Shown here: piece after piece, positions 1 to 12,166 of the stretch
Position numbering within the stretch: the stretch's first letter is position 1
How the letters are laid out: every line of letters begins with the position of its first letter
Source: a virus
Virus genome (UHGV): UHGV-0286708
Direction: 5' to 3' (one strand)
Length of the DNA: 12,166 nucleotides
Notes under the pieces: generated by a model
What the model saw: the letters and a program-made list of their open reading frames with translations, nothing else
The model's database searches: none
What the model was told of the DNA's origin: nothing
Position numbers and translations under genes: made by a program

Positions 1-371
1 GCGCAGACGATGACGTCACTGCCCGGCTGTATGCGCGAGGTTACCGACTGCGGCCTGAGTTTTTTAAATGGCGGAAAATCGTGTTGAGGCCAACGCCCAT
101 AATGCGGGCGGTTGCCCGGCATCCAACGCCATTCATGGCCATATCAATGATTTTCTGGTGCGTACCGGGTTGAGAAGCGGTGTAACTGAACTGCAGTTGC
201 CATGTTTTACGGCAGTGAGAGCAGAGATAGCGCTGATGTCCGGCAGTGCTTTTGCCGTTACGCACCACCCCGTCAGTAGCTGAACAGGAGGGACAACTGA
301 TAGAAATAGAAGCCACTGGAGAACCTCAAAAACACCATCATACACTAAATCAGTAAGTTGGTATCATCACC
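1..371 (-). mobile_element. IS1 insertion sequence, partial (cut by window start); left inverted repeat ends near 371
   Basis: Reverse complement of 357-371 reads GGTGATGATACCAAC, close to the IS1 terminal inverted repeat GGTGATGCTGCCAAC. The insA ORF lies just inside it, and insB would lie beyond the window start. Confidence 0.9.
41..316 (-). CDS. insA: IS1 InsA (transposition regulator, zinc-finger/HTH protein), 91 aa
   Basis: Translation [43 protein letters not shown]... is the recognisable IS1 InsA sequence with its CxxC...CxxC motif. Confidence 0.9.
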
Positions 372-445
372 TCAAAGCCATTAGGTTCGATTTGAATATA
401 AACAATTTTCATTAAACTGATATTTATCACCAAATTCCGAGCCAA

Positions 446-493
446 AAGATTACATCATATTTAAATGTAATCTTAAATAACTCAGTGTATAAT
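446..493 (+). promoter_or_regulatory. Candidate promoter/operator upstream of the 210-aa ORF: 10-bp inverted repeat followed by a TATAAT -10 hexamer
   Basis: aagattacat (446-455) and atgtaatctt (465-474) are perfect reverse complements with a 9-nt spacer. A perfect TATAAT sits at 488-493, about 70 bp upstream of the GTG start at 565. The -35 is weak. Confidence 0.3.
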
Positions 494-564
494 TCAATTG
501 CACAATAAGAATTAACAGTGTATTTTTAGCCAGGAAATATGATTTCTAAAACGGAGATTTAAAA

Positions 565-1197
565 GTGAAAATATATTACGCATTAAAAAGAATAGCGTAT
601 ATTGCAGGTGCTTTATCTATTGGTTGCGGCTCACTACCAATGATTTTCAGCAAAACACCCGCTCTTCAATACTGGGTGCTCGGGGCTTTTTTAATTTTCA
701 TTGGGTATTGCGTATCAAAGCTTGAGTTCGATAAGTCTAAATACATCAAGTACCTAAATGAAAAGAACGATGGGATTTATATTTATTATGCAAAATTTGG
801 TGGCGAAGAGCACGAAATAAAAATCAACACAAAAAACAAAACAATCGAACTAAAGTCAGGGAAAAATTCCGCCACACTAAACTTTGATAACATCAAATCA
901 TGGAGATATAACGTATCTGGCATTAGCAAGGTTAATGTCATTGGTTCCACTAACAGCGTAATGGGTAATTTCACAGCTTTATCTCAAGCCAGTGCAATCA
1001 ACAACCAAGCAGGGTACAGCGCGTGGGATAATAATGGATTCTTTATTCACACAGATGCATTGGCAAATCCTGTCTGGCATATAAAGATAATACCAAAAGA
1101 TGTCGCAATAAACCTTAAGTCTGACAAGTTTTGGAAAAGTGTCGCTGGCGAATGCGAAGTCTGGATGAACGTAATGAACCGAGCCATTAATAAATAG
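565..1197 (+). CDS. Hypothetical membrane-anchored protein, 210 aa (two N-terminal hydrophobic helices, then a soluble domain); AT-rich cargo
   Basis: Intact ORF with GTG start and GGAG 8 nt upstream. Hydrophobic stretches [19 protein letters not shown] and [15 protein letters not shown]. Codon usage is AT-rich, unlike the neighbouring IS1 and phage genes. I recognise no family. Confidence 0.55.
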
Positions 1198-1441
1198 AAG
1201 TCTTACTGTTGAGGCCAGCGCCCGTGATACGGGCACTGGCACAGCACCCAATACCATTCACGGGCATATCAATGATTTTCTGGTGCGCACCGGGCTGAGA
1301 GGCGGTGTAAGTGAACTGTAGTTGCCATGTTTTACGGCAATGAGAGCAGAGATAGCGCTGATGTCCGGCAGTGCTTTTGCCATTACGCACCACCCCGTCA
1401 GTAGCTGAACAGGAGGGACAGCTGATATAAACAGAAGCCAC
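1187..1441 (-). pseudogene. insA: Truncated insA of a divergent IS1 copy (C-terminus replaced by unrelated sequence)
   Basis: Translation [51 protein letters not shown]... is InsA-like, but it ends in ...GLNSKTSIY where homology to the first copy stops (about 1207). Confidence 0.75.
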
Positions 1442-1497
1442 TGGAGCACCTCAAAAACACCATCATACACTAAATCAGTAAGTTGGCAGCATCACCA
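1207..1497 (-). mobile_element. IS1 remnant (about 290 bp: left inverted repeat plus partial insA), same orientation as the first copy
   Basis: Reverse complement of 1483-1497 is GGTGATGCTGCCAAC, the IS1 terminal inverted repeat. Homology to the first copy runs from about 1207 to 1497 with many substitutions, so it is a different IS1 isoform, truncated. Confidence 0.8.
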
Positions 1498-1541
1498 CGG
1501 CTGCGTTACCTCAATTTTTACACGCCTTAGGTGATTGATTT

Positions 1542-2294
1542 ATGGATTATTTTAGTATTGACTTTTTTATCGGTGAGCTCAAAGTAAATTTTAGTCATAA
1601 GGTTGGTAGGCTTTCGACCGCACTACGGGCAGCTAATTGGCAAATCGATATTAGATATTTGAATGGTAATGACCCCGATATTGGTAAAGAAGTGGATAGT
1701 CTTGAGAAAAACGCATTTAAACGAGTGGAGTTTGAGAGGAAGCAGTATCGGATGCTTTGTGATGATGAAGATCCAATTCAGGAAAGGGTCAATAAGATGA
1801 TCTATTTGTCGGCAATAAACTGGTATTTAGGATTATGTATCGTAGCGTCAGATTGGCGTGATGGTGTGAAGATGTTACTTAAATCTACCGAGCTTCTTGA
1901 TATGTGTCATGGCATTATTGAACATGAAATATGGCAACAGATAGAAACAGAAAAAAAAGGACGTGCTATTAATGGGGGTACAGCAAAAGCTGCTATTTAT
2001 GCTCCTCTAAAAGCTGAAATTATTCGTTTGTTGTATTGCAAGAGACCTATAGATGGTTGGAAAAGCAAGAAGGAGGCTTTGAGGGCTATTGATGAAGATA
2101 TATACAAATTTATTCAAAAACATGGCTATCCCGTTTCTCCTGACGCCAAAAAAGAGGGGGAGGCAGAACTTTATTCACGAATCCCCCGCCTGATTGAAGA
2201 TTGGTCAAGAGATGATGCAATAATTAAGGTTGTTTTTGGCTCAACAGTTAAGCACAAAAATAGCGCCCCTAAGGACGCAGAACAGAATAGATAG
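1542..2294 (+). CDS. Hypothetical protein, 250 aa, AT-rich cargo ORF convergent with the adjacent integrase
   Basis: Intact 250-aa ORF with no obvious transmembrane segment. It sits immediately 3' of the P4-type integrase gene, a classic cargo position in integrative islands. I recognise no family. Confidence 0.55.
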   Translation: MDYFSIDFFIGELKVNFSHKVGRLSTALRAANWQIDIRYLNGNDPDIGKEVDSLEKNAFKRVEFERKQYRMLCDDEDPIQERVNKMIYLSAINWYLGLCIVASDWRDGVKMLLKSTELLDMCHGIIEHEIWQQIETEKKGRAINGGTAKAAIYAPLKAEIIRLLYCKRPIDGWKSKKEALRAIDEDIYKFIQKHGYPVSPDAKKEGEAELYSRIPRLIEDWSRDDAIIKVVFGSTVKHKNSAPKDAEQNR

Positions 2295-2304
2295 ATTGTA
2301 TTTA

Positions 2305-2330
2305 ATGCATGATCCTATTGCATATTTTTT
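2305..2330 (+). terminator. Weak candidate intrinsic terminator between the convergent 250-aa ORF and integrase
   Basis: Short stem ATGCA(2305-2309)/TGCAT(2319-2323) followed by ATTTTTT (2324-2330). The stem is only 5 bp. Confidence 0.25.
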
Positions 2331-2335
2331 GACGG

Positions 2336-3577
2336 TTAACCGACAAGGAGTAGTCCATGACTACCATTGTCTATTATGTTACCGTCATGTGCTGCTTTTA
2401 TAAAATCAGCCCACCATTGCATCATAGGGCGGCGTTGCTCAAGATAATCACTGCGGTTATATGCGCGACGTACTTCATTCTTGTCCACATGAGCCAATGC
2501 AGCCTCAATGACATCAGGCGGAAACCCTTGCTCATTGAGTGCCGTACTAGCGATAGAACGTAAACCGTGTGATACGAGTACGCCTCCTAAACCTGCACGC
2601 TTGAGTGCTGCATTCACTGTTTGGCTGTTCATTGGTTGGGTTGGTTTGATGCGACTGGGAAAGATAAATTCTCGGCCACCACTGAGTGACTTCATCATTT
2701 CCAGAATAGAGAGAGCCTCATCGGATAGTGGAATCGTATGGTCCCGGTTCATCTTCATTCGAGCTGCAGGAATTTTCCATTCGTTAGCATCAAAATCGAT
2801 CTCATCCCATCGAGCTTCAGCAGCTTCGGCAGGGCGGGTAATGGTGAGGAGTTGCCACATGAACAGGCACCTTGTGGACAAGCTGATACTTGCCGTACGC
2901 ATAGTCTGCATTAGCTGTGGAAGTTGATCCGGGCGGATGCTTGGCATGTTTTTCTTTTGCGGTTTCTCGAATGCTTTCCCGATGTTTACGCTGGGAACCG
3001 CATCAATCAAGCCCGTGTTCTGCGCATAAATCATGACTTCGTTAATACGCTGACAAAGACGGCGAACAGTCTCTAATGCACCTCTGGCCTGAACCGGCTG
3101 AACGGCTTTAACCAGAGTATGAGCCTTAATCTCAGTGACACTGATATCACCGATTGTTGGGAAAACATCTCTCTCAAGTGAGCGCCATATATCGTCGGCA
3201 TAGTCCTCTGTTACGCTGGCTTTCTTCACATTCCACCAACGCTCAGCAACTAACAGGAAAGTGTTGGTTTTAGCCTCTTGAGAATTTCTCACCAGTTCTT
3301 TCTGATGTTCCTGAGGATCAATGTCTTTCGCCAATAAAACTTTAGATTCGGCTCTGAGTTTACGTGCATCAGAAAGCGAGACGGCAGGGTAGGCCCCAAA
3401 GCTCTGTTTGGTTCGCTGCTTGGTCAGAGGCCGATAGTAACGGAATTGCCAGAGCTTACTGCCGCTGGACTTGATTAACAGAGTAAGCCCGTCACCATCA
3501 TACAGCTGGTAATCGGCATCTTTAGGTTTGGCGGCTTTGATTTCCGTATCGGTTAACGGCTTGGTTTTTCTTGCCAT
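2336..3577 (-). CDS. intA: P4/CP4-57-type tyrosine integrase (IntA/SlpA-like), about 413 aa
   Basis: Probable start is MARKTKPLTDTEIKAAKPKDADYQLYDGDGL... at 3577, with GGAG upstream; the listed ORF extends 11 codons further 5'. It has the integrase arm-binding N-terminus and C-terminal catalytic motifs (RPAEAAEARWDEIDF, HGLRSIAST, Y in RRAYNRSDY). It lies about 205 bp downstream of a tmRNA 3'-end copy in the same orientation, as in the E. coli ssrA-intA arrangement. Confidence 0.9.
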   Translation of the reverse strand: MARKTKPLTDTEIKAAKPKDADYQLYDGDGLTLLIKSSGSKLWQFRYYRPLTKQRTKQSFGAYPAVSLSDARKLRAESKVLLAKDIDPQEHQKELVRNSQEAKTNTFLLVAERWWNVKKASVTEDYADDIWRSLERDVFPTIGDISVTEIKAHTLVKAVQPVQARGALETVRRLCQRINEVMIYAQNTGLIDAVPSVNIGKAFEKPQKKNMPSIRPDQLPQLMQTMRTASISLSTRCLFMWQLLTITRPAEAAEARWDEIDFDANEWKIPAARMKMNRDHTIPLSDEALSILEMMKSLSGGREFIFPSRIKPTQPMNSQTVNAALKRAGLGGVLVSHGLRSIASTALNEQGFPPDVIEAALAHVDKNEVRRAYNRSDYLEQRRPMMQWWADFIKAAHDGNIIDNGSHGLLLVG

Positions 3578-3597
3578 GGGGAGTCTCCATGCGTTTA

Positions 3598-3633
3598 GGC
3601 CCAACGAAAACAATAGAACTTTTCGTTGGGCCT
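3598..3633. promoter_or_regulatory. Perfect 13-bp inverted repeat (hairpin) about 20 nt upstream of the integrase start
   Basis: GGCCCAACGAAAA (3598-3610) and TTTTCGTTGGGCC (3621-3633) are exact reverse complements with a 10-nt loop. Confidence 0.4.
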
Positions 3634-3704
3634 ATCAATGGGCCTAAAAGGTTCGGATTTAATTAGTTCTCTTCAGACTTCGCGGGACAAATTGAGGGCA
3701 CAAA

Positions 3705-3737
3705 AAAGCCCGCAGGGCTTGTGCCATGCGGGCTTTT
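3705..3737 (-). terminator. Intrinsic (bidirectional-type) terminator hairpin downstream of the tmRNA 3'-end copy
   Basis: AAAAGCCCGCA ... TGCGGGCTTTT forms a GC-rich 11-bp stem flanked by an A-run and a T-run. Position fits the native terminator of ssrA. Confidence 0.6.
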
Positions 3738-3780
3738 AGGACTTCATCGGATGACTCTGGTAATCACCGATGGAGAATTT

Positions 3781-3825
3781 TGGTGGAGCTGGCGGGAGTT
3801 GAACCCGCGTCCGAAATTCCTACAT
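3781..3825 (-). other. ssrA: About 45-nt copy of the tmRNA (ssrA) 3' end: attachment-site repeat separating the two integrated elements; not an intact RNA gene
   Basis: Reverse complement reads ATGTAGGAATTTCGGACGCGGGTTCAACTCCCGCCAGCTCCACCA, the acceptor/T-arm end of enterobacterial tmRNA including CCA. Sequence beyond 3825 is AT-rich and unrelated to tmRNA, so only the 3' segment is present. Confidence 0.75.
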
Positions 3826-3938
3826 ACTATTTTTACTGTAATAAAAACAGTGAATTACGTTTAAAAACAGTCCTTTAGTGTTATTTGCTGTTTATACGTT
3901 TTATGCATTTTTAATGCTCTGCCGCCACTTTGTCGCCA

Positions 3939-4997
3939 TTAAATGCGCTGGTCATTTGATATAGGTAAAATGCTTGTAAAGAGTTTTTCGTCATATAGTG
4001 CGTACTCAGGTATGTAATCACCATTGCTTTTATCTGTTTGGAAGATAGAGGGGTCCTTGTCGATTAAAACATATAACTCAATGAGAATATTTCTTAGTCC
4101 CCAAAGCATTTGCTTTAGTTGTTTTTCATCATTGAATGAGATGCTTATGGCTTCCGTATCTGGTTTTGGATGTTCAGGAATTATTGAGAAAAGATGTTCT
4201 TGGTATTTATAATCAATTCCAAGTAGTCTGCAAAGTTGAATTATGTTTGATTCTATGAGTTGTAGGCTAACTAATTGGTTGTCATGATTTTTGTTGTTGG
4301 ACTTAAGCGATTTGTTTATGTTGTTATAATGATTTGTTGTTTTTCGAATAAAATCTTCTTCGACAGCGGTGCTATAGCCATTATCAATGGAAGATGATTT
4401 GAAAATATTTTTATAAAGAGTGTACGGATGAACTACAGATAGTTCAATACTGTCTATATCACTAGTTTCTTTATTTAATCTTGATAATTTAAATGTTGGT
4501 AGTGTTTGGAATATATCAGCGAAGCTTTTCAGATGTGAGTAATATGAATCAGTGGTGTTTTTTTCAATAACAAGATTGATTTGCTTTTGTGTTTTTTCTA
4601 TTTGGTTCTCTGTTTGTGTGGTTCTATGTATATTGTTGACGATTGCTGCAAGAGGTACCGAAGAAGCTAAAATAAATAATGGCAATTTAGAGATGTCAAG
4701 AAAGTGATTAAAACCGTCTGATGTGAAATTTAAATCGTGGCCTTTCCAAGCCCAGAGGCCATACAAAACAAACATTTTTAACGGTACGATAATAGATGCT
4801 ATGAATAATGGTTGTTTTAATAGATTTTTCTCATTTAGTTTAAGCCAATTGAAGCAATAGAACATAAGTATCAATCCAAGTATATAAGCTACACTAAAGA
4901 AGATAAAAACTCTTGGACGATTAGTGTATATCAATGCTAAGGCAATTAAGATAGTAATGATTGCGTAGGTAATGATTAATGTGAGCTTTTTTTTCAT
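3939..4997 (-). CDS. Hypothetical membrane protein (about 352 aa from MKKKL start; 366 aa if the upstream ATG at 5039 is used), N-terminal 3-4 transmembrane helices plus C-terminal soluble domain; AT-rich cargo at the prophage edge
   Basis: Intact ORF. Hydrophobic helices LTLIITYAIITILIALALIY, VFIFFSVAYILGLILMFYCF, PLFIASIIVPLKMFVLYGLWAW and LPLFILASSVPLAAIV. The start at 4997 lies 4 nt after the int stop codon, on the same strand as cI and int. Strongly AT-rich. I recognise no family. Confidence 0.6.
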   Translation of the reverse strand: MKKKLTLIITYAIITILIALALIYTNRPRVFIFFSVAYILGLILMFYCFNWLKLNEKNLLKQPLFIASIIVPLKMFVLYGLWAWKGHDLNFTSDGFNHFLDISKLPLFILASSVPLAAIVNNIHRTTQTENQIEKTQKQINLVIEKNTTDSYYSHLKSFADIFQTLPTFKLSRLNKETSDIDSIELSVVHPYTLYKNIFKSSSIDNGYSTAVEEDFIRKTTNHYNNINKSLKSNNKNHDNQLVSLQLIESNIIQLCRLLGIDYKYQEHLFSIIPEHPKPDTEAISISFNDEKQLKQMLWGLRNILIELYVLIDKDPSIFQTDKSNGDYIPEYALYDEKLFTSILPISNDQRI

Positions 4998-5001
4998 TCT
5001 A

Positions 5002-6018
5002 TTAAACCAAATTATGTAAAGGATTTTTTGTAACAGCATCTTCTAGATGGTCTGGAGAAAAGTGTGCGTAAACCATCGTCATTTTTATATCGGCATGGCC
5101 CAATATTTCTTTAAGGACAAGAATATTCCCGCCATTCATCATAAAATGACTGGCGAATGTATGACGCAGCACGTGGGTGCATTGGCCCTCTGGTAACTCG
5201 ATGCCTGCTCGCTTTACTGCTCGTTCAAAGGCTTTTCTGCACGGTGTGAATAGTTTCCCTCTGTTCTTGGGGAGTTCATCATACAGATTTTGAGATATCG
5301 GCACGGTACGATTTTTCTTACCTTTTGTCTTGGTATAGGTGATCCGGTATTTTGATAACTGATGGCCCTGCAAGTTTTCTGCTTCACTCCATCGCGCACC
5401 AGTAGCTAGGCATATTTTTGCAATCATTAGTAGGCTGGTGTTTTGAGATTCGGCGCAGGCATTAAGCAGGCGTTTGATTTCGTCCGTGGAAAGAAAAGCC
5501 AATTCACCTTCAGCAATTTTGAAGGTTGGAAGCCCTGCCAGCGGGTTTGGTGCGGACCAGTGCCCTAGTTTTTTCAATGTACCGAACACCGATGACAGGT
5601 TACGCTGCTCAAGATTAACTGTGCGAGGTTTAACGGGTGACATGAACGAGCCGTCTTCATTTTGGACCTCCCCCTTTAATCTGGCTTCCCGATATTTTGT
5701 GAAATCACCTGCTGTCAGCTCAGAGGCGATGGGATCGCCTAGACCATTACAGATAATTCTAAGTTTCGCCATCAGGCGTTTGGGGTCTGCGAGTGTTTGA
5801 CCATATAGGGAATACCACTGCTCAATCACTTCTGATAATCGCCGCCGATCTTCCTTCTCACCAAGCCATGGCTTTTTGTTTACTTCGTCCATGGTGAAGC
5901 TTTCAAATGCAATGGCTTCGCCTTTGGTAGCAAATTGCTTACGCACGCGCTTACCATTGCGTCCATTGGGATAGCACTCACACAACCATTTTCCGTTCGG
6001 CTGTTTTCTGATGGTCAT
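5002..6018 (-). CDS. int: P2/186-family phage integrase (tyrosine recombinase), 338 aa
   Basis: N-terminus ...PNGKWLCECYPNGRNGKRVRKQF... and C-terminal motifs (LATGARWSEA, HVLRHTFASHFMMNGGNILVLKEILGH, MVYAHF) are typical of P2-type Int. Its start is 3 nt after the cI stop. Confidence 0.9.
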   Translation of the reverse strand: MTIRKQPNGKWLCECYPNGRNGKRVRKQFATKGEAIAFESFTMDEVNKKPWLGEKEDRRRLSEVIEQWYSLYGQTLADPKRLMAKLRIICNGLGDPIASELTAGDFTKYREARLKGEVQNEDGSFMSPVKPRTVNLEQRNLSSVFGTLKKLGHWSAPNPLAGLPTFKIAEGELAFLSTDEIKRLLNACAESQNTSLLMIAKICLATGARWSEAENLQGHQLSKYRITYTKTKGKKNRTVPISQNLYDELPKNRGKLFTPCRKAFERAVKRAGIELPEGQCTHVLRHTFASHFMMNGGNILVLKEILGHADIKMTMVYAHFSPDHLEDAVTKNPLHNLV

Positions 6019-6021
6019 AAG

Positions 6022-6660
6022 TTAGAGGTTCTTGATTACTTTGACTGCACGTCCTACGACTTCCACATCATCTACAGAACATTCAAATGAAGTGTCATCT
6101 TGGTTAACTACTATTTTGTTTCCGGGTATGCGCGCAATTTTGACGATGCTTTTAACTCCGTCCATATCGACTAACCAGAAGCCATTACTGACTTGTTTAA
6201 CGGACGTATCCACTACAAAGCTATTATTAGCTGTTTTAACAAATAAAGCGTTGGATGAGTCACCATCGAGCAGGCTGCTATCAAGAAGAATTTCATCACT
6301 TGCCTGCAGTTCGCCGTTCTTCAGTTCAACACGTTTGATGCTAGGAGCAACGATCTTAGAAAGTGGTCTTACAGTGACGGGAGGTTCATTTTTGAGATTT
6401 GTTTCTTCGTTCTCACACGCATACATATCTCCTTGACCAGTAGCCAGCCATAGAAGGGAAACTCCTGTTTCAAGGGCACATTGAATTACCCATTCGGCAG
6501 GAAAGCTATCCCTTAAGTATCTGTTAGCCATAGTGCTTTTGGATACCTCCAGATGTTCGCAGAGCTGCTGTCGTGAACTGAAGTTGTAAGCCTTAATAAG
6601 CCTGTTAATTGCATCGCGCCCACCACTATCATTTCCCGCCTTGATCAAACTCATAATCAA
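6022..6660 (-). CDS. cI: Phage CI-type immunity repressor (186-like), about 210 aa
   Basis: N-terminal HTH region ...LCEHLEVSKSTMANRYLRDSFPAEWVIQCALETGVSLLWLATGQG is typical of CI-type repressors, with a C-terminal oligomerisation-type domain. It is divergent from the apl/cII operon and tightly coupled to int. Confidence 0.8.
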   Translation of the reverse strand: MIMSLIKAGNDSGGRDAINRLIKAYNFSSRQQLCEHLEVSKSTMANRYLRDSFPAEWVIQCALETGVSLLWLATGQGDMYACENEETNLKNEPPVTVRPLSKIVAPSIKRVELKNGELQASDEILLDSSLLDGDSSNALFVKTANNSFVVDTSVKQVSNGFWLVDMDGVKSIVKIARIPGNKIVVNQDDTSFECSVDDVEVVGRAVKVIKNL

Positions 6661-6665
6661 ACCCC

Positions 6666-6694
6666 TTGACGTATATAAAAAGTGATCCTAATAT
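6666..6694 (+). promoter_or_regulatory. Near-consensus sigma-70 promoter directing the rightward early (lytic) operon (pR/Pe equivalent)
   Basis: -35 TTGACG (6666-6671), 17-nt spacer, -10 TAATAT (6689-6694). It starts 6 bp from the cI start codon and is about 75 bp upstream of the apl-like ORF. Confidence 0.55.
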
Positions 6695-6770
6695 CCATTT
6701 ATGGTTTGAAAAGCAAAACCAAACCACATAAAACAAGATAAAACGAAACCAAACTAAGAGATACTGCACT

Positions 6771-7013
6771 ATGAGTACTGATATTTCAATTCGTGTACCA
6801 AAAGAGATGGCTACGCCTGCAGAGTTCGCGGAATGGGAAGGTATCTCCCGCGGCTCCGTGTATCAAAAAATTCACCATGGTCAGCTTGCTAAATACATGG
6901 TCAAGAAAGAAAAAAACAAAGGCCGCGTAAGCCTGCGTTATTTAATGTACAAAACCGATCAGGTCCGTGAATCCCTCGGTCATTCCAACTTCCGCGTCAT
7001 TGTTGGTAAGTAA
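6771..7013 (+). CDS. Apl/Cox-like small DNA-binding protein (excisionase/transcriptional regulator), 80 aa
   Basis: First gene of the rightward operon, opposite cI. Small basic protein with an HTH-like segment (FAEWEGISRGSVYQKIHHGQL). The call is positional, by analogy with 186 apl and P2 cox. Confidence 0.55.
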   Translation: MSTDISIRVPKEMATPAEFAEWEGISRGSVYQKIHHGQLAKYMVKKEKNKGRVSLRYLMYKTDQVRESLGHSNFRVIVGK

Positions 7014-7045
7014 GTTCAATTATGAGAACTTTCTAAGGGGGTAGC

Positions 7046-7555
7046 ATGTTTGATTATAAGATTTCCAAACACCCGCATTTTGATGAAGCCTGTAGAGCTT
7101 TTGCACTTCGTCACAATATGGCGAAGCTGGCAGAACGTGCAGGAATGAATGTCCAGACTCTGCGAAACAAACTCAACCCAGATCAACCGCATCAGCTCAA
7201 TGCGCCAGAAATCTGGCTGCTTACCGATCTGACTGAAGATTCAACGCTGATAGATGGTTTTCTGGCACAGATTCACTGCCTGCCATGTGTACCGATTAAT
7301 GAGGTAGCAAAAGAGAAACTGCCGCATTACGTCATGAGTGCAACCGCAGAGATCGGGCGTGTTGCTGCAGGTGCGGTATCTGGCAATGTAAAAACCAGTG
7401 CAGGTCGTCGTGATGCTATCAGCAGCATTAACTCTGTAACACGACTGATGGCGCTGGCTGCTGTTTCATTGCAGGCCCGTTTACAGGCTAACCCGGCGAT
7501 GGCGAGTGCAGTTGATACCATGACTGGCCTTGGTGCTTCATTCGGTTTGCTGTGA
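7046..7555 (+). CDS. cII: Phage CII-like regulatory protein (186 CII family), 169 aa
   Basis: Same length class as coliphage 186 CII. HTH segment HNMAKLAERAGMNVQTLRNKLNP, position immediately after apl, and GGGG-containing RBS upstream. Confidence 0.75.
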   Translation: MFDYKISKHPHFDEACRAFALRHNMAKLAERAGMNVQTLRNKLNPDQPHQLNAPEIWLLTDLTEDSTLIDGFLAQIHCLPCVPINEVAKEKLPHYVMSATAEIGRVAAGAVSGNVKTSAGRRDAISSINSVTRLMALAAVSLQARLQANPAMASAVDTMTGLGASFGLL

Positions 7556-7562
7556 GGTGCTT

Positions 7563-7763
7563 ATGCTTACGAAAGAACCATCATTTGCATCGCTGCTGGT
7601 TAAACAAAGCCCGGCAATGCACTACGGTCACGGCTGGATCATGGGTGAGGATGGTAAACGCTGGCATCCGTGCCGTTCACAAGATGAATTGCTGGCAGAA
7701 CTATCTACGAAAAAACGGGGGAACAAATGGCTATTGAAGGCGCTGCGGCGACTGTTCCATTAA
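7563..7763 (+). CDS. Small hypothetical early protein, about 66 aa (position of 186 fil-type gene)
   Basis: Likely start MLTKEPSFASLL... with GAGG upstream. Its 3' end overlaps the next gene start by 37 nt. No family recognised. Confidence 0.4.
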   Translation: MLTKEPSFASLLVKQSPAMHYGHGWIMGEDGKRWHPCRSQDELLAELSTKKRGNKWLLKALRRLFH

Positions 7764-8068
7764 GCCCCGGTCAACGCCTGAATGGACTTAATCACATTGC
7801 GGAGTTAAGGGCGAAAGTTTTTGGTCTGAATATTGAGTCAGAGCTTGAGCGGTTTATTAAAGATATGCGTGATCCACGCGATATTAATAGCGAACAAAAT
7901 AAACGGGCACTGGCTGCCATATTCTTTATGGCAAAAATTCCAGCTGAACGTCACAGCATCAGCATTAATGAGCTGACCACTGACGAAAAGCGGGAGTTGA
8001 TTAAAGCAATGAATCATTTTCGTGCAGTAGTGAGCTTATTCCCCAGACGACTAACCATGCCGAATTAA
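7727..8068 (+). CDS. Hypothetical phage early protein, 113 aa
   Basis: Intact ORF with GGGGGA RBS about 7 nt upstream. Lies in the P2/186 early-operon region between cII and the TraR-like gene. Confidence 0.5.
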   Translation: MAIEGAAATVPLSPGQRLNGLNHIAELRAKVFGLNIESELERFIKDMRDPRDINSEQNKRALAAIFFMAKIPAERHSISINELTTDEKRELIKAMNHFRAVVSLFPRRLTMPN

Positions 8069-8135
8069 CAAACTAATGAACTTCATGGCGTAAACACGCC
8101 GGGTATCCCTTTACCTAAATTCAGGAGAATTGATT

Positions 8136-8369
8136 ATGCGTAATATTGAAACCCTCACGACTAAAACCGGACCGGATGATGCAGGGCTTAATATTTTACT
8201 GACAGAGGCTCGTCTGGAAGAACGCCGGGCAAGAGCTGAAGCAATGGCAGCTCGCCTTGATAGCCTTGCGTGCCATATCACATCCCGCCAGCTAAACCAC
8301 GTTGAAGCGGCTGAACTGCTGCGTGTGGCAGCTGAAGCAATCCAGAACGAAGCGCAGGAGATCCACTAA
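8136..8369 (+). CDS. Hypothetical small phage protein, about 77 aa (helical, Ala/Glu/Arg-rich)
   Basis: ATG at 8136 with AGGAG 8 nt upstream; the listed ORF begins at an in-frame TTG at 8130. Its stop overlaps the next start (TAATG). Confidence 0.5.
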   Translation: MRNIETLTTKTGPDDAGLNILLTEARLEERRARAEAMAARLDSLACHITSRQLNHVEAAELLRVAAEAIQNEAQEIH

Positions 8370-8596
8370 TGGCTGATGCAATGGATCTCGTACAGCAGCG
8401 CGTTGAAGAAGAACGCCAGCGTCATATCCGTACTGCCCGTGCCAAAACGCCGGGCGTGTCCCGCGTGCTTTGCATTGAGTGTGAAGCGCCAATTCCGCCA
8501 GCACGCCGCCGTGCCATTCCGGGTGTGCAGCTTTGCATTACCTGTCAGGAAATCGCAGAGCTGAAAGGCAAACATTACAACGGAGGTGCTGTATGA
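8369..8596 (+). CDS. TraR/DksA-family C4 zinc-finger protein, 75 aa
   Basis: CIECEAPIP...CITCQ gives the four-cysteine CxxC-N17-CxxC arrangement typical of phage TraR-like proteins. AGGAG RBS upstream. Confidence 0.75.
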   Translation: MADAMDLVQQRVEEERQRHIRTARAKTPGVSRVLCIECEAPIPPARRRAIPGVQLCITCQEIAELKGKHYNGGAV

Positions 8597-9450
8597 GCAC
8601 CATCCTGAAATGGGCGGGAAATAAAACCGCCATTATGTCCGAACTGAAAAAGCATCTTCCTGCTGGCCCGCGACTGGTTGAACCTTTCGCGGGTTCCTGT
8701 GCAGTGATGATGGAGACGGAGTACCCCAGCTATCTTGTTGCGGATATTAATCCTGATTTAATCAACCTCTATAAAAAGGTTGCTGCTGATTGTGAATCAT
8801 TTATATCTCGCGCCAGAGTTTTATTTGAGATCGCAAACAGGGAGGTAGCTTATTACAACATAAGGCAGGAGTTTAATTACTCAACTGAAATTACTGATTT
8901 CATGAAAGCGGTATATTTCCTGTATCTCAATCGTCACGGTTACCGTGGTTTATGTCGCTATAACAAGAGCGGGCATTTCAACATTCCCTACGGTAATTAT
9001 AAAAATCCGTATTTCCCTGAAAAAGAAATTCGCGCATTTGCAGAAAAAGCCCAGCGAGCAACGTTTATCTGCGCCAGCTTTGATGAAACGCTGGCGATGT
9101 TGAAGGCGGGGGATGTGGTGTATTGCGATCCGCCGTATGACGGTACGTTTTCCGGCTATCACACTGATGGTTTCACTGAAGATGACCAGTATCACCTGGC
9201 ATCCGTTCTTGAACATCGGTCATCAGAAGGACATCCGGTCATTGTTTCTAACAGTGACACATCCCTGATCCGTTCGCTGTATCGCAATTTTACTCACCAC
9301 TATATCAAGGTAAAACGCAGCATCGGTGTGGCAGCTGGCGAGGGTAAATCAGCAACAGAAATCATTGCTGTTTCCGGGCCGCGCTGCTGGTTGGGATTTG
9401 ATTATTCGCGTGGCGTGGATAGTTCTGCCGTGTACGGAGTGCGTGCATGA
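8593..9450 (+). CDS. dam: Dam-type N6-adenine DNA methyltransferase, about 285 aa, phage-encoded orphan methylase
   Basis: From [11 protein letters not shown] it parallels E. coli Dam: [39 protein letters not shown] and the catalytic DPPY ([10 protein letters not shown]). ATGA overlap with the TraR-like stop. Confidence 0.9.
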
Positions 9451-11861
9451 GCCATGCTGATATGAACAACTGCAGCGGCTTTAACGAGGCCGCCGCAGCA
9501 TTCTCATGGAACAGCCCGAAAAAGGCTATTAACCCTTATCTGGACCCGGCGGAAGTTGCGCCGGTTTCTGCGCTTTCAAACCTGATCACTCTGTACGCTG
9601 CCGATAACGAGCAGGAACAACTGCGCCGCGAGGCACTGAGTGATCAGGTCTGGGAGCGTTATTTCTTTAATGAATCCCTTGATCCTGTCCAACGCGAAAT
9701 GGAGCAGGATAAGCTCATTAGCCGGGCAAAGCTGGCGCATGAGCAGCAGCGTTTTAATCCGGACATGGTCATACTGGCGGACGTTAAAGCCCAGCCCTCC
9801 CATATCAGCAAGCCGCTGATGCAACGTATTGAATACTTCAGCAGCCTGGGCAGGCCAAAGGCTTATTCCCGCTATTTGCGTGAAACGATTAAGCCATGTC
9901 TGGAACGACTGGAGCATGTACGCGACAGTCAGCTATCCACTTCTTTTCGCTTTATGGCAAGCCATGAAGGGCTGGACGGCCTGCTGATCCTGCCTGAAAT
10001 GAGTCAGGATCAGGTGAAACGCCTGTCTACTCTTGTCGCTGCGCATATGAGCATGTGTCTTGATGCCGCTTGTGGTGATTTGTACGCCACCGATGATGTT
10101 AAGCCAGAAGAAATCCGCAAGACATGGGAAAAGGTGGCAGCAGAAACCCTGCGACTGGATGTCATACCGCCTGCGTTTGAGCAACTCCGCCGGAAAAGAA
10201 ACCGCCGTAAACCCGTACCCTATGAACTCATTCCGGGTTCGCTGGCGCGTATGTTGTGCGCCGACTGGTGGTATCGGAAATTATGGAAGATGCGTTGCGA
10301 ATGGCGGGAAGAGCAGTTGCGTGCTGTTTGCCTGGTCAGCAAAAAAGCATCTCCCTATGTCAGCTATGAAGCCGTGATGCATAAACGTGAGCAGCGCCGT
10401 AAGTCGCTGGAGTTTTTCCGTTCTCATGAACTAGTGAACGAAGACGGCGACACGCTGGATATGGAGGACGTGGTAAACGCCAGTAGTAGCAACCCGGCGC
10501 ATCGCCGCAATGAGATGATGGCATGTGTTAAAGGTCTGGAGCTTATCGCGGAAATGCGCGGTGACTGCGCCGTTTTCTACACCATCACCTGTCCGTCACG
10601 TTTCCATTCCACGCTAAATAACGGCAGGCCCAACCCAACCTGGACAAATGCGACGGTAAGACAAAGCAGTGATTATCTGGTCGGCATGTTTGCTGCATTT
10701 CGTAAGGCGATGTACAAAGCCGGATTGCGCTGGTATGGCGTGCGGGTGGCTGAGCCGCATCATGACGGTACAGTTCACTGGCACCTGTTGTGTTTTATGC
10801 GCAAAAAAGATCGCCGCGCCATTACTGCTTTGTTGCGTAAGTTTGCCATTCGTGAAGACCGCGAGGAGCTGGGTAATAACACAGGACCACGCTTTAAGTC
10901 TGAGCTGATAAACCCGCGCAAAGGTACGCCAACAAGCTACATCGCGAAATACATCAGTAAGAACATTGACGGGCGTGGTCTGGCTGGCGAGATCAGCAAG
11001 GAAACGGGTAAATCCCTGCGTGATAACGCTGAATACGTTAATGCCTGGGCGTCTCTTCATCGTGTTCAGCAATTCCGCTTCTTTGGCATTCCGGGGCGTC
11101 AGGCTTACCGTGAACTGCGATTGCTGGCTGGTCAGGCGGCAAGGCAACAGGGGGACAAAAAAGCAGGTGCGGCGGTACTGGATAACCCACGCCTTGATGC
11201 CATCCTGGCTGCTGCTGATGCTGGTTGTTTTGCCACCTACATCATGAAGCAGGGCGGCGTACTGGTTCCCCGCAAATATCACCTCATCAGAACCGCTTAT
11301 GAAATCAACGAAGAGCCGACCGCCTATGGCGATCACGGCATTCGTATTTATGGCATCTGGTCACCCATTGCAGAGGGCAAGATCTGCACTCATGCAGTGA
11401 AGTGGAAAATGGTTCGTAAGGCCGTTGACGTTCAGGAGGCGGCAGCCGACCAGGGCGCTTGCGCCCCTTGGACTCGTGGCAATAACTGTCCCCTTGCCGA
11501 AAATTTGAACCAACAGGAGAAAGATAAATCAGCTGATGGGGACACCAGAACGGATATTACCCGCATGGATGACAAGGCGTTGCACGATTACCTGCACAGT
11601 ATGAGCAAAAAAGAGTGCCGGGAACTGGCAGCAAGGTTACGCCTGGTGAAACCGAAACGGCGTAAAGACTACAAACAGCGAATTACAGACCATCAGCGAC
11701 TGCAGCTCGTGTATGAGCTGAAGTCCAGAGGATTTGATGGCAGCGAGAAAGAGGTCGATTTACTCCTTCGCGGAGGCAGTATTCCGTCAGGAGCAGGCCT
11801 GCGTATCTTCTATCGGAACCAGCGTTTGCAGGAAGATGATAAGTGGCGGAACCTGTATTAA
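9447..11861 (+). CDS. A: Replication initiation protein gpA (P2/186 gene A, rolling-circle HUH endonuclease), 804 aa
   Basis: Large ORF in the gene-A position, coupled to dam by an ATGA overlap. It has an HUH-like motif ([10 protein letters not shown]) and paired tyrosines ([10 protein letters not shown]), as expected for the gpA nickase. Confidence 0.85.
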
Positions 11862-11954
11862 TTACGCTGGTTAACAATTCGTGCTCTTAATAATACCAGG
11901 CATATCAGGCTGATAAGCGTAAAAAAAACGTTTTACATCAGTAAGATTATTATA

Positions 11955-11974
11955 TACTGTAAATATAAACAGTG
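11955..11974. promoter_or_regulatory. LexA-box-like palindrome (SOS operator) upstream of the next ORF
   Basis: TACTGTAAATATAAACAGTG has the form CTGT-N8-ACAG with an AT-rich spacer, matching the LexA consensus TACTGT(AT)4ACAGTA at about 17 of 20 positions. A TTTACA hexamer (11932-11937) lies 17 nt upstream. Confidence 0.5.
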
Positions 11975-12015
11975 GTTATACATACAGTATTGCGTGTGGT
12001 GTCATAGGAGGAAAG

Positions 12016-12166
12016 ATGCAGGACTATTTTTTGGAGTCTTTGAAGCTCCAGCGCATTGATTTTTTTCTTAAGCTTGTAGCGGCTAGTGAGTGTAGTGATG
12101 AAGAGAAGGGGCTGGCTCTGCAGTGGGTTTCTGAATTGACTGATGAACTCATGGCAAAAATCAGAA
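12016..12166 (+). CDS. 5' part of an ORF running off the window (at least 50 aa); hypothetical, possibly SOS-regulated (position analogous to 186 tum and the P2-family cargo region after gene A)
   Basis: ATG at 12016 with GGAGG 4-9 nt upstream; open to the window end (MQDYFLESLKLQRIDFFLKLVAASECSDEEKGLALQWVSELTDELMAKIR...). Absent from the ORF track only because no stop is reached. Confidence 0.45.
   Translation, partial: MQDYFLESLKLQRIDFFLKLVAASECSDEEKGLALQWVSELTDELMAKIR

Follow-up and report, generated by a model that had tools for sequence, protein, structure and literature searches.

The first 1,496 nucleotides of the window, i.e., of the whole 12,166-nucleotide stretch of DNA that was analyzed, are a preassembled module from a lineage of small ColE1/Rop plasmids of Enterobacterales. 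Its parts are a full IS1 (copy A), an 835-bp AT-rich segment that holds a DUF4755 gene and, in direct orientation to copy A, what is left of a divergent IS1, a stump of 290 bp (remnant B). To judge from the sequences of these arms, the module was probably imported into an Escherichia coli integrase island by homologous recombination with a resident IS1.

Copy A, on the minus strand, is cut by the left edge of the window, in which its IRL-proximal 371 nt (1 to 371) are visible; in the plasmids described below it is a complete 768-bp element. Its IRL ends at 371 (GGTGATGATACC..., minus strand), and its insA gene (41 to 316, minus strand, 91 aa) is intact. The AT-rich upstream region of the ORF (372 to 564, GC content of 0.26) is followed by the intact DUF4755 gene (565 to 1197, plus strand, 210 aa), whose GTG start codon lies 8 nt downstream of a GGAG motif (553 to 556) and whose DNA is 100% identical to that of the copy on ColE1-type plasmids. 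The GC content of the segment from 372 to 1206 is 0.347, versus 0.467 for the plasmid backbone. A 9-bp spacer, AAGTCTTAC (1198 to 1206), separates the stop codon from the truncation point of remnant B, which runs on the minus strand from IS1 nt 290 to nt 1 (1207 to 1496), with its IRL end at 1496. With nt 1 to 290 alone, remnant B lacks the second end and the insB' of a full 768-bp IS1. It retains a truncated InsA of 84 aa (1187 to 1441, minus strand) with the Zn ribbon and a partial HTH domain, while InsA of copy A matches both Zn_ribbon_InsA and HTH_Tnp_IS1 of Pfam (E values of 1e-20 to 3e-30 for the domains of the two copies). The truncated insA frame is convergent with the DUF4755 gene, which it overlaps by 11 bp at the stop codon, and the stump could yield antisense transcription or a residual InsA-like repressor.

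Over the 290 bp that they share, the two IS1 parts are 91.4% identical. Copy A is 98.7% identical to E. coli IS1B, and remnant B is 94.5% identical to E. coli IS1A. An earlier note, made from the letters of this DNA alone, had described a 210-aa AT-rich ORF with two N-terminal helices and a soluble domain, located just past the inverted-repeat end of one IS1 and next to a remnant of another isoform in the same orientation. The composition and hydrophobic segments of the ORF, its position relative to the IRL of copy A and the difference between the isoforms were all borne out, and alignment to reference isoforms, as the note had proposed, placed the truncation point of B at IS1 nt 290. The remnant does follow the ORF, but the exact contact claimed between them does not exist, as the spacer intervenes and the remnant spans 1207 to 1496 rather than 1197 to 1497.

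The 210-aa ORF is a real, conserved gene and a bona fide member of the DUF4755 family. Residues 62 to 205 match Pfam DUF4755 (PF15947) over profile positions 1 to 127 of 129, with a score of 47.5 bits against a gathering cutoff of 27 (E = 2.1e-12), and all 40 aligned relatives match the same family. The identical plasmid protein is named "DUF4755 domain-containing protein" in RefSeq. Homologues with 48 to 57% identity are of equal length and end at the same C-terminal residue, which rules out that the ORF was truncated by remnant B. A random AT-rich ORF was likewise rejected in view of the conserved family, the native C terminus and the confident fold. Thus, of the two findings that the earlier note had named as fatal to its reading, the lack of conservation is contradicted by these homologues, and for the other, a characterized IS1-associated passenger gene, no mention of DUF4755 was found in the literature searched.

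DUF4755 is a small family: when 1.84 billion representatives were searched exhaustively with a profile, 71 clusters at 50% identity emerged (E ≤ 1e-3), two of which (P0036 and P0076) are multidomain Big_7 proteins without a Pfam DUF4755 match. A relative was present on 7 of 72,556 sequenced plasmids, and tblastn detected none in phage genomes. No match to the 210-aa protein was found in NCBIfam or PHROGs, none of the PADLOC defense HMMs matched at E ≤ 1, and sequences of solved structures in the PDB included no relative.

Profile and structure searches, which the earlier note had called for, thus identified a DUF4755 member with two N-terminal helices and a modeled PH-like domain. Hydrophobic segments were found at residues 10 to 29 and 31 to 55, and such segments are present at the N termini of all 40 aligned members. 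The distribution of Lys and Arg residues indicates that the topology is probably N-in/C-in, with a cytoplasmic domain. An AlphaFold model based on an 8-sequence alignment was unusable (pLDDT of 53), and the 40-sequence alignment was used instead (pLDDT of 89.6, pTM of 0.78). The resulting model comprises a helical hairpin, a β-sheet domain, a long inserted helix (residues 132 to 156) and a C-terminal helix (residues 187 to 209). It matches eukaryotic PH, PTB and FERM domains with modest scores, with nothing significant in a viral fold library; the domain, though confidently modeled, is a putative PH-like one. The nearly invariant residues of the family (L96, F107, P169, W171, I173 and W200) are hydrophobic, and no conserved polar residues were found in the family. 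This pattern argues for a binding or scaffold module rather than for an enzyme, and we regard the protein as a membrane-anchored, nonenzymatic binding module with a putative PH fold.

Membrane-anchored PH-domain proteins occur in bacteria, e.g., YdbS and YdbT of Bacillus subtilis (Pfam bPH_2). As modeled, DUF4755 proteins resemble them in their two N-terminal transmembrane helices, putative PH-like β-sandwich and C-terminal helix cap, a likeness in architecture only, as no sequence-level link between DUF4755 and the bPH families was detected. They also differ by the additional long helix, 132 to 156, inserted in the domain.

The upstream region contains a perfect 10-bp inverted repeat (446 to 455 and 465 to 474) with a 9-nt loop; an inverted repeat of that length arose in 30 of 2,000 shuffles (1.5%) of the 193-bp region. 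A TATAAT hexamer at 488 to 493 is the sole copy between positions 1 and 1300. A consensus scan of the plus strand upstream of the ORF returned no full sigma-70 match and no good -35 element, and neither the inverted repeat nor the TATAAT is conserved upstream of homologues. Both features are therefore present as had been noted, but the regulated promoter of its own that they had suggested is a candidate lacking a good -35 element, made of elements that are not conserved among homologues.

We then turn to where the module comes from. Even a low-stringency search of 5,426 complete E. coli genomes gave no match to the segment from 372 to 1200. This segment is 99.9 to 100% identical to four plasmids of 5.3 to 7.0 kb from Enterobacter roggenkampii, Enterobacter hormaechei, Klebsiella variicola and Serratia marcescens, all of which are nonmobilizable and encode Rop (ColE1 type). 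From 1 to 1496, copy A and its junction with the ORF, the spacer, and remnant B with its point of truncation all align to the plasmids, at 98 to 99% identity and without indels. Positions 187 to 1381 are identical to the plasmids, all mismatches being confined to 1 to 186 or 1382 to 1493. The exact protein is present in 894 blocks of the assembly collection.

The truncation point of remnant B and the spacer are base for base the same in all plasmids and relatives examined, from several genera. Since these junctions are shared so widely, the insertion and deletion that created them were not local to the present genome, and the truncated-IS1 architecture was built long ago on a plasmid. The view of the earlier note that a cargo gene lies between different IS1 isoforms and that IS1 shaped the locus thus stands, but its account of where and how this took place does not, given the same junctions on plasmids of several genera.

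On one metagenome scaffold (L008/L011), the IS1/DUF4755 plasmid occurs as a head-to-tail tandem repeat with two full units, which could be a plasmid multimer integrated via IS1 or an effect of assembly; the scaffold also bears genes resembling a heat resistance locus. In some relatives, IS1-A is interrupted at IS1 nt 63 to 68 by a 256-bp miniature element whose terminal inverted repeats read GGGGTCAGTTTGGA and whose insertion is accompanied by a 5-bp duplication, AAATA (L008, 9485 to 9739; L011; L014, 3168 to 3423). This element resembles a Tn3-derived miniature element (TIME).

On the other side of the junction, the integrase island associated with ssrA in E. coli strain TW01221 is matched at 100% identity from position 1497 as far as 3825, where the match stops. 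The first bases beyond the IRL of remnant B (1497 to 1505) read ACGGCTGCG. The island DNA includes a 250-aa ORF (1542 to 2294, plus strand), whose sole match is phrog_19089 (unknown function), intA (2336 to 3613) and a 45-bp 3' fragment of ssrA (3781 to 3825); the 1496/1497 junction is located 45 bp upstream of the 250-aa ORF. We compared related syntenic islands, as the earlier note had advised. The 10 other copies of the island carry QatABCD, a 266-aa ORF, a DEAD-box helicase gene, AlpA, the 250-aa ORF and intA, and none of them contains IS1. In all 10 related contigs examined, the 250-aa ORF adjoins intA in the ssrA Qat defense island, and in the window the IS1 module occupies the place upstream of that ORF that AlpA holds in canonical islands.

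The remainder of the window (3614 to 12166) shows that the ssrA site is occupied twice in tandem, first by the integrase island and then by a 186/P2-like prophage with genes for an integrase (int, 5002 to 6018), CI, CII/CP76, a Dam methylase and gpA. No tmRNA was detected within the window, which holds only the ssrA 3' fragment. Between this fragment and the prophage integrase gene lies a 366-aa ORF (3939 to 5039, minus strand; GC content of about 0.31) coding for N-terminal hydrophobic segments. Its single match is PHROG 17460 (unknown function), with none in Pfam or PADLOC. As it is missing from the related prophage in contig L033, it looks like a prophage-end moron.

The mode of import left clues in the arms, both of which proved to be hybrids when aligned with their plasmid counterparts and with IS1A and IS1B of E. 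coli. Remnant B is E. coli IS1A-like at IS1 nt 1 to 103 (informative sites 4 to 103) and of plasmid-B type at nt 209 to 290. Copy A is of plasmid-A type at nt 1 to 76 (informative sites from 10) and E. coli IS1B-like from nt 244. Each arm is thus of E. coli type on the outside and of plasmid type on the inside. In both arms, the switch falls where the isoforms share their longest identical stretches, of 105 and 167 bp, and the arms also contain SNPs private to the window, at IS1 nt 69 and 115 in B and at nt 186 in A.

Related contigs look like successive stages of integration. They include free plasmids, in which the backbone left of IS1-A reads ...GACATATGG; whole plasmids integrated between two IS1 copies (L005, L007 and L013); plasmids integrated via remnant B (L009 and L010); and compact IS1-A/ORF/stump units abutting unrelated DNA (the window, L012 and L014). 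The IRL of remnant B abuts five different nonplasmid sequences, always at the exact terminal IS1 base, and the isoform of the tip was switched at four of the five junctions; L010 alone retains the plasmid-type tip, GGCAGTATTACC. In L012, remnant B has a switch point of its own, at IS1 nt 55 to 64 (<10 bp). In L007, the left IS1 is of plasmid type from nt 1 to about nt 354 and of resident type beyond, and the right one is of resident type at nt 1 to 86 and of plasmid type from nt 244 at the latest. Replicative transposition yields two identical IS copies and a 9-bp duplication. We rejected such a cointegrate for L007, as no duplication is present in its flanks and the IS1 copies on either side are reciprocal hybrids; a homologous crossover with a conversion tract yields this pattern. 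A further IS1 copy, in L005 (14363 to 15074; 713 of 768 nt aligned), lacks the IRL tip, and its 5' part is similar to the divergent plasmid-B isoform. The isoform of the stump is thus present in longer IS1 copies as well, and IS1 in these contigs is extensively mosaic.

The mosaic arms, together with the intermediates found in other genomes, lead us to infer homologous recombination as the probable mechanism. The full IS1 and the 290-bp stump would serve as two directly oriented, portable homology arms, and a RecA-type crossover inside IS1 would join the plasmid to an IS1 already resident in E. coli next to the ssrA-intA island. Either a cointegrate would form, with a second crossover removing the plasmid backbone, or a double crossover would take place; by either route, the cargo would end up nested in a now-mosaic IS1. 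The window leaves out the left end of IS1-A and what lies beyond it, so that it fits a compact insertion and a whole-plasmid cointegrate alike. With an IRR (on copy A, beyond the window), an IRL (on remnant B) and a source of transposase, the unit could later move as a Tn9-like compound element. Three observations count against recombination: none of the complete E. coli genomes has a resident IS1 at the island site, the switch intervals would also fit a short-read assembler changing paths, and the plasmid-type tip at the new junction of L010 fits the action of transposase.

The first and third of these observations favor a Tn9-like compound transposon, a less probable reading to which we nevertheless give some weight. 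According to it, the transposase of copy A moved a unit of about 1.9 kb by means of IRR-A and the IRL of stump B, and the arms were gene-converted later. The outer ends are correctly inverted, insA is intact, and the IRL-B junction falls at the exact terminal base in every context. However, a search for target-site duplications, proposed by the earlier note, found none of 7 to 11 bp where both flanks are readable; it covered the flanks of IS1-A and of the composite in the plasmids and in L012, and the flanks in L007. In addition, both arms of the window are hybrid with internal switch points, and the tip isoform had been switched at most new junctions. The tip of L010 indicates that transposase-mediated events probably occur too.

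Quite improbably, a free plasmid and a separate island-side IS1 were joined by the assembler through shared IS1 k-mers. This would agree with a window that begins inside IS1 and with switch intervals that are isoform-identical over 105 and 167 bp. The IS1/island junction, moreover, was absent from the E. coli genomes, species-representative genomes and metagenomes searched; the ORF/stump junction had two matches in metagenomes, both plasmid-type only, and a search for exact copies of the 84-aa hybrid InsA led to no source contig. Against this, a free plasmid would offer the assembler a rival path of the same coverage, out of stump B and into the plasmid backbone, which makes an assembly chimera unlikely. 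The switch interval of L012 is too short for any k-mer repeat to account for it, the arms of the window bear private SNPs, and the integrated module is seen in long NCBI contigs (L007, 127 kb; L009, 411 kb). The scenario in which, in this genome, the ORF entered an old IS1 or its vicinity, the rest of that IS1 was deleted locally and IS1-A came independently can be set aside as extremely improbable: a truncated, divergent IS1 abutting the ORF fits it as far as anatomy alone goes, but the same truncation point, spacer and IS1-A/ORF junction occur in plasmids and contigs of several genera, and no other E. coli genome searched has the ORF segment.

Recombination between IS1 copies, the reading that we favor, can be set against two known systems. 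In structure, the module comes nearest to a Tn9-type compound transposon. Tn9 is an IS1-cat-IS1 unit with direct repeats, and such units live on plasmids and move to chromosomes. Like Tn9, the module has its cargo between two directly oriented IS1 parts, with one IRR and one IRL on the outside (IRR-A, seen in the plasmids, and IRL-B, in inverted orientation), and transposase is supplied by a flanking IS1, here copy A. In contrast with Tn9, one arm is reduced to 290 bp and belongs to a divergent isoform, a DUF gene takes the place of a resistance gene as cargo, no relative of the module examined has an 8- to 11-bp target-site duplication, and the mosaic arms point to homologous recombination and not to transposition.

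The second system is that of the IS26 translocatable units, or pseudo-compound transposons, reportedly described by Harmer, Moran and Hall in 2014. In both cases, cargo plus IS joins an existing copy of the same IS with no new target duplication, and copies of the IS in direct orientation delimit the arrays and cointegrates. Unlike the IS26 reaction, which is catalyzed by transposase at the IS ends, the switches in the module, whose IS1 belongs to a different family, occur inside the element and at variable points (nt 55 to 64, 103 to 209, 76 to 244 and about 355). Such internal, variable switch points suggest general homologous recombination. Overall, the locus holds a plasmid cargo gene of an ordinary kind, bracketed by IS1 and brought into an E. 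coli island, and the mechanism is one already known.

The neighborhoods of DUF4755 relatives vary. Some lie on small Mob plasmids, in certain cases with an upstream gene for a 176-aa lipoprotein or a YefM/YoeB pair, and others adjoin IS elements; no partner gene was conserved across the family in the neighborhoods examined. On the IncC plasmid pIA/C-KLUC (L051, 8382 to 13155) and in L015, a DUF4755 homologue (56% identity) and the 176-aa lipoprotein gene lie directly downstream of ISEcp1-blaKLUC-5-wbuC, and the same pair is found on the small Mob plasmids L016 to L020. A link with CBASS, which neighbors the pair in L015, was considered and rejected; the pair goes with the ISEcp1-blaKLUC-5-wbuC segment, as on pIA/C-KLUC, and CBASS looks incidental. 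Nor was support found for the idea that IS1-A destroyed an upstream partner gene: the lipoprotein gene precedes the closer homologues, but there is no trace of it in the window or the plasmids.

As to what the protein does, analogy with other single membrane proteins of small plasmids tentatively suggests an envelope-associated protective, immunity or exclusion-type accessory factor, a doubtful assignment. It is equally possible that the gene is a neutral hitchhiker on IS1. A bolder and still less probable proposal is that DUF4755 represents a new class of single-gene, membrane-anchored PH-fold accessory factors on ColE1-type plasmids, of which one allele would have been spread by an IS1 "knock in," here into a defense island. 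If this were true, DUF4755 proteins might act, e.g., in phage or conjugation exclusion or in immunity to an envelope-acting toxin.

The locus does not challenge present understanding. It offers a base-level example of IS1 copies serving as portable homology that carries the cargo of small plasmids into chromosomes and large plasmids, and public assemblies display the free plasmid, the cointegrate with its reciprocal hybrid IS1 and the compact nested unit. As one and the same DUF4755 allele recurs in contexts from Enterobacter, Klebsiella, Serratia and E. coli, it makes a cheap candidate for phenotype screens.

Follow-up and report, generated by a model that had tools for sequence, protein, structure and literature searches.

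The window, meaning the whole stretch of 12,166 nucleotides of the virus genome UHGV-0286708, carries the remnant of an island followed by a P2/186-like prophage. Positions 1497-3828 are identical at 100% to the island of Escherichia coli TW01221, which is used below as the reference for the native arrangement of the locus. The features are the following:

1207..1496, minus strand: truncated IS1 copy, 90.7% identical to IS1 at 82-371, with an InsA-like ORF.
1497..1541, plus strand: 45-bp remnant of the native intergenic region between alpA and the yfjH-like gene, with the invariant block ACGGCTGCGTTACCTCAATTTTTACAC and the Shine-Dalgarno sequence AGGTGA (alignment of nine loci).
1542..2294, plus strand: YfjH-like gene, intact, 250 aa with an ATG start, delimited by the ORF list, the TW01221 match and the homologs.
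2263..2278, minus strand: terminator-like GC hairpin with a T-run, oriented for the integrase transcript (consensus scan of the window and of TW01221).
2336..3577, minus strand: IntA-type (P4/CP4-57-type) tyrosine integrase of 413 aa, with the Pfam domains Arm-DNA-bind_3, Phage_int_M and Phage_integrase.
3781..3828, minus strand: last 48 nt of ssrA (tmRNA), which form the attachment-site core (partial Rfam tmRNA match; the ssrA homology with TW01221 stops at 3828).
6022-6660: CI of the P2/186-like prophage, opposite to apl.
6771-7013: apl of the same prophage, opposite to CI.

The integrase is 93% identical in amino acids to IntA of E. coli K-12 and 100% identical to IntA of TW01221, and the sequence-only reading was correct in describing a P4/CP4-57-type integrase convergent with the ORF. 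The ORF list places the integrase at 2336-3613, while its homologs begin with MARKTKPL, which corresponds to position 3577. The two convergent genes are 41 bp apart, and the hairpin at 2263-2278, a putative terminator of the integrase transcript, sits within the codons of the ORF tail KNSAPKDAE, whose homologs keep the tail motif KKSAPKGA. The assignment to an ssrA island holds as far as the 3' end of ssrA is concerned, which is present as 48 nt, but the ssrA gene itself is not in the window, where ARAGORN finds no complete copy. The P2/186-like prophage (int, CI, apl/cox, cII, dam and replication gene A) starts at 3829, is integrated into ssrA and parts the island remnant from the rest of that gene. 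Such tandem occupancy of ssrA by different elements is found in the window and in one Klebsiella record.

IS1 debris had been described as following the ORF, but the IS1 copy lies upstream of it, with 45 bp between the end of its terminal inverted repeat at 1496 and the ATG. Compared with TW01221, IS1 stands in the place of alpA, a Hachiman-like pair and Qat. It has deleted alpA and everything beyond it, leaving the YfjH-like gene as an orphan next to int, and the suspicion that IS1 had cost the ORF a neighbouring gene was well placed, alpA being the gene removed. The junction coincides with the edge of the invariant leader block ACGGCTGCGTTACC...TTTTTACAC, so the ribosome-binding site and the 45-bp leader are kept. 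The DUF4755 ORF at 565-1197 was considered as a partner of the YfjH-like gene and rejected, because IS1 lies between the two and this ORF is unrelated to the native locus.

The ORF has 38.6% GC, against 47.9% in the integrase gene. Its product is 100% identical to WP_126722364.1 of E. coli TW01221, an entry which NCBI labels only as "hypothetical protein". The exact allele is rare, being present in 3 of 5,426 complete E. coli genomes, and it is also found on one metagenome contig in the TW01221 arrangement. A search of 5.8 billion proteins gives 19 clusters of homologs with 41-96% identity, all from Enterobacterales, with lengths of 243-257 aa except for one partial sequence of 210 aa. Since the ORF is full length against these clusters, the possibility that it is the decayed remnant of a longer gene is rejected, and the earlier description of an intact, AT-rich ORF stands. 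It is also without annotation in the family databases: there are no matches to Pfam, NCBIfam or PADLOC families, and at E <= 1 PADLOC-DB v2 gives 0 families for the ORF and 0 for YfjH of K-12, while the same PADLOC searches do match HamB and KwaA/KwaB among the neighbours in related islands. No transmembrane segment is present, as had been observed, the maximum 19-residue Kyte-Doolittle mean being 1.29; this lies under the threshold, and a membrane protein is rejected.

The ORF had been left without a family. It is very probably a divergent member of the YfjH family, the positional equivalent of yfjH in CP4-57 and a backbone gene of islands whose core consists of Int, a YfjH-like protein and AlpA, followed by a replication-like operon with DUF3987 (YfjI-type). 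In BLASTP, the ORF product matches K-12 YfjH with E 1e-14 and 23% identity over 159 aa, and hhalign places the family profile on YfjH with a probability of 98.4%, aligning aa 18-242 with residues 39-317 of YfjH, so that the homology is significant and covers most of the length. The ORF, YfjH and diverse representatives all carry the C-terminal motif block GGxAKA...LKxE.IRLL...P..GWK...A / WSRxDxxVKxAF, and the part common to the ORF and YfjH reads GGxxKA...GWK...WS.xD..VK.AF. YfjH (b2623) belongs to the cryptic prophage CP4-57 of E. coli K-12, where the order is alpA(-), yfjH(+), intA(-), ssrA, and its gene has the same slot and orientation as the ORF, divergent from alpA and convergent with intA. 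The window shows the int side of this slot; the alpA side is seen in TW01221, whose locus is identical, and in all 11 close-family loci. The two proteins differ by about 40 additional residues in the N-terminal half of YfjH, whose annotated start is probably 27 codons too far upstream. The flanks of CP4-57 also differ from those of TW01221, with AlpA only 57% identical.

The ORF product also matches phrog_19089, a family with no assigned function, over aa 66-240 with E 2e-20. A profile search of 1.84 billion representatives yields about 200 clusters, most of which align only to the C-terminal ~110 residues, and a second, word-indexed homolog search with wide alignment adds only four proteins. 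Scans of viral contigs give no relatives of the ORF, and tblastn against 50,697 phage records gives one weak match, located in island DNA adjoining a P2-like prophage. In the literature searched YfjH is uncharacterised; its gene is preferentially transcribed in vitro by the sigma-S RNA polymerase and was affected by parallel deletions in long-term stationary-phase culture. The ORF is therefore a new divergent member of a known family, and not a new kind of system.

The order AlpA(-), a spacer of 105-117 bp, ORF(+) and Int(-) is found in all 11 close-family loci examined, which are those of E. coli TW01221, a second E. coli, Klebsiella, Enterobacter mori, E. cloacae, Serratia marcescens, S. proteamaculans, Pantoea ananatis, Yersinia ruckeri, Buttiauxella and one metagenomic member with 41% identity. 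Homologs thus occupy the equivalent slot in other islands, a comparison that had been proposed from the sequence. The distance from alpA down to the ORF is 116 bp in TW01221. Two integrase lineages, only 34% identical to each other, accompany the module, which occurs at ssrA and at non-ssrA sites. The genes past alpA vary from locus to locus and include QatABCD with a Hachiman-like pair (HamB matches), Kiwa (KwaA/KwaB), a Lamassu-like set and capsule export genes. Because a member of the same family is found in the same place across differing cargo and integrase types, the ORF is part of the island backbone and not cargo.

Distant members, which have about 28% identity or are longer proteins, likewise face away from a small gene, behind which comes a DUF3987 (YfjI-type) gene. 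This small gene encodes AlpA in locus L024 and has no Pfam match in loci L025 and L026; the DUF3987/YfjI-type gene follows it in K-12 and in these three loci. Downstream of the distant member, L025 has a Pfam-confirmed integrase, L026 has a gene with a cut 94-aa product, and L024 has HamA and a DEAD helicase, after which the contig ends before any integrase.

These loci bear directly on the proposal that the ORF is variable, possibly anti-phage cargo in a hotspot next to the integrase, as is known for P4-like satellites and P2-like phages. The ORF resembles hotspot cargo of this kind in lying beside a P4-type integrase, with defence systems nearby in related islands, but the YfjH-like gene is constant in presence and position and no defence model matches it. 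Unrelated genes do not swap in its slot; a homolog of the same family is present at every locus examined. The elements carry CP4-57-type genes (alpA, DUF3987/YfjI, YfjJ), and the P4 genes psu, delta and sid are absent from the parts examined. The sequence-only reading had itself named homology to a conserved CP4-57 ORF as the result that would speak against cargo, and yfjH is such an ORF. What survives of the hotspot idea concerns the neighbouring gap: extra genes lie between the YfjH-like gene and int in some relatives (one in Klebsiella, one in S. marcescens, three in the Klebsiella record Kp4865-2 and a Hachiman pair in L024), so the integrase-adjacent site does accept insertions, and the islands do carry defence cargo. 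The ORF is the fixed landmark of this site, not the insert. A stand-alone anti-phage function is thus highly improbable, even though defence genes (Qat, Hachiman, Kiwa, Lamassu-like) abound in the islands, the gap beside int takes extra genes and the gene is both AT-rich and rare, since every related island has a homolog in this position, irrespective of cargo and integrase, neither the ORF nor YfjH has a PADLOC match, and no enzymatic or effector domain, transmembrane segment or partner gene is found.

The variability of the gene lies in its sequence and not in its presence or absence, and the YfjH-like gene is the most divergent spot of the island. In a sliding-window comparison of TW01221 with the Klebsiella island, nucleotide identity is 90-97% in the flanks and falls to 53-80% in a trough exactly over the ORF, deepest at its N-terminal codons. 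The corresponding amino acid identities are 95% for Int, 90% for AlpA and 55% for the YfjH-like protein, and between TW01221 and K-12 they are 93%, 57% and 23%, respectively. Within the close family, the mean pairwise identity is 51-52% for aa 1-86 and 63-69% for aa 87-200 and 216-240. The dN/dS values across homolog pairs are 0.25-0.33, compared with 0.03-0.12 for int, and the former values show purifying selection on the reading frame. Between the ORF, alpA and int there is essentially no correlation in allele identity, so recombination has made the module a mosaic, and co-evolution of the ORF with AlpA or Int is rejected on the same ground.

A protein that diverges in this way could be a backbone factor that neutralises abortive-infection or toxin effectors and shields the element or its helper on entry or induction in a new host. 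K-12 yfjH was recovered, within a prophage-derived set, as an overexpression "blocker" of the retron-Sen2 toxin RcaT in a TIC screen (bioRxiv 10.1101/2020.06.22.160242; repeated in PMC11951105). The localised, N-terminally biased divergence, with dN/dS above that of the neighbours, is what is expected of an arms-race protein, and an all-helical, TPR-like architecture (described below) suits protein binding. However, the link is a single overexpression screen match, and the effect on RcaT may be indirect, because the other blockers include proteases and chaperones (clpA, clpX, dnaJ) as well as induction artefacts; 11 blockers were re-validated in that screen, and the inclusion of yfjH among them is not stated. 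The ORF is, moreover, only 23% identical to YfjH, its dN/dS of 0.25-0.33 is purifying overall and not a sign of positive selection, and blocking of toxins leaves the tight, universal coupling to alpA and the conserved spacer unexplained. This function is unlikely.

The spacer between alpA and the ORF, of about 116 bp, has 86% mean column identity in the alignment of nine loci, against 54-86% amino acid identity of the protein, and its leader block is nearly invariant across six genera. A promoter scan gives no sigma-70-like site upstream of the ORF in the window or in the native locus, and operator-like repeats in the spacer are indistinguishable from chance.

These data also concern the state of the copy in the window, which might be a silent relic, intact only through the recency of the IS1 event. 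IS1 took alpA and all but 45 bp of the upstream region, there is no promoter-like site upstream in the window, and the 100% identity to the TW01221 allele would mean that there was no time for decay. Against a relic, nothing is missing from the invariant leader block or the Shine-Dalgarno sequence, and the IS1 junction falls exactly at the block edge; the promoter scan is uninformative, since it finds no site in the native arrangement either; and the family as a whole is under purifying selection. Silence of the window copy is judged somewhat unlikely, and this judgement is independent of those given for the other functional readings (regulator, toxin blocker, exclusion factor and defence gene).

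Another conceivable role lies between competing elements. As an exclusion or immunity factor, it would block related islands competing for the attachment site, and its alleles would be immunity specificities. The many divergent alleles shuffled independently of int and alpA are consistent with this, as is the finding of different elements in tandem at ssrA, both in the window and in the Klebsiella record. The gene is also kept next to int in a decayed remnant, a pattern common for immunity genes and here inferred. On the other hand, specificity through DNA recognition would predict a control region that varies with the alleles, and the control region is nearly invariant. Exclusion is an improbable role.

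The protein consists of two parts:

1542..1946, plus strand: N-terminal domain, aa 1-135, an acidic (pI 5.1), all-helical bundle with AF2 pLDDT mostly 82-95.
1947..2261, plus strand: C-terminal domain, aa 136-240, basic (pI about 9.5) and conserved across ~200 representative clusters.

AlphaFold2 with the family alignment predicts an all-helical model with a mean pLDDT of 81. The N-terminal ~135 residues are modelled as a bundle of long helices, and variability within the protein peaks in the first ~86 of them. One TPR-like hairpin is suggested at about aa 92-128 by a weak match of the profile (positions 99-128) to the PDB; the matched structures are designed consensus-TPR chains, no single stretch passes alone, and Pfam scans of the ORF and its relatives give no TPR. 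The C-terminal domain carries the motif KK..GGxAKAxxYxxLKxEIIRLL..P..GWK...A...I...FI ... WSRxDxxVKxAF, and it is followed by a tail that is disordered in the model (pLDDT below 50). A PDB sequence search with the single ORF protein gives no match, the whole model resembles only generic bundles among solved structures, and the C-terminal domain modelled separately (pLDDT 80) has no informative match among them. Pfam detects no HTH or other DNA-binding family, whether the full-length protein is scanned or the isolated C-terminal domains from nine diverse family members, and a Pfam scan of 50 diverse relatives gives nothing consistent. DNA binding by the YfjH-like protein is therefore no more than plausible. 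A variable, acidic domain at the N-terminus joined to a basic, conserved one at the C-terminus points to a regulator or sensor of the island.

The repressor gene of P2/186 and of the SaPIs neighbours int and faces away from an operon whose first gene encodes the excisionase; in the prophage of the window, this slot is the one taken by CI opposite apl. In these elements, the P2/186 repressor and Stl are co-directional with int. The YfjH-like gene lies in the corresponding place, beside int and divergent from an excisionase-led early/replication operon, and differs in its orientation to int, with which it is convergent; this difference counts against a regulator. The likeness to C/CI of P2/186 and to Stl/Rpr of SaPIs/PICIs covers the position beside int, the opposite operon in which an excisionase or regulator gene is followed by replication genes, and a strong sequence divergence between otherwise similar elements, which is established for Stl (PMC6092414). 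The YfjH-like protein has, however, no sequence similarity or confident structural similarity to these repressors and no recognisable helix-turn-helix.

Among the functions considered, the one with most support, proposed here tentatively, is that the YfjH-like protein is the island's own maintenance regulator or sensor. This reading is drawn only from the place of its gene, which has int on one side and the divergent operon headed by alpA on the other, as a repressor gene would. The conserved control region, the basic C-terminal domain, the diverging acidic N-terminal domain and the independence from AlpA and Int alleles all fit a regulator with a variable sensor. According to this proposal, the YfjH-like gene would be transcribed divergently from the alpA-led operon over the highly conserved control region of ~116 bp. 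The basic, helical C-terminal domain would bind nucleic acid, either the control region or the alpA leader, in whose RNA a hairpin occludes the Shine-Dalgarno sequence of alpA, and hold alpA down, which would keep excision and replication low. The acidic, fast-diverging N-terminal domain, with its TPR-like element, would bind a variable protein that acts as a signal and originates from phage, host or a competing element, and repression would then be relieved.

Several observations besides the orientation count against such a regulator. Pfam gives no DNA-binding domain, and no clear sigma-70 promoter or operator repeats are found in the spacer. Gram-negative PICIs of the classical type, for example EcCICFT073, carry int and alpA and are not known to have such a gene. 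In CP4So, a related Shewanella element, the silenced target is reportedly alpA. One study ascribes the silencing of this element to the host protein H-NS (PMC8034616), and if H-NS silencing of alpA carries over to these islands, a repressor encoded by the element is not strictly needed.

No global repressor is known in the AlpA-driven islands of Gram-negative bacteria, whose alpA is turned on by a helper-phage signal yet to be identified (PMC6092414). A stronger form of the regulator proposal, which we consider doubtful, is that YfjH-like proteins are the missing element-encoded master regulators of the AlpA-driven CP4-57/P4-type islands of Enterobacterales; they would be functional analogues of Stl with a new fold, their conserved basic C-terminal domain would keep the alpA control region closed, and their hypervariable N-terminal domain would be the receptor for allele-specific inducers from phage or host. 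If true, it would account for the way in which these defence islands recognise the moment for excision.

Taken singly, the gene in the window is a rare allele of a catalogued y-gene family in a decayed island remnant. For the family, the meaning is broader. In the literature searched, no link to yfjH, no invariant module of int, yfjH-like gene and alpA, and no localised hypervariability is reported, and a "hypothetical" family can now be connected with yfjH and given a constant position within the int-alpA module for recombination/regulation in ssrA-type defence islands. It is the sharpest divergence hotspot in otherwise conserved islands, a pattern that usually marks a specific antagonistic or recognition interaction. 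The YfjH-like family is therefore a concrete candidate for what keeps alpA off, or senses the inducing phage, in the Gram-negative AlpA-controlled elements for which this question has been raised (PMC6092414).

Beside the integrase, it is the gap between the YfjH-like gene and int that seems to be the true variable slot. In some related islands this gap is occupied by the following inserts:

8902-9861 of L005 (a related locus), minus strand: gene whose 319-aa product gives a weak Hjc-like match
10779-11852 of L003 (a further related locus), minus strand: gene for a 357-aa protein
6485-9676 of L023 (Klebsiella record Kp4865-2, OK490418.1), plus strand: three genes, kinase-like proteins among their products

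PADLOC returned 0 matches for these inserts. In the window, a terminator-like hairpin with a T-run is found at 2263-2278 on the minus strand, in the orientation of the integrase transcript and within the final codons of the YfjH-like ORF. The tail motif of the family at this end, KKSAPKGA, is conserved and yet disordered, and may reflect constraint at the DNA rather than the protein level.

On the alpA side, the features concerned are located in the intact island of E. coli TW01221 (L001) and in K-12 CP4-57 (L012):

4548-8628 of L001: genes for a 266-aa protein and a 1,095-aa DEAD helicase, a pair adjoining alpA in intact islands
8938-8971 of L001: 11-nt inverted repeat of the alpA leader, TTCCTCTAATC / GATGAGAGGAA
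4750-4830 of L012: 5' end of K-12 yfjH

The gene pair matches HamB (Hachiman) models with an E-value of 4.5e-34. K-12 CP4-57 has the helicase gene abpB a few genes past alpA on the same side (L012 1-1999), and abpB may be a candidate for the equivalent Hachiman-type helicase. The leader repeat is kept across genera in the related loci L002-L009, is recognisable in part in K-12 and is missing from the window. Through this repeat, an anti-SD sequence is predicted to pair with the alpA Shine-Dalgarno AGAGGAA in the alpA mRNA, and such pairing by a conserved leader element suggests that alpA would be under translational control.

In the K-12 annotation, YfjH probably begins 27 codons too early, and M28 (MISLNDFYEQ...) is favoured as the start because of the family alignment and of the conserved leader block (AATTTTTACA...TTGATTT). 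With the M28 start, the K-12 alpA-yfjH spacer would be about 124 bp long, which is near the 116 bp of the relatives.

The window contains further genes on both sides of the island remnant:

565-1197, plus strand, within 372-1206: 210-aa DUF4755 ORF (domain E-value 2e-12)
3829-12166: arm of a P2/186 (Fels-2-like) prophage integrated into ssrA
3939-5039, minus strand: 366-aa ORF with the ssrA-derived att core on one side and the P2-like integrase on the other
5002-6018: prophage int
6022-6660: prophage CI
6771-7013: prophage apl/cox-like gene
7046-7555: prophage cII-like gene
8533-9450: prophage Dam methylase
9447-11861: prophage replication protein A

The DUF4755 ORF, whose product has a hydrophobic region at the N-terminus, is flanked on both sides by IS1 copies, and megablast of the 835-bp inter-IS1 segment against complete E. 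coli genomes (n = 5,426) gave no match.

The prophage arm lies at ssrA in tandem with the remnant of the P4-type-integrase island, and the same tandem arrangement is found in Klebsiella record L023. The shared att site alone may simply explain this adjacency; the placement of a P4-type element beside a P2-type potential helper may also go beyond coincidence.

The 366-aa ORF is AT-rich (about 30-33% GC), overlaps the 3' end of the P2-like integrase gene by 38 bp and encodes hydrophobic segments at the N-terminus. It matches phrog_17460, of unknown function (E-value 8e-49), and no Pfam or PADLOC model. In Klebsiella Kp4865-2 the equivalent slot holds a 309-aa homolog with 36% identity. This ORF looks like a variable moron of the att-int slot of P2-like phages, and it may be a stronger defence candidate than the YfjH-like ORF at 1542-2294.

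Follow-up and report, generated by a model that had tools for sequence, protein, structure and literature searches.

A displaced ssrA 3′ end as the probable junction between a Fels-2-like prophage and an IntA-type island

The tmRNA gene, ssrA, is a multi-element integration hotspot (#9 in E. coli) that takes up prophages, P4-like satellites and other elements (PMC10121019). SopEPhi and Fels-2 both integrate there (PMC3448106), and the ssrA locus of S. Typhimurium LT2 carries Fels-2, with a P2-type integrase, and Stm27X, with a P4-type integrase (Table 1 of PMC10107115). Tandem arrays are routine at tDNAs, a tDNA fragment separating two elements that each possess their own integrase (PMC4383910), and the tandem layout at ssrA is textbook biology. 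In K-12, excision of CP4-57 turns ssrA into the inactive deltaT357, and ribosome rescue switches to ArfA (PMC10107115).

Here we describe a window of 12,166 nucleotides from the virus genome UHGV-0286708 (Table 1), in which the last 45 nt of ssrA stand between two such elements. We conclude, with a probability of about 0.93, that this fragment is a displaced ssrA 3′ end left behind when a Fels-2-like, 186-type phage integrated beside a CP4-57-type island. The fragment is at once the int-side junction of the prophage and the ssrA-side junction of the island.

Table 1. Features of the window, with coordinates in the window's own numbering.
Feature	Position	Strand	Basis or remarks
IS1	1-371
Plasmid-derived segment, 835 bp	372-1206		between IS1 and IS1 fragment
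IS1 fragment	1207-1496
Island ORF, 250 aa	1542..2294	+	phrog_19089; function unknown
P4-type tyrosine integrase, IntA orthologue, 413 aa	2336..3577	-	Pfam Arm-DNA-bind_3, Phage_int_M, Phage_integrase
Rho-independent terminator	3702..3740	-	inverted repeat 3704-3718 / 3723-3737 and U-run
ssrA 3′ fragment, displaced	3781..3825	-	last 45 nt of tmRNA, CCA-terminated
A/T-rich int-side attP arm spacer, phased A/T tracts	3826..3919	+	contains TAAAAACAGT at 3842-3851 and 3862-3871
Two direct 186-type Int arm-type sites (predicted), 11 bp apart	3920..3941	+	TGCCGCCACTT and TGTCGCCATTA
Low-GC cargo gene, 352-aa predicted membrane protein	3939..4997	-	phrog_17460; function unknown
Prophage integrase, Fels-2/186 type, 338 aa	5002..6018	-	Pfam Int_N, Phage_integrase
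186-type early region	6022..11861	.	Pfam and PHROG matches
cI	6022-6660	-
apl	6771-7013
cII	7046-7555
Replication gene A	9447-11861

The ssrA fragment and its two flanks

Read on the minus strand, the fragment is identical at 45 of 45 positions to nucleotides 319-363 of K-12 ssrA, including the CCA end. The identity ends sharply at 3825/3826, and the tmRNA body is absent beyond. ARAGORN finds no tmRNA gene and no tRNA gene in the window, and the Rfam tmRNA match stays below threshold (38.6 bits, where the gathering score is 47), its good part being the 3′ end. This ssrA-like 45-mer is not a gene. An Rfam match to ‘IsrM’ at 3702-3790 was rejected as spurious, consisting only of the terminator hairpin (35 bits; gathering score, 376), and the remaining Rfam matches in the window have E-values of at least 0.25. 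A search for a second copy of the ssrA end within the window returned a sole other match, 8284-8299 with two mismatches, a chance resemblance that sits within a phage gene.

To the left of the fragment lies an integrase 93% identical to K-12 IntA, whose start is separated from the CCA end by 203 nt, the same spacing as in K-12. These 203 nt, comprising the terminator and the intA leader, are colinear together with the integrase with the K-12 junction of ssrA and CP4-57. The stretch with this strong terminator hairpin is near-identical to the K-12 sequence downstream of ssrA, it is the terminator that follows ssrA in strains where an IntA island abuts the gene, and a 136-nt fold of the region yields z = -4.7. 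Because the K-12 annotation starts CP4-57 15 nt inside ssrA, the terminator and the leader belong to the island.

From 1497 to 3825 the window is approximately 100% identical to TW01221, in which the same intA directly follows an intact ssrA; TW01221 is the empty-site comparator for the phage. In other genomes alpA, a DEAD-box helicase and QatABCD come after the 250-aa ORF. Here IS1, its fragment and the plasmid segment cut the island at 1497, where the relatives carry alpA, and no AlpA domain is found in the window. The gene content of CP4-57 was not encountered either, the cargo of the relatives being Qat and the helicase rather than CP4-57 genes. The island is thus an IntA-type island or remnant and not CP4-57 itself; cut by IS1 and without alpA in the window, it may no longer be a second active element but a remnant.

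All sequence to the right of 3825 belongs to a Fels-2-like (186-type) prophage of the P2 family. Its Int is 93% identical to that of Fels-2, and its early region, which also holds fil, DUF5347, DUF2732, a traR-like gene and dam, is 98.4% identical to a prophage of E. coli KE58 and 85-95% identical to Fels-2-like phages. The 186-type switch and gene A are recognized by Pfam (Phage_CI_repr/CI_C, Phage_CP76, Phage_GPA) and PHROG (a Cox-like excisionase). LR14 and KE58 carry P2-type structural and late genes, which would fall beyond 12166 here. Between 3800 and 5200 the GC content drops to 0.29-0.35, compared with approximately 0.47-0.50 in the flanks, and this stretch contains the cargo gene. The encoded protein has no match in Pfam or PADLOC, its homologues are hypothetical enterobacterial proteins in 52 of 52 cases, and its AF2 model (pLDDT 80) finds no fold match in the PDB. 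Other genes fill the interval from the arm sites to int in Cartapus, RE2010 and LR14, and in Fels-2, SEN8 and MLG42 nothing does; we flag this slot as a variable cargo position.

The comparisons above bear out most of what the original prediction had proposed for this locus: that only the tmRNA end is copied on the minus strand, that AT-rich phage cargo lies on its right, and that a hairpin and a P4-type integrase follow in the same orientation some 205 bp away. Alignment to the K-12 region downstream of ssrA confirms the terminator, the leader and the spacing. The description of this layout as that of native ssrA requires a correction; it is colinear with the K-12 junction, but its terminator and leader are the island's own.

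Origin of the junction and order of arrival

Together with positions 3779-3780, the fragment forms a 47-bp identity block common to the attP of Fels-2-type phages. The free phages Cartapus, SEN8, RE2010, MLG42 and SopEPhi carry core and int-side arm (3779-3941) uninterrupted, as a single block. The core is exact in Cartapus, SEN8 and MLG42, and in Fels-2, where the block is annotated as attP, the record gives 24+23 nt (47 nt) for the core. With TW01221 as the empty site, this contiguous attP agrees with the earlier proposal that the repeat is an att junction between a 186-like prophage and a CP4-57-type island. The fragment equals the 3′ end of the target and a tyrosine integrase (5002-6018) lies in the interval, as the Islander approach expects of a displaced tDNA fragment, and a Fels-2-clade Int occurs together with an attP core that is the ssrA 3′ end. 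The intact tDNA in the same orientation that the approach expects at the opposite end of the element is seen in LR14 and KE58. Of what a tandem array would show, the window contains both integrases and the phage's ssrA fragment; the distal fragment belonging to the island would lie further left, past the window's edge, and IS1 interrupts the island at 1497.

In place of a site-specific recombination junction, the fragment could be read as what decay has left of an ssrA that was duplicated or deleted, or as a chimera made by assembly at a repeat, given that only one prophage end lies in the window and that the nearby IS1 copies show the region to be rearranged. However, the break matches the attP core in free Fels-2-like phages to the nucleotide, and the same junction recurs in complete E. 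coli genomes and in other genera, which makes this explanation extremely improbable. A junction of this type, with both of its sides, is found in at least 11 complete E. coli genomes, and no complete E. coli genome covers at least 80% of the window. In several other genera, Fels-2-type junctions abut P4-type integrases or remnants of them; a scan of genome contigs for the junction returned 7 species, S. Typhimurium LT2 not being among them.

The whole prophage was read from end to end in two relatives. LR14, the more distant (92.5% identity to the window where the two match), shows the order smpB, intact ssrA, prophage, 45-nt fragment and integrase island. In KE58, the closest phage relative (98.4%), the fragment and an intact ssrA are 35.2 kb apart, a distance computed in KE58 only, and have a block of 46 bp in common. 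Because the intact ssrA and the second core fall outside the window, the two-ended structure rests on LR14 and KE58.

Integration of a Fels-2-like, 186-type temperate phage of the P2 family into the 3′ end of ssrA would account for this arrangement as follows. The attP of the phage brings along the final 45 nt of ssrA and a terminator, so that an Int crossover in the shared core would restore ssrA to function at the prophage's far end (ogr/D), approximately 35 kb to the right and beyond the window. The original 3′ end would be pushed to the int end of the prophage. Already adjoining a CP4-57-type island with its terminator, 203-nt leader and P4-type IntA, this displaced end would thereby come to serve as the junction of both elements. 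Int, IHF and Apl would presumably act on the junction as they do in 186, and either element may still be able to excise.

The order of arrival can be approached through the same phage in other settings. With 99.7-100% DNA identity and an exactly matching cargo protein, it is found upstream of three downstream contexts, namely the ypjA side, an island with a 409-aa P4-type integrase, and the 413-aa IntA island of this window; L017, in turn, carries the same island and the same 45-nt fragment with a Fels-2-like phage that lacks the cargo. Because one phage lies upstream of three different contexts, arrival of the phage after the island is favoured, though not proven by the locus. In the reverse order, the phage would have entered a bare ssrA and the IntA island would later have used the displaced 45-nt fragment as a secondary attB. 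The fragment does hold the whole 3′ end targeted by P4-type integrases, both elements are also found alone, and since the annotation of CP4-57 begins 15 nt within ssrA, an island inserted into the fragment would look identical. Still, the three contexts are explained most simply if the phage was a recent arrival each time, and the island has been in place long enough for IS1 to interrupt it and for a piece of plasmid to be acquired; we therefore consider phage-first arrival unlikely.

A prophage next to an integrase island at ssrA makes for an ordinary locus, since the layout is common and well documented at this hotspot. Its importance is largely confined to annotation: where the island ends on the right and where the prophage ends on its int side are now fixed to the base, and the tmRNA gene gains one more example of its role as a shared landing pad with elements stacked in tandem. 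The geometry prompts a further, unlikely idea, that the Fels-2-like prophage would insulate tmRNA from the IntA/AlpA excision switch. Because the prophage separates the island from functional ssrA, excision of the IntA island would rewrite only the dead 45-nt fragment; if so, the phage, on excising later, could return a damaged fragment to ssrA, according to where the crossover takes place. An observation that bears on this idea is that the island in this strain looks disabled by IS1.

The int-side arm of attP

The original prediction had nominated two direct copies of AAAAACAGT beside the core as candidate Int arm-type sites. Two copies are indeed present, the first at 3843-3851 as given and the second at 3863-3871 instead of 3864-3872. 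Their assignment as arm sites was not upheld, because the 186-type consensus matches a far better conserved pair at 3920-3941, where we predict from sequence that the Int arm-type sites lie. The published consensus tgccGCCActt (PMC3448106) matches both members of this pair, the YAYCGCCAYTY of the 186 record matches them as well, and the pair aligns with the annotated 186 sites TACCGCCACTTTATCGCCATTC. The motif TGYCGCCA has only two matches in the window, both within 3920-3941, and a conservation footprint of 15 distinct arms identifies these positions as the best conserved block. The free phages Cartapus, SEN8 and MLG42, and LR14 as well, have two further copies of the site on the other arm, completing the 186-type pattern of arm repeats flanking the core.

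The window contains exactly two copies of AAAAACAGT (0.24 expected), both of them in the arm, and the AAAAACA of the first copy is conserved across the 15 arms, as might be anticipated of Int binding sites. The second copy is conserved only partly, and LR14, with an identical Apl and a related Int, has GATTTTCAGT in its place; the other arm showed no repeat resembling AAAAACAGT, and 186 has an IHF footprint and Apl operators at the corresponding position. A 10-nt repeat, the length of TAAAAACAGT, arises in approximately 6% of Markov-1 simulations of the 113-nt A/T-rich arm, and the one seen here is only marginally beyond chance. Set beside the pair at 3920-3941, these points leave a role of AAAAACAGT as an arm-type site quite improbable.

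The spacer at 3826..3919 takes the position that an IHF footprint and Apl operators occupy in the 186 attP. A scan with the IHF consensus (WATCARNNNNTTR, one mismatch allowed) picks up both AAAAACAGT copies, which is not evidence, because the window as a whole is barely enriched in such matches (37 found, 27 expected). A TAAAAC-like motif is common to the arm and the pR-pL region, with AAAC recurring at an exact 10-bp period over 6721-6754. To read these motifs as Apl operators is speculation, since the copies in the arm are spaced by 20 bp and of mixed orientation.

Comparison with described elements

The prophage stands close to Fels-2 and SopEPhi of Salmonella (Felsduovirus), with which it shares an Int at 93% identity, the ssrA 3′-end core, a homologous arm carrying the same pair of sites, and the 186-type early genes. 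In contrast to Fels-2, its host background is E. coli-like, its membrane-protein cargo between the arm sites and int has no counterpart there, and DNA identity reaches only approximately 85%. The closest phage genomes in the collection are relatives from Klebsiella, Salmonella and Escherichia, for example RE2010 and Cartapus.

Coliphage 186 presents the same attP order of core, A/T-rich architectural segment, two arm sites 11 bp apart, an optional small cargo ORF and int, with nearly identical arm sites, CCGCCACTTT(A/G)TCGCCATT. It differs in its target and core, which derive from tRNA-Ile (ileY) instead of ssrA, and its TTGCCA-like Apl operators are absent here, where Apl is of the Fels-2 type.

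CP4-57 of K-12, an IntA/AlpA element at ssrA, resembles the island in its IntA and in the spacer with its terminator. The neighbour of intA is yfjH in K-12 and the 250-aa ORF here, and alpA, helicase and QatABCD replace the CP4-57 cargo in the relatives of the island. Unlike CP4-57, the island described here is cut by IS1, lacks alpA in the window and no longer abuts a functional ssrA. From the tandem arrays known at tDNAs the locus does not differ in kind; what is specific to it is the pairing of these two elements and the damage that IS1 has done to the island.

The ssrA fragment as a phage attachment junction

Read on the minus strand from 3825 to 3781, the window carries ATGTAGGAATTTCGGACGCGGGTTCAACTCCCGCCAGCTCCACCA, which matches positions 319-363 of the 363-nt E. 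coli K-12 tmRNA gene, ssrA, at 45 of 45 nucleotides and ends in CCA. ARAGORN finds no tmRNA gene in the window, and the Rfam tmRNA model reaches 38.6 bits versus a gathering score of 47, aligning well at the 3' end only, with the 278-nt body absent. These results bear out the original observation of an ssrA 3'-end copy that runs through CCA and lacks the tmRNA body. Identity to ssrA ends exactly at 3825/3826, where the window reads CTACAT/A and a strain with an intact gene reads CTACAT/C; once two flanking bases common to the window's downstream sequence are included, the block of identity measures 47 bp (3779-3825). To the right of the fragment, GC content falls to 0.29-0.35.

The fragment and the adjoining int-side arm (together 3781-3941) lie side by side without a break in the genomes of the free phages Cartapus, SEN8, RE2010, SopEPhi, and MLG42, with the core exact in Cartapus, SEN8, and MLG42, and the Fels-2 record annotates the corresponding block as attP (24+23 = 47 nt). 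The fragment is thus a phage att junction at ssrA, as had been proposed. The far end of the prophage lies outside the window, and a second core is present there in both relatives checked, E. coli LR14 and KE58. In KE58, whose phage is the closest relative, 35.2 kb separate the fragment from an intact ssrA, and an identical 46-bp block stands at both ends. In LR14, smpB and an intact ssrA are followed by a BRCT-domain gene, ogr, D, and the genes for tail, head, and lysis; A, dam, cII, apl, cI, int, and a cargo gene then lead to the 45-nt fragment, beyond which lie an integrase and, after it, IS1, alpA, and yfjI. Beside the intact ssrA, the phage provides its own terminator hairpin and two further arm-type repeats; together with the far-end ssrA of the relatives, this phage-borne DNA indicates that the mechanism is the standard one. 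In such an integration, attP would bring a replacement ssrA 3' end, crossover within the shared core would rebuild ssrA, and the old 3' end would be displaced to the int side.

Features of the window around the ssrA fragment
Feature	Coordinates	Strand	Remarks
IS1	1-371		left end of window
Plasmid-type segment	372-1206		835 bp; ORF 565-1197 with DUF4755
IS1 fragment	1207-1496		truncated end, 91% identical; cuts island at 1497
P4-type integrase	start at 3577	-	413 aa; domains Arm-DNA-bind_3, Phage_int_M, Phage_integrase
Terminator hairpin, strong	arms 3704-3718 and 3723-3737	-	U-run; within the 203-nt stretch downstream of the fragment
Candidate Int arm-type site 1	3920-3930		TGCCGCCACTT; 186-type
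Candidate Int arm-type site 2	3931-3941		TGTCGCCATTA; 186-type
Cargo ORF	3939-4997	-	
int	5002-6018	-	93% identical to Fels-2 Int
Early genes			cI, apl, cII, fil, DUF5347, DUF2732, traR-like gene, dam, replication gene A

The integrase island and its IS1-damaged side

On the minus strand, the 203 nt downstream of the fragment are near-identical to K-12 sequence downstream of ssrA, and the integrase that follows is 93% identical to K-12 IntA. The hairpin and the P4-type integrase do share an orientation, as originally noted, but they do not mark native ssrA flank: because the K-12 annotation starts CP4-57 15 nt inside ssrA, the terminator and leader at this junction are island DNA. An Rfam match to 'IsrM sRNA' at 3702-3790 (minus strand) is false, scoring 35 bits versus a gathering score of 376 and covering the terminator hairpin only.

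Window positions 1497-3825 are ~100% identical to E. coli TW01221, in which the same intA and the same 250-aa ORF come immediately after an intact ssrA; TW01221 is the comparator for a site empty of the phage. By exact-protein look-up, the same island lies next to intact ssrA in many assemblies, where it normally carries alpA, a 1095-aa DEAD-box helicase, and the QatABCD defence system (loci L010-L018, fetched with the 250-aa protein). In some of these assemblies, ssrA shares just 95.6-97.5% identity with the E. coli gene, and the 250-aa protein beside it is 100% identical, which suggests recent between-species transfer of the IntA island.

The plasmid-type segment between the IS1 sequences has no match among 5,426 complete E. 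coli genomes, but non-mobilizable plasmids of 5-7 kb from Enterobacter, Klebsiella, and Serratia match it at 99.9-100% identity. The arrangement looks like IS1-mediated capture of a small-plasmid fragment, which took the place of the island's alpA side. Given the IS1 cut at 1497 and the lack of any AlpA domain within the window, the earlier label 'CP4-57-like' needs correction: this is an IS1-damaged IntA-type island, not CP4-57 itself.

The prophage arm and its cargo gene

To the right of the fragment, the window carries the early arm of a P2-family prophage that is Fels-2-like and 186-type. Positions 3780-12166 are 98.4% identical to the KE58 prophage, and identity to Kp4865-2, RE2010, Cartapus, and Fels-2 is 85-95%.

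Two copies of AAAAACAGT had been proposed as Int arm-type sites. Both copies exist, at 3843-3851 and 3863-3871 (the second had been placed one base off), but they are probably not sites of this kind. The 186 GenBank record gives the arm-type sites as YAYCGCCAYTY, three left and two right; going from the core towards int, it places the IHF footprint, five Apl operators, two arm sites, and orf69. The candidates TGCCGCCACTT and TGTCGCCATTA fit this consensus, and TGYCGCCA has no other match in the 12 kb; the pair aligns with TACCGCCACTTTATCGCCATTC of 186, forms the most conserved block among 15 distinct arms, and has a counterpart pair on the opposite arm. Counted from the core, the AAAAACAGT copies lie at +18 and +38, a stretch that in 186 is occupied by IHF and Apl sites. 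Across the 15 arms, AAAAACA of copy 1 is conserved and copy 2 only in part, the latter being replaced in LR14 despite an identical Apl there. A 10-nt repeat turns up in ~6% of simulated arms, and each copy equals the IHF consensus with one mismatch, a class of match that is barely enriched. With low to moderate confidence, the copies can be read as part of a bent, A/T-phased architectural segment for putative IHF and/or Apl binding.

Between the divergent cI and apl genes (6711-6760), AAAC is repeated at intervals of exactly 10 bp (6721, 6731, 6741, 6751; e.g., ATAAAACA and ATAAAACG), a pattern kept in LR14, KE58, and comparison locus L017. Such periodicity would be expected of Apl operators, and the motif resembles TAAAAAC of the att arm.

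The low-GC cargo gene (about 0.30-0.34) extends to 5039 when read from its first ATG, overlapping the int stop. Its 352-aa product combines roughly four membrane-type helices at the N terminus with a soluble C-terminal domain; neither Pfam nor PADLOC gives a hit, and the PHROG match is phrog_17460, annotated 'function unknown'; all homologues (52/52) are 'hypothetical' and enterobacterial, and the AF2 model (pLDDT 80) has no fold match in the PDB. The gene may be a phage-defence or exclusion moron. Its slot, flanked by the Int arm sites and int, is variable. Fels-2, SEN8, and MLG42 have no gene there, 186 has orf69, Cartapus encodes a RES-domain protein, LR14 carries a 222-aa ORF, and prophages of Erwinia and Citrobacter have homologues of the window's cargo gene. 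The related BEN5202 prophage has a GapS1 family gene annotated somewhere in the matched stretch.

Order of arrival and comparison with known ssrA arrays

Geometry by itself cannot order the two insertions, since the displaced fragment could itself have been the island's entry point. The DNA downstream of this phage, which keeps the exact cargo protein, is of three different kinds: the ypjA side (KE58, L029, L031), an island that has a 409-aa P4-type integrase along with resolvase and ParB genes (L030, at 11173-11217), and the window's own IntA island. The L030 phage is 100% identical in DNA over window 3826-7376, and the L029 phage 99.7% over 8.3 kb. One near-identical phage before three contexts therefore favours a pre-existing island and a later phage, the order originally suggested.

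The tandem reading of phage and integrase island, which was the main interpretation, holds on the att evidence, the TW01221 comparator, and the relatives LR14 and KE58. At least 11 complete E. coli genomes span this junction type on both sides (P4-type integrase leader, fragment, Fels-2-type arm), and the 47-mer occurs at 5,969 places in 5,426 genomes, with a maximum of four per genome. Locus L017 joins the very same island and 45-nt fragment to a cargo-less Fels-2-like phage, and L019 has a 32-nt ssrA fragment (12240-12271) between the island and an element with an Arm-DNA-bind_2 integrase. When one genome was scanned per species, Enterobacter, Citrobacter, Klebsiella, Erwinia, Photorhabdus, and others proved to have Fels-2-type junctions, several of which adjoin P4-type integrases or their remnants.

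The observation and its main interpretation are correct, and the biology is already well described. ssrA is the integration site of SopEPhi and Fels-2 (PMC3448106), the E. coli tmRNA locus is a multi-element hotspot (PMC10121019), and Islander resolves tandem arrays explicitly, with 125 listed (PMC4383910). The LT2 ssrA holds both Fels-2 and Stm27X, a P4-integrase island (PMC10107115, Table 1).

What the first reader, a model, noticed from the sequence alone, without database searches (positions are those of the whole stretch)
3939..5039. AT-rich membrane-protein cargo gene between the prophage integrase and its att site
In P2/186-type phages int normally sits close to the attachment site. Here a gene of about 1.1 kb for a protein with 3-4 N-terminal transmembrane helices and a roughly 230-aa soluble C-terminal domain lies between int (stop at 5002) and the tmRNA-derived att repeat (3781-3825). 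It is on the same strand as cI and int and starts 4 nt after the int stop (or overlaps it if the ATG at 5039 is used), so it would be transcribed with the lysogenic cI-int message. Its composition is much more AT-rich than the flanking phage core genes, suggesting horizontal acquisition. Lysogen-expressed membrane proteins at prophage edges are commonly superinfection-exclusion or abortive-infection effectors, but I recognise no known family or catalytic motif. This is my best candidate for an undescribed function in the window.
Basis: partly seen in the sequence, partly recalled or inferred. Interest (0 to 1): 0.8.

Follow-up and report, generated by a model that had tools for sequence, protein, structure and literature searches.

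The report
Uncharacterised membrane cargo gene behind prophage integrase
A real, conserved gene for a four-helix inner-membrane protein of unknown function sits as a swappable cassette between the integrase and the attachment site of a Fels-2/186-like E. coli prophage; it belongs to a large unstudied family that occupies known anti-phage "hotspots", so it is a good but untested candidate for a new phage-defence protein.

Summary
Window 3939-4997 (- strand) encodes a 352-aa protein. The start is the ATG at 4997, 4 nt after the int stop, not 5039. The protein has four N-terminal TM helices and a roughly 230-aa soluble domain. GC is 32%, against 43-53% for cI, int and gpA. The gene lies inside a Fels-2-type (P2/186-family) prophage, between int and the displaced ssrA 3' fragment (3781-3825).

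It is not an orphan. A profile search found 941 clusters (at 50% identity), in Enterobacterales and Pseudomonas. None has a Pfam, NCBIfam or PADLOC match, a PDB fold match or a name. PHROG 17460 ("unknown function") matches.

TM3, TM4 and a juxtamembrane helix (H-R-T-x-Q-T...K-N-x-x-D) are nearly invariant. The C-domain is about 17% identical between phages whose integrases are 92% identical. 76 of 80 viral-contig members follow a Fels-2-type int directly. Others lie between cI and int, or in the validated P2 gpA-portal defence hotspot.

The slot is a cassette site. Alternative cargo includes SMEK/REase-like, dCTP-deaminase-like and weakly RES-like genes.

The best reading is a lysogen-expressed, membrane-acting anti-phage protein of a new family. 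This is inferred from context and not demonstrated.

The parts
3939..4997 (-). CDS of the cargo protein, 352 aa (stop at 3939-3941). The alternative upstream ATG at 5039 would give 366 aa and is disfavoured.
   Evidence: Searches show the ORF. Homologue N-termini align to Met-4997, and PGAP uses the same start in KL53. dN/dS is 0.11-0.13. PHROG 17460 matches at E=8e-49.
4842..4985 (-). TM1 (residues 5-25) and TM2 (residues 31-52). This is the variable part of the membrane domain and is absent from many family members.
   Evidence: Hydropathy and the AF2 helices define the segments. Median identity is 23% between phages with 92% identical int. Many profile hits start at profile position about 29-52.
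4518..4823 (-). Conserved core, residues 59-160. It comprises TM3 (63-84), the predicted periplasmic loop, TM4 (104-121, SKLPLFILASSVPLAAIV) and the juxtamembrane helix. Near-invariant residues are H124 R125 T126 Q128 T129 Q132 I133, then K146 N147 D150 H155 K157.
   Evidence: Conservation was measured in 175 and in 126 family members. dN/dS is 0.04-0.06. The conserved residues are biased to one helical face.
3942..4517 (-). Fast-evolving C-terminal soluble domain, residues 161-352. It is a helical bundle with a small beta-sheet and is predicted to be cytoplasmic.
5002..6018 (-). Fels-2-type tyrosine integrase. Its stop codon is 4 nt upstream of the cargo start.
   Evidence: Pfam Int_N plus Phage_integrase. 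It is 93% identical to Fels-2, RE2010 and Cartapus int.
6022..6660 (-). 186-type CI repressor, the first gene of the lysogenic operon cI-int-cargo.
   Evidence: Pfam Phage_CI_repr plus Phage_CI_C. The operon layout matches that annotated for phage 186.
3920..3941 (-). Two tandem arm-type-like Int-binding repeats (TAATGGCGACA and AAGTGGCGGCA) that overlap and follow the cargo stop codon. This is the left homology breakpoint of the cassette.
   Evidence: They match 9/11 and 10/11 positions of the reverse complement of the 186 arm-site consensus YAYCGCCAYTY, as annotated in NC_001317. The sequence is read, and the same pair follows the gene in L022. Homology with relatives that carry other cargo resumes at 3938-3941. 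Int binding at these repeats is inferred, not tested.
3781..3825 (-). Displaced 3' end of ssrA (tmRNA). It is the attR core of the Fels-2-like prophage and also the junction to the neighbouring CP4-57-like island.
   Evidence: Sequence. Partial Rfam tmRNA match. The same 32-mer follows the slot in 14 related loci. Intact ssrA lies at the far end of the prophage in KL53.
3706..3720 (-). First intrinsic-terminator-like hairpin on the - strand downstream of cI-int-cargo. It is the native terminator downstream of ssrA.
   Evidence: No other - strand terminator-like site was found between 3720 and 6920.

Best explanation
The gene is an accessory (moron) cassette of a Fels-2/186-like temperate phage. 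It is wedged between the int stop codon and the Int arm sites of attP, and is read as the last gene of the lysogenic cI-int message. Its product is an inner-membrane protein. It has four TM helices, with the N-terminus predicted to be cytoplasmic. TM3, TM4 and a polar juxtamembrane helix are nearly invariant, and a fast-evolving soluble domain is predicted to be cytoplasmic.

I think it most likely protects the lysogen against other phages. In this model the variable cytoplasmic domain recognises an infection cue. The conserved TM hairpin and polar helix, probably as an oligomer, then act on the membrane by leak or depolarisation, aborting or blocking the infection. Functionally this would be a single-chain analogue of lambda RexA/RexB. 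It is not a homologue of Rex.

**Shown here:** gene reality, position, cassette behaviour, family size, conservation pattern, hotspot association.
**Inferred:** expression in lysogens, topology, oligomerisation, anti-phage role, and the division into sensor and effector.

My confidence is about 0.5 for an anti-phage role and about 0.3 for the abortive sensor-effector mechanism.
For: **Location in the lysogenic operon**
- It is on the same strand as cI and int, 4 nt after the int stop, with no terminator or good promoter in between.
- In 75 related loci the start usually overlaps or abuts the int stop.
- In Serratia the family gene lies between cI and int, so int transcription from the lysogenic promoters would pass through it.
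- In phage 186 the annotated terminator of the lysogenic operon lies beyond attP.

**It is phage-borne**
- The attP configuration int-gene-att-ogr-D-U is seen in L022.
- KL53 has intact ssrA at the other end of the prophage.

**Hotspot behaviour**
- DNA homology to relatives with other cargo breaks at 3938-3941 and 5008-5021.
- Of 71 informative contigs with int at least 90% identical, 19 carry a family member, 40 carry other genes and 12 carry none.
- Alternative cargo includes a SMEK_N/REase-like protein (PADLOC 2.7e-30, Pfam 3.2e-30), a dCTP-deaminase/dUTPase-like protein with a C-terminal hydrophobic stretch (5.9e-15), and a weakly RES-like family.
- The int-att region is reported as a minor defence hotspot of P2-like phages (PMC13586616).

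**The family also occupies the validated P2 defence hotspot**
- Members lie between gpA and the portal gene in L108 and L111. L111 carries two tandem paralogues. That hotspot is described in PMC9122126.
- Other members lie in an ICE-like island in Dickeya and in small islands in Pseudomonas.

**Modular conservation**
- For phage pairs with int median 92% identical, the core is 57% identical and the C-domain 17%.
- Near-invariant polar residues lie on one face of the post-TM4 helix.
- A 7-residue indel in that helix between clades roughly preserves the helical phase.

**Base rate**
- 6 of 8 randomly chosen unknown-function loci from the P4 hotspot gave phage protection (PMC13586616).
Against: - There are no experimental data on expression, toxicity or phage resistance for any family member.
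- No member matches any PADLOC v2 model. No domain fusion to a known effector or sensor was found in 126 diverse members.
- dN/dS is below 1 in every region (0.04-0.29 in the two comparisons that are not near-identical). The C-domain divergence is therefore old and relaxed, not demonstrably driven by an arms race.
- Charge bias for the topology is modest, so a periplasmic C-domain is not excluded.
- The gene is very AT-rich. It could be silenced by H-NS or prematurely terminated despite the operon layout (only the abstract of the relevant preprint was seen).
- In the same paper only 15-32% of unknown P2 proteins carried a machine-learning defence signal.
Confidence: 0.45

Rival explanations
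1. It is a superinfection-exclusion protein. It sits in the inner membrane and blocks genome entry of incoming phages, as P22 SieA, T4 Imm or HK97 gp15 do, without killing the cell. The variable parts would match the injection machinery or the membrane receptor used by particular phages.
For: It is a lysogen-operon membrane protein at a prophage edge. TM3, the predicted periplasmic loop and TM4 are highly conserved (G95, F99, P106), and could contact a conserved host or phage membrane component. TM1-TM2 are very variable.
Against: The largest variable module is the roughly 190-aa soluble domain, which is predicted to be cytoplasmic. An injection block would be expected to vary mainly on the periplasmic or membrane side. 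The most constrained polar motif is on the predicted cytoplasmic side. There is no similarity to any named Sie protein: only 4 tblastn hits in 50,697 phage records, none to a named gene, and the PHROG match is to a family of unknown function.
Confidence: 0.2
2. It is a lysogenic-conversion or host-fitness factor unrelated to phages. Examples would be a membrane sensor or transporter-like protein, immunity to a pore-forming bacteriocin, or an envelope-stress modulator that benefits the lysogen.
For: The int-att slot is a classical place for conversion genes (general knowledge: gtr and oac genes of Salmonella and Shigella phages). It is a membrane protein with no recognisable defence domain. The best Foldseek PDB hit, not significant, is a pore-forming pyocin (E=0.5).
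Against: There is no Pfam glycosyltransferase, acyltransferase, transporter or immunity-protein match in 27 plus 126 members. The family also occupies the gpA-portal defence hotspot. Its slot neighbours and alternatives carry conflict-system domains.
Confidence: 0.15
3. It is an addiction or toxin-like module. It would be a membrane toxin kept harmless by the lysogenic state, for example by a cI-controlled dose, so that it stabilises the prophage or kills cells that lose it.
For: The membrane core is conserved. The gene is tightly coupled to the cI-int operon. AT-rich mobile cargo is typical of toxin genes.
Against: No partner or antitoxin gene is conserved next to it. It is single in the window and in most loci. 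Where a second gene follows, it is an independent slot cargo (orfY family) or a paralogue. It is frequently replaced or absent in phages with near-identical int.
Confidence: 0.08
4. It has a phage life-cycle function, for example a membrane-located regulator of integration, excision or induction that works with Int or CI.
For: There is a near-obligate association with Fels-2-type int: 76 of 80 viral loci. The junction with int is compatible with translational coupling.
Against: It is dispensable. Isolated relatives such as Cartapus, RE2010, SopEPhi and MLG42, with int 90.5-93.5% identical, carry a different gene or no gene directly after int. 12 of 71 informative contigs have an empty slot. 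Members also sit far from int, in the gpA-portal hotspot and in non-phage islands.
Confidence: 0.05

Closest known systems
Lambda RexA/RexB exclusion system (knowledge of Rex rests on general literature, not on a tool result)
   Same: Both are expressed from the repressor operon of a prophage; here this is inferred from the layout. The membrane part has four TM helices, like RexB. The roughly 230-aa part predicted to be cytoplasmic is comparable in size to RexA. The proposed logic is the same: a cytoplasmic sensor opens or perturbs a membrane module.
Cargo of the defence hotspots of P2-like phages (old/tin locus between gpA and portal; the minor int-att hotspot) - Rousset et al. 2022, PMC9122126; PMC13586616
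   Same: It occupies the int-att hotspot, and family members also occupy the gpA-portal hotspot. It behaves as a swappable, AT-rich cassette with fixed breakpoints.
   Different: It matches none of the systems catalogued there or in PADLOC v2. It has not been tested for defence.
PHROG 17460 (phage protein family of unknown function)
   Same: HMM match at E=8e-49 over residues 46-275 of the 366-aa translation. This is the same family.
   Different: The PHROG carries no functional annotation, so membership adds no mechanism.
Phage 186 orf69 (the gene in the same slot of the type phage)
   Same: Same position, between int and attP inside the lysogenic operon.
   Different: orf69 is 83 aa and the 186 record gives it no function. 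Phage 186 gave no tblastn hit to the cargo protein; no direct pairwise comparison with orf69 was run.
Membrane effectors of abortive-infection systems (CBASS/Pycsar/retron TM effectors, Kiwa KwaA)
   Same: They are small multi-TM inner-membrane modules thought to disrupt the membrane on infection (view cited in PMC9122126).
   Different: Those effectors work with separate sensor or signal-producing enzymes. Here no partner is conserved, and no PADLOC model of these effectors matches.

Membership tests
Int-att accessory hotspot cargo of P2/186-like prophages | Lies inside the element, between int and the att core | tested here: met
   Window order is cI-int-ORF-ssrA fragment. The attP form is seen in L022. 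KL53 has intact ssrA at the far end of the prophage.
Int-att accessory hotspot cargo of P2/186-like prophages | Content varies between phages whose flanking core genes are nearly identical, with fixed breakpoints | tested here: met
   Breakpoints are at 3938-3941 and 5008-5021. Of 71 informative contigs, 19 carry the family, 40 carry other genes and 12 are empty. In E. coli genomes at least four cargo types occur among the 233 genomes with this int.
PHROG 17460 | Significant match to the family HMM | tested here: met
   E=8e-49, 168 bits.
Known or candidate anti-phage systems (PADLOC-DB v2.0.0, 5027 models) | Match to a system protein HMM | tested here: not met
   No hits for the window protein at E<=0.1. 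Scanning all 27 sequences of alignment A1 gave only chance-level hits (best E=0.0015).
Anti-phage defence gene (functional class) | Reduces phage plating or spread when expressed | not testable with these tools
   This needs plaque and liquid-infection assays.
Lambda RexAB | Sequence or fold homology to RexA or RexB | tested here: not met
Lambda RexAB | Two-component: a separate sensor (RexA) and channel (RexB) | tested here: not met
   It is a single ORF, and no partner is conserved in the loci examined.
Lambda RexAB | Co-transcribed with the repressor in the lysogen | tested here: inconclusive
   The layout, the lack of terminators and the junction with int fit this. No transcript data are available.
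Superinfection-exclusion membrane proteins (P22 SieA/SieB, T4 Imm, HK97 gp15) | Homology to a described Sie protein | tested here: not met
   The only PHROG match is a family of unknown function. There are no Pfam hits and only 4 unannotated tblastn hits in phage records.
Superinfection-exclusion membrane proteins | Blocks phage DNA entry without cell death | not testable with these tools
   This needs DNA-entry and survival assays.
O-antigen/serotype-conversion genes typical of int-att slots (GtrABC, Oac) | GtrA-like flippase, glycosyltransferase or acyltransferase domain | tested here: not met
   No such Pfam or NCBIfam match in the window protein or in 153 scanned family sequences.

The most novel reading that the evidence does not exclude
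The gene is a member of a new, widespread family of single-protein, membrane-anchored immune sensor-effectors. The family has 941 clusters at 50% identity, in Enterobacterales and Pseudomonas. It would have a previously unseen soluble fold and an invariant membrane-interface motif (H-R-T-x-Q-T...K-N-x-x-D). It is the second most common cargo of the lysogenic cI-int operon of Fels-2-like phages. In this reading the conserved TM hairpin and polar helix form a new kind of gated pore or membrane-interface catalytic site. The exchangeable C-domain sets which phages are recognised.
Probability: 0.3. Interest if true: 0.7.

Novelty: new variant of a known kind. Interest (0 to 1): 0.55.

Why it matters
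If the family is protective, it adds a compact one-gene defence module with a new fold and a new conserved membrane motif. It would also explain what much of the third (int-att / cI-int) hotspot of P2-like prophages is for. That hotspot has so far been catalogued mainly through the few systems that databases recognise.

The natural allele series is useful: the core is conserved while the C-domain is about 17% identical, next to near-identical integrases. This is a ready-made swap experiment for mapping how specificity is encoded.

Because the gene rides in the repressor operon, it would be an analogue of lambda rexAB in a different phage lineage. That is useful for asking how prophages wire immunity genes to the lysogenic state.

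If it is not protective, it is still one of the larger fully unannotated families of phage-borne membrane proteins in enterobacteria.

Tried and rejected
**Family and structure searches that found nothing useful**
- Pfam, NCBIfam and PADLOC scans of the window protein gave nothing. The only NCBIfam hit was RoaM at 16.7 bits against a cutoff of 400.
- Pfam and PADLOC scans of 27 family members, and Pfam scans of 126 more, gave only chance-level hits such as Longin_2 in 2 of 27. No domain fusions were found.
- PDB sequence searches with the single protein and with the profile gave no convincing hit; the best matches were at or just below E=0.04 (a thiamin pyrophosphokinase, then designed helical proteins).
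- Foldseek of the full model against PDB and BFVD gave nothing below E=0.05. AFDB50 was not available.

**Other searches**
- Literature searches by protein accession, PHROG number and topic found no description of the family. The new systems named in PMC13586616 have different architectures.
- The genome-contig scan returned only 5 loci, because the peptide patterns used were narrow.

**Tests with negative or weak results**
- A positive-selection test found none. dN/dS is below 1 in all regions and dS is near saturation.
- A partner gene was considered and rejected. The 397-aa gene after the K. aerogenes allele belongs to the independent orfY slot family. The second ORF in L111 is a paralogue.
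- I considered whether the att fragment belongs only to the neighbouring intA island. This was rejected on the attP-form contig and on KL53, although the fragment is shared by both elements.
- Promoter-like sites inside the ORF are fewer than expected by chance and were ignored.
Full report
**1. What is in the window**

The window is a piece of an E. coli chromosome. It carries the immunity and replication end of a Fels-2/186-like (P2-family) prophage:
- cI at 6022-6660 (-)
- int at 5002-6018 (-)
- apl/Rha-like at 6771-7013
- cII at 7046-7555
- dam at 8533-9450
- gpA at 9447-11861 (Pfam)

The integrase is 93% identical to those of Fels-2, RE2010 and Cartapus. To the left of the finding lies a second, P4/CP4-57-type integrase (2336-3613, -). 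That region (1497-3780) is 100% identical to the intA region of E. coli TW01221. Two integrative elements therefore sit in tandem at ssrA.

**2. The observation**

The ORF 3939-5039 (-) is real. The better start is the ATG at 4997, which gives 352 aa. It lies 4 nt after the int stop codon. All 27 aligned homologues begin there, and RefSeq annotates the 99.7% identical KL53 gene that way, as WP_001748162.1, "hypothetical protein".

Hydropathy gives four TM segments at residues 5-25, 31-52, 63-84 and 104-121. AlphaFold2 with a 27-sequence alignment (pLDDT 80.6) shows the same helices. TM4 continues into a long helix to residue 163, followed by a helical/beta domain at 169-340.

GC is 0.317, against 0.43-0.53 for cI, int and gpA.

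The 45-nt ssrA 3' end is at 3825-3781 on the - strand. Rfam sees it only as a truncated tmRNA, and whole-gene finders see nothing. This is what a displaced att fragment should look like.

Against alleles 72-76% identical, dN/dS is 0.11-0.13, so this is a protein-coding gene under purifying selection.

**3. Does it belong to the prophage?**

Yes.
- In KL53 the intact ssrA lies at the opposite end of the same, internally deleted, prophage. The gene lies just inside the ssrA fragment.
- A metagenomic contig (L022) carries the attP arrangement cI-int-family gene-ssrA-like core-terminator-ogr-gpD-gpU. The gene is therefore part of the circular or packaged phage genome.
- In phage 186 the same slot holds orf69. 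The record places the predicted terminator of the lysogenic operon beyond attP.
- In the window there is no - strand terminator-like site between the one inside the apl-like gene (6934-6920, upstream of the lysogenic operon) and the native terminator downstream of ssrA at 3720-3706. There is also no good - strand promoter between int and the ORF.

Expression with cI-int in the lysogen is therefore a sound inference, but it has not been measured.

**4. A cassette in a hotspot**

Nucleotide homology between the window and relatives that carry different cargo stops at 5008-5021 (the int 3' end). It resumes at 3938-3941 (the ORF stop).

Right at the stop codon are two tandem repeats, TAATGGCGACA and AAGTGGCGGCA. 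They fit the reverse complement of the 186 Int arm-site consensus at 9/11 and 10/11 positions. The same pair follows the gene in L022. The cargo is thus inserted exactly between int and its own P-arm.

Among 5426 complete E. coli genomes, 233 have this int type. Cargo types detected in these genomes by DNA search:

| Cargo in the slot | Genomes |
|---|---|
| This allele (6 at 99.5-99.7%, 6 at about 78%) | 12 |
| A 343-aa gene, a 33%-identical member of the same family | 20 |
| An unrelated 222-aa TM protein | 29 |
| The 401-aa orfY of Cartapus, RE2010 and SopEPhi | 11 |

I also took the 80 IMG/VR contigs with the closest integrases (at least 90% identical). Of these, 71 were informative: 19 carry a family member, 40 carry other ORFs and 12 carry nothing directly after int.

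The other ORFs include:
- the orfY family (about 395-414 aa, weak RES hit at E=0.009);
- a 490-514-aa family;
- a dCTP-deaminase/dUTPase-like protein with a C-terminal hydrophobic stretch (Pfam 5.9e-15);
- a SMEK_N/REase-like protein (PADLOC 2.7e-30).

A 2026 survey lists the int-att interval as a minor defence hotspot of P2-like phages, holding 3% of their recognised systems (PMC13586616). A 2024 preprint describes a third P2 hotspot between a tail gene and cI.

**5. The family**

A word-indexed search found 52 clusters at 90% identity, all Enterobacterales and all "hypothetical". An exhaustive profile search of 1.84 billion representatives found 941 clusters at E<=1e-3 and 455 at E<=1e-10. 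A second profile search added Serratia, Rahnella, Cronobacter, Providencia, Erwinia and Pseudomonas.

No member has a meaningful Pfam, NCBIfam or PADLOC match. PHROG 17460 (unknown function) matches at 8e-49.

Conservation is sharply modular:

| Region (residues) | Conservation |
|---|---|
| 59-160 (core) | Nearly invariant: L59 Q62 F65 P72 W84 G95 F99 P106 H124 R125 T126 Q128 T129 Q132 I133 K146 N147 D150 H155 K157 |
| TM1-TM2 | Barely conserved |
| Beyond about 200 | Barely conserved |

In 2193 pairs of phage loci with integrases at least 88% identical (median 92%), median identities are 57% for the core, 23% for TM1-TM2 and 17% for the C-domain.

dN/dS is lowest in the core (0.04-0.06). It is higher in the C-domain (0.13-0.19) but still well below 1. 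The diversity is therefore old alleles shuffled between phages, with relaxed constraint on the C-domain. It is not demonstrable positive selection.

The conserved polar residues lie on one face of the post-TM4 helix (p of about 0.03 for the first cluster). The clade that contains the window protein has a 7-residue insertion in this helix relative to most members. This roughly keeps the helical phase. Both points fit a continuous stalk with one conserved, probably inter-subunit or partner-binding, face.

Loop charges support a cytoplasmic N-terminus and C-domain, but only moderately:

| Segment | Net charge |
|---|---|
| N-terminus | +1.5 |
| Loop TM3-TM4 | -1.0 |
| After TM4 | +0.5 |

**6. Where else the family sits**

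- 76 of 80 IMG/VR loci found with the family profile have a Fels-2-type int immediately upstream. The start usually overlaps or abuts the int stop, at -4 nt in 23 loci and +2 nt in 15.
- In Providencia the arrangement is the same at a different chromosomal site.
- In Serratia marcescens the gene lies between cI and int. This is the position of the hotspot reported in Vibrio K139-like phages (PMC9122126).
- In two P2-like contigs (L108, L111) the gene lies between the portal gene and gpA. That is the experimentally validated old/tin defence hotspot. L111 carries two tandem paralogues.
- Other members lie in an ICE-like island in Dickeya and in small islands in Pseudomonas.
- In Klebsiella aerogenes the slot stacks a family member and an orfY-family gene, both inside the att.

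**7. Structure comparison**

**8. Interpretation**

The following are shown:
- it is a bona fide, conserved, phage-borne cassette gene;
- it is placed as the last gene of the lysogenic operon;
- it belongs to a large unannotated membrane-protein family;
- it lives in two or three known accessory/defence hotspots of P2-like phages;
- it has an invariant membrane-proximal module and an exchangeable soluble module.

From this I infer an anti-phage role (about 0.5). I prefer a model in which the variable, predicted cytoplasmic domain senses infection and the conserved TM hairpin and polar helix act on the membrane (about 0.3). That would make it a one-protein analogue of lambda RexA/RexB without homology to it.

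Superinfection exclusion at the DNA-entry step is the main rival (0.2). A non-phage conversion function, an addiction module or a life-cycle role are less likely. The reasons are the hotspot company the gene keeps, the lack of a conserved partner, and its dispensability in close relatives.

The base rate from the literature is encouraging but not decisive. Six of 8 unknown P4-hotspot loci protected against phages, but only 15-32% of unknown P2 proteins scored as defence-like by machine learning (PMC13586616).

**9. Verdict**

The functional guess is reasonable but untested.

Novelty: a new, uncharacterised family within a known kind of locus. Interest 0.55.

Noticed in passing
window 2336-3613 (-), with 1542-2294 (+) and 565-1197 (+): A second, P4/CP4-57-type integrase (Arm-DNA-bind_3 + Phage_int_M + Phage_integrase) lies just beyond the ssrA fragment. 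Two elements are therefore integrated in tandem at ssrA and share the att core. This island carries AT-rich genes of unknown function: a 250-aa protein (PHROG 19089, unknown function) and a 210-aa DUF4755 protein.
   Followed up: partly
window 1-376 and 1207-1496: Two direct copies of an IS1 end segment (98% and 93% identical to the IS1B segment in locus L014) flank the AT-rich stretch that holds the DUF4755 ORF. This explains the thousands of multi-copy hits in E. coli genomes.
   Followed up: partly
window 3920-3941 (-); also L022 7012-7040: Two tandem arm-type-like Int-binding repeats start at the cargo stop codon. They mark the exact left breakpoint of the cassette. The cargo is thus inserted between int and the P-arm of attP.
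   Followed up: partly
L029 3527-4732; L030, L032, and many of L114-L192: The commonest alternative cargo of the same slot is another unannotated and itself very diverse family. This is orfY of SopEPhi, about 395-414 aa, soluble, with only a sub-threshold RES-domain hit (E=0.009). It is present in Cartapus, RE2010 and SopEPhi, and is a second candidate for study.
   Followed up: partly
L111 3851-5991; L108 3950-5047: Family members occur in the classical P2 gpA-portal (old/tin) hotspot. In L111 they occur as two tandem paralogues.
   Followed up: partly
L199 6404-9086 (Serratia marcescens): Here the family gene lies between cI and int, not after int. Transcription of int from the lysogenic promoters would therefore have to pass through it.
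   Followed up: no
L007-L009 6001-8535 (Klebsiella aerogenes): The slot can stack two independent cargo genes, a family member plus an orfY-family gene. Both lie inside the att repeat.
   Followed up: partly
L194 (E. coli KL53, record 2597247-2613993): The KL53 copy of this prophage is a remnant of roughly 16.5 kb. gpD and the capsid scaffold gene are truncated and fused across a deletion of most structural genes, and an IS1 lies in the gpA-portal hotspot. The cI-int-cargo end is nevertheless intact.
   Followed up: no
L179 and L188 (IMG/VR), ORF directly after int: A 261-264-aa dCTP-deaminase/dUTPase-like protein with a C-terminal hydrophobic stretch occupies the slot in some relatives. This is reminiscent of nucleotide-depletion defence, but no PADLOC model matched it.
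   Followed up: no

Follow-up and report, generated by a model that had tools for sequence, protein, structure and literature searches.

A predicted SOS operon with a tumA-type antirepressor gene behind a double LexA operator in a Fels-2-type prophage

Introduction

[quoted passage not shown] 2011, PMC3121763). That article ascribes the regulation of Fels-2 to an antirepressor mechanism like that of 186. It also states, citing Bunny et al. 2002 and a personal communication, that tum is split by a stop codon in Fels-2 and PSP3 and that antirepressor activity resides in the upstream gene. Direct genetic work comes from the Phollow study (PMC12055606, Supplementary Data 1), in which ECHS_RS04495 is identified as tum of prophage DuoHS in Escherichia coli HS. 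Mitomycin C no longer causes lysis or virion formation by DuoHS when tum is deleted in frame or when LexA is made non-cleavable by a lexA(Ind-) allele (PMC12055606). In Salmonella carrying Fels-2, increasing doses of the mutagen MX raise expression of the STM2726-STM2728 operon, by as much as 14.8-fold, and the operon is tabulated with the LexA regulon (PMC2225428). Colicin genes provide a further point of reference. In these operons, two LexA dimers bound to double boxes prevent untimely expression of a lethal product (PMC2994835).

Here we analyze a stretch of viral DNA of 12,166 nt, referred to throughout as the window, and focus on its right end. Positions 11862-12166 very probably contain the promoter, the operator and the 5' four-fifths of tumA, the first gene of an SOS operon in a Fels-2-type prophage (Felsduovirus, 186/P2 family). 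The tum gene and its SOS module are already known and have been tested genetically in a relative with identical sequence. This report places the window's copy among the described systems and adds a second LexA box to the predicted operator.

Results

The open reading frame follows gene A in a Fels-2-type prophage

The replication gene A (9447-11861, + strand; Pfam Phage_GPA, 9.9e-127) ends 154 nt before the ATG of the gene that we call tumA. To its left, the cI immunity repressor gene (6022-6654, - strand) encodes the presumed antirepressor target, with Phage_CI_repr (3.9e-33) and Phage_CI_C (5.1e-40) domains. Its N-terminal domain is 99% and its C-terminal domain 88% identical to the corresponding parts of Fels-2 CI. 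By sequence, the repressor is of the Fels-2 type, that is, a 186-type CI composed of a helix-turn-helix domain and a C-terminal domain. A Pfam search of this CI found no S24 peptidase domain. RecA-stimulated self-cleavage would therefore be unavailable to it, and SOS induction of the prophage would need an antirepressor route. The genes cII, DUF5347, TraR and Dam lie between cI and gene A. The early region, which runs from int by way of cI, apl, cII, fil and dam to A, is intact, with open frames throughout. Thus, tumA is the right-hand neighbor of gene A, in a prophage of the P2 family that has a 186-type CI.

The left third of the window holds unrelated genes. Positions 1-3780 fall outside the prophage match to strain KE58 and contain genes for a P4-type integrase (2336-3613, - strand; Arm-DNA-bind_3, Phage_int_M and Phage_integrase domains), a DUF4755 protein (565-1197) and a 250-aa ORF that has no Pfam match (1542-2294). 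This region looks like a second integrated element adjoining the prophage. Rfam and tRNA scans of the window returned no matches, and no tRNA gene was found in it. Within the stretch that is common to the window and KE58, a 366-aa ORF with no Pfam match (3939-5039, - strand) shares 38 nt with the end of the prophage integrase gene (5002-6018). In SopEPhi and Klebsiella phage phi4.1, too, an unknown, unrelated-looking gene stands next to int, and the position beside int may be a cargo site.

The tumA reading frame is identical to a characterized tum gene

The preliminary description had noted a strong ribosome-binding site (RBS) and the ATG at 12016, with the ORF cut by the window end. The frame beginning with this ATG remains open for 50 codons, up to the end of the window (12016-12166, + strand). 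Its 150 coding nucleotides and 50 residues match ECHS_RS04495 (WP_001154431.1), which encodes a protein of 62 aa in E. coli HS, with 100% identity. The ORF is 62 aa long in relatives, which places the stop 12 codons past the window end. The visible part thus corresponds to the first 50 of 62 codons of a tumA-type antirepressor gene. All 50 visible residues are shared with STM2728 of Fels-2, which is 97% identical over the full 62 aa, and 11862-12166 as a whole has 96.4% nucleotide identity to Fels-2.

The gene is widespread. Of 5426 complete E. coli genomes, 1101 contain the segment (1099 of them at 80% coverage or more). Phage records with a match number 58 and come from Klebsiella, Salmonella, Escherichia and Yersinia. 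Across four phage genera, the TumA protein is 82-100% identical. The pattern of substitution indicates a reading frame under purifying selection: each of five diverged relatives differs by 11-16 synonymous and 4-6 non-synonymous codon changes, mostly at third positions. An antisense ORF of 42 aa lies within tumA (12024-12152, - strand), and this frame is free of stop codons in most relatives. It is probably a by-product, because both the codon positions of the substitutions and the published genetics favor the + strand.

The TumA family comprises 87 clusters at 50% identity among 1.8 billion representative sequences. None of the 87 clusters contains a fused Tum-like protein, and all consist of short, miscalled or chimeric ORFs. 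A Pfam search placed the ORF in no family, and a sequence search of the PDB with the family profile returned no relative with a solved structure. An AlphaFold model of TumA is a two-helix hairpin (pLDDT 85). Database labels for the gene do not reflect its genetically tested role. RefSeq names the product "hypothetical protein", PHROGs 698, 8554 and 1993 are annotated as being of "unknown function", and one UniRef entry and some Klebsiella phage records use the name "levan regulatory protein". Gene callers also often start the ORF further upstream, across the operator, which yields versions of 84-109 aa.

TumA corresponds to the N-terminal part of 186 Tum

A BLASTP comparison of the 62-aa TumA with 186 Tum produced no alignment. 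At the profile level, a family profile built from 39 diverse members aligned with 186 Tum over residues 5-46 of both (hhalign probability 94.7%, E 6e-8), at a sequence identity of about 16-17%. PHROG matches link the same proteins. The window protein matches phrog_698 (6e-38), phrog_8554 (1e-8) and phrog_1993 (0.002), and 186 Tum matches the same three families in the opposite order of strength (phrog_1993, 1e-22; phrog_8554, 1e-11; phrog_698, 3e-5). PSP3 TumA matches phrog_1993 at 3e-32 and compares weakly with the family profile (hhalign E 0.0033, probability 9.8%). These profile-level relationships, found where BLASTP was negative, indicate homology between TumA and that N-terminal part of 186 Tum which is not DinI-like.

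The remainder of 186 Tum would have its counterpart beyond the window end. In all ten relatives examined, a DinI-like gene of 77 aa begins about 3-14 nt after tumA, and a gap of about 10 nt would be expected in the window's operon. Where compared, its product matches Pfam PF06183 (6.6e-23) and is 41% identical to residues 71-145 of 186 Tum. Together, tumA and the DinI-like gene, here called tumB, would correspond to the fused 186 Tum. The relatives from which we deduce the part of the operon beyond the window, namely the tumA stop and tumB, are 95-100% identical in sequence. TumB probably tempers RecA activity. The preliminary description had held that an ORF ending after a few more codons would speak against a tum-like gene. 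The ORF of the relatives comes close to doing just that, ending 12 codons past the window, but its shortness refutes nothing, because Tum in this phage group is split into a short antirepressor gene and a DinI-like gene.

Two hairpins are present in this part of the KE58 prophage. A 6-bp hairpin followed by TTTT (L001 6332-6349) spans the tumA stop, finishes shortly ahead of the tumB start codon and might influence how tumB is expressed. Downstream of tumB lies a stronger hairpin with a T-run (L001 6641-6667); it resembles a terminator and fits a two-gene SOS operon.

Two overlapping LexA boxes precede tumA

The preliminary description had drawn attention to a CTGT-N8-ACAG palindrome resembling the LexA operator at 11955-11974, and its coordinates are correct. 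The core at 11957-11972 is the sole site of this kind in the 12,166-nt window. Such a bare core is expected 0.16 times per window by chance and occurred at least once in 30 of 200 shuffled windows (15%). The full 20-mer, here termed box 1 (TACTGTAAATATAAACAGTG, 11955-11974), differs from the consensus TACTGTATATATATACAGTA at three positions, and a match of this quality was seen in none of the 200 shuffles. Scoring with a LexA weight matrix, as that description had proposed, gave 22.8 bits; this makes box 1 the top site in the window, within the range of recA and sulA, and the maximum among shuffles (n = 200) was 18.3. The matrix, assembled from 25 E. coli LexA operators, is approximate.

A second box was absent from the preliminary description. 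Box 2 (CAGTGGTTATACATACAGTA, 11970-11989) is the second-best matrix site in the window at 18.2 bits, a score that is somewhat favored by the presence of the colicin E1 boxes among the training sites. It shares 5 nt with box 1, and the two form a double operator of 35 nt. This geometry is kept in all eight aligned phages from four genera, and the CTGT and ACAG cores of box 1 are invariant in seven of them, the variant being CCAG in Kp phi12.1. Box 1 is placed 42 nt upstream of the AGGAGG RBS and ATG (12016). By its geometry, with two 20-bp boxes, a 5-bp overlap and a position between promoter and gene, 11955-11989 appears to be a double SOS operator of the colicin type, and LexA would be expected to bind at both boxes.

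Conserved elements of a probable promoter surround the operator

The predicted tum promoter, the counterpart of 186 p95, has a -35 hexamer TTTACA at 11932-11937 (+ strand) that is invariant in eight phages of four genera. Its -10 hexamer, TACTGT at 11955-11960 (+ strand), is the left end of LexA box 1 and is identical to the annotated -10 of 186 p95. A near-consensus LexA operator therefore appears to lie across the -10 of the tum promoter. The spacer between the hexamers is 17 nt, and its sequence varies among the aligned phages. An A-tract just upstream of the -35 (11921-11928, + strand) is matched by a block of at least five A residues in 8/8 aligned phages, and we infer that it may serve as an UP element. 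The RBS, AGGAGG at 12006-12011 (+ strand), can be read directly and is invariant in eight phages. In 186, the p95 annotation gives TTCACA, 18 nt and TACTGT, with the LexA site beginning at the first base of the -10; the window has the same layout, with a spacer of 17 nt rather than 18. The overlap between palindrome and promoter put forward in the preliminary description is borne out in part by the p95-like layout and the conserved -35, but it drew no call from a generic scan: a search of 11700-12166 for sigma-70 promoters and terminators was negative. The missing promoter call can be attributed to the weak -10.

The same elements stand out in an alignment of eight phages from Felsduovirus, Elveevirus, Gegevirus and Dagavirus. 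Little or no variation is seen in the A-tract, the -35, the two boxes and the RBS, whereas the spacer and leader diverge, even in length, and so does the sequence upstream of the A-tract. Such a pattern amounts to a phylogenetic footprint of a regulated promoter.

Alternative explanations

We considered whether the locus could be something other than an SOS-controlled antirepressor module. One possibility is that the palindrome is a chance match in AT-rich DNA that lies outside LexA control, leaving the ORF constitutive or silent. The bare core does turn up in 15% of shuffled windows, and the generic scan reported no promoter. Yet the full 20-mer arose in 0/200 shuffles, the two highest LexA-matrix scores in 12 kb are adjacent and in exact colicin geometry, and the boxes are conserved while their flanks diverge. 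Moreover, lexA(Ind-) blocks induction in HS, where the boxes are identical (PMC12055606), and the Fels-2 operon is induced by DNA damage (PMC2225428). We assign this explanation a negligible probability. The preliminary description had also allowed that the ORF might be hotspot cargo, a defense or moron gene that came to lie behind a LexA box by chance. P2-like phages do vary in what they carry between gene A and the portal gene (AIPR, Hypoth_Ymh and other unknowns), and databases list the tumA ORF only as a "hypothetical protein". However, every relative examined has both the ORF and the DinI-like gene, with the variable genes downstream of them, and 1099 of 5426 E. coli genomes contain at least 80% of the segment, a frequency at odds with cargo. 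The published deletion phenotype is that of tum (PMC12055606). Conservation and this phenotype refute a cargo identity for the ORF, which we accordingly rate as very unlikely. Of the two options named in that description, it is the LexA-repressed module resembling 186 tum, to the right of gene A, that agrees with the identity to DuoHS tum and the profile homology to the 186 Tum N-terminus.

The real variable hotspot is the stretch between the DinI-like gene and the portal gene, outside the window. In relatives, the variable genes start after the DinI-like gene and extend to the portal gene, and the cargo differs even between near-identical prophages: a hypothetical protein and an AIPR family protein in KE58 (L001 6701-9396), a Hypoth_Ymh domain protein in 813R9 (L002 6058-7209), and other unknowns in Fels-2 (L004 3145-5303) and in E. 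coli HS (L008 25166-27520).

A further alternative accepts the module but denies that it works as an induction switch in this prophage. The prophage could be defective, or TumA could be inactive on a Fels-2-type CI, and the operon would then only supply a DinI-like SOS modulator to the host. Several observations are compatible with this. The direct genetics were done in E. coli HS, where CI has 41% identity to that of the window; the late genes lie outside the window, whose left third is taken up by another integrase and unrelated genes; and coverage of the window stays below 80% in every complete E. coli genome. Against it, both CI and tumA are almost the same as in Fels-2, a prophage described as antirepressor-regulated in Lemire et al. 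2011 (PMC3121763), the early region from int to A is intact and open, and tumA is under purifying selection as judged from its substitutions. We consider a module that does not act as a switch improbable, though less so than either cargo or a chance palindrome, and a working tumA switch remains the preferred reading.

One TumA accompanies divergent CI repressors

The TumA of HS shows 100% identity to that of the window or KE58, whereas the CI proteins of these prophages (window 6022-6654, - strand, 210 aa; HS L008 18701-19270, - strand, 189 aa) are only 41% identical overall, with 63% identity in the N-terminal domain and 25% in the C-terminal domain. The prophage in which the published deletion was made therefore has a repressor that differs substantially from that of the window. 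Among eight phages, TumA is 82-100% identical and the CI C-terminal domains fall to as little as 23%. The N-terminal motif RD(S/T)FPA(E/D)WVI.C.LETG of CI is kept in all TumA-carrying phages examined. These comparisons suggest that TumA may target the conserved DNA-binding domain of CI and could act across immunity types. A correlation between TumA identity and CI domain identity in the eight phages (r = 0.76 for the N-terminal and 0.34 for the C-terminal domain) was driven by the 186 outlier and was discarded as evidence.

Antirepressors of the Gifsy prophages have been shown to act in trans. By analogy with colicin genes, prophages with the double operator may be more tightly repressed and induced later than the single-box phages 186 and PSP3. 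A combined reading would be that TumA hits a conserved CI surface and acts in trans on heteroimmune P2-family prophages residing in the same cell, while the double operator sets a higher and later damage threshold than in 186. We put this forward tentatively, as a possibility that we regard as somewhat doubtful.

Discussion

The features described above can be assembled into a model for induction. In the lysogen, LexA would occupy two overlapping SOS boxes that cover the -10 and start region, and the operon would be silent. DNA damage would activate RecA, LexA would cleave itself and tumA-tumB would be transcribed. The 62-aa, two-helix TumA would then bind the 186-type CI and block it from its operators, allowing the early lytic promoter to fire, after which the prophage would excise and replicate. 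The steps of LexA cleavage and tumA-tumB transcription are supported by the HS genetics and by the Salmonella expression data. The action of TumA on the window's CI is proposed by analogy, CI binding being known from 186 Tum.

Such a module would explain how a prophage whose repressor cannot cleave itself responds to DNA damage. This is relevant to predicting prophage induction by antibiotics such as quinolones and trimethoprim in about one-fifth of sequenced E. coli, as well as in many Salmonella and Klebsiella. For practical purposes, the gain lies in annotation, in that public databases call a genetically characterized tum gene "hypothetical". Small testable leads on the induction threshold and on cross-talk between prophages come from the double operator and from the occurrence of one TumA with divergent repressors.

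The closest described system is DuoHS tum of E. coli HS. Both of its LexA boxes are identical to those of the window, the gene occupies the same place after gene A and before a DinI-like gene, and the sequences flanking the operator differ by just a few bases. Fels-2 of Salmonella Typhimurium LT2 (STM2728/STM2726.1) has the same double operator and the same CI immunity type, and it differs from the window by point differences only; box 2, for example, reads TATGTACAGTA in Fels-2 and TACATACAGTA in the window. Unless the window itself comes from Salmonella, the two also differ in host genus.

The relationship to 186, whose Tum and p95 promoter are treated in Brumby 1996 and Shearwin 1998 (as cited in PMC3121763), is more distant. 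There, tum also lies to the right of gene A, a DinI-like part follows and the target is a 186-type CI. However, 186 Tum is one fused protein of 146 aa with internal starts, whereas the window's group has two genes. The 186 promoter also has a single LexA box where the window has two, and 186 carries orf97 downstream of tum, in the place of the variable cargo carried by the window's relatives. PSP3 resembles the window group in having a split tumA/tumB after gene A. Its tumA is annotated as "similar to 5' end 186 tum; UV induction of prophage", and its tumB is DinI-like. Unlike the window, PSP3 has a single LexA box, and its TumA belongs to another sequence cluster (phrog_1993, compared with phrog_698 for the window).

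A parallel to the operator itself is found outside phages. A 41-nt operator query matched hundreds of small ColE1-type plasmids with 87% identity. In one of these plasmids, the matching operator, TACTGTATATAAAACCAGTGGTTATATGTACAGTA, stands just upstream of a cloacin-type bacteriocin gene; the identity is 87% over 39 nt, and likewise 87% for the 35-nt unit of the window. Colicin and cloacin operons have the same two 20-bp boxes with a 5-bp overlap. The two arrangements differ in what they control, a toxin in the plasmids and a prophage antirepressor in the window, and in how the promoter is built: both hexamers of the cloacin promoter lie upstream of the boxes, whereas in the window box 1 itself supplies the -10.
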